DNA from: Desulfobacterales bacterium
GTDB taxonomy: Bacteria; Desulfobacterota; Desulfobacteria; Desulfobacterales; UBA5852
Reading direction: 5' to 3'
Assembly (NCBI GenBank): GCA_963674755.2
Contig: CAXXVS010000001.1
Location: forward strand, 32,001 to 96,000
DNA: 64,000 nucleotides
Shown: positions 1-64,000 of the stretch, one piece after another
Numbering within the stretch: the first letter of the stretch is position 1
Layout of the letters: every line of letters begins with the position of its first letter
Notes under the pieces: model-generated
The model's database searches: none
Told to the model about the DNA's origin: nothing
Seen by the model: only the letters and a program-made list of their open reading frames with translations
Program-made: the position numbers and the translations under genes

Positions 1-1
1 C

Positions 2-2647
2 CGTGCGGCCCTCCTCCTCCAGGGTGCGCAGCTGTTCGTTATTGATGCCGTTTTGCTCCAGGCTTTGCAGCCGCGGATCAAGCAGACGCCACATGTCCTG
101 GGCCGCATGAAATTCGGTGTGGTAGAGGCGGGGCCAATTTTCGACCAGGTAGCCGATGCCCTCGGAGCGCCGGGGTGTGGCGTTGGTGAGAATCAATTTT
201 TTGTTCAGAACCGAATCCGAGAGGGTCAGTTTGAAGCGCGTCTCCGGTTCCAGGTAGAGGCTTGTGAGAATGGAAGCACGCGTATCGATACGGCTCCACC
301 AATAGCGCAACGGTTGGGCTTCCAGGCGGCCGTCCAGCAGGTCGATTTTGGTCATATAGTGAAAGCTGCGGGGGGCCAGCAGATCGAATAGCGTGGTCTG
401 GTGGCAGGCAAACATGATGAGATCGGTTTCCATCTGGTTGCGCTGCATTTTTACGCGATAGGCGCTTTTACCGGTGGCTTTTTTATCGATGGCCCACAGG
501 GTTTGCCCGGTGGCGGGATCGAAACGGTACGCCTCCAGGATGACCTTGTCATAGACGAGCTTTTTGTCGGATAGGCCACGGAGTTCGAAGCGGCCCATCT
601 GGTCGACCATGAGGTGGTACCGGGCCGGTCCCTGGAAGGCCAGAATCATCGTACCCGGCGCGGGGAGTTCGGCAAACAGCTCGCCGTGCCGGATGAACTT
701 GGCGCGACCGGTCAGCGTGGAGAGCCCGTCGCGGGGGTATTCGTCGGAATGCAGGACCGGCTGGCCGGCCAGTTTATGCACCAGCGCGGATACCAGGCGA
801 CTTTGCCGGGCGGCAAAGGACCAGTCGATTTTCCCCATCGTGTCCCAAGGGGTTCCCCAATGGTCGCGAATGTCATGGGTGGTCGCCAGGGAAATGCCGT
901 GCAGGCCTGCCATGGCGCTGATTTCACCGCCCATCGGCGGGTGATCGGGAAGATAGCTCTGCCAGGATTTAATACGGCTGGGGCGCAGGCTGTCTTTAAA
1001 GAGGGACGGAAGCCCGTTCTCCGCTTCGACCGTGGCCGCACTCTCCCGGAGGACATCGGCCAGAACGCTGTAAGGGGCTGTCATGGCGCTGGCGCGCTGG
1101 GGCCGCAGGGCATAGTGCCAGCCCTGGTTGAAGGCGCCCAGGCCGTCGCCATGGCTTGACAGGTGGAGCGAAATCAGAATAGCCAGGTCGTGGTCGCGGA
1201 CCACCCGCCGGAAGGCCATGACGTCCTTGAGAAGAGTGAGTTGCTGGCGAGCGTCCGCGGCGACGGCCCTGGCTTGGGCGCGTGCCCCGGGAATCAGCCG
1301 GTCGAGCATCTCCCGCTCGGGGCTGCTCAGTGCGCTAAAACGGCTTTTCCAGCTCAACTGCCGCAGGAGCCGGCGCTGATCCGCCAGGGCCCGGATCGTA
1401 TGGTCTTCCTTGGAAGGATCCGCTTTCAAGCGAAGCCGCATCAGGCGGCGGGAAACCTGGTCGGATTCGGTCTTGATGGCATCGAGCATCGCCCTGACGA
1501 GGTCTTGGTCCGGGGTCTCATCCGCCAGGGCCGCCAGACGCAATTTTTGGGCTACTTTGTCGGCCAGTTTGGCATCATCGGATAACTGCTTGCGTTTGAT
1601 GATAAATTCTTTGGATTTGGCATGCAGGCTCCACACGGCCTCCCGCATCCCGGCCAGCCCCTGGGCGTGGCCGGCGGTGGCCAGCAGGAGCACCGCGCGG
1701 GACGGCGGGTGGTGTTTCAAATAACGGGCCAGCTCCAGGAGGGCGGCAATGCTGCCGGCTTCATCGGCCCCCGGTGAGACCCCTGCGACATAGGACGTGC
1801 TGTCGTAGAAGGCCTCCACCACGATGAGCTCCTCCCGCAGGGCGTCGTCCCGGCCCGGAACCAGGGCGTAGATGTTGTCGGCCAAGACGTTCTGCCAGGC
1901 AATCGGGGCAGTGAGATGCACCGCGCTGCGCAAGAGGCCCGGTGCCAAGGGATTGTCGCGGGCCAGATTGGCCTGCAGCGCTTCATAGGTCACCCAGAAC
2001 CGCGGGAAGTCGATGGGGGTCAATTCGTATTTTTCATAAAACAGCGGCCGCCGGGAGGCCCCCCGATCGATGTAAATCAAGGCCCGGGCACCCAGATTGG
2101 CGGCGTTCTGCCAGTTCTTGCCGGAGGTCATTTCCATGAGGACGATGGCATTGTGCACATCGAGGCCGTTGAAGTCGGCCAGGTTGCCAGGTCCGACATA
2201 GATCAGCGGCCCCCGGACGCCTTCGGGAGGAAGGGTGCCCGGCGAAATGCTATTGGCCAGCAGCGGCCGCAAGGGCAGGGGCGGCGTGTCGGAATCGAGG
2301 CGCAGGGTACTCCCGTGGTCCTGGCGGACAGGCACCTGCAGCCGGAAGCGTCCCACGGTGTCATAGCCTTGTTCCTGGAAGACCTGCTGGATGTAATCGG
2401 CGGCCTGGCGGGCGCCGTCGCTGCCCGTACGGCGGTCGCCGTAGGCGGACAGGATCCGGATGTCGTCGGTCAGCGCCGCTGGCCCGGCCGCCCCGGCGGG
2501 TTTGCCAGGAAGGAGCCACACCAGCAGCAAGGCCAGGCAGATGATGGCCGCTCCGCGATACAGAGAGGGCAACGGCAAGGGGTGCCGCTCTGCCGGCACG
2601 GCGCAGAGTTTCCGGGTCGGCAGAGCATGGGCGGATATACGCAGCAT
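2..2647 (-). CDS. Large exported/membrane protein with M28 peptidase-like domain (probable M28-FtsX permease family); runs off the left edge
   Basis: Absent from the ORF track because its stop lies outside the window. ATG at 2647 lies just downstream of the ABC ATPase stop; translation MLRISAH...AAIICLALLLVWLLP (signal/TM)...DRRTGSDGARQAADYI...VEAFYDSTSYVAGVSPGADEAGSIAALLELARY (M28-type motif). Confidence 0.75.
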   Translation of the reverse strand, partial: MLRISAHALPTRKLCAVPAERHPLPLPSLYRGAAIICLALLLVWLLPGKPAGAAGPAALTDDIRILSAYGDRRTGSDGARQAADYIQQVFQEQGYDTVGRFRLQVPVRQDHGSTLRLDSDTPPLPLRPLLANSISPGTLPPEGVRGPLIYVGPGNLADFNGLDVHNAIVLMEMTSGKNWQNAANLGARALIYIDRGASRRPLFYEKYELTPIDFPRFWVTYEALQANLARDNPLAPGLLRSAVHLTAPIAWQNVLADNIYALVPGRDDALREELIVVEAFYDSTSYVAGVSPGADEAGSIAALLELARYLKHHPPSRAVLLLATAGHAQGLAGMREAVWSLHAKSKEFIIKRKQLSDDAKLADKVAQKLRLAALADETPDQDLVRAMLDAIKTESDQVSRRLMRLRLKADPSKEDHTIRALADQRRLLRQLSWKSRFSALSSPEREMLDRLIPGARAQARAVAADARQQLTLLKDVMAFRRVVRDHDLAILISLHLSSHGDGLGAFNQGWHYALRPQRASAMTAPYSVLADVLRESAATVEAENGLPSLFKDSLRPSRIKSWQSYLPDHPPMGGEISAMAGLHGISLATTHDIRDHWGTPWDTMGKIDWSFAARQSRLVSALVHKLAGQPVLHSDEYPRDGLSTLTGRAKFIRHGELFAELPAPGTMILAFQGPARYHLMVDQMGRFELRGLSDKKLVYDKVILEAYRFDPATGQTLWAIDKKATGKSAYRVKMQRNQMETDLIMFACHQTTLFDLLAPRSFHYMTKIDLLDGRLEAQPLRYWWSRIDTRASILTSLYLEPETRFKLTLSDSVLNKKLILTNATPRRSEGIGYLVENWPRLYHTEFHAAQDMWRLLDPRLQSLEQNGINNEQLRTLEEEGRT

Positions 2648-2651
2648 GGGG

Positions 2652-3395
2652 TTAGGCTCCCGCCCGGGCATCGATGCGGCCCACGGAAATGGTCAATTCT
2701 TCCCGGCTTTCGATTTTATCGATTTGTCCGTCGCGGATCCAGACCACCTGATCCGAGACATTGAGCATCTTGATGTCGTGGGTGGCGGAAATAATGGTCA
2801 CGCCCCGTTCGTGGCTGAGATTTTTCAACAGGGTGATGATCTCTTCGCCCGTCGTCAGATCGAGGTTGCCGGTGGGCTCATCCGCCAGGATGATGGCAGG
2901 ATCGTTGGCCAGGGCCCGGGCCACGGCCACGCGTTGCTGCTGACCGCCCGAGAGTTCGAAAGGTTTGTGCTGAAAACGATCCGCCAGCCCCACCAGACCA
3001 AGCAGTTCCATGCCCTTCTCCACCGCCCGTTCGCTGCGCATGCCGGCAAAGGTCATGGGCAGGGTGACGTTTTCCAGGGCGGTCATGACCTGGATAATGT
3101 TGAACGTCTGGAAAATATAGCCGATCTTGCGGCACCGCAGCCAGGCCAGCTCGTAGGCATCGAGCTGGGAAATGTCCACCTCGTCGATGAACACTTTCCC
3201 GGTGGAAGGTTTGTCCAGCCCGCCGATCATGTTGAACAGGGTGCTTTTGCCGGATCCCGAAGGTCCCATGATGGAGATGTACTGGCCGGTGGGGATTTCG
3301 AGGGTGACACCCTTCAGCGCCTGGACGGTGACCTTGCCCATCTGAAACGTTTTGGTGACATTGGAAACGCGCACAATATTTTTGATGTTGGACAT
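2652..3395 (-). CDS. ABC transporter ATP-binding protein (LolD/MacB-like)
   Basis: GPSGSGKST Walker A, LSGGQQQRVA signature, ILADEPTGNLD Walker B; start reassigned to MSNIKNIV at 3395. Confidence 0.93.
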   Translation of the reverse strand: MSNIKNIVRVSNVTKTFQMGKVTVQALKGVTLEIPTGQYISIMGPSGSGKSTLFNMIGGLDKPSTGKVFIDEVDISQLDAYELAWLRCRKIGYIFQTFNIIQVMTALENVTLPMTFAGMRSERAVEKGMELLGLVGLADRFQHKPFELSGGQQQRVAVARALANDPAIILADEPTGNLDLTTGEEIITLLKNLSHERGVTIISATHDIKMLNVSDQVVWIRDGQIDKIESREELTISVGRIDARAGA

Positions 3396-3457
3396 GGCGG
3401 TCCTTCCCTTAAGGGCGTGAAGGGGGGCGGCGCCGGACGGCAGGCGTCCGCCGGTCG

Positions 3458-4156
3458 TCAATGCTCCACACGCATGGCTTCCACCGGTTGCATACGGGCG
3501 GCCACGAAAGCCGGATAGAGAACACCCACAACGCTCAGCAGACACCCTACCCCGGTCGCCACAGCAATGGAAAGGACGATGTCCGCAGCCGACGGTGTGG
3601 TCAAGGCCTGGAGTCCGAAATGAAGCGTGTTGCTGGCGAGGGCAAACGCGGCCCCGGTCAGCGCACCGAGGCCGGCCCCGGCCAGGCCCTGCATGACCGC
3701 CTCCAAAAGGAACAGGCGAAGGATGAAGCGGTCCAGGGCCCCCAGGCATTTCATGGTGCCGATTTCCCGGAATCGTTCGGTGACGGCCATCAGCTGGGCG
3801 TTGACGATGCCCACCACACAGACCAGCAGTGAGAGCACGACGATCCAACGCTGCTTGGGGCTGCTGTCGGCCCGGGTGTCTTCCGGACCGAGGTCGTAGC
3901 CTGAGCGGATCAGGGCCTGCCGCAAGGTGGGGTCACCGGTGGACAGCAGCCCGTTGGCCACATCGGTGCCGACGGACACGAAACTCAGAAACGAAACCGC
4001 CAGCACCAGACTCATGGTGGTGATCAGGGAACGGAAGAAGCGCACCCGAATACTGTTGAAGGCAATTTCAAGCGATTTGCCCATGGGCAGAACGACCTGC
4101 CGATGAATGCGCGGCGTCTCACCCAGCGTGGCAATGGTCTCCTCGGACGTCGTCAT
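3458..4156 (-). CDS. ABC transporter permease, FtsX-like
   Basis: VTERFREIGTMKCLGA and PAFVAARMQPVEAMR FtsX motifs, several TM helices; start MTTSEE chosen (ORF extends to 4237). Confidence 0.88.
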   Translation of the reverse strand: MTTSEETIATLGETPRIHRQVVLPMGKSLEIAFNSIRVRFFRSLITTMSLVLAVSFLSFVSVGTDVANGLLSTGDPTLRQALIRSGYDLGPEDTRADSSPKQRWIVVLSLLVCVVGIVNAQLMAVTERFREIGTMKCLGALDRFILRLFLLEAVMQGLAGAGLGALTGAAFALASNTLHFGLQALTTPSAADIVLSIAVATGVGCLLSVVGVLYPAFVAARMQPVEAMRVEH

Positions 4157-4202
4157 GGGCCTACCGAAGCTTTCTGCGCCCCACCCGCCGGGGGCGCCTT
4201 GA

Positions 4203-5792
4203 TCACGTCTTATTGATGCGATTTTCTCCGCGGGCATGCCGCGCCTGTCGATGCCTTTGCTTGCGCTGGTGGTCTTCCCAGTCGGATTTGATTTTGTGGG
4301 TGCGTACCCGATTGAAGCGTAGCGGTAGCAATTTTACAGCGATACCGTATTGCCGCAGCTGGCCGGCGGTGAACATTTCGGCCGTGACCGGCGGTGCGGA
4401 CGGACTGGCGGAGACCCAGGTCCGGATATAGGTCGGCCAATCATCGAACTTGTTCATATAGATAGTCATATTTTCGGGGTTGCCAATGGCCAGGCGGTCG
4501 TTGCAACCCTCGTACATATGAAAGTCGGGCACATGCAGGTAGTTCAGATCGAGGGTTGCCAGCGCGGGCAGCGGCGTCTCGAAAAGCAGGTCCGGACGGC
4601 CGCGCAGGACGACGTCGTAGCGGATGCCGTGTTCCTTTGCATAGGTCTGGCGCAGCCGGTTGCACATTTTCAGGCCGTAAAGCTGCTGGAGATAACCCTG
4701 CAGGCCGACTTTGAGCAGGCAGTCGCGGCCGTTTTGCAGGCCGCCTTCATCCAAGGGGTGATCGGCAACCACCCGGAGGACGGTCGGGTTCAACAGGGAT
4801 GCGAAACGGGCATCTTCATCCTCCGGAACATACATGAAAAGGTCGTAGCGGCCAAGGGGGGCGAGCAGATTCGTCCGAATCGAACGATAGGTCCGGTCAA
4901 GGCCGCAACAGCGCCCCGAGAGGCATACGGCGACCCGCGGGGAAGGCCCCACGGTGACGGCGGGCCGGGGTCTGATGGATTCCAGCTGCCGATGTTTGAT
5001 CAGCGGATGGTTCGTCCGCCAGTGCCGGGCAAGCTCGGATGGGGTGATACGATAGGAGCAATCTTTTTTACGCGGTTTTCCCGGTGCCGGCGTGGGGCTG
5101 TTGGGGGTTTCGGTATTCAGGGCCGGACGCAAGGCGTCCCTGAGAGCGGTGGCCAGAAAGGTGGTGGGAATCGACCAATATTTTTTACGCTGGAAATAAC
5201 CCCTGCGGCGGGCGTTGGTGGTGGTGACCAGATTACATTGAATCCGGTGGGGGTGATAGAGCAGGCTCGCCATATGATTGATGAGGTGCTGGGAGTAGAG
5301 CCAGGACTCGCTGTCAAACCCGGTGTAATAGGGCAGGAGAAACGAGAGGGTCTCCCGGTGGAAGGCGTTGAAAAGCCCGTCGATGTTGTGTCCGAGGTTG
5401 ACGGCGCAGCCCTTTTCGTAATGCTGCCAGTCGTAGCGCGTGTAGCCCACCGCTGGCTCCCACTCCAGAAGAAAACGCTCGAAGGTCCGAAAGGGGTTGC
5501 CGCTCAGGGAGATACCGAGTTGTCGGGCCAGGGCTGCGTCTTCCCGCACGACGCAGTCGTCATCCATGAAAATATAGTAGAGGTAGTCGTTACCCGTGGC
5601 GCGGGTGCGCTCCCGGGCTTCCCACAGCAGCCGGTTGCGTCCTTCGTTCCAGCTGGACCCCGGCAAATAAAGCGTGCCGCCCCGGGGGGCGGGGACCTGC
5701 CAGTTCAGCACGATCCGGTCGCAGGCCGGATCGGGGATTTCCGGGTAGGGAATGCCCGAGGCCGTCTGGATGAGATAGATGAACGGCTTCAT
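4203..5792 (-). CDS. Two-domain putative glycosyltransferase-like protein
   Basis: N-domain YLYYIFMDDD (DxD-like); C-domain VAVCLSGR...YDVVLRGRPDL...NDRLAIG typical of GT-A-like uncharacterised families; tightly packed in the operon. Confidence 0.6.
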   Translation of the reverse strand: MKPFIYLIQTASGIPYPEIPDPACDRIVLNWQVPAPRGGTLYLPGSSWNEGRNRLLWEARERTRATGNDYLYYIFMDDDCVVREDAALARQLGISLSGNPFRTFERFLLEWEPAVGYTRYDWQHYEKGCAVNLGHNIDGLFNAFHRETLSFLLPYYTGFDSESWLYSQHLINHMASLLYHPHRIQCNLVTTTNARRRGYFQRKKYWSIPTTFLATALRDALRPALNTETPNSPTPAPGKPRKKDCSYRITPSELARHWRTNHPLIKHRQLESIRPRPAVTVGPSPRVAVCLSGRCCGLDRTYRSIRTNLLAPLGRYDLFMYVPEDEDARFASLLNPTVLRVVADHPLDEGGLQNGRDCLLKVGLQGYLQQLYGLKMCNRLRQTYAKEHGIRYDVVLRGRPDLLFETPLPALATLDLNYLHVPDFHMYEGCNDRLAIGNPENMTIYMNKFDDWPTYIRTWVSASPSAPPVTAEMFTAGQLRQYGIAVKLLPLRFNRVRTHKIKSDWEDHQRKQRHRQARHARGENRINKT

Positions 5793-5796
5793 CGGG

Positions 5797-6798
5797 TCAG
5801 TCCGCCTCCAGGGCGGCCGTGTCTTCCAACCAGGCCGTCAAAAGGTCGAGCTCCCTTTCCGGGACAAGGGCCGCCCGGGCCAGGTTTGCATAGACGGTAA
5901 AGAGATTGTCGCTGATGGAGGCCTCCGTCCGAACGTCTTCCTGCACCAAAGACATGATGCGTTCCGCTTCCATATAGAGGGGCAATTCGGAAGCAAAGTC
6001 GGCCTGCAAAACATGGGCATTGCGCGCCTGCCGGACGGTGGGGCCGGAAAAGCCCAGGTGATAGCCGGCGGCCCACAGGATGGGTTGGGCCACATAGCCC
6101 CGCAGGATGTCCGTGACCCGGAAATTCACATGGGCCGGCAGGTACATCAGGGGCAGCAGTTCCCGCCGGAAGGCGGTGTTTTGAGAGTTGAAGGGGGAGA
6201 AGGTGCCCGGCGGGAGCACCACCGGATCCCGCCGGGCAAACCGGCAGGGCCGGTTGACGGTGAGCCGGTAGATGGCGTCCACGTCCGGGTCGTCGTCGGC
6301 CAGGGCCTGCCAGATACCGATGCGCACCGGTTGGGCCGTCAAGGCCGCCGGGTCGATGGCGGATTCCGGGGCCGTGATGCGGGTCAACGGGAACCCCCGG
6401 GGCCAGATCGACTGACGGGTGAAAAGGCTGTAAATATTGACCGCCTCGCATCCGGCCGGAATCTGGGCATAGACGCCGTTGAATTCAGGAAAGGTCCAAG
6501 CCCCCTCCGGCAGGTTGTCGTCGTCGCTTTCGGCGACCAACGGCGTACCTTCCCGGGCGGCCAGCAGATAGCCGATCATCTTGCGGGCGTAATGGTTCCA
6601 GGGCAGTTCCGGGATGATCCGGAAGCCGAGGGTTTCCTGTTGGGCCGTGGAAACGAAGCGCACCCCGGGGCAGTGCCAGTCCCGGGGGGTTTTTAAATCG
6701 CCCACCACGAGCACGTCCCAGTCTTCCAGGGCCGCAAATTGCCTCACGGCCGGCGTGGGCGGATGGATGGATGTCAACACTACGGTGTTCTTCATCAT
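5797..6798 (-). CDS. STELLO/DUF288-like glycosyltransferase (GT75/RGP-related)
   Basis: VLTSIHPPT, VVGDLKTP, YARKMIGYL, ESDDDN, IWPRGFPL, DPDVDAIYRL, PFNSQNT, RVTDILRGY motifs; ATGA overlap with the upstream gene. Confidence 0.82.
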   Translation of the reverse strand: MMKNTVVLTSIHPPTPAVRQFAALEDWDVLVVGDLKTPRDWHCPGVRFVSTAQQETLGFRIIPELPWNHYARKMIGYLLAAREGTPLVAESDDDNLPEGAWTFPEFNGVYAQIPAGCEAVNIYSLFTRQSIWPRGFPLTRITAPESAIDPAALTAQPVRIGIWQALADDDPDVDAIYRLTVNRPCRFARRDPVVLPPGTFSPFNSQNTAFRRELLPLMYLPAHVNFRVTDILRGYVAQPILWAAGYHLGFSGPTVRQARNAHVLQADFASELPLYMEAERIMSLVQEDVRTEASISDNLFTVYANLARAALVPERELDLLTAWLEDTAALEAD

Positions 6799-7574
6799 GG
6801 GATCAGGTCCCGCATATCCACGACGGTCAGGCGCGGATGCTGGCTCAGGATTTCCAGCAAGCGCTCCAGAAAAGCGAAGGCGGCCGCGTTCATGCGCTGA
6901 TGGTGAATCATGATGCCGCACCTGGGTCGGCTCAAGCCCTGGGTGAGGGCTTCTTTCAATCGCTGCCAGCCCACGGCGGCGGGGGCCCGGTCGGTATGCA
7001 AATCGACGCTGACCGGAAGATCAGGAAGCCCCGGCGGTGCGGGGGGGCGGCTGCCCCGGCTGCGTGAAACCGCCTTATAGCCCATTTCCTCCAATAGCGC
7101 CAAGGTGGTTTCCGAACAGCGGTTCCAGGGGGGCGTGAACAGAGGGGTCAGGCGCGTTCCCATAATGGCCGCCAGACGCTCCCGGCCGTGGGTGAGGTCG
7201 CGGGCCAGGATCTCGCGGGACCGGGACGGGCCGAATTCCTGCTTTTTCCCCTCGGATTCGTGATTCCGGTGGCGCCATCCGTGCTGGTGCCAGCACCAAC
7301 GGTCCGGCCGGTCGCCGCCCATGGCGCACAGGGCCTGCCAGCGCGGTGCCGTCAGCCAGGCGGGCACCACCGCCAGGGCCAGCGGCAGGGCGTGACGATT
7401 GAAGAGCTCCAGCAGGCGCGCTATCTGCCGGCCGGGAACGGCCACATCGTCGGCGCGGAAAAAGACGGCCGTGGACGCCGGGTGCGGCTGATCGGCTTCC
7501 TGGCAGCAGGCTGTCAGTTGAAGCGTCCAGTCGGGGGGCAACCCCTGCCACAGCGCCGCGGGAGCCTGCTTCAC
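6795..7574 (-). CDS. Polysaccharide deacetylase family protein
   Basis: FFRADD, WHQHGWRH, FTPPWNR, GIMIHH CE4-like motifs; GTGA overlap with the upstream gene. Confidence 0.83.
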   Translation of the reverse strand: MKQAPAALWQGLPPDWTLQLTACCQEADQPHPASTAVFFRADDVAVPGRQIARLLELFNRHALPLALAVVPAWLTAPRWQALCAMGGDRPDRWCWHQHGWRHRNHESEGKKQEFGPSRSREILARDLTHGRERLAAIMGTRLTPLFTPPWNRCSETTLALLEEMGYKAVSRSRGSRPPAPPGLPDLPVSVDLHTDRAPAAVGWQRLKEALTQGLSRPRCGIMIHHQRMNAAAFAFLERLLEILSQHPRLTVVDMRDLIP

Positions 7575-8743
7575 GACGCACCTCCGGTCGAGGTGGGACG
7601 GGTGATCCAGCGGGCGGTGTTGGCCGCCCCGCGGATGTCGACCGCGGATACGCCGCCCGCATGAGAAGACGCGAGACATTTTTGCAGCCGGTCGGCCAAA
7701 CGGGCCGGCGCGAAGTCCTGGTCTTCAATAATACCTAACAGGCCCCGCTCGGCCAGAAGCCGCGCCCGCAGGCTCTGTTCGCGATTTTGGGCAAAGGGAT
7801 GGACCAGGGCAGGGACCCCGGTGGCCAGAATCGCCATGCAGGTATTGTAACCGGCCATGCTGATGGAAAGATCCGCCGCCTGCAGCCAGGCCGGAAGATC
7901 CGCCGTAAAACGGTCGATGGCGGTCCGCTGATCGCATCGCCGGCGGAGCTGTTCGACCTCCGCTTCCGCCATGAAAGGTCCGGTAAAGACCTGCACCCGC
8001 AGGGACCGGTCTTGCGGCACATGCCGGACCGCCCGGGTGACGGCGTCCAGCAGGGGATAGCCCACCGCCCCGCTGCCGGCGCTGACCACCACGAGGGCAT
8101 GGTCGGAGTTAAAGCCCAGGGCACGTTTCCCGGCCCGGCGGTCCCCGGCCGGCGCGACCGGCGGTGCCACGAAACCGGTATAAACGACCGGAATGCGGAT
8201 GTCGGCCATACGACTGAAGGTGGCGTCCAGCCGGATAACGGCGGGGTCGGCATGGACCAGCAGGGCATCGAACCAGCGGTTGAGCGTCGCCAGGGCGCGG
8301 GCTTCGTGGCGGGCCTGGTCCGTCTTCTCGACGAGGATGTCGCGGACGCTGCAGACCACCTGGCAAGACGGCAGGCGGCCGTTGCGGATGCCCTCCAAGA
8401 GAGGATCCAGCTCCGCCCGGAAAGCCTTGCGGCCCAGGGGGTAGAGTTCGACCAGGAAGAGGTCCGGTTTTTCCTCGGTCAGCACCTGTTCCATAACGAT
8501 CCGCCGCTGCTCCCGGGTTTGGGCCACCGAAAAGGCGCCGCCGGCGTGCAGGTTTTGAAAGGTCGCGTCCATGGCAAGCTCCGGCAGCTGCACGCGCTTC
8601 ACATTCGGTGGCAGCATGGCCGGGGTTTCCGGACCGCCGGAGATCAGAACCACGGGGTCCGGATCCAGCGCCCGACAGATTTCCAGGGTCCGGAAGAAAT
8701 GCCCGATCCCGAGGACATGCTGGCAATAGATGGCGGTCTTCAT
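7571..8743 (-). CDS. Glycosyltransferase, GT-B fold (COG4671 / GT28 C-terminal-like)
   Basis: YCQHVLGIGH N-terminus, SISMAGYNT, REQSLRA. Confidence 0.88.
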   Translation of the reverse strand: MKTAIYCQHVLGIGHFFRTLEICRALDPDPVVLISGGPETPAMLPPNVKRVQLPELAMDATFQNLHAGGAFSVAQTREQRRIVMEQVLTEEKPDLFLVELYPLGRKAFRAELDPLLEGIRNGRLPSCQVVCSVRDILVEKTDQARHEARALATLNRWFDALLVHADPAVIRLDATFSRMADIRIPVVYTGFVAPPVAPAGDRRAGKRALGFNSDHALVVVSAGSGAVGYPLLDAVTRAVRHVPQDRSLRVQVFTGPFMAEAEVEQLRRRCDQRTAIDRFTADLPAWLQAADLSISMAGYNTCMAILATGVPALVHPFAQNREQSLRARLLAERGLLGIIEDQDFAPARLADRLQKCLASSHAGGVSAVDIRGAANTARWITRPTSTGGAS

Positions 8744-9465
8744 TTAAGGCGCGCCCCCTCGGCCGCCGGCCGGGGTTCGAGGGCCAATGCGTTCATGTGT
8801 TCCAGCTCCAGGTCGTTGTCCCGCAAGACCAAGCGATGCAGGCAATAGGGCGCCATGCGTTCCACCGGCAGGCCGCAGTTTCGAAGGATGGCCAGGTGGT
8901 AGACAAGGCCTTTCATGAGGCCTTCATGGGTCACCACCAGCAGGCGCTGCCGGGGCCACTTCCGGCCCGCTTTCAGCAGCGCCCTGCGGGCCCGCGACAA
9001 GACATCGAGGTGCGATTCACCCCCGGGCGGGCAAAAGGACCAGCCGCGGGCCTCTTCCTGATGGAATCGTGCCCGGTGGCGGGTGCGAATGTCATCCATG
9101 GAACAGCCCGTCCAGGCGCCCCAGTCCTGCTCCCGCAAGCGATCATCGCTGCTCAGGGGCAGATGGAGGGTCTGGTTGATGCCGCGGGCCGTGGCGAGCG
9201 CCCGGCCGGTGTCACTGCTGAGCACCTGCTGAAGCGCGAGATCGGCCAGTTGCGGGCCCCAGCCGGTGGCCCACCGCTGGCCCTTTTCGGTCAGGGGCGA
9301 ATCGGCCTGCCCCTGAATGCGTCCGGCCGCGTTCCATTCGGTGGGGGCATGGCGCATGAGATAGAAGATCGTTTTCCGGTGTCGGGCCTGCGTCGCGTGC
9401 ATGGGGTTTCCGTTTTGGAGGTGTTCGTACAGGGCCGCCGATGGTGATACAGCGGTTGGCGTCAT
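8740..9465 (-). CDS. Histidine phosphatase (phosphoglycerate mutase family)
   Basis: YLMRHAPTEWN, SSDTGRALAT, LREQDWGAWTG, VVTHEG. Confidence 0.88.
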   Translation of the reverse strand: MTPTAVSPSAALYEHLQNGNPMHATQARHRKTIFYLMRHAPTEWNAAGRIQGQADSPLTEKGQRWATGWGPQLADLALQQVLSSDTGRALATARGINQTLHLPLSSDDRLREQDWGAWTGCSMDDIRTRHRARFHQEEARGWSFCPPGGESHLDVLSRARRALLKAGRKWPRQRLLVVTHEGLMKGLVYHLAILRNCGLPVERMAPYCLHRLVLRDNDLELEHMNALALEPRPAAEGARLK

Positions 9466-10835
9466 TCACGTCGGGCGGCGCGGGCGTAATCCCGAAGGCC
9501 AGCGTGACGGCGAGGCCCGGGGGCGGGACGACAAGCGCCGCGGTTGCGGTGCGGTGAATCCACGACGCCGCCAGCGGCCTGAGCTTTGACAAGCTGGGCG
9601 CGATAGATCTGAATCAACCCCTGGATCAGCTTTACGTTGTCAAAGGCGGTCTGCACCCTGTGCCGACCAGCGTCAATGGCCCGCCGGCGCAGATCGCGAT
9701 CCGTCAGCGCCCGCATCATGGCGGCAGCCATTTGATCGGGGCGGCCGGGTTCCACCAGCAAACCGGTTTCCTCATGGTCGATGATTTCCGGAAGCGCCGA
9801 TATCCGGGTGGCCACCACCGGCACCCCCATGGCCAGGCTTTCCACCAGGACATTGGGGATGCCGTCCCGGTCGCCATTGGCGGCGATTTCACAGCCCAGG
9901 GCAAAGAGATCGGCCTGGCGGTAATGCTCCCGTACCACATTATGGGGCAGGGTGCCGAGCCAACGGGTGCGGTTGGAAAGCCCCAGGGCATTCACCAGCG
10001 CCAGAATTTTTTCGCGATCGTCCCCATCGCCGATCAGGGTGTAGTCGAAGGCCACACCCTTTTGCTTGAGGTGGGCCAGTGCCTTGAGGACGGTGGGCAG
10101 CCCCTTTTTCGGCGTAAGACGCGCGATGGAAAGGATGCGATAGGGTTCCGCCGGCGCCAGACGTGGGTGGGGATTGTCGAACAAGGTCAGATCGATGCCG
10201 TGGTAAAAGCAGTAAATGGGGGTGGCGCAGTCGTGCCCGAGGTTCAGGAGATAGCGGCGGTTGTATTCGGTGCAGGTCGCGACAAAGGCCGCCATGGCGA
10301 GTTTTTCACGCAGCTGCCGCGGATCGGAGGTATAGATATCCTTGGCATGGGCTGTAAAACTGAAGGGTCGGCCACTCAGCAGGCTGCTGAACATGGCGAC
10401 CGATGTGGGCGAATGGGCAAAATGGGCGTGCAGATGAACGATCCGGCTCCGGGCCAGTCCCGCATTGACCAGGTAGCCGGCCTGCAACAGATGCTTGAGG
10501 GTGGCGGATTTGCGCGTCCGGTGAAAACGCCGCAGGGCCAGGCCCAGGGCATGGGCATAGGCGGCGGGACGGCGGGCGGCCAGTTGCCCGTTGTGCCTGA
10601 GAAGCTGGGGCAGCCGCCGGCTGATAATGGTTTCGGGGAGGTAATCCACCCGGGCGCGGATTTCGTTGACGCTGGGGTGGCAAAAGGATTCCCGTGGGCG
10701 GCGCATGGAGAAGATATGGACCCTGATGCCCTGCCGCTCCAGGAGCCGGATTTCATTGGAGATGAAGGTCTCTGAAATACGCGGGTAGCCCTTGAGGACC
10801 AGACCGAGGACCGGTGGATCAGCAGGCGGCGGCAT
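9462..10835 (-). CDS. Glycosyltransferase family 4 (WcaL-like)
   Basis: GYPRISETFI, HLHAHFAH, FTAHAKDIY, DGIPNVLVESLAMGVPVV; start reassigned to 10835. Confidence 0.9.
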   Translation of the reverse strand: MPPPADPPVLGLVLKGYPRISETFISNEIRLLERQGIRVHIFSMRRPRESFCHPSVNEIRARVDYLPETIISRRLPQLLRHNGQLAARRPAAYAHALGLALRRFHRTRKSATLKHLLQAGYLVNAGLARSRIVHLHAHFAHSPTSVAMFSSLLSGRPFSFTAHAKDIYTSDPRQLREKLAMAAFVATCTEYNRRYLLNLGHDCATPIYCFYHGIDLTLFDNPHPRLAPAEPYRILSIARLTPKKGLPTVLKALAHLKQKGVAFDYTLIGDGDDREKILALVNALGLSNRTRWLGTLPHNVVREHYRQADLFALGCEIAANGDRDGIPNVLVESLAMGVPVVATRISALPEIIDHEETGLLVEPGRPDQMAAAMMRALTDRDLRRRAIDAGRHRVQTAFDNVKLIQGLIQIYRAQLVKAQAAGGVVDSPHRNRGACRPAPGPRRHAGLRDYARAARRE

Positions 10836-12030
10836 TCTCACGGCTCCGGAAGGTCTGAATGCGGCGACGCATGCTGTCGATGCCGGTAAACCGAAAGCGC
10901 GCGAGGGCATCGTAATAGCTCTGGGGGTTTGCCAGAAGATGATCGATTTTGCCGCGCAGGGCATGGGCCGAAAGATCGTTCCAGGGGATATAGTCCACCA
11001 GACCTTGCTTTTTGAAGGCCCGGGCCCGGATCAGCTGCTCGGTGCGCGGTGTTTCCCGGGGAATGACCAGACAGAGCGTGCCTTGGCTGATGACTTCGCA
11101 CAGGGTGTTGTAGCCGCCCATGCTGATCACCAGATCGGCGGCGGCCATCAGTTTTTCCATCCGGCGGTAGAACATGAAGGTCTGCACGCCGGCTTTACGG
11201 GCCCGTTTGAATAGCCCGCCGCGTTCTCCCTTGGGCATAAAAGGGCCCGTGACCAGGACACTTTTGAAACCGTCTGCCAGGGGACGTTCTTCCAGCATGC
11301 TCAGGTAGGTGTCCATCAGGGCGAAACCGTCGCCCCCCCCGCCGGTGGTGACCACGATCAGTTTCTTGTCGGGGTCCACGCCCATTTCACGTCGTATCCT
11401 TTGGGCTTCCCGGTTGCTGGGTGTCTGCCGGGGGATGTAGCCGGTGAAGAGCATTTTACGACTGACGGGCTCCGGGATACCGTATTCGATGATGGGATCG
11501 TAGAAGTCCTGATTGCCGTAGATCCAGATTTCGCTGTAGAGCTTATCCAGATTTTCAAAGACGTTTTTTTTCCACCAGTCGCGGCGTACCGTTTCGGCAT
11601 CATCCATGATATCCCGCAGGCCTAGGATGGTGCGGGCATGGGGCAGGCAGCGCCGTATCCAGCGCAGGGTGGGCAGGACTTCCTTTTTCAGCCCGAGGGG
11701 TTCCTTGTCGACGATAAAAAGGTGGGGCTGAAAGGTTTTGGCGGTGGCCGTGATGATGTTTTTCCGAATATCGAGGGCGTGCCGGGGATTTATCTTGATG
11801 GAGAGCGGCCGATATTCTTCGTTGGTTTTCTTGATCATGCCCGGAATACGGACGAAGTCGATCTGCTCCGGGAAGCTAAACCGTCCCGCAATGGGCGAAC
11901 CGGTCAAAATCAGGATATTGATCCCGTCGCTGCACAACTGGGAGGCAATGGCCATGGTCCTCCGGATGTGCCCCAGGCCATAGGTGTCGTGGGAATACAT
12001 CAGAATGTTGAAGGTGCCGTTTTGCGCCAT
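10819..12030 (-). CDS. Glycosyltransferase, GT-B fold (COG4671-like)
   Basis: MYSHDTYGLGHIRR, TTGGGGDG, ISMGGYNT, EQLIRA. Confidence 0.88.
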   Translation of the reverse strand: MAQNGTFNILMYSHDTYGLGHIRRTMAIASQLCSDGINILILTGSPIAGRFSFPEQIDFVRIPGMIKKTNEEYRPLSIKINPRHALDIRKNIITATAKTFQPHLFIVDKEPLGLKKEVLPTLRWIRRCLPHARTILGLRDIMDDAETVRRDWWKKNVFENLDKLYSEIWIYGNQDFYDPIIEYGIPEPVSRKMLFTGYIPRQTPSNREAQRIRREMGVDPDKKLIVVTTGGGGDGFALMDTYLSMLEERPLADGFKSVLVTGPFMPKGERGGLFKRARKAGVQTFMFYRRMEKLMAAADLVISMGGYNTLCEVISQGTLCLVIPRETPRTEQLIRARAFKKQGLVDYIPWNDLSAHALRGKIDHLLANPQSYYDALARFRFTGIDSMRRRIQTFRSRENAAAC

Positions 12031-12309
12031 GCCACCGACCATCGGGATCCCCGGGATTTGGAATGCTGCAAACAATTTCGGAGATCGCATCCCGGGTCAG
12101 GCGCTTCTCCGATGGGGTTTTTATTACCTGAAATGACAATGCATAGCAAGTATGAGATTGGACGGGCCCAATCATGCAAAACGCCTTGACGGTCCGCGGC
12201 AGTTGTTTCATTATACCGCATTCCGGTTGCGGCTTGTCGGCCCTTTTCGCAGACGGCCCTTCGGGCGTTCACGATTGAATGGCAATTGTTACAGCAAGGA
12301 AACCACATC

Positions 12310-13746
12310 ATGGAATTCGAGCCGGTCATCGGGCTGGAAGTACACGCCCAGCTGAAAACCCAATCCAAGATTTTCTGCGGCTGTTCCACGGCTTTCGGGG
12401 CACCGCCCAACACTCACGTTTGTCCGGTCTGTCTGGGCATGCCGGGGGTGCTGCCGGTGCTCAACCGGGAGGTGTTGGCCTTCAGCCTGCGGATGGCCCT
12501 GGCCACCGGATGCCGCGTTAACCGGGAAAGCCGCTTCGCCCGCAAAAACTATTTCTACCCGGATTTGCCCAAAGGCTACCAGATCTCCCAGTACGAGCTG
12601 CCGGTGGCTGAACACGGGGAAATCCATATCGCCACCGAGGACGGCCGCACACGGCGGATCGGCATCACCCGTATTCACATGGAAGAAGATGCCGGCAAGC
12701 TCGTACACGATCCCGACCGGCCGGTGAGCCGGGTGGATTTGAACCGCACCGGCGTCCCTTTGATCGAAATCGTCAGCGAACCCGACCTGCGGACCCCCGA
12801 AGAAGCCGGCGCATACCTGCGCAAGCTGCGGGCCATTGTCCGCTACCTGGATATCTGCGACGGCAATCTGGAGGAGGGCAGTTTCCGCTGCGATGCCAAT
12901 ATCTCCATCCGGCCGGCCGGCACCGAACCGCTGGGCACGCGCACCGAGCTCAAAAACCTCAACTCCTTTCGCAACGTGGAAAAATCCATCGCCTATGAAA
13001 TCCAGCGCCAGAAGGAGTTGATCGCCGACGGCGGGGCCGTGGTCCAGGAAACCCGGTTGTGGGATCCCGAGCGCAGCCGCACCAGTGCCATGCGGGGCAA
13101 GGAAGAGGCCCACGACTACCGCTATTTCCCGGACCCCGATCTGCTGCCGGTGGTGGTGGACGAAGACTGGCTGGCATCCATCCGGCGGGATCTGCCTGAG
13201 CTGCCGGACGCCCGTCAGCAGCGGTTTTGCGCGCAGTACGGGTTATCGGATTATGACGCTGCCCGCCTGGCGGCGGAACGCGGTCTGGGGGATTACTTTG
13301 AAGCCTGTCTCGCCCATGCTCCGGCCGCCAAACCGGCGGCCAACTGGATTCTGGGAGAGCTTGCCGCCCGGTTGAACGCGGACAACCGGTCCATCGAACA
13401 ATCCCCGGTATCTCCCGAACATTTGGGCCGGCTGCTGACCCTGATCGCGGAAGACGTCATTTCCGGCAAGATTGCCAAAACCGTATTTGACGATATGGTC
13501 GCCAGTGGCCGTGGCCCCGAGGCCGTCGTCAAAGCCCGGGGCCTGGAGCAGGTCTCGGACACGGCCGAACTGGAAACCGTGGTGGCCCAGGTGCTGGCCG
13601 AGGCCCCCGACGAAGTGGCCGCCTACCGCCAGGGCAAAAAGAAATTGATGGGATTTTTCGTGGGGCAGGTCATGAAGGCGACTCGCGGTCAGGCCAACCC
13701 GCGCAAGGTCAATGAAATTCTCGCGGAAAAATTGCGTCTGGAATAG
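12310..13746 (+). CDS. gatB: Asp-tRNA(Asn)/Glu-tRNA(Gln) amidotransferase subunit B
   Basis: [45 protein letters not shown]. Confidence 0.98.
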
Positions 13747-13768
13747 CGGTTGGGATGAGCGGCCCGAT

Positions 13769-16678
13769 CTAATCCGGGCGCGCGTCCTTTGGAATTTGAC
13801 GACGAAGGTTTTGCAATGTTTCATCATCCGGATTGTAGCGTAAACCCCACTTGATCACCTCCCGGAGCGCCTGGGCGTCCTCTTGCGTGGCGGCCAAGCG
13901 CAGGCGGATTTCTTCTTGGAAGGCCTCCGGAAAGGCGGGGTGGTAGAATTGCAGCCTCCGGAGGATCGTATACGCCTCCTGGGCACGGCCGTTTTGGGCC
14001 AATTGCGCCGCCAGACGCAGTCCGGCCGGGTAGTAGTACCGGGAATTAAAATCACGGTAGGCGGCCCACAAATAGTGCATCTCGGACTGACGATCCTGCC
14101 GTTCCCGTGCCCGTGCTGCCAGTTGAAAATCCTGATCGCCATTGCGGGTCAATTGGGCCAGTTCGTGCTGCATGCGCTTTGGATCCAACCCGGGCAAAAG
14201 CGACTGCAGCGCAGCATTGCGATCTTTGGCAAAAAAACGCTCGAGTTCGAAGAACAGGTTACGGGCTGGGCCGCTGTAAAGATCCTGGGGGATATGGTGT
14301 TCGAGCCAGACATTGTCGTCCGTGTTGACGCGGGTCGTGCCTTGCAGATAAGCGTCCACCTGACGGCCGGCCCCCATCAGAAAGGCCCCTAAATTGAACG
14401 GCGACAAAATATCCATGGATGCGAAATCGGCGTGCACCCGTGGCGAATCGAGGCGACGTATAAATGTCTCCCAATCCCGGGCAAGGGGCTCCCGGGAGGC
14501 AATCACGACAGCTTCCCCGAAAAAGGTGAAAATTGCGGTATGGGGGAAGACGGAATGTATGGAGTTCAAGATCGTTTTGAAGGAATCCTCCGATATCGCC
14601 ACCAGGGGAATCCACTGGCAGAAAACCCCCCCCGCGTTCAGACGCCGCGCGGCGACACGGTAAAAATCCTGCGAATAGAGATTGGCTGCCCCGGCCACAA
14701 AAGGGTGGATCGGATCGGCGGTAATGACATCATAGCCAAAGGGCTTATAGGTCAGGTGGCTGCGGCCGTCGAGGGTGAAAACGCGTGTCCGGCGGTCTTC
14801 CAACGGCTGGTGATTGATAAAGTCGAAATAGCGGGTGGCGTCGATAACCGCTGATTCGAGTTCGAACACGTCGACCTCTTTGACCTCAGGGTAGAGCAAT
14901 ACCGTGCCGGTGGTAATGCCGGTGCCGTACCCGATCACAGCCACCGTCTCGGGGCGACGCGCAAAAAGCAGGGGCAAATGCGCCAGAAACCGCAGGTGCA
15001 GACGGCCGTGGAATTCAGTCGTTGAAACCCAGTGGCCGGTCAGGTGCAGCGTCAGATTGCCGTCCTTGAATTTATTGGCCACCACGGCCACGCTGTTGTT
15101 GATACCCTCGTTGAACATCAAAAGACGGCCGAGGGACAAATCGGCACGTTTGCGTCCGGCCACCTTCTGGTCCGGCCCCACCATATCGGAGTACAGGCCG
15201 GCATTGAGGATCTGCTGATCGGCCGGTGGTGCGAGCAGCAGGATCAACAGCAGAACGCCCGCCAGGGCTCCGGTCCCTAACCCGCGTTCCCACAACCGCC
15301 TGGAACGGCACTGCAGCAGGAGGAACGCGGCCAACCCGGCCAGCAGCAGCGACATCACGACCAGCGAGGTCTTGACCCCCAGCGTGGGCAGCGCCCAGAA
15401 GCCCGTCATCAGACAGCCGCTCACGGCACCCAGGGTATTGCTGAAATACAGGCGTCCCACCGTATTTTCGGCATTGGCGGGACGGGTTCCGGGCCGTCGT
15501 TCATAGGCGCGGTTGATGACCGGGAAGAGCATGCCCAGCGGGACCGTGGCCGGCAAGATGAGCCAGGCGGACATCAGCGCCTGAACGAATAAGAGGCGCG
15601 GCATCGATCCCTCCGCCCCCAGGAGGCGATAGAGATCACCGTACCAGAGCGGCATGTCATTCAGGGCTATCAGGGGCAGCAGGGCGCCAAGGGCACAGGC
15701 GGCCAGGGTGCCGCCCGCCAGGAGACGGTCGTCCGTTGGGCGCCGAATCAGGAAACAGCCGGCCAGACTACCCCCGCCGATTCCGATCAGATATAGCATC
15801 AGCATGATCGAAAAGGCCTGCACCGAGGGGCCGATGATACGGGCCAGAATGCGGAACCAGACGACTTCCAGACCCAAGGCAGAAAGGCCTGAGAAGCCAA
15901 TGATGACAAGCGGCCATGAAAGAGTTCCCGTCTCCGCCGTAACCCTCGCTTTGGGCCGGGAGTGCTTGGATGTATCGAGGTGATTTGGTGCGGTGGCGCG
16001 ACGAAAGATTGCCAGAACCGTCAGCCCGATCAGCAAATCGATCAGACCGGTCAGAATACAGGTCCACAAGAGCCCCAATTGCGGTACCAGCAGAAAACCT
16101 GCCAGGAGGGTGCCCGTGACGGCGCCCAGGGTATTGATCCCATACAGCCGCCCTGCCAGACGGGCCAACTGGTTTGGGCGTCCGTCGGTCGAAGCGCCGA
16201 CCACCACGGGCAGGGTCATGCCCATGAGCGTTGCCGGCAACAGCATGAGCGCGAAGACGATCGCAAACCGTGCCGCTAAAAAGAAGCCGCTTTCGTAGTT
16301 TAGCTGGGTGTAAACAAGGGATAGCAGCGGCTGGGTGGTGCGAAATAAAGGAATGGAAACGATACCGCAGGCACCGATAATGAGTTGCAAACCGCCGTAA
16401 ACCCGGATGGATGCTCGGGTCCTGCGAAAATAGCGCGCCGCCAGAAGGGCTCCCAGGCCCAATCCCGCCATGAAGGCGGTGACCACAGTGGTTGCCGCGT
16501 AAATATCCACCCCCAGCAGGTAGGAAAGCTCCTTGGACCAGGCGACTTCCAGGGAGAGGCTGGTGGCCCCGGAAACAAAAAAGAAAAGCGTGATCAGCCC
16601 GGTATTTAGCGGCGAAACCTTTTCCGGAAGCGTTTTGCGGGATTTTTCGGATTGGAGTTTGGGGTGTTTGGCAGCCAT
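13769..16678 (-). CDS. Fused MFS-like membrane domain / spermidine synthase-like methyltransferase-fold protein with C-terminal TPR-like tail
   Basis: SGATSLSLEVAW, GRLYGINTLGAVTG repeated TM halves; VIGYGTGIT, DGRSHL, YDVITADP, NTDDNVWLE. Confidence 0.85.
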   Translation of the reverse strand: MAAKHPKLQSEKSRKTLPEKVSPLNTGLITLFFFVSGATSLSLEVAWSKELSYLLGVDIYAATTVVTAFMAGLGLGALLAARYFRRTRASIRVYGGLQLIIGACGIVSIPLFRTTQPLLSLVYTQLNYESGFFLAARFAIVFALMLLPATLMGMTLPVVVGASTDGRPNQLARLAGRLYGINTLGAVTGTLLAGFLLVPQLGLLWTCILTGLIDLLIGLTVLAIFRRATAPNHLDTSKHSRPKARVTAETGTLSWPLVIIGFSGLSALGLEVVWFRILARIIGPSVQAFSIMLMLYLIGIGGGSLAGCFLIRRPTDDRLLAGGTLAACALGALLPLIALNDMPLWYGDLYRLLGAEGSMPRLLFVQALMSAWLILPATVPLGMLFPVINRAYERRPGTRPANAENTVGRLYFSNTLGAVSGCLMTGFWALPTLGVKTSLVVMSLLLAGLAAFLLLQCRSRRLWERGLGTGALAGVLLLILLLAPPADQQILNAGLYSDMVGPDQKVAGRKRADLSLGRLLMFNEGINNSVAVVANKFKDGNLTLHLTGHWVSTTEFHGRLHLRFLAHLPLLFARRPETVAVIGYGTGITTGTVLLYPEVKEVDVFELESAVIDATRYFDFINHQPLEDRRTRVFTLDGRSHLTYKPFGYDVITADPIHPFVAGAANLYSQDFYRVAARRLNAGGVFCQWIPLVAISEDSFKTILNSIHSVFPHTAIFTFFGEAVVIASREPLARDWETFIRRLDSPRVHADFASMDILSPFNLGAFLMGAGRQVDAYLQGTTRVNTDDNVWLEHHIPQDLYSGPARNLFFELERFFAKDRNAALQSLLPGLDPKRMQHELAQLTRNGDQDFQLAARARERQDRQSEMHYLWAAYRDFNSRYYYPAGLRLAAQLAQNGRAQEAYTILRRLQFYHPAFPEAFQEEIRLRLAATQEDAQALREVIKWGLRYNPDDETLQNLRRQIPKDARPD

Positions 16679-16779
16679 TGCGCTTTAGACCCTGTAATTC
16701 GGCTTGCGCGGCAGGCGGTCCCGTCGACAAGGATCGAAATCGCCTGATCGTAGGATACATAGTGTGTATAGCAGAAGAA

Positions 16780-16806
16780 AACCCGGGCGAGTAGCTCGCC
16801 CGGGTT
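16780..16806 (-). terminator. Intrinsic terminator of porin gene
   Basis: 12-bp stem AACCCGGGCGAG/CTCGCCCGGGTT, followed by a U-rich tract on the minus strand. Confidence 0.7.
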
Positions 16807-16918
16807 GCAGCAGAGACCCTGCTCTGCAAGACTGCTTTCAGGTCATGCCGGAAAGCCGTGCCCTCCGGCATGATACCCGATCTTCAGGAATGTGGTATTC
16901 CTTTTTCTGCGTTGCGCC

Positions 16919-18388
16919 TTAGAAGCTCAGGCTCAGCTGGGCACCGAACTCGTAAGGATTCTCATTGTTGGTGCCATCGGTGGAGACGGCATCGCCGGCC
17001 CACAGGTAGGCGCCCACCAGATCCAGGTTCAGGCCTTCCACCACCTGATAGGTGACCCTGACATCCAGTTCGGTTCCGAGTTTGCTGGCAGATTTAAAAC
17101 CCGTGGGAGAGAGCGCATTGATGTAGAGCATATCGCTCTCACGCTCGGCATACCACAGGTCGGCACCGATTTTGAGTTTGTCCATGGGGTTGAAGCTTGC
17201 GCCGATGTTGGCGGCCCAGATGTTGTAGATCTTGTCGGCGGGGGAGCCGTTACAGGTGTAATAGTCGAAGATACCGTAGCCCAGGATTTCCGCCCAGTAG
17301 TAGGAGCCCAAGGGCGCCACGACGTTTTCGACATCACTGTCTTTAAGGAGAGGATTGGGTTGGTTCAGGTCATCGTCGCCCGGGCTGTAGAAGAACTGGC
17401 CATGCAGGTCGACCGGCCCCAGCATGACATTACCGCCGATGGCGGCCAGCCAGGCTTTGACGTCGACATCCTGACCCGAGGTTTCCAGCGTGCCGTCCTG
17501 GCCAAAGGCTGTCAACCAGAGACCGAAGGTGTCGTAGTCCATATCGAAATCGAAACCGTAGGTAACCATGTTCAGGCTGCCATACGTACCAGTAACCGAC
17601 GCCGGAGCGGTCACGGTGTCGAATGTACCGATGACAGCTTCGTTACCGGCAAGAGCGGTTCCATAGACAGCATCGACTTGGCCGCTGGTGCTCCAGGAGA
17701 CGGATGGTTTGAGGGAGATGTTCTCGTTGAAATAAATCCAGCCGGAAAGCGTCCAGGCATCCACGTCGGAGTTGTTGCCACCGTCTTCGCCGCCCTCATA
17801 GACTTTCAGCCAGGAGGCTGCCAGGCCGGCACCTTCCGTGATCGGCCAGCGGACGATAACACCGGCGTCGTCATCGGAGATGTAGAAGTCGCGGAACAGG
17901 CTGTAGGGCTGGACACCCACCGTCCAGTTGAGCGGCCCGGTGTTGAAGTCCGCATAGGAGTTCTTGATTTCGATGTTGGCGCCGTCAGCACCGGTTTCAC
18001 CGTAGCTGCGGTTGTTGCCGCTGGTGACGATCGCTTGGGGTGCGGTAAAGCCTATCGTGGCACCACCGGCATCATAGACGGGCACGCTGCCGACAACAGC
18101 CGCGCTGCGGCCGTTGCGGGACCAACCGGTACCGCTGCCCCAGGTGGCATCCATTTCGAACTTGTTGACGAGCTTGAGGTTGTCGTTGATCTTGGCGGTG
18201 TAGTAGAGGCGGGTACGGGTATCCACCAGGCGGTAGTTGCCCAGATCGTCTTTTTCGCCGTTGAAGTGGCCCATCTGATAGAAACGGGTCCGCCAGTAGC
18301 CGCCGAATTCGTTTTCCAGCGCGGCGGCCGGGACGGTAAAGGCCGCCACGAGCAGGACGGCCAATGCAAGAATCGCAAACTTTTTCAT
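16919..18388 (-). CDS. Outer-membrane porin (Desulfobacterota homotrimeric-porin type)
   Basis: Signal peptide, alternating aromatic beta-strand pattern, C-terminal AQLSLSF; own promoter and terminator. Confidence 0.8.
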   Translation of the reverse strand: MKKFAILALAVLLVAAFTVPAAALENEFGGYWRTRFYQMGHFNGEKDDLGNYRLVDTRTRLYYTAKINDNLKLVNKFEMDATWGSGTGWSRNGRSAAVVGSVPVYDAGGATIGFTAPQAIVTSGNNRSYGETGADGANIEIKNSYADFNTGPLNWTVGVQPYSLFRDFYISDDDAGVIVRWPITEGAGLAASWLKVYEGGEDGGNNSDVDAWTLSGWIYFNENISLKPSVSWSTSGQVDAVYGTALAGNEAVIGTFDTVTAPASVTGTYGSLNMVTYGFDFDMDYDTFGLWLTAFGQDGTLETSGQDVDVKAWLAAIGGNVMLGPVDLHGQFFYSPGDDDLNQPNPLLKDSDVENVVAPLGSYYWAEILGYGIFDYYTCNGSPADKIYNIWAANIGASFNPMDKLKIGADLWYAERESDMLYINALSPTGFKSASKLGTELDVRVTYQVVEGLNLDLVGAYLWAGDAVSTDGTNNENPYEFGAQLSLSF

Positions 18389-18563
18389 TCGTTTTCCTCC
18401 TTAACGGATTGCCGGCGGTAACCAGCCGCCGACCAAATAACCTAACCTTAACCTAAAAACCTAACCTTGAACTTGCGTAAGCTAATCTTCAGACTGGCGT
18501 TTTTCCGTTCACCTCCCTTCCGCCGTGGACTGGTTCCGCGCGCAGAAACAGCGAAACGCTTTG

Positions 18564-18592
18564 TTTGTATCAACCAAATCCCGGCAAGTCAA
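18564..18592 (-). promoter_or_regulatory. Sigma70-like promoter of porin gene
   Basis: TTGACT-N17-TACAAA on the minus strand. Confidence 0.55.
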
Positions 18593-18860
18593 GGGTCAGC
18601 GCCATTTTAAAGGCGGATTGCGCGCAGGGCTGTCGAGGGGCAACCCATGAATGGCAGGGGGGCCCCGGAGGCTTGCGGCCTGGTTCAAAAGGGGTTGGAT
18701 TGCGGCCCCGCCGGTGGTATAAGACCCGCACAAGACATCAGACCGGGGCTGGCCCACGCCCTTTGCCGATAGCGATACGGATTTTAATCTGCGTCCGAAA
18801 AGCAGCATCGAGGGAATCGGCCGCCCGACGCATTATGACTGAAATGTCAGGAGACACTAC

Positions 18861-20561
18861 ATGATCGCAAGCCGTAACCGTTTATTAAACTGTTTGTTGC
18901 TGATAGCGCTGACGCTGGCCATGGCCCACCAGGTCCGGGCTGAAACCACCAAAGTCCTGATCGTGCCCTTCAGCATCCATTCGGACAAGGATCTGACCTT
19001 TTTGCGTAAAGGGATCACGGCCATGCTGTCCTCCCGCCTGACCGACCTGGGCAAAGTCGTGGTGATCGACGAGGCCTCGGTGGCGGAAATCATCAAAGGC
19101 CTGCCGACGCCCCTTACCCGGGAGGCCGCCGCGGAGGCCGGCCGCAAGGCCGGGGCCGACTATGTGGCCTTCGGCAGCCTGACGGTCTTCGGCAACAGCA
19201 TCAGCACGGACGCCCGCTTTCTGGAAGCCTCCACCGCCAGCCTGCTGGTGACCTTCAACGAGACAGGCCAGAACCAGGGCGACGTGATCGGCCAGATCAA
19301 CCATTTCGCCGAGGAGGTCAATACCCGCATTTTCGGACGTTCAAGCACGGCAACGGTTTCCGCAGCACCTTCACCTGCTCCTGCACCCGCGGCAACGGAT
19401 CCGGATCAGGCCAATCCCGAGAAGAAGATTTGGTCCGGTGGCGGTGGCATGCAGATTCGCGCCAGCAACCCGGATACTGCTGAAGCCGACGCCAGGCTCT
19501 GGCGCAGCCGCCGGTTTGCCATGAATATCGAGGGAGTGGCCATGGGGGATGTGGACGGCGACGGGGATGTCGAGATCGTCTTCGCCAGTGACAACCAGAT
19601 CGCGGTCTATCGTTACAAGGACGAAGGTTTTCTCAAGGTGGCGGAAATCGAACCGATGGCGCGCCTGGTCTGCCTGGGGGTGGACGTGGCGGATATCAAC
19701 GGCAACGGCCGGGCGGAGATTTTCATGACCGCCCGCTCGGATAATTATTTCCCCCACAGTTATGTGCTGGAATGGGACGGCGCCGCCTTTCAGACCATTT
19801 ACGATGCCCCTAACTGGTATTTCCGGGTGCTGTGGGACCCGCACAGCAAACGCCAAACCCTTTACGGCCAAAAGGGGAGCGCCCGGGAAGTCGTGGCCGG
19901 ACCGGTCTGGTCCATGGCATGGATCAACGGAGCCTACGAACCCCAGAACCACATTATCCTGCCCAAAGAGGCCAGCGTGTTCGGTTTTACCTGTGGCGAT
20001 CTGACCGGGGACGGTACGGCGGACACGATGGCCTTTGTTAAAAACAACCTCTTGCAGCTCTCCCTGATCGGGGGGCGGGAGGAGTGGACGAGTGCCGATA
20101 GTTACGGCGGCAAGTACACCTGGCTCATATCGCCGGACGAATTCAAGGAGGGCCAGCGGATGAGCCAAAACAGGGTCGATCCGCTGCCCGAACAGGTTTT
20201 TTACGTGCCCCAGCGGATTTTGCTGACGGATTTCGACCGGGACGGCCGCAATGAAGTGTTGGTGGTCACGAATGAGGATAGCACCGGAGGACTGATGTCC
20301 CGGATGCGCTCCTACCGCGAGGGCCGTTTCGAAAACCTGGCCTGGGACAACGTGGGGATGCGCACGGTGTGGCGGACCCGGAACTTTTCCGGCTACATCA
20401 GCGACTACAATATCGGTGATTTCAACAACGACGGCACGGAAGAGGTCGTGTTCGCCGTGGTGAAGAAATTCGGTGACCCGGCGACCGGCGAGTCCAAGAG
20501 CTATCTCGTCTCCTGGAATCCTTACCTGCAGAACGATCCCAACAAAGCCAAAGATGAGTGA
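18861..20561 (+). CDS. Exported FG-GAP/VCBS repeat protein
   Basis: Signal peptide; repeats GDVDGDGDVE, ADINGNGRAE, GDLTGDGTAD, DFDRDGRNE, GDFNNDGTEE. Confidence 0.85.
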   Translation: MIASRNRLLNCLLLIALTLAMAHQVRAETTKVLIVPFSIHSDKDLTFLRKGITAMLSSRLTDLGKVVVIDEASVAEIIKGLPTPLTREAAAEAGRKAGADYVAFGSLTVFGNSISTDARFLEASTASLLVTFNETGQNQGDVIGQINHFAEEVNTRIFGRSSTATVSAAPSPAPAPAATDPDQANPEKKIWSGGGGMQIRASNPDTAEADARLWRSRRFAMNIEGVAMGDVDGDGDVEIVFASDNQIAVYRYKDEGFLKVAEIEPMARLVCLGVDVADINGNGRAEIFMTARSDNYFPHSYVLEWDGAAFQTIYDAPNWYFRVLWDPHSKRQTLYGQKGSAREVVAGPVWSMAWINGAYEPQNHIILPKEASVFGFTCGDLTGDGTADTMAFVKNNLLQLSLIGGREEWTSADSYGGKYTWLISPDEFKEGQRMSQNRVDPLPEQVFYVPQRILLTDFDRDGRNEVLVVTNEDSTGGLMSRMRSYREGRFENLAWDNVGMRTVWRTRNFSGYISDYNIGDFNNDGTEEVVFAVVKKFGDPATGESKSYLVSWNPYLQNDPNKAKDE

Positions 20562-20593
20562 CAGGCTGACATGATATCGGCTTGCTCCTGACG

Positions 20594-20631
20594 CGCCCCG
20601 CCCGGCCTACATCCGGGCGGGGCGTTTTTTT
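20594..20631 (+). terminator. Intrinsic terminator between convergent FG-GAP gene and mutL
   Basis: CGCCCCGCCCGG-loop-CCGGGCGGGGCG followed by T7. Confidence 0.85.
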
Positions 20632-20661
20632 GGCCAAGGGCGCTGTTCGGCATGGGGGTGA

Positions 20662-22443
20662 TCAGGTCTGCCGGCCGAAGGCTTTCTCAAGCGCTCCCTC
20701 GGTCCATTGGATCCAGGTGGGACGTCCGTGGGGGCAGTGGGAAGGATTCTGGCATTCGTCCATCTGCTGCAGAAGCCGGCGGATCTGACGCGGATCCAAG
20801 GCCTGACGGGCCCGGATGGCCCCGTGGCAGGCCATGACTTTCACACTCTCATCCAGAATGGTTTCCGGTGCGGCCTGGCCGCCGCCAGCGAGCGCCTTTT
20901 CCAGAATTTCGCGGATGACCGGGCCGACCTCGCCGTTGATCAGCATGGCCGGGACGGCCTTCACGGCAAAGGTGGTGCCGCCAAAAGGCTCGATTTCGAA
21001 TCCCAAGGGGACCAGGGCCGCCCGCAATGCCTCCAGCAGGGTCGCCTCCCGGTGGCTCAGCTCGATCGTCTCCGGGATCAGAAGCCTTTGGGTGGCGGCG
21101 TTGGCCGTTGCCGTGCGCCGATGGAGCTGCTCGTAGAAGACCCGCTCGTGGGCGGCATGCTGGTCGATGAGCACCAGCCCCTCCTCGGATTCGCAGAGAA
21201 TATAGGTGCGGCGGAACTGGCCGATGACGTTCAGCCGGGCAAAGCGCCCTTGCCGCCAGAGTCCGGTCTGATCGCCTCCCGTCCTGTCGGTCCTCTGGGG
21301 AGGGCTGGCCGATGCGTCCCCCATCGGCCGGCCGGGTCGGATCGGTGGTGTCACGCCTGGCTGCGGCTGGAACCTGGGGCGGTTTTCGGCAATGGCCGTT
21401 TCCCCGGAAGGTGCGAAGGGACGCCGGGCGCTCCCCCCGGGCCGCTGCTGGCGGTCGGCCTGGTCCAGGGCCGCCGCCACGGCGCCGGCCACCAGTCCAT
21501 GAATTTCCCGTGACCGGACAAACCGCACTTCATGTTTGGTGGGATGCACATTGACATCCACCTGGTCGGCGGGCAACGCCAGACAGCATACCACCACCGG
21601 AAACTGCCCCTTCATGAGCCGCTGGCGGTAGCCCTGCATCACGGCGTGCAGCAGGGTGCGGTCCTTGACGGCGCGCCCGTTGACAAATAGATGCACCCCG
21701 CGGGAGGTGCTGCGGTTCACCCGGGGGGCGGCCGCCCAGCCATGGACCCGGGCCACCTCGTTTTCCAACTCAAGGGCATGAAGATCCGGCTGCAGAGCGC
21801 GCCCCAGCACATCGGCCACCCGGTCGATGCTGTCGGCGACGGCCGGCCAGCGGCGGATGGTCTTTCCGTTGTGAACCAGGTTGAAGTCGATTTCCGGATG
21901 GCCCAGGGCCTGGCTGGCCAGGCCGTCGCCGATGTGTCCCATCTCGGTGCTGACGGTTTTGAGAAATTTACGGCGGGCCGGGGTGTTGAAGAAGAGATCC
22001 TGAACCGTCACCAGAGTGCCGGGCGGGGCGCCGGCTTCGCCGACCTTGAGGATCCGGCCGCCTTCCACCCGGATGGCGGTGGCGGCCGCCTGTTCGGCCG
22101 TGCGGGATACCAGGGTCAGCCGGGAGACCGCGGCAATGCTGGGCAGGGCCTCACCGCGAAAGCCCAGGCTGCGGATGGCGAACAGGTCTTCATCCGTGGC
22201 GATCTTGCTGGTGGCGAAGCGCTCCAGGGCCAGCAGGGCGTCGTCGCGATCCATGCCGAGGCCGTCGTCCGCCACCCGGATCAGCCGTCGTCCACCGGCC
22301 TCGACCTCCACCACGATCCGGTGGCCGCGGGCGTCAATGGCGTTTTCCACCAATTCCTTCACCACCGAGGCCGGGCGTTCCACCACCTCCCCGGCGGCAA
22401 TCTTGTTGGAAAGGATATCTGGAAGAATACGAATGCGGGGCAT
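20662..22443 (-). CDS. mutL: DNA mismatch repair endonuclease MutL
   Basis: IAAGEVVERPASVVKELVEN, GFRGEAL, DQHAAHER, CPHGRP. Confidence 0.97.
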   Translation of the reverse strand: MPRIRILPDILSNKIAAGEVVERPASVVKELVENAIDARGHRIVVEVEAGGRRLIRVADDGLGMDRDDALLALERFATSKIATDEDLFAIRSLGFRGEALPSIAAVSRLTLVSRTAEQAAATAIRVEGGRILKVGEAGAPPGTLVTVQDLFFNTPARRKFLKTVSTEMGHIGDGLASQALGHPEIDFNLVHNGKTIRRWPAVADSIDRVADVLGRALQPDLHALELENEVARVHGWAAAPRVNRSTSRGVHLFVNGRAVKDRTLLHAVMQGYRQRLMKGQFPVVVCCLALPADQVDVNVHPTKHEVRFVRSREIHGLVAGAVAAALDQADRQQRPGGSARRPFAPSGETAIAENRPRFQPQPGVTPPIRPGRPMGDASASPPQRTDRTGGDQTGLWRQGRFARLNVIGQFRRTYILCESEEGLVLIDQHAAHERVFYEQLHRRTATANAATQRLLIPETIELSHREATLLEALRAALVPLGFEIEPFGGTTFAVKAVPAMLINGEVGPVIREILEKALAGGGQAAPETILDESVKVMACHGAIRARQALDPRQIRRLLQQMDECQNPSHCPHGRPTWIQWTEGALEKAFGRQT

Positions 22444-22605
22444 AAAAAAAGACCAGTCAGGGACGGATTCGCAAAACGTTCGAGATCAAGGCGCGCAAAT
22501 CCCGGGGAATACCGCTAACGCGCGGCCCGGAGGGCGCCTACACCAGGTACGCCGCAGTAGCGAGGGGTGCCGCGCAACGCCGATATCGGGCGTTTTGCGG
22601 GTTTA

Positions 22606-22785
22606 TCAAAGTTCCTCTTTGACGAACTTGGAGAGAAATTCCACCTCCTGGGGTGAGAGGTTGAATTTGACGGCTGCCTGCTCCACCAATCGGCTGTCGT
22701 TCGCGCTGCTTCCGCTCTGGCGCTCTTCGGAAATCCACTTGACCGCCTTGCGGATCGCTTCGCCCTGGGGCTGGACCGTGCTCAT
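22606..22785 (-). CDS. Small hypothetical protein (59 aa)
   Basis: Read by hand: MSTVQPQGEAIRKAVKWISEERQSGSSANDSRLVEQAAVKFNLSPQEVEFLSKFVKEEL; SD AAGGAG; immediately follows gatA. Confidence 0.75.
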   Translation of the reverse strand: MSTVQPQGEAIRKAVKWISEERQSGSSANDSRLVEQAAVKFNLSPQEVEFLSKFVKEEL

Positions 22786-22797
22786 GGGCTTCTCCTT

Positions 22798-24258
<1,461 letters not shown>

Positions 24259-24358
24259 GCATTGGCTTCCTATCGCTGTGGACCGTGGAGCGTGCCCCCT
24301 CCGGCGGCCAGTGCGTTTCTTGTAAAACCCGTTTCAGGAAACTTTTCCGGCGGCGCGG

Positions 24359-24646
24359 TCACCCGATAACCCGGGGCACAAGGAAGGTTTCCTCGTCCCG
24401 TTCCGGTGCGTTGGCCAGAGCGGCCTCCCGGTCCAGGTGGGGGCGCCGTTCGTCCTGCCGCAAAGGCGTGGTCAGGGAGACGGCATGGGCCGTGGGGGCA
24501 ATCCCTTCGGTGTCGACCCGATTGAGGGTTTCCATATAGTTCAGAATGCCATCTAATTGTTGCGCCATCGTGTCGAGCACGTCGTCCGGCAGGTCCAAAC
24601 GGGCCAGGCCGGCCACGTGGCGTACTTCTTCTCGGGTAATACTCAT
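24359..24646 (-). CDS. gatC: Amidotransferase subunit C
   Basis: EEVRHVAGLARL...FLVPRVI; directly upstream of gatA. Confidence 0.96.
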   Translation of the reverse strand: MSITREEVRHVAGLARLDLPDDVLDTMAQQLDGILNYMETLNRVDTEGIAPTAHAVSLTTPLRQDERRPHLDREAALANAPERDEETFLVPRVIG

Positions 24647-24694
24647 GATAACAGGTCCCTGGTTGTATCGATGTTGTCGGGTTGGCCCGCTACT

Positions 24695-25444
24695 TTAGCG
24701 CGAGACCAGAATGGGTTGCAACCCCTTGGCTTCCAAAGCACGGATCGTCGCCCGGGCTGCCTGGCGATCGGCGAAGCGGCCCACCTGAACCCGGAACCAA
24801 CGGCCTTTTCCGGGAAGCGTTACCGCTGTTTGAAGCGCTTGATACCCTTCCCGCCGCAGACGGGCCACCATTTCGTCGGCCATCGTGGCATCCCGCAGGG
24901 AGGCGACCTGGAGAGTGAACGCCCCGGCGGAAGAAGGCGGTGCCGCGGCGGTGGATGCTTTCTGCTCCGGGGCCGGTTTGCGGACAGCGGCTTTGGCCGC
25001 CTTCGGCTGCAGTCCGGCCATGCGCCGTTTGATGGGAACATCGTCCGGGGCCGGGCCGGTATCGTCACTTTCCGGCGCGTCGGGCGGCGTGACAGCGGTC
25101 GGCTGGGGCGGCGAGCGTGCCAGGTTGGGATCAACGGTCACCTTGTCCCCCGACGCTTTCAACGCTTCATAAAAATCCAGGTCGGATTTGCTCTCGATGG
25201 CTTTGGAATAGTGTTCCAGCTGCTGGGCTTCCTGGTCTTGCACCTGGGCCCGCAGGGTCTGGAGATCCTGGCCGAGCTTTTTCATGTCGAAGCGCACCGG
25301 GGCGGTACCCCGCCCCACCAGGATCCCGAGGAAAAACGTCCAGGCGCAGGCCGCCAGAAACAGGGCCACACATCCCACAACACCCCGTCGGGAGAGCTGC
25401 CAGACGGGTTTGGGTTTCGGGGTGGTGGTTCGGGGTTTTGCCAT
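24695..25444 (-). CDS. SPOR domain cell-division protein (FtsN-like)
   Basis: N-terminal TM, Pro/Ala linker, FTLQVASL...WFRVQVGRF SPOR motifs; downstream of argS. Confidence 0.85.
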   Translation of the reverse strand: MAKPRTTTPKPKPVWQLSRRGVVGCVALFLAACAWTFFLGILVGRGTAPVRFDMKKLGQDLQTLRAQVQDQEAQQLEHYSKAIESKSDLDFYEALKASGDKVTVDPNLARSPPQPTAVTPPDAPESDDTGPAPDDVPIKRRMAGLQPKAAKAAVRKPAPEQKASTAAAPPSSAGAFTLQVASLRDATMADEMVARLRREGYQALQTAVTLPGKGRWFRVQVGRFADRQAARATIRALEAKGLQPILVSR

Positions 25445-25510
25445 CTTGCTTGCCGGGTCGGATCGCCGGGAATAAGGCTTGCTGTCGGTATAAAGGGCTG
25501 CCGCTCTGGT

Positions 25511-27178
25511 TTACATACGCTCCGGGGCGGAAACCCCCAGCAGGGTCAGACCGTTGCGGATGACCTTTTGCACCGCCGTCACCAGGTAAAGGCGGCCCCG
25601 GGTGGCGATGGGATCTTCGGTCAAGACCCGCTGCCGGTTATAATAGGAATGAAACGCCCCCGCAAGGGTCATCAGATAAAAGGTTACCCGGTGGGGTTCC
25701 ATAAACCGGGCACTGGCATCGACGATTTCCGGAAAGCGGTTCAAGTGTTTGATCAGCTGAATGTCTTCCAGGGTCGTCAGGGTCGCGAGGGCCTCGGGAT
25801 CCAGAGAATCGCCGGCCGGTCGCTCGGCTTCGGCCTTGCGGCGGATGCTGGCGATGCGGGCGTGGACGTACTGGACATAGTAGACCGGGTTGTCGTTGGT
25901 TTTTTGCTTGGCCACTTCGAGATCGAAATCCAAGGGGCTGTCGTAGTGGCGGGTCAGAAAAAGGAAGCGGGCGGCATCGCGCCCCACTTCCCGGACCACG
26001 TCCTGCAGGGTCACGAACTCGCCGGCCCGGGTGGACATGGCCACCGGTTCGCCGCCGCGCAGCAGATTGACCAATTGCACCAAAATGACCTGGAAACGCT
26101 CGGGTGCCGTTCCGGTGGCTTCCACGGCCGCTTTCATGCGTGGGATGTAGCCATGGTGATCGGCGCCCCAGACATCGATCACCCGGTCGAATCCCCGTTC
26201 GAATTTTTCCTGGTGATAGGCGATGTCCGAGGCGAAATAGGTGGTGATGCCGTTGTTGCGCACCACCACCCGGTCTTTTTCATCGCCGAAGGCGGTGCTT
26301 GTAAACCACAGGGCGCCGTCTTTCTCGTAGACCAGCTTTTCCCCCCGCAGCTTGGCAATGCAGGCGTCCACGCGGCCGGAGTCATACAGGCTCTGCTCGC
26401 TGAACCACTGGTCGAAGGTTACGCCGAAGGCCGACAGGTCCTCCCGAATGCCTTCGATGATCAGGCCGGCGGCATAACGGGCACAGGCGGTGATGGCCTC
26501 CTCCTCGCTTTGGGCACGCAGCCGGTCGCCGTCGCGCTCTTTCAGGGATTTGGCCAGGTCCACAATGTAATCGCCCTGGTAGCAGGTTTCCGGAAAAGCC
26601 ACGGTTTCGCCGAATAATTCCCGGTAGCGCAGCAGCACGGACAGGCCCAGGGTCCTGATCTGGCGTCCGGAGTCATTGATATAGTATTCCCGCTGGATTT
26701 CGTAGCCGCTGAAGGCCAGGATGCGGGCCACGCTGTCGCCCACGGCCGCCCCCCGCCCATGGCCCACATGCAGCGGGCCGGTGGGGTTGGAGCTGACGAA
26801 TTCCACCTGGATTTTGCGGCCTTCGCCAAGGGCGGAGGACCCGTAGCGCTCGTCGGCCGCATGGATGGTCTCCAACACCGGCCACCAGGCATGCGGCGCG
26901 ATGGAGAAGTTGATAAACCCCGGTCCGGCGATGTCGACCTTTTGAATCCAGTCCGCGCTGCCTTCCAGATACGGCTTGAGAATTTCGGCGATCTTGCGGG
27001 GCGCCATTTTTTGGACCTTGGCCATGATCAGGGCCAGGTTGGTTGCAAAATCCCCATGGGCGTCATTTTTCGGTTCTTCGATATCGATTTCCGGGAAGGC
27101 CTCGGAGGGAAGCTGCCCGTCTGCGTAGGCCTGGCGTGCGGCCGTCCGGACAATATGCTGGAGTTTATCTTTCATCAT
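25511..27178 (-). CDS. argS: Arginine--tRNA ligase
   Basis: [44 protein letters not shown]. Confidence 0.98.
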
Positions 27179-27198
27179 GCGTCTGCAGGATCTCCCTA

Positions 27199-27340
27199 TT
27201 GCCCATCCACAAATGGCATCTTTCGGTCCCGGCCGGCGTTTGCGCTCATTGGGAATCCTCGCCGTAGCGGGCTAGGCCTGCGGTTTCCCATTCGTTGCCG
27301 CCTTGGCCGGAACCAAAACCGACCATCTCTGGACGGACAC
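27199..27340. repeat. MITE-like palindromic repeat, copy 1
   Basis: Imperfect terminal inverted repeats TGCCCATCCACAAATGG... / ...CCATCTCTGGACGGACAC; ends resemble those of the copy at 34587-34784. Confidence 0.7.
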
Positions 27341-27541
27341 TTCATAGAATACAAACGGCGGACGCAGCACATTCGTTTGTCCGCCGCAGGGTTGGTTTTG
27401 GTTGCCGATGGGCATGGCTGCAGGCTGCCGGTCCGGCCATGCGGCTTCGGCAACCTGAAAAATTTCCTATCGCACAATTGCAGCGGCTTTTCAAGACATG
27501 GTTCGGCCAAGCGCGACCTGCTCTCGGGCGCCAATACCGCC

Positions 27542-27570
27542 TTGACAAGCCGATGGGCTTCCCATAGATA
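27542..27570 (+). promoter_or_regulatory. Sigma70-like promoter of cbiK operon
   Basis: TTGACA-N17-TAGATA just before the riboswitch. Confidence 0.6.
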
Positions 27571-27580
27571 GGAGCGATCA

Positions 27581-27733
27581 AGGTGCCTATGGGCTCAATA
27601 GGGAATCCCGTGTGATTCGGGAGCGGTCCCGCCGCTGTAACCGGGGACGAACCCCGACAGTTCCACCGCCGCAGATATGTTGGGCGGGAAGGGTCGGGCG
27701 ATAGGATGATCCGGAAGCCAGAAGACCTGCCTT
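27581..27733 (+). promoter_or_regulatory. Cobalamin riboswitch
   Basis: AGGTG...AATAGGGAA...CGGTCCCGCCGCTGTAA...CCAC...GGGAAGG...AGCCAGAAGACCTGCC (B12 box); upstream of cobalt chelatase/transport genes. Confidence 0.95.
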
Positions 27734-27812
27734 GGGAAACGGGTTCTGCCTTTGCGGAGCGTCATCGACAGCGGCAGCCGGGATAGACATAGAGGGCCAA
27801 GTAAACGGGTGC

Positions 27813-27847
27813 AACCCTTCAAGCCGATTCGCTTGAAGGGTTTTTTT
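27813..27847 (+). terminator. Leader terminator (riboswitch expression platform)
   Basis: AACCCTTCAAGC-CGATTC-GCTTGAAGGGTT followed by a T run, between the aptamer and cbiK. Confidence 0.8.
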
Positions 27848-27943
27848 ATTGGCATGGTGAATGATGTCTTGAAATGGCCGACCGCGGAGCGCTTCAAAAA
27901 GGGATACCCTACTATCAACTTTTTTTAGCGAGGAGATTAAAAA

Positions 27944-28828
27944 ATGATGCAAAGAAGGTGGTTGGGAGTCGCCGCGGGACTGATGGTGGTATTGTTCATG
28001 GCGACCGCGGTTATGGCCAGTGCGGGGCACGGTGAAAAGCACCCCAAGAAGGTGGGCATTCTGCTGGTGGCTTTCGGTTCCAGTGAAGCATCGGCCCAGG
28101 TGTCCTTCGACAACATCGATCGCAAGGTCAAAGAAGCTTACCCAGGTATACCGGTGCGCTGGGCGTATACCTCCCACATCATCCGCAACAAGCTCGCCAA
28201 ACAGGGCAAAATGCTGGACTCTCCGGAAGTGGCCCTGGCCAAGATGCGGGATGAAAAGTTTACCCATGTGGCCGTGGCTTCCCTGCACACGATCCCAGGG
28301 GCCGAATACCACGATTTGCGGCGTTCCGTCGGTGCCTTCAAGGTAATGGGCGGTTTCGAACGGGTCATCCTGGCCTACCCTCTCATGGCCACCCAGGAGG
28401 ATATGGTGCGCGTTGTGGATGGCATCCTGGCCACCATCCCCAAGGAACGCAAAAAGGATGAGGCCGTCGTGCTGATGGGGCACGGCACCCATCATCCCTC
28501 CAATGCCTTTTACGCCGCCCTCATGTTCCAGCTCCAGCTCCGCGACCCCAACATCCTTGTGGGCACGGTGGAGGGCTACCCCGACCTGGATCTGATCCAG
28601 GAGCTGTTGCGCAAGAAGAAGATCAAGAAGCTCTATCTGATGCCCTTCATGTCCGTGGCTGGCGATCATGCCAAAAACGACATGGCCGGTGACGAGGACG
28701 ATTCATGGAAATCGATACTGACCAAAGCCGGATTCGAATGCGTGCCCGTGCTGAAGGGAACAGCCGAATACGATGAATTTGCCGATATCTGGGTCGACCA
28801 TGTCGGTGGCCCTTTGAGCCACTTCTAG
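27944..28828 (+). CDS. cbiK: Sirohydrochlorin cobaltochelatase with signal peptide (periplasmic CbiK-P type)
   Basis: ILLVAFGSS, WAYTS, SLHTIPGAEYH, LMGHGT, PFMSVAGDHAKNDMAG; N-terminal signal peptide. Confidence 0.92.
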   Translation: MMQRRWLGVAAGLMVVLFMATAVMASAGHGEKHPKKVGILLVAFGSSEASAQVSFDNIDRKVKEAYPGIPVRWAYTSHIIRNKLAKQGKMLDSPEVALAKMRDEKFTHVAVASLHTIPGAEYHDLRRSVGAFKVMGGFERVILAYPLMATQEDMVRVVDGILATIPKERKKDEAVVLMGHGTHHPSNAFYAALMFQLQLRDPNILVGTVEGYPDLDLIQELLRKKKIKKLYLMPFMSVAGDHAKNDMAGDEDDSWKSILTKAGFECVPVLKGTAEYDEFADIWVDHVGGPLSHF

Positions 28829-28943
28829 CCGGTTCCTGCTGTTTTCCGATGGCAACCGCGATCGGATGACAGTAGGCGTCCATAAAAAGGAGACCGGTCG
28901 GGCCGGTTCGGCAAACGCTTGCCGGGTCGGCCCGATGCGATTG

Positions 28944-30041
28944 ATGATGAACACCGCCCCGATACCCGGCCGAACCACCGCCCAGGAAATTGCGGGAGCC
29001 GCGGATGGCGCTGATCCCGGCCGTCCGGCAGGTTGGACGATGGCCGGCCTCATCGTTTTGTTGGCCGGCGCAGTGGTGGTCGCGGCCTCTTTGGGCTATG
29101 TTCGGCTGCCGTTTGCGGCCGTGGTCAAGATCATGGCGGCCCGCCTGCTGCACCAGCCCGATTGGCTGGAGGCCTTTAACCCGGTCTGGCCGGTGGTGGT
29201 TACCGAGGTGCGTCTGCCCCGCATTCTGTGCTCGGCCGTGGTGGGGGCCGGCCTGGCCATGTGCGGGGTTGTTTTCCAGGGCATCCTGCTCAACCCCCTG
29301 GCCGATCCCTACACGCTAGGTGTTTCGGCCGGGGCGGCCTTCGGGGCGGCCGTGGCCCTGCTGATCAATATCAGCCTGCTGGGCACCTTTTCAGTTCCGC
29401 TGTTTGCTTTTGCCGGTGCGGTGGCGACTTTGTTCGTGGTGATCTATCTGTCTTCCGACGGCAGTGGCTTTTCCTCCACCAACCTGATTCTATCCGGTAT
29501 CATCGTGGCTGCCATCCTTTCGGCCGGCCTCAGTTTCATCAAATACATGGCCGACGAGCAGGTGAGCGTGATCATCTTCTGGCTCATGGGCAGTTTTGCC
29601 GCCCGGACCTGGGCCGATGTGGGCCTGGTGGCATCCGCCGTAGGCCTGGGGACCGTCGCCTGCACCTATTTCGCGCGGGATTTGAATCTTTTGGCGCTGG
29701 GCGAACGGCCGGCGGCCTCCCTGGGCGTCGACTTCCGGCGGGTCACCCTGGTGTTGCTGGTCACGGCCTCCCTGGTGGCGGCGGTGTGCGTGGCCGTCTC
29801 CGGCATCATCGGGTTCGTGGGACTGCTGGTGCCTCACCTCATGCGCATGCTGGTGGGGCCGGACAACCGCCGCCTGTTGCCGGCCTCCCTGCTCAGCGGG
29901 GCGCTGCTCCTGCTGGCGGCCGACACCCTCACCCGGGCGATCCTGCCCGAGGAGATCCCCATCGGGGTGCTGACGGCCCTCGTGGGAGGGCCTTTTTTCT
30001 GTTACATCTTTCGGCGTCGTCAAAGGGAGCGGGCCCTATGA
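28944..30041 (+). CDS. FecCD/BtuC-family ABC permease
   Basis: VRLPRI, NPLADPYTLGVSAGA, IGFVGLLVPH, GGPFF; start uncertain (ORF from 28866). Confidence 0.9.
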   Translation: MMNTAPIPGRTTAQEIAGAADGADPGRPAGWTMAGLIVLLAGAVVVAASLGYVRLPFAAVVKIMAARLLHQPDWLEAFNPVWPVVVTEVRLPRILCSAVVGAGLAMCGVVFQGILLNPLADPYTLGVSAGAAFGAAVALLINISLLGTFSVPLFAFAGAVATLFVVIYLSSDGSGFSSTNLILSGIIVAAILSAGLSFIKYMADEQVSVIIFWLMGSFAARTWADVGLVASAVGLGTVACTYFARDLNLLALGERPAASLGVDFRRVTLVLLVTASLVAAVCVAVSGIIGFVGLLVPHLMRMLVGPDNRRLLPASLLSGALLLLAADTLTRAILPEEIPIGVLTALVGGPFFCYIFRRRQRERAL

Positions 30042-30826
30042 CCGCCGCCACCCCTTTATTCGAGGTGGCCGATCTGCAGTTTGGCTATGCGCGCGGCCCT
30101 GTTCTGGAAGGGGTGAGCTTCACCCTGACGGCCGGGTGCTTCTACGGTTTGCTGGGCCCCAACGGCTGCGGCAAAACCACGCTGCTGGATTTGCTGGCGG
30201 GTCTGAAGCGGCCTGCCAGTGGTCATATTCGCTTCCGGGGGCGCCCCCTCGATGCTTACGGCCGCCGGCAACTGGCCCGGGAGATCGCCCTCGTGCCCCA
30301 GAATTTTTACATCAATTTCCCGTTTGCCGTTCACGAGGTGGTCATGATGGGCCGCTATCCGCATCTCGGGCGCTTTGCCCGGCCCGGGGAGGAAGACCTC
30401 CGCCTCGTCCAGGAAGCCCTGGATGCGGCCAACATGGGCCGGTTGGCGAACCGGCCGGTAACCGCCCTGAGCGGGGGCGAGCGCCAGCGGGTGATTTTCG
30501 CCCGGGCCCTGGCCCAGAACACCGACATGCTCATGCTCGACGAGGCTACCTCCAATCTCGATATCCGGCATACCCTGGGGCTGCTCAGCCGCGCCCGGGA
30601 GCGGGTCCGTCAGGGACAGCTGACGGTCCTGGCCGTATTCCAGGATATCAACCTGGCGGCCCTGTATTGCGACGAACTTTTATTTCTCCAGGCGGGCGGT
30701 CTGGTCGCCCAGGGGCCGACCGACGATGTCCTGCGGGCAGATATCCTGGAGAAAGTCTACGGGGTTGACGGCCATATCCGGCCCCACGCGGAATACGGCC
30801 TGCCCCAGGTGGATTTCAGACGATGA
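30038..30826 (+). CDS. FecE/BtuD-type ABC ATP-binding protein
   Basis: GPNGCGKTT, LSGGERQR, MLDEATSNLD; ATGA overlap with the permease. Confidence 0.9.
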   Translation: MTAATPLFEVADLQFGYARGPVLEGVSFTLTAGCFYGLLGPNGCGKTTLLDLLAGLKRPASGHIRFRGRPLDAYGRRQLAREIALVPQNFYINFPFAVHEVVMMGRYPHLGRFARPGEEDLRLVQEALDAANMGRLANRPVTALSGGERQRVIFARALAQNTDMLMLDEATSNLDIRHTLGLLSRARERVRQGQLTVLAVFQDINLAALYCDELLFLQAGGLVAQGPTDDVLRADILEKVYGVDGHIRPHAEYGLPQVDFRR

Positions 30827-31857
30827 AGCGGTTGCTTGCCATAACCTGTTGCCTGTTGGCGATCGCCGCTGCGGCCCTGGCCGCCGGTTCAAAGGGCGGG
30901 AGCGGTGGGCCCACCCTGACCCAGTTGACCGATGCGGCCGGACGGACGGTGTCTCTCGCCCAACCGTTTACCCGGATAATTTCCCTCTATGGCGCGCACA
31001 CCGAAAATCTGCTCGCCCTGGGGGCCGGCCGGGAGGTTATCGGCGTTACCCGGCACGATACCGAATTCCCAGCGGCGCAGGGCAAAGCGGTGTTTTCCTA
31101 CCATGACGGCCTGGAGCGCTTCCTGGCGGCCAATCCGGATCTGGTGCTGATCCGTCCCATGATCGATCGGGGCTATGCACCGTTGGTGGCGGGTCTGGAA
31201 AAGCACGGTATCACCGTGGTGTCCCTGCAGCCCGGCACGGTCGAAGAGATGATGACTTACTGGCGCATTTTGGGGGCACTGAGCGGCCGGCGGCTGCAGG
31301 CCGAGCGCATGGTCGCGGCCTTCCAGCAGGCCGTGGCCGATTTCCGGACCCTGGCAGCTCCCATCCGCCACCGGAAGCGGGTCTATTTCGAGGCCATCCA
31401 CAAACGCATGAAAACCTTTACCCCCGGCTCCATGCCGATTTTCGCCCTGGAAACGGCCGGCGGCATCAATATCGCGGCCGATGCCGATCAAGTGCGCACG
31501 ACCAATATTGCCTACTACGGCAAAGAGCGGCTTTTGAGCCGGGCCGCCGAAATCGATGTCTACCTGGCCCAGCGCGGCCCCATGAACCAGGCCACGCCGG
31601 CCTTGATCCGGGGCGAACCCGGCTTTGCAATCATCAAGGCGATCCGGGAAAACCAGGTGTTCATCATCGATGAAGCCATCGTGGCGCGTCCCACCTGGCG
31701 GCTGTTGCAAGGCATCCAGGCGATCGGCACGCTCCTCTACCCGGACCAGTTCGGCGCCAACGGGGCGCGTATCCTGCAAGCTGCCGAGGCCGCACGGGAG
31801 GCCGCCGGCGCAGCACCTTATTCAAATTCAAGCAAAGCGAAGGTCTCTTATGAATGA
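30823..31857 (+). CDS. Periplasmic binding protein (BtuF/FepB class)
   Basis: Signal peptide, TDAAGRTV...RIISLYGAHTENL, NPDLVL. Confidence 0.88.
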   Translation: MKRLLAITCCLLAIAAAALAAGSKGGSGGPTLTQLTDAAGRTVSLAQPFTRIISLYGAHTENLLALGAGREVIGVTRHDTEFPAAQGKAVFSYHDGLERFLAANPDLVLIRPMIDRGYAPLVAGLEKHGITVVSLQPGTVEEMMTYWRILGALSGRRLQAERMVAAFQQAVADFRTLAAPIRHRKRVYFEAIHKRMKTFTPGSMPIFALETAGGINIAADADQVRTTNIAYYGKERLLSRAAEIDVYLAQRGPMNQATPALIRGEPGFAIIKAIRENQVFIIDEAIVARPTWRLLQGIQAIGTLLYPDQFGANGARILQAAEAAREAAGAAPYSNSSKAKVSYE

Positions 31858-32587
31858 AAAATTAGGCAAACTTTACGGCATCGGGGTGGGTCCCGGCGAT
31901 CCGGATCTGCTGACCCTGAAGGCGGTCAAGGTGCTGCAACAGGTGTCGGTGGTCTTTACGGCGGCCTCTTCCAAGAACGACTACAGTCTCGCCCTGGAAA
32001 TTGCGCGCCCCCATATCCCCGCAGATGCCCGCGTGCATCCCCTGGCCTTTCCCATGACCCGGGATATCGAGGCCAAGCAGGCCGCCTGGGCCGCCAATGC
32101 CGACATCGTGGCCGACTACCTGTTGCAGGGACGGGATGCGGCCTTTCTCACCCTGGGGGATTCCCTGACGTTTTCCACGTTCGGCTATTTGCTGCGCCAG
32201 ATCGGGGCGCGCTACCCGGACATTCCGGTGGAGACCGTTTCCGGCATCACCTCGTATCAGGCGGCGGCCGCGGCCCTCAACATGCCGCTGGTGGAGGGCG
32301 AGGAGTCGCTGCTGGTCCTGTCCGGCGCCGAGGGAGGCAACCGCCTGCGGGAACAGACCTGCCAACCGGACAATGTGGTTTTCATGAAAGCCTACCGCAA
32401 TATTCCCAGCATCTGCGAGGCGCTGGACGAAGCCGGGATGCTCGGCCAGGCGGCCGGCGTGGTGAGCTGCTCCCTGCCCGGCGAGGAACTGGTGCGGGAT
32501 GTAAAAACCCTGTTGCACCGGGAACCCAATTACTGGACCCTGATCATTGCCAAAAAGTCCCCCTCGAATGGCGCGCCGCAGAAATAG
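31850..32587 (+). CDS. cbiL: Cobalt-precorrin-2 C20-methyltransferase (CbiL/CobI)
   Basis: LYGIGVGPGDPDLLTLKA, FLTLGD, GITSY. Confidence 0.9.
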   Translation: MNEKLGKLYGIGVGPGDPDLLTLKAVKVLQQVSVVFTAASSKNDYSLALEIARPHIPADARVHPLAFPMTRDIEAKQAAWAANADIVADYLLQGRDAAFLTLGDSLTFSTFGYLLRQIGARYPDIPVETVSGITSYQAAAAALNMPLVEGEESLLVLSGAEGGNRLREQTCQPDNVVFMKAYRNIPSICEALDEAGMLGQAAGVVSCSLPGEELVRDVKTLLHREPNYWTLIIAKKSPSNGAPQK

Positions 32588-33620
32588 GCATCCCTACCGG
32601 GTCCTCGCCTTTTCCCTGGGGCTGACCCTGGTCATGCTGACGGCCGGCGTCTACGGGATCGAGAGCCTTTCCTGGGCCAAGGCGGCGGGCCGGTTGATCC
32701 GGCCGCTTTTGCGCCTGCTGGGCTTTATCCTGGTCGGTCTGGCGGCCGGCCAGGTGATCGAAGCCCTGGGCTGGACCCGGGCCCTGGCCATTGCCGCCCG
32801 TCCCGCGTTCCGGTTCGGCCGCCTGGGCCACCGCTGCGGGGCGGCCTTCATGGCGGCCTTCGTCTCCGGCGTAACCGCCAACGCCATGCTGGTGGAATTT
32901 TACCGAGACGATAAGATCACGCGTCCCCAGCTGTTTCTGACCAACTTCATCAATCAGTTTCCGGCCTTCTTTCTGCACCTGCCCACCACCTTTTTCATTG
33001 TTATTCCCCTGACGGGAAGGGCCGGTGGGCTCTATTTCCTGCTGACGTTTTTCGCGGCCCTGCTGAGGACCCTGCTGCTGCTGGTCTACGGCCATTTCCG
33101 GTTGCCCATGCCACTGGGCGAGGGAGCACTGCCGGATGCCGCCCAAGGGCCCAAGCGTCCATCGTGGCGGGAGGTTTGGGCCGGCGTGCGTCGTAAACTG
33201 CCCCGGCGCATGACCATGGTGGCGGTCTGGGTGATGCCCATTTATGTGGCGGTATTTCTGGCCAATACGCTGGGGTGGTTTAGCTTCATGCAGGATGCCC
33301 TGGCGCATCTGGTGGTCTCTTCCTTCATGCCCGTGGAGAGCCTCTCGGTGGTGGTTTTAAGTTTCGTGGCCGAATTCACTTCCGGCTTCGCCGCCGCTGG
33401 CGCGCTGATGTCGGCCGGTGTGCTGACCGTCAAACAAACTGTCGTGGCCCTGCTCATGGGGAATGTCCTGGCCTTTCCCATCCGGGCCCTGCGCCATCAA
33501 CTGCCCCACTATATGGGCATCTTTCAGCCCAAAATGGGCACCCAGCTGCTGGTCATGGGGCAGATCCTGCGGATCGGCAGCATCCTGGCGGTGGGCGCGG
33601 TCTATGTTCTGCTCGGCTAA
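32568..33620 (+). CDS. Nucleoside-recognition (Gate) domain membrane protein
   Basis: Multiple TM helices, RPAFRFGRL, IRALRHQLP; last gene of the cbiK operon. Confidence 0.65.
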   Translation: MARRRNRHPYRVLAFSLGLTLVMLTAGVYGIESLSWAKAAGRLIRPLLRLLGFILVGLAAGQVIEALGWTRALAIAARPAFRFGRLGHRCGAAFMAAFVSGVTANAMLVEFYRDDKITRPQLFLTNFINQFPAFFLHLPTTFFIVIPLTGRAGGLYFLLTFFAALLRTLLLLVYGHFRLPMPLGEGALPDAAQGPKRPSWREVWAGVRRKLPRRMTMVAVWVMPIYVAVFLANTLGWFSFMQDALAHLVVSSFMPVESLSVVVLSFVAEFTSGFAAAGALMSAGVLTVKQTVVALLMGNVLAFPIRALRHQLPHYMGIFQPKMGTQLLVMGQILRIGSILAVGAVYVLLG

Positions 33621-33627
33621 TTCCCTG

Positions 33628-33787
33628 TTGACCCGGCCACGGCTTTTCGCTACATTGCCTACCCAACTGCGGGGCGAACCCCGCCGACGGCTTGATTCAT
33701 CCAAATAATCGTTATCTTTCGCCACGGCATAAGCGCCACGAAGGTGCCCTTCCCCATGAAGGTGGGCGGCTTGCGTGGCGTTTTTTT
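33628..33787 (+). promoter_or_regulatory. Internal promoter plus structured leader ending in an intrinsic terminator
   Basis: TTGACC-N17-TACATT (33628-33656); hairpin 33669-33684; stem CGCCACG(33734-40)/CGTGGCG(33774-80) followed by T7, just before SD GGAGG. Confidence 0.65.
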
Positions 33788-33804
33788 ATGCATGGAGGAA
33801 AGTT

Positions 33805-34587
33805 ATGTCCAGATTGGCAGGCAAAATGATCGGCGCGGCAATGGTGACGGTATTTCTGATGGCAGGGACGGCCGGGGCGCATTTCGGGATGGTGATCCCC
33901 TCAGACAACATGGTCATGCAGGATGATGCCCGCAGCGTCGATGTCACTCTCAGCTTTTCCCACCCCATGGAAATGGTGGGCATGGACCTCGTCAAGCCCA
34001 AGGTCTTCAGCGTCCGGGCCAACGGGGAAATGCAGGATCTGCTGGGCCAGCTGCAGTCCACCAAGGTCATGGACCACCAGGCCTGGAAGACCGCCTACAA
34101 GGTCAAACGCCCGGGCGTCTACATGTTCGTCATGGAACCCCAGCCCTACTGGGAACCAGCCGAAGACTGCTACATCATTCACTATACCAAGACGGTGGTG
34201 ACGGCTTTCGGCGACGACGAGGGGTGGGACGAAGAGGTGGGGTTGGCCACCGAAATCGTCCCGTTGTCCAAACCCTACGGCCTTTACGCCGGCAATCTCT
34301 TCCAGGGCATCGTCAAGCTCAACGGAAAGGCCGTGCCCAATGCCGAAGTGGAAGTGGAGTATTATAATCAGGACCACAAGGCGACCGCCCCTACGGATTA
34401 CATGGTCACCCAAACCATCAAGGCCGACCAGAACGGGGTGTTTTCCTACGCGGTGCCCCAGGCCGGCTGGTGGGGATTTGCCGCGCTGAACACGGCCGAT
34501 TACAAACTCAAGGCCGACGGCGAGGACAAGGACGTGGAGCTGGGTGCCGTGATCTGGATCAAGTTCGAACCGTGGCAGACCAAGTAG
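33805..34587 (+). CDS. DUF4198 (NikK/NikM-like) periplasmic Ni/Co uptake component
   Basis: Signal ending AGA then HFGMVIPS; PYWEPAED, GWWGFAAL; upstream of cbiM. Confidence 0.85.
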   Translation: MSRLAGKMIGAAMVTVFLMAGTAGAHFGMVIPSDNMVMQDDARSVDVTLSFSHPMEMVGMDLVKPKVFSVRANGEMQDLLGQLQSTKVMDHQAWKTAYKVKRPGVYMFVMEPQPYWEPAEDCYIIHYTKTVVTAFGDDEGWDEEVGLATEIVPLSKPYGLYAGNLFQGIVKLNGKAVPNAEVEVEYYNQDHKATAPTDYMVTQTIKADQNGVFSYAVPQAGWWGFAALNTADYKLKADGEDKDVELGAVIWIKFEPWQTK

Positions 34588-34784
34588 TGCCCATCCGTAA
34601 ATAGCATCTCTCGGCCCCTGGCGGCATTCTCGCCTCCTGTCGGTTCTCGGGCGTAGCCCGGCTACGCCTGTGGGCGCCAGTCGGCGGTGATTTGTTGAAC
34701 ACCGATGTGCCCAAAGATCAGACATGAAATCCCGCGCTGTGCGCCGGGACCAGGAACCAAAATCTGCCATTTATGGATGGGCAC
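34587..34784. repeat. MITE-like palindromic repeat, copy 2
   Basis: Terminal inverted repeats GTGCCCATCCGTAAATAGCA / TGCCATTTATGGATGGGCAC; internal GGCGTAGCCCGGCTACGCC palindrome; begins in the TAG stop of the DUF4198 gene. Confidence 0.8.
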
Positions 34785-34877
34785 GAAGGAAGACCGTCCC
34801 GCATTGCTGCAGGACATGGCGGTCACCGTCCGGCCTGCCCGGGCGGCGGCCATACGGTTACACAGAGAAGGTTGCCC

Positions 34878-35516
34878 ATGCATATTTCCGAAGGTGTTCT
34901 CTCGGGCCCCGTGCTGCTCACCGGCGGCGCCCTGGCGGCGGCCGGTACGGCTGTCGGGCTTAAAACCCTGGATTACGATCATATCGCCCGGGTGGGCCTG
35001 CTGTCGTCGGCTTTTTTCGTGGCCTCGCTGATCCATGTGCCCATCGGTCCATCCAGCGTACATTTGATTTTAAACGGCCTGGTCGGGTTGATGCTGGGCT
35101 GGGCGGCTTTTCCGGCTATTTTGGTGGCCCTGATCCTCCAGGCCGTGTTTTTTCAATTCGGCGGGTTGACCACCTTGGGTGTCAATACCGTGATCATGGC
35201 CGGGCCGGCCGTGGTCTGCCACTATCTGTTCGGGCCGCTGGTGGTCCGGAACAACCGCATGACGCTGCCCGCCGCCTTTGCCTGCGGATTTGCCGGCACG
35301 TTGTTGGCGGCCGTGGTGGCCGGTGCGGCTTTGATGTTCACTGAAACAGGTTTTCTGGAAGTCACGTTGCTGATCATGACGGCCCACCTGCCGGTCATGG
35401 TGATCGAAGGGCTGATCACACTATTCTGCGTGGCGTTTTTCCGGCGGGTGCAGCCGGATCTTCTGCCGATGAGCGGCGGCGATTTCGTTGCACCGGCCGA
35501 AAGGAAGGGACCATGA
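34878..35516 (+). CDS. cbiM: ECF-type Co/Ni transporter S component
   Basis: N-terminal MHISEGVL metal-binding motif, SVHLILNGL, FGGLTTLGVN. Confidence 0.92.
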   Translation: MHISEGVLSGPVLLTGGALAAAGTAVGLKTLDYDHIARVGLLSSAFFVASLIHVPIGPSSVHLILNGLVGLMLGWAAFPAILVALILQAVFFQFGGLTTLGVNTVIMAGPAVVCHYLFGPLVVRNNRMTLPAAFACGFAGTLLAAVVAGAALMFTETGFLEVTLLIMTAHLPVMVIEGLITLFCVAFFRRVQPDLLPMSGGDFVAPAERKGP

Positions 35517-36148
35517 AACAGGAAAACGATGGGGCGATCTGGCGGACGCGAGTCGTCGCAGGGTCTATCTTGGGAATTGCGGCAGGATTGTTCCTGCTGC
35601 TCGCTCCGGTCCGGGCACTGGCCCACAAAGTCACGGTCTTCGCCTGGGTGGAAGGTGACACCGTCCATACCGAGAGCAAATTCAGCGGCGGGCGGGTGGC
35701 CAAGGAGGCCCGGATCGAAGTCTATGATGCCGCCGGGCAAAAACTCCTCGAAGGCCGGACCGACGACCAGGGACGCTTTATCTTTAAACCCCCACGCCCG
35801 GAAGCCCTGCGCATCGTTTTGATTGCCGGCACCGGCCATCAGAACGAATGGCGCGTAGCCGCCGACGAATTCACCGATGCGCCCGCGTCCACCGCCCCGG
35901 CGACGCCAGCCCCCGCATCGGCCCCGTCTTCCACGGGCAAGGCTGGGAGCGGCACGCTGACCCTTTCCCCCGGCGAGTTCCAGACACTGATCGATCAGGC
36001 CCTGGACCGGAAGCTGGCCCCCATCATGCACCGTTTGGTAGCGCTCGATAAGGGGCCTTCCGTGAGTGATATCCTCGGGGGGATCGGTTATATCATCGGC
36101 CTGGTGGGCCTGGGGGCCTACCTTCAATCACGGCGCAAAAGCGGATAG
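35513..36148 (+). CDS. Accessory Ni/Co ECF component (NikL-like)
   Basis: Signal ending ALA then HKVTVFAW; AGTGH; C-terminal TM ILGGIGYIIGLVGLGAY. Confidence 0.7.
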   Translation: MKQENDGAIWRTRVVAGSILGIAAGLFLLLAPVRALAHKVTVFAWVEGDTVHTESKFSGGRVAKEARIEVYDAAGQKLLEGRTDDQGRFIFKPPRPEALRIVLIAGTGHQNEWRVAADEFTDAPASTAPATPAPASAPSSTGKAGSGTLTLSPGEFQTLIDQALDRKLAPIMHRLVALDKGPSVSDILGGIGYIIGLVGLGAYLQSRRKSG

Positions 36149-36152
36149 CGTC

Positions 36153-36905
36153 ATGATTGCCGAACCACTGGCCTATGGTGATTCTTTTTTACACCGCATC
36201 GATCCCCGGCTGCGAATCGTCGTGGCGGCCCTGTTTTCCTGCAGCGTAGCGGTATTTCATGCCCTTGCGGCCCTGCTGGCGGCCTGCCTGTTAGCCCTGC
36301 TGCTTCTTTTGGTGTCAGGTTTGGATTGGCGGGAAATCGGCCGCCGGATGGCGGTGCTGCTGGGGTTTTTGCTGCTGCTGTGGTGCCTGCTGCCCCTCAC
36401 CTATAAGGGAGATGTCCTGGGGCGGGTGGGTCCTTTGACGTTCTATTGGCCGGGGGTTCTGCTCTCGAGCCAAATCACCTTGAAATCCCTCGCCATCGTT
36501 GCGGTCTTCACCGCCCTGGCGGCCACGATTCCGATCAATACCCTGGGGCAATCCCTGGCCCGCTTGCATGTGCCCGCCAAGCTCGTTTACCTGTTGCTGA
36601 TGTGTTACCGCTATATCTTTGTGATTGAGCAGGAATACCGTCGTTTGGTGGCCGCGATGAAGATCAGGGGCTTTCAGCCCCGGACCAACCTGCATACCTA
36701 CCGCAGCTATGCCTACCTGGTGGGCATGCTTTTCGTGCGGGCGGCAAGCCGTGCGGACCGCGTCCACCAGGCCATGCGTTGCCGGGGCTTCGACGGCCGC
36801 TTTCATTCCTTGGCCGTATTCCCGGCTCATCCGGTCAATCGATGGTTTGCCGCTACGGCCGCATCTGCTATGATCGTTCTCCTCTGGATGGAGTGGTTTT
36901 TTTGA
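36153..36905 (+). CDS. cbiQ: ECF transporter T component
   Basis: LHRIDPR, YRYIFV, AMKIRGF, AMRCRGF. Confidence 0.92.
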   Translation: MIAEPLAYGDSFLHRIDPRLRIVVAALFSCSVAVFHALAALLAACLLALLLLLVSGLDWREIGRRMAVLLGFLLLLWCLLPLTYKGDVLGRVGPLTFYWPGVLLSSQITLKSLAIVAVFTALAATIPINTLGQSLARLHVPAKLVYLLLMCYRYIFVIEQEYRRLVAAMKIRGFQPRTNLHTYRSYAYLVGMLFVRAASRADRVHQAMRCRGFDGRFHSLAVFPAHPVNRWFAATAASAMIVLLWMEWFF

Positions 36906-36962
36906 AAAAACGGCAGGGATTCGGCATGCCCCTGTGGATTCCCCGAAGGAGAGGGCCCCTAC

Positions 36963-37757
36963 ATGATCGCGGATCAAGATCGGATGCCGGTGGTTCTGGT
37001 GGCATCCGGAACGGCAACGCAAGCATTCGATACTTATCGACAGATCGAAGCGGGATGCCGCCGCTGCTTCCCGGGGCATCCCTTCCACCTGGCGTTTTCT
37101 TCACGCGCCATCCGCAGGCGCGCCCATGAAACAGCGGGCGTGCAACTGGCGACGCCACAAGCCGTTCTGGAACAGCTGGCCCGATCCGGCCATCGCCAGG
37201 CGGTGATTCAATCCCTCCATTTGATCTGCGGTCTTGAATTCCATCAGATGGTCTGGAAGGCTGCCCAGGGCCCTCTGGAACTACATCTTGGCCTGCCCCT
37301 TCTGGCATCTCCCGATGACTTCGAGGCCGTTCTGGCTTGGATTGCCGCCGTCCGTCCCGGGCAAGGGGAGGATGGCCTGGTACTGGTGGCCCATGGGACG
37401 GATCACCCGGCCTGGATGGCCTATGCTCTTTTGAGGGCGAAAATGGCGGCCCGTTTCGGGGATAAGATTTTTCTGGGGCAGGTGAAGGGCGGCCCCGCCC
37501 CGGCGGTGGTGGCCGAACGGCTGGCGGCCGCCGGCTGCCGTCGGGTGCACTTGCGCCCCTTCATGCTGGTGGCCGGCGCGCATTTCATGAAAGATGTGGC
37601 CGGCGATGGGCCCACCTCCTGGAAGGCGCAATTGGGCAAACAGGGTCTGACCGTCATTCCCCAAGGGGAAGGTTTGGGAACCCACCCGGCGGCGGTCGCT
37701 CTTTTTTGCCGTCACATCAAGGCGGCCCTCGCCGCCCCACCCTTGAAACTGGATTGA
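36963..37757 (+). CDS. Second CbiK-family chelatase (no signal peptide)
   Basis: LAFSS, QSLHLICGLEFH, AHGTDHP, PFMLVAGAHFMKD. Confidence 0.8.
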   Translation: MIADQDRMPVVLVASGTATQAFDTYRQIEAGCRRCFPGHPFHLAFSSRAIRRRAHETAGVQLATPQAVLEQLARSGHRQAVIQSLHLICGLEFHQMVWKAAQGPLELHLGLPLLASPDDFEAVLAWIAAVRPGQGEDGLVLVAHGTDHPAWMAYALLRAKMAARFGDKIFLGQVKGGPAPAVVAERLAAAGCRRVHLRPFMLVAGAHFMKDVAGDGPTSWKAQLGKQGLTVIPQGEGLGTHPAAVALFCRHIKAALAAPPLKLD

Positions 37758-37766
37758 AACGCAATC

Positions 37767-38504
37767 GTGGCGAACCACGATCAGAACAATTCCTTAATTT
37801 CGTTACGGGACATCCATTTCGGTTATCCGGGCAGGCCCCAGGTTCTCAACGGCCTGGACTTTGATCTTTTCCAGGGCGAGCGGGTAGGATTGGTGGCCCC
37901 CAACGGCAGCGGCAAGACGACCCTGTTTCATGTGATCATGGGCCTTTTGAAGCCGGCCAGGGGCCAGATCCGGCTGTTCGGCCGCCTTGTCGAGACCGAA
38001 GCCGATTTTGCATCGGCAAGGCGCCGTATCGGATTGCTCTTCCAGGATGCCGACGACCAGCTCTTCAGCCCGACGGTTCTGGAGGATGTGGCCTTCGGGC
38101 CCCTCAACCTGGGCAAAAGCCGTGACGACGCCATCGATGTGGCCCGCCGCACCTTAGCCGGATTGGGGCTGTCCGGTTTTGAAGACCGGGTGACGTTTCG
38201 TCTTTCAGGCGGCGAGAAGCGGCTGGTGTCGTTGGCCACCGTTTTGGCCATGGAGCCCGAGGTTTTGCTGCTGGACGAGCCCACCAGCGGTTTGGATGAT
38301 AAGACCCGCCATACCCTGACCCATCTGATCCAGGGGTTTGAATTGGCCTACGTGGTCATTTCGCACAACGTCCGCTTTCTCGCTGAAATCACCACAAAAA
38401 CCTATTCCATGGCCGACGGCCGCGTTCTGGTGGATGAAGAAGTCCATTTTCACGAACACGTACATGCCCATCGTCATGGCCAGGTACCGCATCGTCACGA
38501 GTAG
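37767..38504 (+). CDS. cbiO: ECF ATPase with His-rich C-terminal tail
   Basis: APNGSGKTT, FQDADDQLFSPTVLEDVAFGP, LSGGEKR. Confidence 0.9.
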   Translation: MANHDQNNSLISLRDIHFGYPGRPQVLNGLDFDLFQGERVGLVAPNGSGKTTLFHVIMGLLKPARGQIRLFGRLVETEADFASARRRIGLLFQDADDQLFSPTVLEDVAFGPLNLGKSRDDAIDVARRTLAGLGLSGFEDRVTFRLSGGEKRLVSLATVLAMEPEVLLLDEPTSGLDDKTRHTLTHLIQGFELAYVVISHNVRFLAEITTKTYSMADGRVLVDEEVHFHEHVHAHRHGQVPHRHE

Positions 38505-38718
38505 GCCAAATGGGGGGTTATGGGTTATATCCCATTGTAATTACGCCATTTTTTTTTGGCACTGCCAAATACTGATGGCGCTTGGCCGCCTGAATCTCGT
38601 GCTTCCAAACGGCGTTAAAGTATCATCCTCCATTTCCCCAGCGATTTATCTGCCGAATATATTTGGTATTCCGGTTGCGGACCGCAGCGGCCTGTTCTGT
38701 GATGGGTTTAGCGGCAAC

Positions 38719-38734
38719 TGGTATATTCCTTGCA
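38719..38734 (+). promoter_or_regulatory. Sigma54 -24/-12 promoter
   Basis: TGGTATATTCCTTGCA matches the TGGCAC-N5-TTGC spacing; palindrome TTTGGCA-C-TGCCAAA at 38555-38569 upstream. Confidence 0.7.
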
Positions 38735-38846
38735 TTTTGTGCATCGCTGTGCAATTCGTTGATCCTATTCATCAGAGCCCTTACGGGTATCTCACAATGA
38801 TGTCTGCTCCGGCAGCTAATCATTTTTATTATTGGGGAGGAAAAGC

Positions 38847-40931
38847 ATGACGCAATCAATTTACAGCCTCTGTTTCATGTGCTCGGTGCGGTGCCCGATC
38901 AGGGTTGAAGTCAAGGACGGGCAGGTGAAATGGATTGAAGGCAACCCTCACGTGGCTGGCATGGAGGGCAGTCTGTGCCCCAAAGGAGCAGCGGGGATTT
39001 CGCTGCAGTACGACGCCCAGCGCGTCCAAAGTCCGATGATTCGCGAAGGCGATCGCGGCGAAGGCAAATGGCGCAAGGCTTCCTGGGACGAAGCGCTCGA
39101 CTACGTGGCGGAAAAACTCAAGACCGTTATCGACACTTACGGCGGGAAAAGTGTGGTGCTGGGGGAACGCGCCAACCTGGCCACCCATGTCAGCAAGACC
39201 TTTCTTAAGGCGATTGATTCACCCAACCATTTCACCCACGATGCCCTCTGCAAGGGGTCGGTCAACACGGCCTGCCGCAGTCTCTTCGGCTATACCGACG
39301 CCCAAATGGGCATGGACTACAAGAACGCCCGCCACGTCGTGCTCTACGGACGCAATATGTTCGAAGCGGTATCGGTCAAGGAGGTCAACAGCCTGATGGG
39401 GGCCCTGGGCAAAGGCGCCAAACTGACCTATATCGACCCCCGCGTCACGATCACCGCCACCAAGGCCCACCGCTACTGGATGATCAGGCCGGGAACCGAT
39501 CTGGCCCTCAACTATGCCCTAATGAACGTGATTCTCGAGGAGCGCCTCTACGACAGCGCTTTTGTGGATCGCTGGGTGGAGGGCTTGTCCGACCTTCAGG
39601 ACTTTGTGCGGCCCTATACACCGGAATGGGCGGAAAAGGAAACGGGGGTGGCGGCCGATCAAATCAGGGACCTGGCCCGGGAGCTGAGCAAGGTCAAACC
39701 GGCGGTCATCTTCCATTACGGTTATCGGGGAGCCCACCATGCCCACGAAATTTATTTGCGGCGCTCGATCCTGATCCTCAATTGCCTCATGGGCAGCATC
39801 GAAACCCCGGGCGGTTTGTTCTTCAAAAAGGGCCCCGGCGCGGCCGGCGGCAAGCCCGCCCGCAAACTGACCGAACAGGCATTGCCCAAGCCCGACAAGC
39901 CGCGTTTCGACAAAGTGGGAACCAAGGATTTCCCCCTGCCGGACAGCGCCCACGGCGTGGCTCAGATGTTGGCGCCGGCCATCTTGAACGAGGATCCCTA
40001 CCCGATCAAAGCCCTGATCATCAATCGCCTCGACCCGATGAAGTCGATCCCCGACACCAACCAGATGAAGGAGGCCCTCAAAAAGCTCGACCTGGTCGTG
40101 GCTGTGGACGTCAACTACAGCGACCTGGCCTGGTATGCGGATGTCATCCTGCCGGAATCCACCTATCTGGAACGCACCGATTGTGTCCAGCAGGCCAATG
40201 GCCTGAAACCCCAGATGTTTTTGCGGCGTCAGGTCGTGGGCCCGCGCTATGACACCCGGGAGTACTCGGTGATCATGCGGCAGCTGGCCGAACGGCTCGG
40301 GATCGAGAAGTATTTCCCTTACACCACCATGGATGAATTGGTCGCGTGGCAGTTGGAGGGCACCGGATTCACCATGAAGGATTTCGAGGCCAAGGGCTTT
40401 GTGGCCTACGGGAAAAACCAGATTTTCTGGGATCGTTTGGAAGACTTGAAATTGAAGACCCCTTCCGGGAAGATCGAATTCCGGTCGTCACTCCTGGAAG
40501 ACGCGGGATATGAATCATTTCCGGCCTACACACCGGTTCCGGAAGACCGGAAGGACACCTTCCGGCTGGTGGTGGGCCGGGTGGCCCTGCACACCCATGT
40601 GTCCACCCAGAACGTGCCCTATCTGAACGAATTGTTTTCGGAAAACGTTTTGTGGATCAATGCCGCCAAGGCGGCGGCGCTCGGCATCAAAACCGATGAT
40701 CTGGTGGAGATTAAATCCAAGGCCGGTTCCGGGATTCTCAAGGCCTATGTGACCGATATGATTCATCCGGAAGCCGTTTTCATGGTGCACGGCTTCGGGC
40801 ATGAAGCCAAGCTGGCGGCCCGCTCTTACAACAAGGGTGTTTCCGACAGTGTGCTGCAGGAAAACATTACCGACCGGGTTGGTGGAAGCCCGGCGCTGCA
40901 CGATACCTTTGTGACCGTGAAGGCGGCCTAA
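38847..40931 (+). CDS. Molybdopterin oxidoreductase catalytic subunit (PsrA/PhsA-like), no Tat signal
   Basis: CFMCSVRC...LCPKG [4Fe-4S] motif at the very N-terminus, IRPGTDLA, YADVILP, molydop-binding C-terminal domain. Confidence 0.9.
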   Translation: MTQSIYSLCFMCSVRCPIRVEVKDGQVKWIEGNPHVAGMEGSLCPKGAAGISLQYDAQRVQSPMIREGDRGEGKWRKASWDEALDYVAEKLKTVIDTYGGKSVVLGERANLATHVSKTFLKAIDSPNHFTHDALCKGSVNTACRSLFGYTDAQMGMDYKNARHVVLYGRNMFEAVSVKEVNSLMGALGKGAKLTYIDPRVTITATKAHRYWMIRPGTDLALNYALMNVILEERLYDSAFVDRWVEGLSDLQDFVRPYTPEWAEKETGVAADQIRDLARELSKVKPAVIFHYGYRGAHHAHEIYLRRSILILNCLMGSIETPGGLFFKKGPGAAGGKPARKLTEQALPKPDKPRFDKVGTKDFPLPDSAHGVAQMLAPAILNEDPYPIKALIINRLDPMKSIPDTNQMKEALKKLDLVVAVDVNYSDLAWYADVILPESTYLERTDCVQQANGLKPQMFLRRQVVGPRYDTREYSVIMRQLAERLGIEKYFPYTTMDELVAWQLEGTGFTMKDFEAKGFVAYGKNQIFWDRLEDLKLKTPSGKIEFRSSLLEDAGYESFPAYTPVPEDRKDTFRLVVGRVALHTHVSTQNVPYLNELFSENVLWINAAKAAALGIKTDDLVEIKSKAGSGILKAYVTDMIHPEAVFMVHGFGHEAKLAARSYNKGVSDSVLQENITDRVGGSPALHDTFVTVKAA

Positions 40932-40964
40932 CCGACACCGGATGAACGCTATCGGAGGATTTTC

Positions 40965-41483
40965 ATGAGTAAATACTACCTCTTTCAGGATACCAAAAAG
41001 TGCATTGGCTGCAATACCTGCACGATCCAATGCAAAAGCAACAAAAACCTGCCCTTGGGCCCCAAGATCAGCCAGATCATTCCGGTGGGGCCCAAGATGG
41101 TGGGAGGACTGCCCCGGGCGACCTATGTGTTCATGCCCTGTTTCCACTGCGAAGACCCCTGGTGCGTCGCAGCTTGCCCCACCGGCGCCATGCAGAAACG
41201 GGCCAAGGACGGCATCGTGTTTATCGACCACAGCCTGTGTGTGGGCTGTAAAGCCTGTATTACCGCCTGCCCCTGGGGAGCCCCCCAGTGGAACCCGGAG
41301 ACGGGCAAAGCGGTCAAATGTGACTATTGCATGGACCGGGTGGATCAGGGCCTCAAGCCGGCCTGCGTCACCGTATGCACCACCCATTGCCTGGAGTTCG
41401 GTACGAACGTGGATGAGATCGTCAACGTGCGCAAGCAGCGGCATGCCGAAGCGGTGGCCGCCCTGGACAGCAACGCCCCCTGA
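40965..41483 (+). CDS. 4Fe-4S electron-transfer subunit (PsrB/DmsB-like)
   Basis: CIGCNTC, CFHCEDPWCVAACP, CVGCKACITACP, KCDYC. Confidence 0.92.
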   Translation: MSKYYLFQDTKKCIGCNTCTIQCKSNKNLPLGPKISQIIPVGPKMVGGLPRATYVFMPCFHCEDPWCVAACPTGAMQKRAKDGIVFIDHSLCVGCKACITACPWGAPQWNPETGKAVKCDYCMDRVDQGLKPACVTVCTTHCLEFGTNVDEIVNVRKQRHAEAVAALDSNAP

Positions 41484-41514
41484 TCGTGCGGGGTAAGGGA
41501 TGGAGAGGTTTGAG

Positions 41515-43665
41515 ATGACCGAGAAGACCTGTCCGGTTGCGCAGCTTCGTCAGGAACTGGAGAACGTGCTGGCCTCCGGCCGGCTGCATGATGCCAAGAA
41601 CCACCGGCGCGGTGAAGAAATCCGGGCCTTGCTCAACGATGTGGCCTGGGGCCGGGCCGGCCAGGATCATTTGCCGGCGATCCGGCAGTTGGCCGGGGAA
41701 ATGGGCCGGGAGAAGACCGACGATGCGGGCGCTGAGACCGGCCAACGCATCCTGCGCGCGCTTGCCGAAGCCGGTGAAGTTTTTCAAAGCCATATTGAAA
41801 CCCATAACTGCGCCAGCGGGGACTGTGTCCGCCTGGCGCCGGCGCCCTGCCAGATGACCTGCCCGGCCGGCATCGACGTGCCGACCTATGTGTCGCTGAT
41901 CGGCGAGGGGCGCGATGCCGAAGCCATCGAGGTCATCCGCAAGGACAACCCCTTCCCCTGGGTGTGCGGGCTGGTCTGCACCCGCCCTTGTGAATTCATG
42001 TGTGTCCGGGGGCGCATCGACAAGCCCGTTTCCATCAAATTTATCAAGGCATTTGCTGCGGAGCGGGCCCTCTCCTGGGGGCAGTACAAGAACCCGTCCA
42101 AGGCACCCGGCAAAGATCAGGCCGTTTGCATCGTGGGGGCAGGTCCGGGCGGCATGAGTGCCGCTTATTATCTGGCCCTCAAAGGCTATAAAGTGCGGGT
42201 GATCGAAGCCCAGCCCAGCGCCGGCGGCATGATTCTGCTGGGCATCCCCCGCTACCGGCTGCCGCGGGAGGTCATCGACCGGGAAGTCGCCATGCTTCAG
42301 GAGCTGGGGGTGGAATTCATGTTCAACACCCGGCTCGGTGAGGATGTCACCATCGATGCGTTGCGCCAGGAGGGTTTTACGGCCTTCCTGCTGGCCATCG
42401 GGGCCCACAAAGCCTACCGGCTCGGCATTCCCGGGGAGGACGACTATCCTCGGGTGCTGGATGCGATCACCTTTCTAAGGGCGGTGGCATTGGGGCAACG
42501 CGAGGTGCCCGGCAAGCGGGTGGTCGTCATCGGCGGCGGCAACGTGGCCATCGACGCGGCCCGCACCAGTTTGCGTCTGGGGGCGGAATCGGTCATCCTG
42601 GCCTATCGGCGGACACGGCATGAAATGCCGGCCGATGAAGAAGAAGTGGAGCAGGCCGAGGAGGAAGGCGTGGAGATGCGCTTTCTCACCATCCCCGAGG
42701 CGGTGGTGGGCCGCGACAACCATCTCGAGGGGCTGCGCTGTCTGCGGGCGGAGCTGGTGGCCCAGGAGGGCAGCAAGCGCATGCGCCCGGTGCCGGTCAA
42801 GGACAGCGATTTCGTCATGGAAGTGGATGCCGTTATATCCGCCATCGGGCAGCGGGTGGACAACGACTGCCTGGCCCCCCTGGAGGGGCTGGACTGGACC
42901 CGCCGCAGTACGATCAGCGCCAATATGGTCAGTATGGAAACCTCCCTGCCGGGTGTCTTTGCGGTGGGTGATGCGGTTACGGGGCCGGCCACCGTGATCG
43001 AGGCCATCGGCGCCGGCAAGCGGGCGGCAGAGGGCATCGACCGCTACCTGCACGGCATTCCCCAACCCAAGATGCCGCCGGTCCCGGTGCGGCGCGGGCG
43101 GATTCCCTACCGAAAGCTTTCGGCCACCCAGAAAATGACGGCCAAGCGGCCGGAAATGCCCCTGCTCAATATCGATCGGCGCCGGACCACCTTCCAACAG
43201 GTGGAGCTGGGCTATGCCGAACCGGATGTGCGCGAGGAAGCCGGACGTTGCCTGCGCTGCGATATCTGCCTGCGCTGCGGCAAATGTGTCGAGATCTGCC
43301 GTGACAGGATGGGCGTCAATGCGCTACAAATGGGGTACTTTGAATTCGACCATCCGGTGGAAACCGATTTCCGGGAAACCGCCGAGCGTTGCATTCTCTG
43401 CGGCGCCTGCGCGGCCAACTGCCCCACGGGTGCCATGCAGATCGAGGATCGTGACGGCGAGCGGGTCTTGTCCCTGTGCGGTACGGTGCTCAATCATGAG
43501 GCCCTGACCGAATGTGCCGTTTGTGGCACCCGGATGGAACCCTACCGCTATCTGGAGTATGTACGCAAACGCACCAAGGGGGTCGGCCTCCTGGTGAACA
43601 ATCGCCTGTTATGCGATGCCTGCGGCCGCAAAGAGGCCGCCCGGGCCATGCAGCCCGAGCAATAG
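41515..43665 (+). CDS. FAD/NAD(P)-binding oxidoreductase (GltD/NfnB-like) with C-terminal ferredoxin domain
   Basis: PCQMTCP, CGLVCTRPCE, GAGPGG, GGGNVAID, YRR; C-terminal CLRCDICLRCGKC and CILCGACAANCP; start 41500 or 41515. Confidence 0.88.
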   Translation: MTEKTCPVAQLRQELENVLASGRLHDAKNHRRGEEIRALLNDVAWGRAGQDHLPAIRQLAGEMGREKTDDAGAETGQRILRALAEAGEVFQSHIETHNCASGDCVRLAPAPCQMTCPAGIDVPTYVSLIGEGRDAEAIEVIRKDNPFPWVCGLVCTRPCEFMCVRGRIDKPVSIKFIKAFAAERALSWGQYKNPSKAPGKDQAVCIVGAGPGGMSAAYYLALKGYKVRVIEAQPSAGGMILLGIPRYRLPREVIDREVAMLQELGVEFMFNTRLGEDVTIDALRQEGFTAFLLAIGAHKAYRLGIPGEDDYPRVLDAITFLRAVALGQREVPGKRVVVIGGGNVAIDAARTSLRLGAESVILAYRRTRHEMPADEEEVEQAEEEGVEMRFLTIPEAVVGRDNHLEGLRCLRAELVAQEGSKRMRPVPVKDSDFVMEVDAVISAIGQRVDNDCLAPLEGLDWTRRSTISANMVSMETSLPGVFAVGDAVTGPATVIEAIGAGKRAAEGIDRYLHGIPQPKMPPVPVRRGRIPYRKLSATQKMTAKRPEMPLLNIDRRRTTFQQVELGYAEPDVREEAGRCLRCDICLRCGKCVEICRDRMGVNALQMGYFEFDHPVETDFRETAERCILCGACAANCPTGAMQIEDRDGERVLSLCGTVLNHEALTECAVCGTRMEPYRYLEYVRKRTKGVGLLVNNRLLCDACGRKEAARAMQPEQ

Positions 43666-43696
43666 GCATCGGTCGGACGTGAAAGGAGGCGGGGGC

Positions 43697-43906
43697 ATGG
43701 TTTTCCGCAGAGGGCAGAAGGTTGAACTTTATCGCAAGTCCGACGATGAGAGTTGGGCGCCTTTCATGGATGAGTTCATCGGGCTCCATGGGATCGTTAC
43801 CGACCCGGACACGGCCATCAACGATCCGGATGCACTGGTGGAGATCAGTCTGGAGGGCAAGGGGACGCACCGTCTGCCTCAGGACTGCCTGCGCGCCCTC
43901 GACTGA
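43697..43906 (+). CDS. Small hypothetical protein (69 aa)
   Basis: Strong SD AAAGGAGG; MVFRRGQKVELYRKSDDESWAPFMDEFIG...HRLPQDCL. Confidence 0.7.
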   Translation: MVFRRGQKVELYRKSDDESWAPFMDEFIGLHGIVTDPDTAINDPDALVEISLEGKGTHRLPQDCLRALD

Positions 43907-44026
43907 CCAACCGGCCGCACGGGATAATCCGGCGAATGTTTTATACTGTAGGCGCTATCCCCGATACAAAGGGAATCGAGAACGGCGCGAGGCGCCGCGC
44001 CGCATTCATTTGAAATGGTTTAAGGA

Positions 44027-44788
44027 GTGAAATCCGTGATCACCGTCACCATCGACGATAAACGCCTGGAGGCCGAAGAAGGCCAGACTGTGATGGAAGT
44101 CGTCCGGGCCAACCAGATTCCGTTGCCGGCCCTGTGCTATCATCCGGCCCTCAAACCGTCGGGCGCCTGCCACCTGTGCGCGGTCGAGCTTGAAGGCAAA
44201 AGCGGCCGTCCCACCACCATGCTGGCCTGTGTGCTGCGGGTCAAAGACGGGCTGGCGGTACGGACCACGGGGGCGTTGGTGGAGCGCGCCCGCCGTCAGG
44301 CCTTTGAGCGGCTATTGGTGATGGCGCCCCAGTCCGAATCCGTGCGCAAGCTGGCCGCGGACTGGCATGTGGATCTCGGTCCCCGGCCGGACGGCTGCAT
44401 CCGTTGCCGTCTTTGTATCCGCGTTTGCGCCGAAATCGTCGGCCCAGGTGCTCTGGTCATGCACAAGCGCGACGACGTCCCGTTCGTGGAGCCCATTGAG
44501 GGCCGCTGCATCGGCTGCGGCACCTGCGTCAATATCTGCCCCACCGATGCCATCCGCATGGAAGACAAGGACAATGTGCGCACCATCTCGATCCGCGATG
44601 AGGTGATCGGCCGTCATCCCCTGGAGCGTTGCGAGGGATGCGGCGCCCTGTTCGCCACCCCGCGTTTTCTCGATCACATCCACGACCGGGTGACCCCCCA
44701 TCCCGACCTCAAGGAGCACCATCGCTACTGCCCCACCTGCAGCAAGCTGTTTTCCGATCGCGTGCGCGCCGTCGGCCGGCGGAAATGA
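44027..44788 (+). CDS. 2Fe-2S/4Fe-4S protein (NuoG/HoxU N-terminus-like)
   Basis: LCYHP...GACHLC...LAC; CIRCRLCIRVC; CIGCGTCVNICP; CEGC...CPTC. Confidence 0.88.
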   Translation: MKSVITVTIDDKRLEAEEGQTVMEVVRANQIPLPALCYHPALKPSGACHLCAVELEGKSGRPTTMLACVLRVKDGLAVRTTGALVERARRQAFERLLVMAPQSESVRKLAADWHVDLGPRPDGCIRCRLCIRVCAEIVGPGALVMHKRDDVPFVEPIEGRCIGCGTCVNICPTDAIRMEDKDNVRTISIRDEVIGRHPLERCEGCGALFATPRFLDHIHDRVTPHPDLKEHHRYCPTCSKLFSDRVRAVGRRK

Positions 44789-44871
44789 GCCGTCGGCGCG
44801 GCTGGTTATCCATTCATTGATAATCAGGATGTCCGGAGTGTCGATCGCGGTGAGGATTGCGCCGCCGGGTT

Positions 44872-45651
44872 TCAGGCCGGGAAGGGTTCAAACGGCGCGC
44901 GATGGCGGCGGCCGGTGCGCGCCTCCCATTCCGCCAGCTTGCGTCGATAGGTCGGACTCATTTCAAAAACTGGCGCCCGGTCGCCCTGCCGGGTTTTCTG
45001 GGCCCAGGCCCACCAATTGTCCTTGATGCGAAAATTGGCATAGTCGGGGTGCTGCATCACCAGGAACTGGAAGATCAGTTCGATGTGGGGTTCTTCAAGT
45101 TCATCCGGCCCCATGGTGCGCAGCGAGATGCCGTCGGATTTTGATTTGCCTTCCGCCTTTTTGCTGCCGTAGGTCCACTGCAGATCGTCGAACAACAGCC
45201 ATCCCCCGGGCTGAAGCAGCTTGTCCATCAAAAAGAAGGCCGCGCTGTCGATGGTCCAGTTTTTGGCGCCGTCCAGAAAGCAGAAATCATAGAGGGGCTG
45301 GCAGGCCTGGTTATGGGTTTGCTCCGCGATCTTGCGTTTTAAAAACCAGGTATAGCTGGTGGGTTCCCGCACGATGCTGACCTGGGGCGCCAGCCCGGTG
45401 CGCGCCAGCAGATCTTCAATGGCCGGCTGCTGCCATTCGCGTTCCGGCTCAAGATCCACGGTGGTCAGGTGGCCGTGGCCGACTTCTTCCAACGCCGCGG
45501 CGATATAGCAGCTGGAGGCGCCGTGCCCGAAACCGAGTTCGAGGCATTGGCGGGGCTGCGTTTCCAGAATGAAGTCGTAGATGTCCCGGGCCAGTTCCGG
45601 CATGATGAAGGGAACGCCTTCAATCAGCTTTTGAACGATCTCAAATTGCAT
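44872..45651 (-). CDS. Class I SAM-dependent methyltransferase (Methyltransf_24-like)
   Basis: LELGFGHGASS, FCFLDGAK, LQPGGWLLFDD. Confidence 0.85.
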   Translation of the reverse strand: MQFEIVQKLIEGVPFIMPELARDIYDFILETQPRQCLELGFGHGASSCYIAAALEEVGHGHLTTVDLEPEREWQQPAIEDLLARTGLAPQVSIVREPTSYTWFLKRKIAEQTHNQACQPLYDFCFLDGAKNWTIDSAAFFLMDKLLQPGGWLLFDDLQWTYGSKKAEGKSKSDGISLRTMGPDELEEPHIELIFQFLVMQHPDYANFRIKDNWWAWAQKTRQGDRAPVFEMSPTYRRKLAEWEARTGRRHRAPFEPFPA

Positions 45652-45688
45652 GGCGGCGCCCTATGGCAGACATTTTAACATTTGACGT

Positions 45689-46150
45689 TTAATCGACCTT
45701 GCGTTCCGCAGGGGCATTTTCACCCCCCTCGTTCGCGTCCGGATTCTCCTGGTCGGGTGGAGGCGGATTTTCACTTTTTTCGGCAGGGCCGGGAGTTCCG
45801 GCTGCGGTGGTGTCATTGCCCCATCCCTTTCGCTGCCAGTAATCGTCACGGTAAGTGGAATTGTTTGCATTTCCCCCGATCGGGCCGGCATCTTCATCTT
45901 CGGTGGGCTCGGTGTCACCCTGTTCGACAGCACCGGTATTTTCATGTTTATCCGGGCCGGTCTTTGATCGCGGCTCATCGGGCTGCCTTTCCGAAAGGCC
46001 TTCGACGCGTTCGGCGCCGGGCGGCGGTGGCCCATCCGTGAAATGCTGGACGCCATCCTTGTCAATCCATTGGTAAATTTCACCGGCTCCAAGACCTGCT
46101 GCCAGACCCAAAAGCAATATGAGTACACCAAAAAGGATGCGAAATTTCAT
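45689..46150 (-). CDS. DUF4124-like exported protein
   Basis: Signal peptide then EIYQWIDKDGVQHFTDGPPP. Confidence 0.8.
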   Translation of the reverse strand: MKFRILFGVLILLLGLAAGLGAGEIYQWIDKDGVQHFTDGPPPPGAERVEGLSERQPDEPRSKTGPDKHENTGAVEQGDTEPTEDEDAGPIGGNANNSTYRDDYWQRKGWGNDTTAAGTPGPAEKSENPPPPDQENPDANEGGENAPAERKVD

Positions 46151-46578
46151 AACAAAGCCTTTCACAGCCCTCTGAAGAGATTCGTTGGCGTCAATGGCAC
46201 TGGAAGCGGATCTGAATTACAAGCTGAAAATAGCGAGCTGGCAGGGTCGTCGCCCTAACAAGCTGACTTAATTTATTGCATGTTCTCAGCATTGGTTTGG
46301 AATCACTATCGCATAAGGTGGGTTATCCTTCAACATCGATATGCCGGCGAGGGACTGCGATGAACGTTGGTGCGTACCGCAGGGAGGGAAAAGGGACATT
46401 GACTAAGAGTGAAGGGTTAGGTTTGTACTCGTAGTCACCAACGTTATATATTGAAATAGTTAGAGAATATACCTCCAAGAGTAGTAAAAACAAAAGTAAT
46501 TATCGCCTTGAAAAGAAAATAGCCTCCAGGTAGCACAAAGGTGGACAAACCTTCAACACGAGCTACGAGGAGGCTATT

Positions 46579-47862
46579 ATGGGTAACAGAGAAATTAGCA
46601 GGTACGAGGAATACTGTCAATTTCGCACCTCCGTGCGAGGCAGCCGGGATTATATGCTCGTCGGCATCGATGTGGCTAAGGAACGCCATCATGCCTTCTT
46701 CGGCACCGCCACCGGCAAGACGCTCCTAAAGCGCCTGATCTTTGACAACGACCGCACCGGTTTCGAGCAGCTCATCGAAAGAGCTGAACAACTGATGGTG
46801 GCCCATTCCTGCCGAAGGGTCGCTTTCGGACTGGAGCCCACCGGCAATTACCACAAGCCTTTGGCCAACTGGCTTTTGGAACAGGATCAACTTCTGGTAC
46901 TGGTCTCCAACAAAGCCATTGCCGACAACCGCGAGAGTCTTGACGGGCGCTGGGATAAGAACGACACCAAAGACAGCGCCAATGTGGCCGACCTGATGGC
47001 GCAGGGCAAATGCCAGTTCTTTGAAAAGCCTTCGGCGGAGCTTACTGCGTTGCGCAGCTTGCTTTCACTTCGCAAGCGGCTCAAACGCGATGAACACAGC
47101 GTACGCATGCAGATCCGCAATGGGCTTCTGGTTCGCCACTTCCCCGAGATGGATCGCCTGTGGGGCAGCTGTCTTAAAGAGAATCTGGCCATTGTGCGCA
47201 GCTGCCTTGACCCGCGTACCATCAGCGCCATGCCCTTTAACGAGTTCCTTCGGCGGGTGACCGATCGTGATAGAGGCTTGCGCCAGGTCAAACGTTTGCA
47301 GCGCATCCACGAGGTCGCTGGCACCTCCATCGGCTGCCCCGTGGATGAAGCCGTCCAGTTTGAGGCTCTCCAACTGGTGGATCGCTTAGATGATCTGCGT
47401 GACCGTATCAGCCACACCGAAAACCAGATTGCGGATATCTGTCAGGGCTTTTCATCTTACCGGCGATTGTTGACGATCCCCGGCTTTGGTCCCTACGTGG
47501 CCTCTCAAGTGATCGCCCGCATCGGGGACCCACATCGCTTCGCCGGTCGCAAACAGCTCATCCGCCTGGCGGGATACGACCTGAACGCCAAACGAAGTGG
47601 CAAGACCAGTGATAAGGCCGTGCCGGTGATCTCCAAGCGCGGCAATGGCGACCTCCGCTACGCCCTTTATCAGGCGGCCCAGATCGCCTCTTATCATGAC
47701 AATGGATTCCGCGCTTTATACACCCGCTATCTGCAGGGGCGGGAGCGTGAGCGTGGCATCAAGACCAAGATGCGGGTGAAACTGGCCGTCAAGATGCTGG
47801 TCATCGCCTGGTGCATGATGCGTGACGATACGGATTACAATCCTTCGCTGCTAAAGGTGTAA
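46579..47862 (+). CDS. IS110-family transposase/recombinase
   Basis: VGIDVAK, LEPTGNY, KNDTKDS (DEDD RuvC-like), LLTIPGFG, SGK, ISKRGN. Confidence 0.95.
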   Translation: MGNREISRYEEYCQFRTSVRGSRDYMLVGIDVAKERHHAFFGTATGKTLLKRLIFDNDRTGFEQLIERAEQLMVAHSCRRVAFGLEPTGNYHKPLANWLLEQDQLLVLVSNKAIADNRESLDGRWDKNDTKDSANVADLMAQGKCQFFEKPSAELTALRSLLSLRKRLKRDEHSVRMQIRNGLLVRHFPEMDRLWGSCLKENLAIVRSCLDPRTISAMPFNEFLRRVTDRDRGLRQVKRLQRIHEVAGTSIGCPVDEAVQFEALQLVDRLDDLRDRISHTENQIADICQGFSSYRRLLTIPGFGPYVASQVIARIGDPHRFAGRKQLIRLAGYDLNAKRSGKTSDKAVPVISKRGNGDLRYALYQAAQIASYHDNGFRALYTRYLQGRERERGIKTKMRVKLAVKMLVIAWCMMRDDTDYNPSLLKV

Positions 47863-48130
47863 GCGGTCCTCTGGACCGCCGTGTTCTTCACAATCGAAGT
47901 CGTTTGTTCGGCGAGAGAGCCCTTTTATGGACGTTGAGGTCATAACCTCGGTGGGGACAATACCCGGGCCTCTCTCTGAACTCCAAGCCTGGATAAGGAA
48001 TGATGGGTGCCGCCGTCTCCGGCAGGACACCGGATAACCGTAACGATCAGGCCATGAGTTCGCCGGCCGGAGAGATACTCGCCGATCTACAAAACCGACA
48101 GGAGAAGTGTTTCTTGTCTCTGACAACAAT
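47863..48130 (+). ncRNA. Putative bridge RNA in the 3' non-coding end of the IS110
   Basis: Stem GAGAGAGCCC/GGGCCTCTCTC encloses an internal loop with GGACGTTG and TGGGGACAAT, matching the left and right target flanks; RNA limits approximate. Confidence 0.6.
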
Positions 48131-48197
48131 TGTAACTATTTGATTATTCTATTTTAATTATTTTGTTGACATGGAGAATATAGAATGTCCCCAACTT

Positions 48198-48642
48198 TCC
48201 CCGGGCCGCTATGTTTCGCTGACCGACCCCAAAGAACTGGCCGAACACGTGCTTGAAGACACGTAGCGCCGGGGTTCGCAAAAAAGGTGCAACACGAGGA
48301 TAGCATTGTCTCCGGAAGGAACTTTGGCTGCGGCTCCACCGCGAATATGCGCCGAAAGGCATCCGGGGTGTGGGGGTCGCCGCTGTGGTGGCAGACTCGT
48401 TTGCCCGCATCTTTTTCCGTAACGCCTTGAACCTGGGGCTACTTGCGATCCCCATTCCGGGGATCAGCACGGCGGTAAACGAGGGCGACACGCTGGAGAT
48501 CGATCTGGGGAAAGGCATTGTTAAGAACACCGTTTCCGGGAAGGCGTTTTCCTTTATGCCTTACGACGCGTTCCTAATGGACATGATCCGGGAAGGCGGC
48601 ATTATCAACTTCGCCTACAAAAAATGCCTGGAAGGGAGGTAG
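48198..48642 (+). pseudogene. 3-isopropylmalate dehydratase small subunit-like pseudogene (leuD/hacB family)
   Basis: PGRYVSLTDPKELAEHVLED, GRNFGCGS and SFARIFFRNALNLGL lie in different frames; 5' end missing. Confidence 0.8.
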
Positions 48643-48693
48643 AACAAGGGTAAGGAATAGGACTGTCGAGGATGACGTCTAAACTTGATTAAA

Positions 48694-48734
48694 AAATTAA
48701 GCCGTTCCCAGTATGGCTGGAAACGGCTTAATTT
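48694..48734. terminator. Bidirectional terminator
   Basis: AAATTAAGCCGTT...AACGGCTTAATTT inverted repeat with A/T tracts on both sides, between convergent genes. Confidence 0.75.
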
Positions 48735-48756
48735 ATTTTAAAATTTTAGGCTGTTA

Positions 48757-49443
48757 CTACCGCTTAAATTTTTTCCTTCCTAAGCCGGCAAGTCCGATCA
48801 AGCCTGTCCCCAGTAAAATGATCGTACCCGGTTCAGGAACGGGAGCGACCTGGGCCCTTGCAATGAGATCTTGATAATCCCTATCGCTGCCCTGCAGCAA
48901 GAGATCTTCAAAGCCAACGATATATTCGTTGTCGAATTCGAGAACCTTGTAAATGACCGCTTGGTCCGGTGTCATTCCGGAATACATTCGGTTTGTCGAA
49001 TCGCCGTTAGGGTCGAGATAAAAGCCGAATGTTACTGGCCCTACAAAGTCTTTATCATAGGAGGCGCCAGAAGCGTCCGAACCGGTAAATATAGGCGTGG
49101 CATTATCTGAATTCGCCACATCGTACCATCCCAAAACGTTTCCCGCGGCATACCCAGCATATTCTGCAAGCAGATCTGCCTGAACCCCGGATCCGGTAAA
49201 CGTCTGCTGGCTTACGCGTTGAAGTGTTATGGCCGCAACACCGCTGTAAATACTTCCGAGCAATGAATCTGCGTTGTTCAAGAGAACATCCTCTATGTTT
49301 CCTATCGCGGCCCCATCAGAAGAAGTTCCAAAGTCAAGTTTGTATTCAGCGGTATCAAATGACAATGATAATGCCGCCGCAGTCGTGCCGGACAATAAAA
49401 AAGCGATCATGATGCAGGTAAGCAATAGAAGGTGTTTTTTCAT
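48757..49443 (-). CDS. PEP-CTERM sorting-domain protein (DUF4114-like)
   Basis: Signal peptide MKKHLLLL; GFEDL...DRDYQD; VPEPGTIILLGTGLIGLAGLGRKKFKR. Confidence 0.92.
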   Translation of the reverse strand: MKKHLLLLTCIMIAFLLSGTTAAALSLSFDTAEYKLDFGTSSDGAAIGNIEDVLLNNADSLLGSIYSGVAAITLQRVSQQTFTGSGVQADLLAEYAGYAAGNVLGWYDVANSDNATPIFTGSDASGASYDKDFVGPVTFGFYLDPNGDSTNRMYSGMTPDQAVIYKVLEFDNEYIVGFEDLLLQGSDRDYQDLIARAQVAPVPEPGTIILLGTGLIGLAGLGRKKFKR

Positions 49444-49491
49444 TTGATTAGTCCTCGGTAAGAATTGAGTCTTGCTTGACGCTATTCCTAG

Positions 49492-49507
49492 AGCAAAAAA
49501 CGAGCCA
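49492..49507 (-). promoter_or_regulatory. Sigma54 promoter of PEP-CTERM gene
   Basis: Minus strand TGGCTCGTTTTTTGCT. Confidence 0.7.
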
Positions 49508-49952
49508 GAAAAAAAATAACATAATAACAAGTTGTTATGAAAAATATTCGGCAAATTAGGAAAAAAATTACCATGCAAAACTGATAAATTCTTTATCCCA
49601 TAGGGATATTTTTACATAATGGGGACAGGCCAGTCCTTACAGGTGTTTCAGATTGGATTTAAAGGGTGAAGGTCAAAGGACTGCCGGATGGTTCGCCCTC
49701 TATGAGGGGCGATTGTCAGGCGATCACTTGAGCATCCCTCTTCGGCGGAGTTTGCCTGCTGTTCAGCTATACTGAAATCATCGTCAGGCAGCCCGATGAC
49801 GATGGACTGACGGGCATTTTTAGATGCGGTTATCCGCCGATGCCAAGCAGCGCTATCGGAGAAAAGATCAGGAATTGGAGCGAAACAGGAAGAGCTTATC
49901 AAGCCCCATATCGTAAAATAGAGGTGTATCGATCAAAAACGATATGAATCCA

Positions 49953-50000
49953 AAAAGAAAGCGGGCTTTCGGTAATTTGCCGAAAGCCCGCTTTCTTTTT
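49953..50000 (-). terminator. Original tRNA-Val terminator, now displaced beyond the att copy
   Basis: AAAAAGAAAGCGGGCTTTCGG...CCGAAAGCCCGCTTTCTTTTT adjacent to the duplicated tRNA 3' end. Confidence 0.8.
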
Positions 50001-50001
50001 G

Positions 50002-50048
50002 TGGTAGGCACGATTGGATTTGAACCAACGACTTCTACCGTGTCAGGG
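50002..50048 (-). repeat. att site: 47-bp duplicate of tRNA-Val 3' end
   Basis: Identical to 57934-57980 (TGGTAGGCACGATTGG...CCGTGTCAGGG). Confidence 0.95.
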
Positions 50049-50152
50049 GGGAATGGATATTTTATCTATATGATAACACTATGAATTTTGTACGTTTAGC
50101 ATGATAACACTAATATGTGTTACCATCTAAATGATCATTGGGCTACGTCCGA

Positions 50153-50461
50153 CTATGGTGCATGGCAAACATTTGAATTGCTCGCAATAGCAGCAAGGTC
50201 TTTTTCAGAGGGGACATATAAGACTTCTTGCAGTTCTGCATCATCATCTCGCAGAATAAGAATAAAATTGTTATTTTTGTTTTTTTTCAATAGCTTACGA
50301 AATTTTTTTTCTCTTGCTTTATCACTTTGTCCATAGATGGTGAAATAGTTCACATCTTCAGGACTTTGTGCCGTAAGCCTTCGAAATAACGGGCTTATAA
50401 AATTAGCGCCAGCTAGGGCGATTACCCAGTTATTTCTTTTTAGCTCTGTTAACGTTGGCAT
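50153..50461 (-). CDS. Hypothetical cargo protein (102 aa)
   Basis: AT-rich ORF about 40 bp downstream of the 360-aa cargo gene; SD-like AGGGG. Confidence 0.6.
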   Translation of the reverse strand: MPTLTELKRNNWVIALAGANFISPLFRRLTAQSPEDVNYFTIYGQSDKAREKKFRKLLKKNKNNNFILILRDDDAELQEVLYVPSEKDLAAIASNSNVCHAP

Positions 50462-50501
50462 CCCGCATCCCCCTATTGTTAAAAAGAGTATGGATATCAG
50501 A

Positions 50502-51584
50502 TTAAATATCCATAGTAAATATTTCTTTTATTTGATTGAGGACCCATTGCAAAGGGTAAATGAAGCTTGGCGCATGGGTTCTAGTCTCAATTGATCGTGC
50601 GGCCAGCGCCATGAAAGCCACTTCCTTGGCTGCCGCTTTTTGCTCATCCCATCCAGAGGCCTCCTCAATTTTTTTCCTGGAATCAGGTAGCAACTTGCAA
50701 AGTTGCGTCATGACATCCCGTGGGAATATCCCCTGGCCTGGATCCCCTTCCCCAACTATGGTTAATTTTTGGGTTAATTTCCCGTCCCTTTTACTTTTCA
50801 AGGTCTCAAAATCTGTAAATTTTTCCGGATCCTGTGAGTCTATTGATAGGACAGCTATCAATTTTTGATATCGTCCAAGTATCCCAACCGCCATATATGA
50901 CTGTATTTTACTCTTATCTGAGCTCAATGATTCATAAATATCATTATCCGTAATTCCAAAATTTTCTTTAAAAAATCTTCTCGTGGCTTTTTCATCTTTT
51001 AAAATCGCGACCGGAATGTTGCCTATTTGGATGCTATTTAAAATCTCATCAACTTTAGTTCCTGAAGAGGCAGTATCCCAGGCTTTACCAGGAATTCCTT
51101 GGCCTTTTCTAAAAAAAGCCTTACCTTCTTCAAAATCACTATCTCCGATTCCGTAACTGATTCTTTCGTAAATTTTCAGCTTATTCTTATATGGGATGAA
51201 AAGAGAGGCTCTGCACGTTCCACGCCATTCATAGTGATCCATTAAAAATGTGATTAACTGTTTAATCAGTTCTTTCTTAAATTCAAAGCCAACGATATTT
51301 GATTTTGATAAATAGAACTCCTTGAAGAGATTAATTGCTGATAAAATGGCAATGAGCCAAGCAAATATATTGAAGAGCATTAAAAAAGAATGAAAGACCG
51401 TGGCATCAAGTAGATTCACGTCAATACTATAGAAATTAAGCAGGCTTCTAACGATTAAATCGGATAGGCAGGGGAGGATAATTAATAGTAAGGTGAGGTA
51501 AAACTGAAGGCCACTGAGCGTCTTTAGGAGTCGGGCCTTTTTGTAATGCTTAAGTCTGAGTAGGTTAAGAATAGATGTGAACAT
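50502..51584 (-). CDS. Cargo protein: two N-terminal TM helices plus GAF-like domain
   Basis: Two hydrophobic segments in residues ~25-90; GQGIPGKAW and SYMAVGI...LIAVLSIDS resemble a GAF fold; AT-rich. Confidence 0.7.
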   Translation of the reverse strand: MFTSILNLLRLKHYKKARLLKTLSGLQFYLTLLLIILPCLSDLIVRSLLNFYSIDVNLLDATVFHSFLMLFNIFAWLIAILSAINLFKEFYLSKSNIVGFEFKKELIKQLITFLMDHYEWRGTCRASLFIPYKNKLKIYERISYGIGDSDFEEGKAFFRKGQGIPGKAWDTASSGTKVDEILNSIQIGNIPVAILKDEKATRRFFKENFGITDNDIYESLSSDKSKIQSYMAVGILGRYQKLIAVLSIDSQDPEKFTDFETLKSKRDGKLTQKLTIVGEGDPGQGIFPRDVMTQLCKLLPDSRKKIEEASGWDEQKAAAKEVAFMALAARSIETRTHAPSFIYPLQWVLNQIKEIFTMDI

Positions 51585-51786
51585 ATCCTCAGATCAGGTT
51601 TTGGTTAACCTTTTTGGGATCAGATATTTTTGAGCCATGTCTGGCATAATTTGAAGGATTGCAGCTGGAGGGATTTCTTGCCGCCTGAAAATACTATATT
51701 TTATGCAGTTAGCAAGAAATTCTTAATATGTAAAGACTTTTTTTGATGCTTCATTTGCGGCATTGCTCAATAGATCAAGACCAAAA

Positions 51787-52899
51787 TCATTCTAAGGGTT
51801 TGATAAGTCCAATAGTCTTACGCCTCAAGCGGTTGGTAACATGCTGATAGTGTTTCCGCAAGGTCTCCGGCGAGCTTCCAACGATCGCAGCCACGGCGCC
51901 GATGTCGGCACCCTCCTCGAGGGCGGCGGTGATGAAATTGTGGCGCATATCGTACGGTCTCAGGCGGCGCTTGATGCCGGCGCGGATCAGGGCGTTTTCC
52001 CAGGCGGTTTTGATGCTGCCGACCGGTTTGTCGCGGTAGCGGATAATCGGACCCTTTTTGCCGTCCTGTTTCCACCAGGTTTTCAGTTCTGAGATAAAGC
52101 CTTCGTGGATGGGGACATGGCGGCGGTCCATGCCGCCCTTCTCGGCGGAAATAACCTCGATGGTGTTGGTGTCCCAGTTGACTGCGTCCCAGGTGAGGCC
52201 CAGCATTTCGACGGCGCCGGGGCGCATGCCCATGTAGTAGCTGAGCTTGATGAAGCGCACCAGGTGGGGCTCGGCCGCTTTCAAAATGGCCCGGGTTTCG
52301 GCCATGGACGGCGGACGGATATCGACCCGCTCTGGCCTGGGCTTTTTGAAATCCCGCACGGGATTGTAGGAGATCAAGGGGGGCTCCTGGCTAACCGCCC
52401 AGTTGAGGATCGCTTTCACGTCGGTTAGCTCGCGGTGGATGGTGGCGTCGCTGATGGGCTTTTGGATACGTTTGCCTTCCAGCTTCTTGCGCCACTTTTT
52501 GACCGACTTGATGGTGGTGCGATCGATGACTGTCCGCGTGGCTTTACGTCGCTCGGCCACGTAGCGCCGCATGTCCTCATGGCTGATCTGGGTGGCCACC
52601 ATGGTGCCGAAAAAGGGAAGGATGTTAGCAGAGAGCCGATAACCGAGCATTCTGCGGCTGTTGACGTTGAATTCCTTCTCCTGCATGTAGCTCACGGCCA
52701 GCTGGGAGAAGAGGGGGCCGCTGGGCTTTTCTTTGGTGCGCCGGCGGCCGAAGCCAAGCTCGTCATTACGCACCCGGGCAGAGGCCTCAGCCTTAGCACC
52801 GTGGCCGAAATATTCCCGTGTGCGATTGGGATCGTCCGGGATCGTTCCCTTGCGATACCGGACGATCCAGCGCCCGTCTTTTAGTTGGTGGACCGCCAT
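51787..52899 (-). CDS. Tyrosine recombinase / phage integrase
   Basis: N-terminal arm-binding-like DGRWIVRY, GMRPG (catalytic R), RPYDMRH, KHYQH (catalytic Y). Confidence 0.93.
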   Translation of the reverse strand: MAVHQLKDGRWIVRYRKGTIPDDPNRTREYFGHGAKAEASARVRNDELGFGRRRTKEKPSGPLFSQLAVSYMQEKEFNVNSRRMLGYRLSANILPFFGTMVATQISHEDMRRYVAERRKATRTVIDRTTIKSVKKWRKKLEGKRIQKPISDATIHRELTDVKAILNWAVSQEPPLISYNPVRDFKKPRPERVDIRPPSMAETRAILKAAEPHLVRFIKLSYYMGMRPGAVEMLGLTWDAVNWDTNTIEVISAEKGGMDRRHVPIHEGFISELKTWWKQDGKKGPIIRYRDKPVGSIKTAWENALIRAGIKRRLRPYDMRHNFITAALEEGADIGAVAAIVGSSPETLRKHYQHVTNRLRRKTIGLIKPLE

Positions 52900-52911
52900 A
52901 ATGAATCTATC

Positions 52912-53124
52912 TCAAGTTTTGGACAGCCTGTCCACAGAGCAGTGCTCACTATCAACGCCCTCCCTGGCGTTTTTTCTCGATTTGATCTCTGTTGGATTAG
53001 CTTTACAAAAGGCGCGTATAAAAATTTTTTCAATCTCTCTTGCCCGCCGGGCAACTCTTTCACGTCTAAGCTTTTCCTCAACACGCTCGACACGAAAGTC
53101 ATCTAATACGATCAATTTCCCCAT
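52912..53124 (-). CDS. Small basic hypothetical protein (70 aa) directly upstream of the integrase
   Basis: SD AAAGGAGG before MGKLIVLDDFR; stop 12 bp before the int start. Confidence 0.65.
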   Translation of the reverse strand: MGKLIVLDDFRVERVEEKLRRERVARRAREIEKIFIRAFCKANPTEIKSRKNAREGVDSEHCSVDRLSKT

Positions 53125-53136
53125 TTGAACCTCCTT

Positions 53137-53315
53137 TAAAAACAAAACGCGCCGAGTGCTCTCAAGCCCCAATAAGGCTCCCCGGCCCTCACGGAATCCG
53201 GGACACTCGGCGCGCGTCATTTTTAAAGACTAAATAAAAATTCCAGATAACGGACTGGAAGCCGTATTGGGTTTGAGAGGGTTTAATTATTACCCAATCC
53301 AACAGCGGAGATCAA
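53137..53315 (-). promoter_or_regulatory. Promoter and attenuator/antisense-like leader of the integrase operon
   Basis: TTGATC-N17-TAATAA; stem CGCGCCGAGTG/CACTCGGCGCG followed by a U tract; loop segment complementary to leader 5' segment 53265-53279. Confidence 0.6.
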
Positions 53316-53501
53316 GTAAAAAGAAACGGCTCGAAATCGGCCATGGTTAGTGTAAGCGTTAACCCGAGATCGTCCAATAAACGTGAAATGGCGCCGTCGG
53401 TTTTACGGGCCGTGCTATAAAAAGTGGCAAAATAGATGTTTAGGACTATAATTTATTTCAAAAGCTGCAAGAGGCCTTCTGATAATTAATTTCCATAGTG
53501 G

Positions 53502-53735
53502 CTAAGGGCATTGCAGCTTAGATAATCTTCTCTTTCCTTCAAGCATACGATAGCGCCGATACAATCCAGGCTTAAAGATCGCCCATAGGAGAAGATAAAA
53601 ATTCGTGCCGTCGCCGTACCCCGGGTTGCGATTCGCCCGAAAGCAAAGACATCCGTCGCAATCAAGGTCATCATCATTGGCCCTGGCGACGGTCATTAAG
53701 CAGTCCGCATACCGTTTGCAATCCGGTTTTCGCAT
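53502..53735 (-). CDS. Small Cys-rich hypothetical protein (77 aa)
   Basis: C-x5-C-x13-C-x2-C pattern; co-oriented with the element genes; weak SD. Confidence 0.5.
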   Translation of the reverse strand: MRKPDCKRYADCLMTVARANDDDLDCDGCLCFRANRNPGYGDGTNFYLLLWAIFKPGLYRRYRMLEGKRRLSKLQCP

Positions 53736-53981
53736 GGCATGAAAATAGGGTGTGGGCGGGTTACCCCGCCCGTGGCAATGAGGGGCATCAAAAGGAAATG
53801 GTCATCGCGGACCCCAAATGCCTCACCCACCACGACCCGCGATCACCCGCACGTTGATTATGGCGCCTTTTTTACGGTTGACGAGACCGCCAGGGATGGC
53901 CCCATGACCTAAATGCTTTTCCCTGTAGACGCAGGCGGGGAGGGTGCCGGGAAGAGCACAAACCGCCTGCGCCTAAGTCTG

Positions 53982-55808
53982 TTACGGAGCGTTATGGCCT
54001 GCACAGAAGGCGCCGGCCTGGCGAACGCCTAAATCGCAATCAAACAGCGCCCGGACGCGGACGTTGCCGGAAGTAAATCCCGTATAGGGATCAGCCAGCA
54101 GCTCCAGGACACCCCAGTGACCGATAAGCAGCTGGGAGAAGTCGCCCAAAAGAATATACCCGGTGGGCATCTGGTTGGTAGCAAAAGCCCGATAGCCGTT
54201 CACGCGCCCTTCGCCGGGCTCCGCGCTGTTCTCCCACACAAAAACGGGATAACCGGCAATTTTGGGTTGGGTCTTTAAGCCTTTGCAAAGCGCCGGCGTC
54301 GTGAGATATGCGCAGCCCTTGGGATCTACGTTGGCGGTCAGGACATCTTCTTCAAGCTCGCAGACTTCCGCAAACGTGGGGGTGTCCGCCACAAAGTCCA
54401 CGACGCCGATACCCGTGGTGACCAGGATCCCGGATGGCTGATTGTCCGCACCGGTACCGTTGATGCCGGCGGAATCCACCGCAACGGCCACCGTGTCAGC
54501 CAGGTCCTGGCGGACCAGGTTTTCAATGTCCGGACTGGACTGGACCAGCATCCGGTGGGAGAACTCCACCAGGCCGGCAACGGTGTGCGGCGTCAAGGGA
54601 ACAGCGCCGAACGCCGGAGTGGATTCGGTGATTTCTCCGGATCCGTCGTTGGCGATCCAGTAGGCCGAGGCCGCCCCTGTTTTTTTAGGGATGGACACAT
54701 TGCCGATAAGGCCGGAAATGATCCGCGCCCCCAGGGCTTGCAGCAGCATGCGGTTGCGCAGCACGTCAATAAACTGGTCGGCAAGGTGCTGTGTTTCGAC
54801 CAGGTTGCTTCCGGTGCCGGCATAGGTGATGTCACGCCGGCCGTATGTCTTCTGAATATCCAGGGGAATCAGAATGCCCTTGGCTTCCCGGCCGAGCTTT
54901 TTGGCCGTAGCTTCCGAGCATTCCAGCTCGAAGCCGGCATGACGGGCGAACTTGTGGTCAACCAACGCCAGGATTGCATTGGATATGCTGTAGCGCTGCA
55001 TTTCGCGTCCGGACAGGCCGAGCTCGAAGCCTCCCATCCCTGCATACATGGTATCGCCGGCCGGAAAAGGTCCCGAAACCATGGGACGTGCATTCGCCCC
55101 ACTCCGATCCATGACAAAGTTGCGGAACTCATCGAGCGTCTTTCCCTGTTCCATAAACTCCAATGCTTCCTTTTGGAGGCCGGTTCGTTTGCCGATGGCG
55201 ATGATTTCAAGATGGTCATTACTCAGATTGCCGTTGTCTCTGGTGGTCGCGGATGCGCCTTTCATTGGAAACTCCCTCCGTTCAATAATCGTTTCGAATT
55301 TATCACCGCCGGCGGCCGCCCGTCCGAAGCCCACGGAAATATCGGCTGGGACCGCCACAATCGAAATTTCGAGCGGCTCCCAGTCGGTGGCACGGAAAAT
55401 AGGGTTGTCCGGATCCGACTCCTCCTGAACCATTTTATGGATACAATATCCGACTGATACATTCTGACGGATACCGTCGATGACATCCTGATAGATTTCT
55501 TCTCCTGCATCCGACTTCGAGAAACGCACTGTGGCCCGGCACTTGCCGCCCTGTATCTTGGCATCCTCGACAACCCCGACCTGCTTCCCGGTGTCATGAT
55601 CCAGGAGCACGGCGCCGCCCCTTTTGATGCGATCCAGGCGAACGGATCCCGGGCGATGGTCAAGGATTTCGGTGCCGAAATAGCGCTCGAAGGGGTCTTC
55701 TGAGGAAAAGGAAAGATTCAGTGTCCGATCTTTTTTCCGGGCACGCTGGACCTGGTCAATTTTTACATCGCGGAATAGTTTGGATGGCGTTTGGATCTTG
55801 CGAGGCAT
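53982..55808 (-). CDS. Fused prohead protease-scaffold-major capsid protein (HK97 fold)
   Basis: Protease: LSFSSE, VLLDHD, NVSVGY, WEPLEISIVAVPAD; capsid: FIDVLRN, GTGADNQPSGI, GDFSQLLIGHWG, DLGVRQAGAF. Confidence 0.9.
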   Translation of the reverse strand: MPRKIQTPSKLFRDVKIDQVQRARKKDRTLNLSFSSEDPFERYFGTEILDHRPGSVRLDRIKRGGAVLLDHDTGKQVGVVEDAKIQGGKCRATVRFSKSDAGEEIYQDVIDGIRQNVSVGYCIHKMVQEESDPDNPIFRATDWEPLEISIVAVPADISVGFGRAAAGGDKFETIIERREFPMKGASATTRDNGNLSNDHLEIIAIGKRTGLQKEALEFMEQGKTLDEFRNFVMDRSGANARPMVSGPFPAGDTMYAGMGGFELGLSGREMQRYSISNAILALVDHKFARHAGFELECSEATAKKLGREAKGILIPLDIQKTYGRRDITYAGTGSNLVETQHLADQFIDVLRNRMLLQALGARIISGLIGNVSIPKKTGAASAYWIANDGSGEITESTPAFGAVPLTPHTVAGLVEFSHRMLVQSSPDIENLVRQDLADTVAVAVDSAGINGTGADNQPSGILVTTGIGVVDFVADTPTFAEVCELEEDVLTANVDPKGCAYLTTPALCKGLKTQPKIAGYPVFVWENSAEPGEGRVNGYRAFATNQMPTGYILLGDFSQLLIGHWGVLELLADPYTGFTSGNVRVRALFDCDLGVRQAGAFCAGHNAP

Positions 55809-55911
55809 GCGACCCCCTCCCGGATAGAGAAGAATTAAGGTGATGCCTTGCGTTTTTCATATTTTGGGGTGTCAGGGGAAGCACCAGCGCCGCCAATGGC
55901 ACGGATGGCAC

Positions 55912-56130
55912 TTAAAGTTGATTTGTGCGGCCTGTTTCGAGGGAAAATGCGGCTTCCTGCCGGCGAATATAGTCATTAAGGCTGTCCTCGCGCACCCGTA
56001 TGCAGCGCTGTCCGAAGCGTGCCGCCACGATCGCGCCGCTTTCGATCAGCCGGTAAGCGGCCCGTTTGGAAATATCCAGGCGCTCGGCAACGGTCGTAGG
56101 CCTCAGCCATTTGGTTTTAGTAGAAGACAT
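55912..56130 (-). CDS. Excisionase/AlpA-like helix-turn-helix protein (HTH_17)
   Basis: WLRPTTVAERLDISKRAAYRLIESGAIVAARFG...IRV. Confidence 0.85.
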   Translation of the reverse strand: MSSTKTKWLRPTTVAERLDISKRAAYRLIESGAIVAARFGQRCIRVREDSLNDYIRRQEAAFSLETGRTNQL

Positions 56131-56165
56131 CCGCCCCCGCTTGAACATCCTTTCCAAAACGGAAA

Positions 56166-56480
56166 TGGTCCTGCTGGTCCTGGCCTGGTCATGCGGCCGT
56201 CATTTACCGCAATAAACTGAATCTATAGGGAAAATTAAAAAGCGTTCGGTGCTCTGGACAAAAAAAGACCAGATCCTGAAATCTATTTATATAAAAATAT
56301 ATTTTTTTTATTTACTTCTTTATTTTGGCTAATAAAGGTCCTAAAGGTCTCAAGATAGCGAAATAATTAAAAATCGAAACTGGACCATGCCAGGACCATA
56401 GATGCTTTTTTGGTAAATTAGCCAACAGTTTTTAGGACTATTAGGGGTATTGTCCTATTCAATCATCCTAAATGGTCCTA
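56166..56480. repeat. AT-rich iteron-like array (putative replication origin)
   Basis: About 11 copies of a (T/A)GGTCC(T)-like motif in both orientations around an AT-rich core. Confidence 0.6.
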
Positions 56481-56493
56481 TGGGAGCACCCGT

Positions 56494-57039
56494 TTAGGCC
56501 GCTTTACTGGCTTGGTAGGCCCTCCCCTGGGCGGTCAGCCGCAGGCCAAGATAGAAGACGATCGATCGCTTTTCACGCTGGAAATGCTTGCCGAACTCGA
56601 CGCCAAATCGTTTCCAGCTGGGCGGATCCTCGCCGGCGGTCGACTCCCACCACCTGCGAAAGGCCTCATACACCTGGCGAGCCGGCACCCGCGATCCGTC
56701 CGGAGCCGGCGAAATGCAGACCTTCGCGAAGTCGACCACGGCCCGCGCCAGGCCCTGGTCATCACCACAGCTCGGCAGCGGCTCATATCGTCCCGCCAGG
56801 GCGCCGGCAAGCTTGGCCGCGTTCCGCCTGGTGGCCCTTGCTTGGTCGGCTGCCAGGGATGCCTGGCGCTCGATGGCGGCCGCTGCGGCAAGGAAGCCCT
56901 TCATCCCTCGCTCGGCATCGAGGCGGCCGGCCTGGTAGCCTTCCGCAAATATTTCCTCGCAAATCCGTGGGAACCGTCTTTTGATGCTTTCAACGGTTGG
57001 GGTCTCCACTTGGTCAAGCAGGCTTATTTTTTTCCCCAT
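56494..57039 (-). CDS. Protein with C-terminal D5/P4-alpha-like winged-helix DNA-binding domain
   Basis: VVDFAKVCI...VPARQVYEAFRRWW...SWKRFGVEF...FYLGLRL; no Walker motifs; SD GAGGTG. Confidence 0.7.
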   Translation of the reverse strand: MGKKISLLDQVETPTVESIKRRFPRICEEIFAEGYQAGRLDAERGMKGFLAAAAAIERQASLAADQARATRRNAAKLAGALAGRYEPLPSCGDDQGLARAVVDFAKVCISPAPDGSRVPARQVYEAFRRWWESTAGEDPPSWKRFGVEFGKHFQREKRSIVFYLGLRLTAQGRAYQASKAA

Positions 57040-57310
57040 GGGGACACCTCATTCCATTTTCCATTCCATTTTCAATTTTCACCTGGGCACTTTGATCGCG
57101 ACCGGCCAAACCGCATATGGCGACCTCTGAGGAAGGACCCGCTGTGCCGATTGCCATTTTAGGACCTTTGGCTAGTCTGCCTGAAAGGTGAGGAGGCGGG
57201 GCGACGGCGACGGCGGACAGCTTTGAAGAGGAATCCTGTCTATTTTGATTCCATCCAAAGTAGCAATGTAGATCAGTAGCCGACATGCCCCAACTCCCCT
57301 TTGGCAATCT

Positions 57311-57679
57311 TCATGGAAGAGTCATAATTGTGAGTGGTTTACCAGAGGCTTTTGCCTTCTCGCGTGAATCTGGCGTTGACATGGCTTTCAACTGTTGGCC
57401 AAGTCGCTGCATCTCTTTTTCGATCTCATTAGAATCAAATCCTAACGCTTCCATTTTAAAACCCACGCTCCTAATCTTTGAATCGGCGTTTATTTCCTTT
57501 GGATCAATTCCGGCCTCTCCATACCAATAAGCGAGCTTTTGACGACGGAAGAACGCCTCCTTCTCAATCAATTTGGACAGGAGTTTGGGAATAGCAATTC
57601 CAGACTCTCCCGCCATTTGTTGAAGCTTTTCGTGCGTGTCATCCTGCAGCCTTACTGAAACAACTTTCGTCGGTGACAT
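57311..57679 (-). CDS. Ribbon-helix-helix (CopG-like) regulator
   Basis: Start reassigned to MSPTKVVSVRLQDDTHEKLQQMA after SD AAGGAGG. Confidence 0.72.
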   Translation of the reverse strand: MSPTKVVSVRLQDDTHEKLQQMAGESGIAIPKLLSKLIEKEAFFRRQKLAYWYGEAGIDPKEINADSKIRSVGFKMEALGFDSNEIEKEMQRLGQQLKAMSTPDSREKAKASGKPLTIMTLP

Positions 57680-57880
57680 AAATCCTCCTTTTGGAATTGA
57701 ATACAAATAATTACAAACGTAGTCGTATAGACTACAAAAGTCAATGAAAATTGTCAGAACATCTGGAGGCATCGAGTTGTGAAGATAAATTTCTTTTTCC
57801 CTGGTGAAGCTAATTTTTTGTGGGGGGTGTGGGGTAAAGGAGGATATCGGACAGACAAATGGTAACACCTGTGTTACCAA

Positions 57881-57924
57881 AAACACTTAGGGCCGCCTCG
57901 TTGAGAAGCGGCCCTAAGTGTTTG
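57881..57924 (-). terminator. Element-supplied terminator downstream of tRNA-Val
   Basis: AAACACTTAGGGCCGC/GCGGCCCTAAGTGTTT inverted repeat followed by a U tract on the minus strand. Confidence 0.8.
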
Positions 57925-57933
57925 TTCTCATTA

Positions 57934-58008
57934 TGGTAGGCACGATTGGATTTGAACCAACGACTTCTACCGTGTCAGGGTAGCGCTCTCCCCCTGAGCT
58001 ACGTGCCT
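57934..58008 (-). tRNA. tRNA-Val (anticodon GAC)
   Basis: AGGCACGTAGCTCAG...CTACC-CTGACAC-GGTAG...GGTTCAAATCC...CGTGCCTACCA, 75 nt with encoded CCA. Confidence 0.97.
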
Positions 58009-58086
58009 ATAAACTGTAAAAGGGGCAATTAGCACCCCGGGCCGGTCCTGTCAAGGGAAATAGCGAATTCCCAACAATGTCAACGC

Positions 58087-58641
58087 TTAGCGCTTAAGGT
58101 CGATCGAAGGGTCTTCGTTCAATAACCGAATGCCTAAATACAGGTAGTGCAGCCCGGAGGCCAGGCTTAAGCCTGTGGTCAGCCAGAACAAGGGCACCAG
58201 CGCGGAGTGGACGGCGGTGATTTCCCGCGCCAGGAGGACCGCCAGAACGGTCGCCAATTGGGCCGCGGTGGTGCATTTGCTGACCATGCTGGGCTTGACG
58301 GTGACGGCGATATTGAAATAGCGCAGGATGGCAATGCCGGTGAGGATCAGGATATCGCGGCTGATGACCACCACGGCCAGCCAGCTGGGAATGGTCTGCT
58401 GCACGGCCAGGGCCACGAAGGCCGATATCAGCAGAAGCTTGTCGGCAATGGGGTCGAGGTGGGCCCCCAGGACGGTTTTCTGGTTGAACCAGCGGGCAAA
58501 AAGCCCGTCCAGCCCGTCACTGACACCGGCCAGAAAGAACATCAGGAGCGCCAGCCGGTAATGCCCCTTGATCATAAAGATCACGAACAGCGGCGTGATC
58601 AGGATTCTGAAAAGCGTCAGCAGATTGGGGATGTTGATCAT
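58087..58641 (-). CDS. CDP-alcohol phosphatidyltransferase (PgsA-like)
   Basis: NIPNLLTLFR, SDGLDGLFAR, GAHLDPIADK. Confidence 0.9.
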   Translation of the reverse strand: MINIPNLLTLFRILITPLFVIFMIKGHYRLALLMFFLAGVSDGLDGLFARWFNQKTVLGAHLDPIADKLLLISAFVALAVQQTIPSWLAVVVISRDILILTGIAILRYFNIAVTVKPSMVSKCTTAAQLATVLAVLLAREITAVHSALVPLFWLTTGLSLASGLHYLYLGIRLLNEDPSIDLKR

Positions 58642-58659
58642 GGCGCCGCAGGGCCGCCG

Positions 58660-59376
58660 TCAGGGTTGTTCTTGCGGCTGCGGCGTTTCGGCCGGCGCCA
58701 GGTCGATGCGGAACGTGTTCTCGGATTCTTGGAAGACCCTAACGGTATACCCTTCGTGGGGTTCGCGCAGCAGGGCTTCGGCAAAGGCACTCGCTGTGCC
58801 GCGGTATTTCACGTCCAAGGTGGTTTGGTTGGGCAGCATCTCGCTGATTTGAGCGCTTTCAACACCGGCCATCTTGTTCAGCGCGCTACGGAAGAGCACA
58901 AAGCCGGAAAGATTGTCGGATCCGACGACGACGAGGGAGAGCTGGACAAGGGGCCGGGCATCGGCGGTCAGAATGCCCGCCTGGCGCAGCCGTTCCTGAA
59001 TCATGCGGGCCGAAACCTTGGCCTGCACCAATACCCGAAAACGGTTGCCATCCTGACGTTCGCCCAGCAGCTTGTAATACTGGATGAATTTATCGGCCTG
59101 GTTGTAGATCACCGTGTCGATGGCCGCAAACTGCTGGATCAGGACGTCGAGGGGCAGGATCTCAGCCGTCATCTGTTCCACCGCGATGCGCTTGCCGTCG
59201 GCAATGGCGTTATCCTTGGCGGCGTTGAGGCCCGCCTTGGGAATGTTACTGGAGCCGACCACGAGAAATGTTTTGGATTCGGGGGCGGGAGATTGAGCGA
59301 CGGCCGGATTTCCCGTAACGAGGAGCAACAGGACAACGCTGATTCCCAGACTTATGCTGCGCGGTAAGGACGCCAT
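58660..59376 (-). CDS. Exported hypothetical protein (FlgT N-terminus-like)
   Basis: Signal peptide; AAKDNAIADGKRIAVEQ. Confidence 0.6.
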   Translation of the reverse strand: MASLPRSISLGISVVLLLLVTGNPAVAQSPAPESKTFLVVGSSNIPKAGLNAAKDNAIADGKRIAVEQMTAEILPLDVLIQQFAAIDTVIYNQADKFIQYYKLLGERQDGNRFRVLVQAKVSARMIQERLRQAGILTADARPLVQLSLVVVGSDNLSGFVLFRSALNKMAGVESAQISEMLPNQTTLDVKYRGTASAFAEALLREPHEGYTVRVFQESENTFRIDLAPAETPQPQEQP

Positions 59377-59419
59377 GCGTTAGAAACCTCATTCATTTTG
59401 GGGTGATAGGCCCTCTTCA

Positions 59420-60400
59420 TCAGGCCCGACGTTGAAGGGTGAAGTCCGCCAGATCATTTAAAATCGCCGTTGTTTCCGACGGCTTGAAATGCGCTAAAGC
59501 CTCTTTGGCGATGTGAACATGCTCACGCGCCTTATTGCGGGTGTATTCCATCCCGCCGTAGCGTTCCAGCAGCCCTTTCAATTCCTCGAATTCGTCCATG
59601 GTAAACTGCGGATTGGCGATGATCGCGCCCATGCGCGCCCGGTCCTGGTCGGCGGCGGCATCGAGGGCCGCGATGACCGGCAGGGTGAGTTTGCCTTCCC
59701 GGAGGTCCGCACCGGCCTTTTTCCCCAAGGCCCGGGTGTCGGAGGTATAATCGATAAGGTCGTCGGCCATTTGAAAGGCGATGCCGAGATTGGCCCCATA
59801 ACAGGAGAGGGCTTCGATCTGCTCTCCGGAGGCATCGGCCAGCAAGGCGGCGGAGCGGCAGGCGCCTTCAAAGAGGACAGCGGTTTTGCGCCAGATGACC
59901 TCCCGGTACTCCGCTTCGTTCAGCGAGAGATCCCCTTTGCGGCTCAGTTGATGAATTTCGCCTTGGGACATGTTTTCGGTGATGGCGGAAACCACCTTGA
60001 TGATCTCGATGTTGCCGGTGCCGGCCGCGATGGAGAGAGCCCGGGCCAGGAGAAAATCCCCCACCAGAATGGTGGTGGCGTTGCCCCAGATGGAATGTGC
60101 CACCGGACGGCCGCGCCGCAGTTCGGCCTCGTCGATCAGGTCGTCATGCAGCAATGTTGCGGCATGCAGATATTCCAGCGAAATGGAAAAGGTCTTGTCG
60201 TAGCTGCCCTGGTAATCGCACATGCGGGCGGCCAGGACCAGCAGGAGCGGCCGCAGACGTTTGCCGCCGCTGAATAGGATGTGGCCGGCCACCTCGCGCA
60301 CGAGATCCAGATGGGGATTGAGGTGGTGCTCCAGTTCGGCCTCGATGGCAGTCAGGTCGTCGGCCACCAGGGCGAGGATGCGGGTTTTGAGATCAGTCAT
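59420..60400 (-). CDS. Long-chain polyprenyl diphosphate synthase (IspB/HepT-like)
   Basis: GGKRLRP, LLHDDLID, FQMADD, DLREGK. Confidence 0.93.
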   Translation of the reverse strand: MTDLKTRILALVADDLTAIEAELEHHLNPHLDLVREVAGHILFSGGKRLRPLLLVLAARMCDYQGSYDKTFSISLEYLHAATLLHDDLIDEAELRRGRPVAHSIWGNATTILVGDFLLARALSIAAGTGNIEIIKVVSAITENMSQGEIHQLSRKGDLSLNEAEYREVIWRKTAVLFEGACRSAALLADASGEQIEALSCYGANLGIAFQMADDLIDYTSDTRALGKKAGADLREGKLTLPVIAALDAAADQDRARMGAIIANPQFTMDEFEELKGLLERYGGMEYTRNKAREHVHIAKEALAHFKPSETTAILNDLADFTLQRRA

Positions 60401-61734
60401 GCCGGCTCTCCAACCAGATCATATTCCAGCGTATCGACAATCCGGGCCTTGACAAATTGGCCGATATGCAGCCCGGGCTGGGGGCCAGGGGTGCGGACAT
60501 AGGTCAGACCGTCGACTTCAGGGGCCTGGAACATGGTCCGCCCGATGAACAGCCCCTCTTCCGGCGCTTCTTCCAGCAGGACCTCACAAGTGGTCTGGAG
60601 GTACCTTTCCTGCCGCTCTTCTGAAATGCGCCGCTGCTGCTCCATGAGGATATCCCTGCGCTGCTGCGCTAATTCCTGCGGAACGTGGTCCGGGAGCCGG
60701 TGGGAGGCCAAGTCCTCGGCATCCGAGTAAGTGAACACGCCTAAATGATCAAAGGGCACGGTCCGGATAAAGGTTTGCAGCTGATCGAAATCCCGGTCGG
60801 TCTCCCCGGGGAAACCGACGATCACCGTTGTGCGCACGGCCGCCTCCGGCATAAGCTGACGAATGCGTTGGACCTGCCCGGCAATGCGGGCGGGATCATA
60901 GGGGCGGCCCATGCGCCGCAGCAGTTCGGAGCTGACGTGCTGAATCGGAATGTCGAAATAAGAGCATAGATTCGGATGGGACGCAACGGTTTGTAGGATC
61001 GTCTCATCCAGACTTTCCGGGTGGCCGTACATAAAGCGGATCCAGATCTTGTCCTCGAGTCGGCTGAGTTCCGCCAGGAGGTCGGCCAGGGTGGGACTCC
61101 CCGGAGGTTGATCGTGCCCATAGCGGGTGGTTTCCTGCCCCACGAGAACCAGCTCTTTGATCCCGGCCCGGACCAGGGCGTGGGCTTCCTGCAGGATATC
61201 CGTCAGGGGGCGGCTTTTCTGGCGTCCCCGCAGCTTGGGTATAATGCAGAAGGTGCAGTGCCGGTCGCAGCCTTCGGTGATTTTCAAGTAGGCCATGGGG
61301 CCGCCTGCCAGGGTGCGGGGTGTGGCGGCGGTTTGGGGCGCCAGGGCATCCGGATCCGGCAGCAGACAGGCGGTGGCCGAGGCGATGGGCCGCGCCTCGA
61401 TCGCCTCGATAACCCGGTCGTAGGCGCCGGTCCCCAGGAAAAAATCGACTTCCGGCAGGGCCTCTCGGATGGGCTCCCGGTAGCGTTCGGGCAGACACCC
61501 GGCCACGATGAGCCGCCGGCAGCGCCCCTCTTTTTTGTAGGCTGCCGCTTGCAGGATGGTATCGATGGACTCCTCGGCCGCCTCTTCGATGAAACAGCAG
61601 GTGTTGATGATGATGGCTTCCGCCTGACCGGGATCCTCGACCATGACATGACCGGCCTGCGCCAGTCGCCCGGTCATGACTTCACTGTCCACCTGGTTGC
61701 GGGCGCATCCTAAATTGATCAGGTGAATTTGCAT
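60397..61734 (-). CDS. rimO: Ribosomal protein S12 methylthiotransferase
   Basis: LGCARNQVDSE, EGCDRHCTFCIIP, APEVDG, TRAM domain. Confidence 0.95.
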   Translation of the reverse strand: MQIHLINLGCARNQVDSEVMTGRLAQAGHVMVEDPGQAEAIIINTCCFIEEAAEESIDTILQAAAYKKEGRCRRLIVAGCLPERYREPIREALPEVDFFLGTGAYDRVIEAIEARPIASATACLLPDPDALAPQTAATPRTLAGGPMAYLKITEGCDRHCTFCIIPKLRGRQKSRPLTDILQEAHALVRAGIKELVLVGQETTRYGHDQPPGSPTLADLLAELSRLEDKIWIRFMYGHPESLDETILQTVASHPNLCSYFDIPIQHVSSELLRRMGRPYDPARIAGQVQRIRQLMPEAAVRTTVIVGFPGETDRDFDQLQTFIRTVPFDHLGVFTYSDAEDLASHRLPDHVPQELAQQRRDILMEQQRRISEERQERYLQTTCEVLLEEAPEEGLFIGRTMFQAPEVDGLTYVRTPGPQPGLHIGQFVKARIVDTLEYDLVGEPA

Positions 61735-61783
61735 CCGAATCCTTGATTAGCCAAAGCAGCCGGTCATATTCACGGGTTGCCGT

Positions 61784-62878
61784 TTATTCGACGGTTTGAA
61801 ATCCCTGTGAAGCGCTGTCATGCAGACGATTCTGGTCGTCACGGGTAATAATCAGACACTCCACCCCCGGCAGGCGGTTGACAAGCGCGATGCCGGCCGG
61901 GGCGCCCATGACCTCGATAGCGGTGGCCAGACCGTCGGCCAGGGCGCAGGTCGCGGCGGTCACCGAAACGCTGACCACGCCGTTGGACACCGGATAGCCG
62001 GTGCGCGGATCGATGATGTGGGCATAGCGCCGGCCGTCGATCTCGAAATAATTGCGGTAATCGCCGCTGGTGGCAAAGGCCCGATCCTGCAATTGTACGA
62101 CCCGGTAGACCTGATCAAACGGCGCCTCCGGATCGGGTTTGTTGATCCCGACGCGCCAGGGCTGGCCGTCGGGGCGGAGGCCGGCGGCATAGACTTCGCC
62201 GCCGATTTCCACCAGATAATCGGTAAAGCCGCGCTCCCGGATTAAAGCGGCAATGGCATCCACCCCGTAGCCTTTGGCGACCGAGGCCAGATCCAATGAT
62301 ACGGACGGGTGCGCTTTGCTCAACCGGCCCTCGGCATCCATAGCGATTTGCTGGAAGCCGACCCGGGGGAGCAGGGCCTGAATCGCTTGTGCCGACGGCA
62401 CCCGGTCCTCAGGCCGCTTGGTCCGGCCAAAGCCCCACAGGTCGATGAGCGGGTCGAGGGTGCCGTCCCAGGCGCCGTCCGTTATGTGAAAGAGTTCCTT
62501 GGAAACCTTCATGACGGCCTGGAAATCCTCACTGACCGGGAAAGGGGTATCGGCACCCTGCAACCGGTTGAAGCGGCTGATTTCGCTGTCCGGCTGGAAG
62601 GTGGACATGCTGGCATTGATGGCGGCCAGGCGTTCGTCGATGGCCTTTTGGAGGGGCGCTACAGCGCTAAAATAGCTCCCGACCACGGTGACATGATAGG
62701 TGGTCCCCATGGTTTTGCCGGCCAGCTTGATCTCGCGGTTGCCGCTGCAGCCCGCCACAAGAAGCAGCAGCACCAGCCCCAGGCTTTTCCAGCCGGGTGC
62801 CCATGGGGTCCGAAACGTTTGGGCATCGATCTTGTTCGGAGAGGGGAAGCAATGCATCATGGATTTTCCGATAGACAT
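61784..62878 (-). CDS. apbE: FAD:protein FMN transferase
   Basis: Lipobox VAGC, TMGTTY, VAKGYGVD, ATSGDYR, HIIDPRTG; start uncertain. Confidence 0.92.
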   Translation of the reverse strand: MSIGKSMMHCFPSPNKIDAQTFRTPWAPGWKSLGLVLLLLVAGCSGNREIKLAGKTMGTTYHVTVVGSYFSAVAPLQKAIDERLAAINASMSTFQPDSEISRFNRLQGADTPFPVSEDFQAVMKVSKELFHITDGAWDGTLDPLIDLWGFGRTKRPEDRVPSAQAIQALLPRVGFQQIAMDAEGRLSKAHPSVSLDLASVAKGYGVDAIAALIRERGFTDYLVEIGGEVYAAGLRPDGQPWRVGINKPDPEAPFDQVYRVVQLQDRAFATSGDYRNYFEIDGRRYAHIIDPRTGYPVSNGVVSVSVTAATCALADGLATAIEVMGAPAGIALVNRLPGVECLIITRDDQNRLHDSASQGFQTVE

Positions 62879-62920
62879 ACGAAGGCGGAGCGCCGGAGGA
62901 TCCCGCCGGTTTTCTATTCC

Positions 62921-63934
62921 TCAACAAATGCGCGGCAGCTGCTCGCCGGTGAGCATATCCACAATCCGGCGGCCGCCGATACGGGTTTCCAGCACCACTC
63001 GTCCCGGGTGGTCGGCCGTGACCTCGCCGATAAAGCAGGCCTCCCGGCCGAAGGCATCCGATTGAATCGCTTTTAAAACCGCGTCCGCGTCGTGGGCCGC
63101 CACAAAGGCCAGCAGCTTGCCTTCGTTGGCCACATAGAGGGGATCGAAGCCCAGCAATTCGCAGACCCCGGCTACGGCCGGACGAATGGGGAGCGTATTC
63201 TCCTGAAGGACGATGCCGATGCGGGAACTCTCGGCGATTTCATTCAAGGTCGTGCCCACCCCGCCCCGGGTGGGGTCCCGCAGGACGTGCACGTTGTTGC
63301 TGGCGGTGAGGATTTTGGCCACCATGCCGTTCAGGGGCGCCGAATCGCTTTGCAGGTCACTCTCAAAGGTCAGGCCCTCCCGCTGGGTCAGAATGGTCAT
63401 GCCGTGATCGGCCATGGTGCCGCTGAGGATGATCTTATCGCCGGGCTGGGCAGCAGTGCTGCCGATCGACACATTGTCGGGGATGATGCCGATGCCCGAG
63501 GTGTTGATGAACACGCCATCGGCCGCCCCCTTGGGCACCACTTTGGTATCGCCGGTCACCACCATGACGCCGGCGGCCTCGGCCGCCCGGTGGATGCTCT
63601 GGAGGATCCGTTTCAAATCCGGCATGGGAAAGCCCTCTTCGATGATCAGGGCCAGGGAGAGATACAGGGGCGTGGCGCCGCACATGGCAACATCGTTGAC
63701 CGTTCCGTTGACGGCCAGTTCGCCGATATCCCCCCCCGGGAAGAAGAGCGGCGTCACCGTGAACGTGTCCGTCGAAAAGGCGATGCGGGTGCCGCCGTTC
63801 AAGGTCAGCACCGCGCCATCGTGCAGATCGGAGAGAACCGGGTTGTCGAAAAGGGGCAGGAGCAGCTCCGCCGTCAGGCGATGGGCAATCTTGCCGCCGC
63901 TGCCGTGGTCCAGCGTGATTACATCGGACGTCAT
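62921..63934 (-). CDS. hypE: Hydrogenase maturation carbamoyl dehydratase
   Basis: HGSGG, FFPGGDIGELAVNGTVND, RDPTRGG, C-terminal PRIC. Confidence 0.96.
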   Translation of the reverse strand: MTSDVITLDHGSGGKIAHRLTAELLLPLFDNPVLSDLHDGAVLTLNGGTRIAFSTDTFTVTPLFFPGGDIGELAVNGTVNDVAMCGATPLYLSLALIIEEGFPMPDLKRILQSIHRAAEAAGVMVVTGDTKVVPKGAADGVFINTSGIGIIPDNVSIGSTAAQPGDKIILSGTMADHGMTILTQREGLTFESDLQSDSAPLNGMVAKILTASNNVHVLRDPTRGGVGTTLNEIAESSRIGIVLQENTLPIRPAVAGVCELLGFDPLYVANEGKLLAFVAAHDADAVLKAIQSDAFGREACFIGEVTADHPGRVVLETRIGGRRIVDMLTGEQLPRIC

Positions 63935-63953
63935 GGGGTTTCCTTTGTCAGCG

Positions 63954-64000
63954 TCATTTTTCGGCGGCCGGGGGCGATGCGGAATCAAAGCGGTAGTAGG
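63954..64000 (-). CDS. hypD: 3' end of probable hypD
   Basis: Reads ...YYRFDSASPPAAEK-stop directly before hypE; HypD typically ends ...AAYYRY. Fragment only. Confidence 0.55.
   Translation of the reverse strand, partial: YYRFDSASPPAAEK

Follow-up and report, generated by a model that had tools for sequence, protein, structure and literature searches.

In the PICI model, capsid and primase-replicase genes both belong to the core set, a portal gene is forbidden, and matches to three genes are treated as uncertain (PMC10085698). The island EcCICFT073 is described as having a capsid gene and no TerS, with lambda-type packaging supplied by the helper, and loss of its pri-rep gene lowered transfer from 8 x 10^3 to 50 (PMC6092414). 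When its capsid gene was deleted, interference persisted and transfer was hardly affected, so that head resizing is not a necessary role of such a gene in a satellite. The Ccm protein of SaPIbov5 is a capsid homologue that blocks the helper; according to the same report it has no protease, capsids require helper coat, and SaPIs use a replicon of their own (PMC5052747). PICI-like tycheposons carry either MCP or TerS (10.1101/2020.12.28.424599). Genomes of ~8.75 kb with an integrase and an HK97-type capsid, reported to be free of portal, terminase and tail genes, have also been described, and packaging without a portal was proposed for them (PMC13669383).

The element studied here lies in a 64-kb stretch of DNA, referred to as the window, and is bounded by a perfect 47-bp direct repeat with a spacing of 7,932 bp. 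The repeat is the 3' part of a tRNA-Val(GAC) gene on the minus strand, the sole tRNA in the window (Table 1). The repeats, the intact tRNA and nine co-oriented, uninterrupted genes had been reported in an initial annotation, and all are borne out; the nine ORFs are open and lie on the minus strand. That annotation did not list a tenth open ORF (57014–57307) or an iteron-containing, AT-rich, origin-like sequence at 56160–56480. Its statement that portal, terminase, tail and primase-helicase are missing also holds, with no family match among the ORFs of the element. Genome-wide, portal and TerL profiles match only two prophages, both on contig C2, and TerS profiles match prophage A alone, with none in the element. 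The "tidy promoters/terminators" do not exceed chance, with 9 promoter-like sites against 9.2 in shuffled sequences and 15 terminator-like sites against 11.5 +/- 3.1. An Rfam scan gave the tRNA as the sole match above threshold.

Table 1. Features of the element, in window coordinates
Feature	Position	Strand	Basis or remark
Att core, distal, 47 bp	50002..50048		repeat comparison; perfect copy of tRNA 3' end
Candidate arm-type sites, repeated	50071..50126		inside distal att; predicted role
Cargo 2, 102 aa, 37% GC	50153..50461	-	no credible family
Cargo 1, 360 aa, 38% GC	50502..51584	-	two N-terminal hydrophobic segments; no credible family
Tyrosine integrase, 370 aa	51787..52899	-	PF00589, E 1e-14
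Small ORF, ~70 aa	52912..53124	-	immediately before int; no family match
Hairpin leader and RBS	53126..53228	-	precedes small ORF; partly conserved in L303, L349
Four-cysteine small protein, 77 aa	53502..53735	-	conserved family; after capsid gene, in L303 as well
Protease-scaffold-major capsid fusion, 608 aa	53982..55808	-	S78 protease and Phage_capsid
Xis/AlpA-like HTH_17 protein, ~78 aa	55912..56148	-	PF12728, E 4e-12; TIGR01764
B-type phage replication origin (predicted)	56160..56400		iteron blocks around AT-rich core; orientation opposite to that of the genes
TAGGAC-type repeat block	56430..56480		directly past winged-helix stop; resembles repeats after L346 D5 gene
Helicase-less D5-type protein, 181 aa	56494..57039	-	winged-helix Pox_D5, weak match, E 3e-3
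Leader ORF, 97 aa	57014..57307	-	two further GGTCCT sites; counterpart directly precedes D5 gene in B-type phages
RHH/Arc-like regulator, 122 aa	57311..57679	-	weak matches, PF21983 E 2.4e-3, phrog_3180 E 1.8e-3
Candidate integrase arm site and hairpin	57861..57923		19-bp arms; predicted arm-site role
Att core, tRNA side, 47 bp	57934..57980		repeat comparison
tRNA-Val(GAC), intact, integration target	57934..58008	-	ARAGORN and Rfam RF00005

The proposal that the locus fits none of the known satellite classes could not be upheld, as capsid-only PICIs without TerS, the Ccm protein of SaPIbov5, MCP tycheposons and portal-less mini-genomes have already been published; the element is not a new class. 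Of the PICI features, it has an integrase with a specific att site and a capsid-morphogenesis gene (PF05065, E 5e-41), and the excluded portal, tail, holin and head-tail genes are absent. The primase-replicase is represented only by a D5 C-terminal winged helix, and for the small terminase there is only an HTH-level match, between the Xis protein and phrog_57 (E 0.044). For the regulator homologous to AlpA, MerR or Stl that the PICI model also lists, the Xis-like protein is a candidate: the PF12728 profile that it matches stands for AlpA in the PICMI model. With three of the five PICI core genes, the element would be at best Type C. It shares its own capsid and protease with cf-PICIs, but unlike them it has no portal, TerL, TerS, HNH or head-tail adaptor/connector genes, as far as that class is described in PMC10085698. 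For the P4-like genes Psu, Delta, Sid, Ash and the alpha primase-helicase, no family match was found in the ten ORFs. The PICMI pattern of a primase, a fis-adjacent site and no capsid also differs from the tRNA site, capsid and absent primase seen here.

The resemblance to EcCICFT073 extends to the small size of the island and its att boundaries, to the presence of integrase, HTH regulator and capsid genes and to the lack of portal, TerL, tail and TerS, and, as in Gram-negative PICIs, the origin lies immediately 3' of the replication gene (PMC6092414). According to that report, EcCICFT073 differs in that its primase-replicase is functional, decoration has a gene of its own and cos sites have been mapped, whereas the element has a fused protease-scaffold-capsid, no helicase domain, an inverted phage-type origin and no cos that could be found. 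As in the case of Ccm, a satellite encodes a capsid homologue of the HK97 fold but neither portal nor terminase (PMC5052747). PICI-like tycheposons are likewise tRNA-integrated, with a tyrosine integrase, an excisionase and a single packaging gene, either MCP or TerS; the tycheposons described come from marine bacteria, cyanobacteria among them, many have replication genes, and the PICI-like ones are cargo-free (10.1101/2020.12.28.424599). The portal-less mini-genomes are similar in size and in their integrase, capsid and occasional excisionase, but their main group is described as coming from the gut, its capsids being encapsulin-like and its replication genes coding for RepA or a helicase (PMC13669383). 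The element capsid is instead of a phage type, close to that of siphophage R4C (34%), which has a T=7 head, and Pfam identified only Phage_capsid and Peptidase_S78 in it, with no encapsulin match.

The capsid fusion (phrog_617, E 8e-140) consists of a protease (residues ~1–170), a helical scaffold (~190–320) and an HK97 fold (~340–608). Unlike Ccm, it brings its own protease, whose catalytic residues are intact; His71, Ser118 and Glu147 are invariant. Because 108 of 124 near-invariant columns are kept, against 298 of 573 columns overall (52% match to the consensus), the conservation pattern indicates that the gene is intact and under purifying selection. Tree building with 165 capsid fusions placed the element in a 13-member clade (support 0.99) that contains none of the 131 portal-linked sequences, and no portal is present in any of the seven members for which upstream DNA is visible. 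The portal-less count excludes 9 of 23 loci that were first judged portal-less and carry an HK97-type portal and TerL. Among 401 phylum genomes sampled, 10 matched the capsid search, including the source genome, and two of these hold portal-linked fusions; no further recognisable clade member was found, short loci being left out of the tree. A direct search of viral contigs with the capsid protein found nothing.

A sister element, L303, repeats this layout. It is 8.25 kb long, with a perfect 48-bp att at tRNA-Val(CAC), and has the gene order xis, D5 helicase, capsid fusion (46%), Cys protein (42%), int; portal, TerL and TerS gave no match. The initial annotation would have abandoned its satellite reading if the gene set recurred nowhere else, and the core genes do recur in L303. 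Together with the portal-less capsid clade and the selection on the capsid gene, this layout favors a satellite rather than a decayed prophage, and the element is very probably of satellite origin. It is thus a three-core-gene PICI match that can still be a satellite. Descent by deletion from a full prophage is highly improbable and can be considered largely refuted. Integrase and capsid homologues do occur in prophage A (39% and 40% identity, respectively), and prophage B has homologues of the att arm (~83% identity to the equivalent position for the 57861–57923 region, tRNA included), the leader and the origin. However, the parts then derive from two phage types, the capsid clade and L303 stand as described, and the capsid gene points away from its tRNA, the reverse of the orientation in the two resident prophages. 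Whole-record DNA comparison with five B-type records found matches only in leader and origin, in two of the five. The islands L164 and L193 have the same capsid type and no replicase among the ORFs scanned, and the distribution of the fusion suggests that a one-gene head module has been taken up by satellites several times.

The winged-helix gene occupies the slot of the D5 helicase and starts where D5 starts, without the ATPase. Its product comprises a D5-like stretch of 11 residues, a segment of ~85 residues and a C-terminal winged helix of the origin-binding type. The 11 N-terminal residues are common to the D5 protein of L346 (shuffle p 0.001, the best of 10 comparisons). Neither a close homologue nor a solved-structure match was found for the protein. 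In 7 of 32 B-like phage loci, a stand-alone winged-helix ORF follows the origin beside the D5 gene, and comparison of these with the N terminus gave p ~0.09. A scaffold origin of the N terminus was considered and rejected (E 1.9; shuffle p 0.07).

On both sides of this gene lies DNA related to B-type phages. The leader ORF shares 54% identity over 69 aa with the pre-D5 ORF of related phages, and the leader DNA (57046–57263) has 73–75% nucleotide identity to L354/L355. The origin is 82% identical over 122 bp to prophage B and 76–80% to L354/L355. Only two clusters of at least five GGTCCT/AGGACC sites exist in the 6.7-Mb genome, one in the element and one after the D5 stub of prophage B; a search of 401 genomes of the order gave a strong match in prophage B only, and the exact motif is absent from the viral contigs. 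Intact B-type phages have the order leader, D5, origin, primase, and because the counterparts are positioned after D5 genes, the sequence probably functions as an origin. Its iteron cores are 83–87% conserved against 64–69% elsewhere (Fisher p 0.04, 0.002 and 0.02 in three comparisons that are not independent, from an alignment that may favor cores). The rarity of the iteron cluster, the core conservation and the B-type gene order favor origin capture, and sequence identity indicates that leader and origin come from the family of the decayed co-resident prophage B. Unlike that of the PLE of Vibrio cholerae, the origin is itself homologous to that of the presumed helper family. PLE reportedly has its own origin and initiator, a lytic helper, and a gene for scaffold and not coat. 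It nevertheless shows that a satellite can use the replication machinery of its helper and encode an origin-binding protein (10.1101/2024.04.22.590561).

Either the element is copied by a helper phage or its replication has been lost. Retention of mobility through helper-driven replication appears, from these comparisons, about evenly balanced with its loss. The main rival, a tentative but real possibility, is a replication-dead PICI of the L303/L346 family that lost its D5 helicase by rearrangement, with origin and leader as leftovers of module swaps and perhaps persistent low-rate excision and packaging. Since L303 and L346 have a helicase, as do L239/L240 and L305, its absence looks like a derived loss within the family and not a class trait. 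One of the four iteron blocks is degraded, integrase remnants occupy the same tRNA in G058 and G306, prophage B itself carries deletions, and the effect of pri-rep loss on EcCICFT073 transfer points the same way (PMC6092414). The change is, however, more than a simple deletion, since ~85 in-frame residues are new, the origin is inverted and all ten ORFs are open; the iteron cores are kept better than the spacers, and in L164 and L193, too, the scanned ORFs included no replicase. The same origin and leader, which match a phage family infecting the host, could alternatively serve an anti-phage decoy island, kept for defense and rarely mobile, in which winged helix and extra origin titrate B-type replication proteins and the capsid poisons heads. 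Winged helices of the D5 type occur both on their own and fused to Bro-N, and Ccm blocks its helper (PMC5052747). This reading is improbable, as PADLOC matched none of the six element proteins tested, att, integrase and xis are all preserved, as they would be in a mobile element, and prophage B is present in the same genome.

The most likely reading, a PICI-like satellite dependent on a temperate helper that provides a lambda-type portal and terminase, has, from the sequence relationships, roughly an even chance of being correct; homologous fusions have such a portal in their locus in 205 of 246 cases, which favors this dependence. Upon helper infection or induction, repression would be lifted and Int/Xis would excise a 7,932-bp circle. 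D5 helicase and primase of the helper would serve the captured iteron origin in trans, and the winged-helix protein would bind the iterons and load, steer or compete for the helper replication machinery. The capsid fusion may then assemble on the helper portal, alone or mixed with helper coat, and remove its own protease and scaffold, giving a smaller head or spoiled helper heads; Ccm is the template for this head-resizing step (PMC5052747). Helper TerS/TerL would package the element at a putative cis site, and helper neck and tail would complete the particle. In its fullest form the scheme is doubtful: a satellite without replicase would mimic the helper origin in cis, its winged helix diverting helper D5 helicase and primase, while one self-cleaving coat protein supplants the helper shell (coat, protease, scaffold and decoration) on the helper portal. 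If true, replication and head assembly would be parasitized by two genes, and the replication system of one phage family could pair with the coat of another.

Several observations weaken parts of the scheme. Prophage B is decayed, with D5 reduced to a 66-aa stub and a primase::TerL fusion, and the source genome has no intact B-type D5 helicase, so that no complete helper is resident. Together with the degraded iteron block and a family in which no second helicase-less member was found, this counts against the helper-dependent reading. No likeness to cos or pac of prophage A or L354 could be detected; when six intergenic regions were compared with ten target regions, none matched the terminase regions of these two. 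The capsid is only 40% identical to that of prophage A, and B-type phages use a coat of another family. Tail-less particles, raised in the initial annotation, could also be helper-independent, with the capsid fusion co-assembling around the excised circle and the winged helix acting as DNA adaptor. Protease, scaffold and coat are in one polypeptide, the winged-helix N-terminal part loosely resembles a scaffold start, and portal-free packaging has its proponents (PMC13669383). Such particles are very unlikely, because there is no packaging motor and the clade relatives L239/L240, L301 and L302 encode Nu1-type (lambda-type) TerS, dependent on helper TerL and portal; moreover, the scaffold resemblance is not significant, and replicase, entry and lysis genes are absent.

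The related elements mark out a satellite family with interchangeable hijacking modules: the capsid fusion in the element and L303, TerS in L336 and L340, and tape measure with protease-scaffold in L346. Neither this family nor phage-satellite origin capture is described in the literature searched, a scope outside which most subscription journals and supplements fall, with possible Type C PICI listings among them. The 320-bp origin fragment and two phage genes offer a direct test of origin piracy.

The integrase is 80–88% identical to the copies found at this tRNA in the two congeners G058 and G306; these copies are all truncated, which weakens the helper-dependent reading. A homologue of the Xis-like protein is present in L346 (E 4e-12). 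For the four-cysteine protein, a dedicated homologue search gave none, and its model (pLDDT 77) had no Foldseek match in BFVD or PDB. The cargo genes matched neither PADLOC nor plasmids. An RBS was identified for the RHH/Arc-like regulator gene. The sequencing runs listed, 4 from 1 study with none of RNA, consist of contigs. The element was assembled as a single 7,942-bp unitig broken at the repeats, and in contig-level data, with the unitig ending at the repeats, its depth was 20.5 against 12.3 and 18.3 for the flanks in X1, and 14.4 against 13.3 and 15.2 in X2.

The element is bounded by perfect repeats of 47 bp that enclose 7,932 bp behind a tRNA-Val(GAC) gene, and all nine named ORFs are open and lie in one orientation, as the initial annotation had described. 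Family scans upheld its integrase, Xis-like and protease-capsid assignments: the integrase is of the tyrosine type, the Xis-like ORF encodes an HTH_17 excisionase-like protein, and the third gene joins an S78 protease to an HK97 capsid (phrog_617, E = 8e-140). In the same scans the RHH and D5-type winged-helix matches are weak, and the remaining four named ORFs gave no credible match. The tidiness of promoters and terminators, also put forward earlier, is no higher than chance. Eight of 12 congener genomes match the tRNA and the adjoining flank over a long stretch. Among the five congener sites inspected, two (G168 and G206) have one att copy, one (G294) has a 1.6-kb insert, and two (G058 and G306) hold islands with truncated integrases, 80–88% identical to that of the element. 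The tRNA site is therefore a hotspot for this integrase family.

Residues His71, Ser118 and Glu147 of the capsid fusion, which we take to be the S78 catalytic set, are invariant across 100 aligned homologues. The protein retains 108 of 124 near-invariant positions, with 298 of 573 aligned columns agreeing with the consensus; judged from the alignment, this conservation pattern is one of selection, not decay. In the predicted structure (pLDDT 83), a helical scaffold region lies between the protease domain and the HK97 fold. The closest structural match is the capsid of siphophage R4C (34%), for which a T=7 shell is described (PMC10276861).

A lambda-type portal is present in 205 of 246 loci holding a homologue of the capsid fusion and absent in 23; for the other 18, the upstream DNA is too short for a portal call. 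Nine of the 23 carry an HK97-type portal and TerL, and 14 carry neither. Seven of these 14 have an integrase, five being att-bounded islands of 8.6–11.2 kb in unrelated bacteria. When selected ORFs of the seven were scanned, a primase, helicase or Rep gene was found in five and none in two, and a tape-measure gene in two. L240, another of the 14, carries D5 and TerS. In a tree of 165 capsid fusions (169 input, 4 removed for gaps), a clade of 13 sequences (support 0.99) contains the capsid of the element and none of the 131 portal-linked sequences; 11 of the 13 had been preselected from a previous tree together with an indel signature, and genomic context is known for eight. The upstream DNA of seven clade members has no portal. 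L239 and L240 have the gene order D5-TerS-capsid, which is the PICI layout, and the clade members L301 and L302 have a Nu1-type TerS as well. That the element is the remnant of a prophage is very unlikely. The remaining portal-less islands branch elsewhere in the tree, on long branches (median 0.74 versus 0.31), so the gene seems to have been captured by satellites several times.

When JGI metagenomes were scanned with a pattern specific to the clade, five contigs were recovered. The sister element L303 (8.25 kb, tRNA-Val(CAC), 48-bp perfect att) is ordered xis, D5 helicase, two small ORFs, capsid fusion, four-cysteine protein, small ORFs and integrase. It is 46% identical to the element in the capsid fusion and 42% in the four-cysteine protein (E = 6e-10), and the hairpin leader 3' of the cysteine gene is partly common to both. 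No match for portal, TerL or TerS was found in L303. The initial annotation would have abandoned a satellite class if the gene set recurred nowhere else; it recurs outside this genome, in L303. Of 301 genomes of the order, 58 contain the four-cysteine family, whose Atlas taxa tentatively suggest that the host belongs to Thermodesulfobacteriota. Mobile-element-like neighbourhoods account for 6 of the 18 inspected; none has the capsid of the element. L336, L340 and L346 are among these six. L346 contains an integrase, an AlpA-like ORF, a D5 helicase, a tape-measure protein and a protease-scaffold gene, with no coat gene; in common with the element it has the four-cysteine gene, xis and the motif upstream of D5.

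The observation of a minimal capsid-bearing element stands, but the claim that it fits no known class was overstated, since the PICI definition, as described, already includes a capsid without a portal, and a common PICI variant is described without a detectable primase-replicase (PMC10085698). Of the five core features of PICIs the element has two or three and lacks two, so it would work like a PICI without counting as a canonical member. As far as the sources describe them, EcCICFT073 is without TerS (PMC6092414), Ccm of SaPIbov5, a homologue of the coat, makes helper heads smaller (PMC5052747), PICI-like tycheposons have either MCP or TerS (10.1101/2020.12.28.424599), HK97 mini genomes of 8.75 kb are portal-less (PMC13669383), and marine VEIMEs and PICMIs have no capsid genes (PMC9618062, PMC10803314). 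In published main texts we found no account of this satellite capsid clade or of the four-cysteine-marked family.

The DNA separating the winged-helix gene from xis contains GGTCCT/AGGACC repeats clustered around an AT-rich core. Just one further cluster of this kind is present in the 6.7-Mb genome, 3' of the D5 stub of prophage B, with 82% identity to the first over 122 bp. A search of 401 genomes of the order gave no other strong match, and ten weaker ones span 23–49 bp (E 1e-4 or worse). Intact B-type relatives are ordered leader, D5, repeat-cluster sequence and primase, and PICI origins are described in the same place relative to the replication gene (PMC6092414). The element has a phage-type leader (73–75% identity across about 216 bp) that stops a few bases short of the winged-helix start codon. 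Of a D5 helicase, the winged-helix gene encodes the last domain alone, with about 30% identity to that of the phage. The first 11 residues of its product match the start of the L346 D5 (p 0.001, best of 10 comparisons), and L346-like repeats lie directly 3' of the gene. Because this leader, D5-like N terminus and repeats accompany a lone C-terminal domain, the winged-helix gene fills the place of D5 but lacks the ATPase. It is followed by the putative phage-type origin, in inverted orientation. Conservation is 83–87% in iteron cores versus 64–69% in spacers in three non-independent comparisons, and one of the four iteron blocks in the element is degraded. Of 32 B-like loci, 7 have a stand-alone winged-helix ORF next to a D5 gene; a protein of this kind can therefore be a natural accessory. 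In sequencing runs X1 and X2, a contig with an origin variant has depths of 30 and 44 versus 14–21 for the element; it may represent the origin of prophage B, or the sample may contain a related phage.

Contig C2 of the same genome carries two prophages. Prophage A has a Nu1-type TerS, a lambda-type TerL and portal and a siphophage tail; its capsid fusion and integrase are 39.6% and 39.5% identical to those of the element. Prophage B is about 90% identical in nucleotides to viral records L354 and L355, relative to which its integrase is gone, its D5 helicase is down to 66 residues, and 2.6 kb is missing, so that the N-terminal 294 aa of the primase are fused in frame to TerL in a 770-aa chimera. 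Despite the two deletions, its genes for head, tail and lysis look intact, and prophage B could be a partial helper or itself mobilisable. The portal and TerL families that accompany the coat type of the element are those of both resident prophage types. Prophage A, with its packaging and tail genes, has no D5 and prophage B is broken, so the genome contains no complete helper. A further island on C2 holds the sole other match to a D5-like helicase in the genome (22% identity).

We give about even chances to the element being a helper-dependent PICI-like satellite. It would be excised by Int and Xis, replicated in trans by the helicase and primase of a B-type helper at the captured origin, and packaged by head hijacking, its self-maturing coat being placed on a lambda-type portal. 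A packaging site was searched for in the element and not located. The main rival, a PICI that lost replication, is a lesser but real possibility. In EcCICFT073, transfer is reported to fall about 100-fold but to persist when pri-rep is lost, whereas losing the capsid gene had little effect (PMC6092414). Origin piracy, in which a helper-family origin stands in for the helicase of the satellite, is a tentative and rather unlikely reading; no such satellite was found in published main texts. A defence decoy is improbable, and an autonomous tail-less particle is highly so. Positions of the features are collected in the table.

Features of the element, its genome and the compared loci
Feature	Position	Site or repeats	Description
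att repeats of the element	window 50002-50048, 57934-57980		
Left flank of the element	window 46579-47862, 48757-49578		IS110-family transposase and PEP-CTERM/DUF4114 gene
Origin-variant site	window 56299-56301		
Integrase fragment	G000:C3:159895-159988		short match to 5' end of element's integrase, 58% over 31 aa
Prophage A	C2, about 1,155-1,191 kb	tRNA-Pro	looks complete
Second tyrosine recombinase gene, prophage A	G000:C2:1178749-1180017 (L002:10750-12018)		between replication gene and primase-fragment ORF
Prophage B	G000:C2:169771-196961 (L004, L005)	tRNA-Val(CAC), 53-bp att	decayed
Further island	G000:C2:1290795-1294626		862-aa primase/D5-like gene, then probable integrase
Portal-less islands	L190:6096-15114, L193:1372-12588	att-bounded	capsid fusion then tape-measure protein; no portal or terminase match
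PICI-like viral contig	L300:283-9913		separate protease and 398-aa coat with element's capsid indel signature; TerS of a different family, phrog_83
Four-cysteine neighbourhood	L336 (G117)		11.5-kb satellite; primase-helicase, TerS
RadC-like gene	L336:5095-7635		846-aa protein with phrog_10276 domain, directly 3' of TerS
Four-cysteine neighbourhood	L340		Rep, TerS
Four-cysteine neighbourhood	L346 (G260):779-11161	tRNA-Pro, 66-bp att	10.3 kb
Second stand-alone D5-type winged-helix ORF, B-like phages	L363:5660-6001, L364:5480-6001, L382:2251-2751		between origin and primase
Integron-like cassette in appearance, beside sister element	L303:9757-11565	120-bp direct repeats	two genes, presumably nucleotide-modification-associated defence genes
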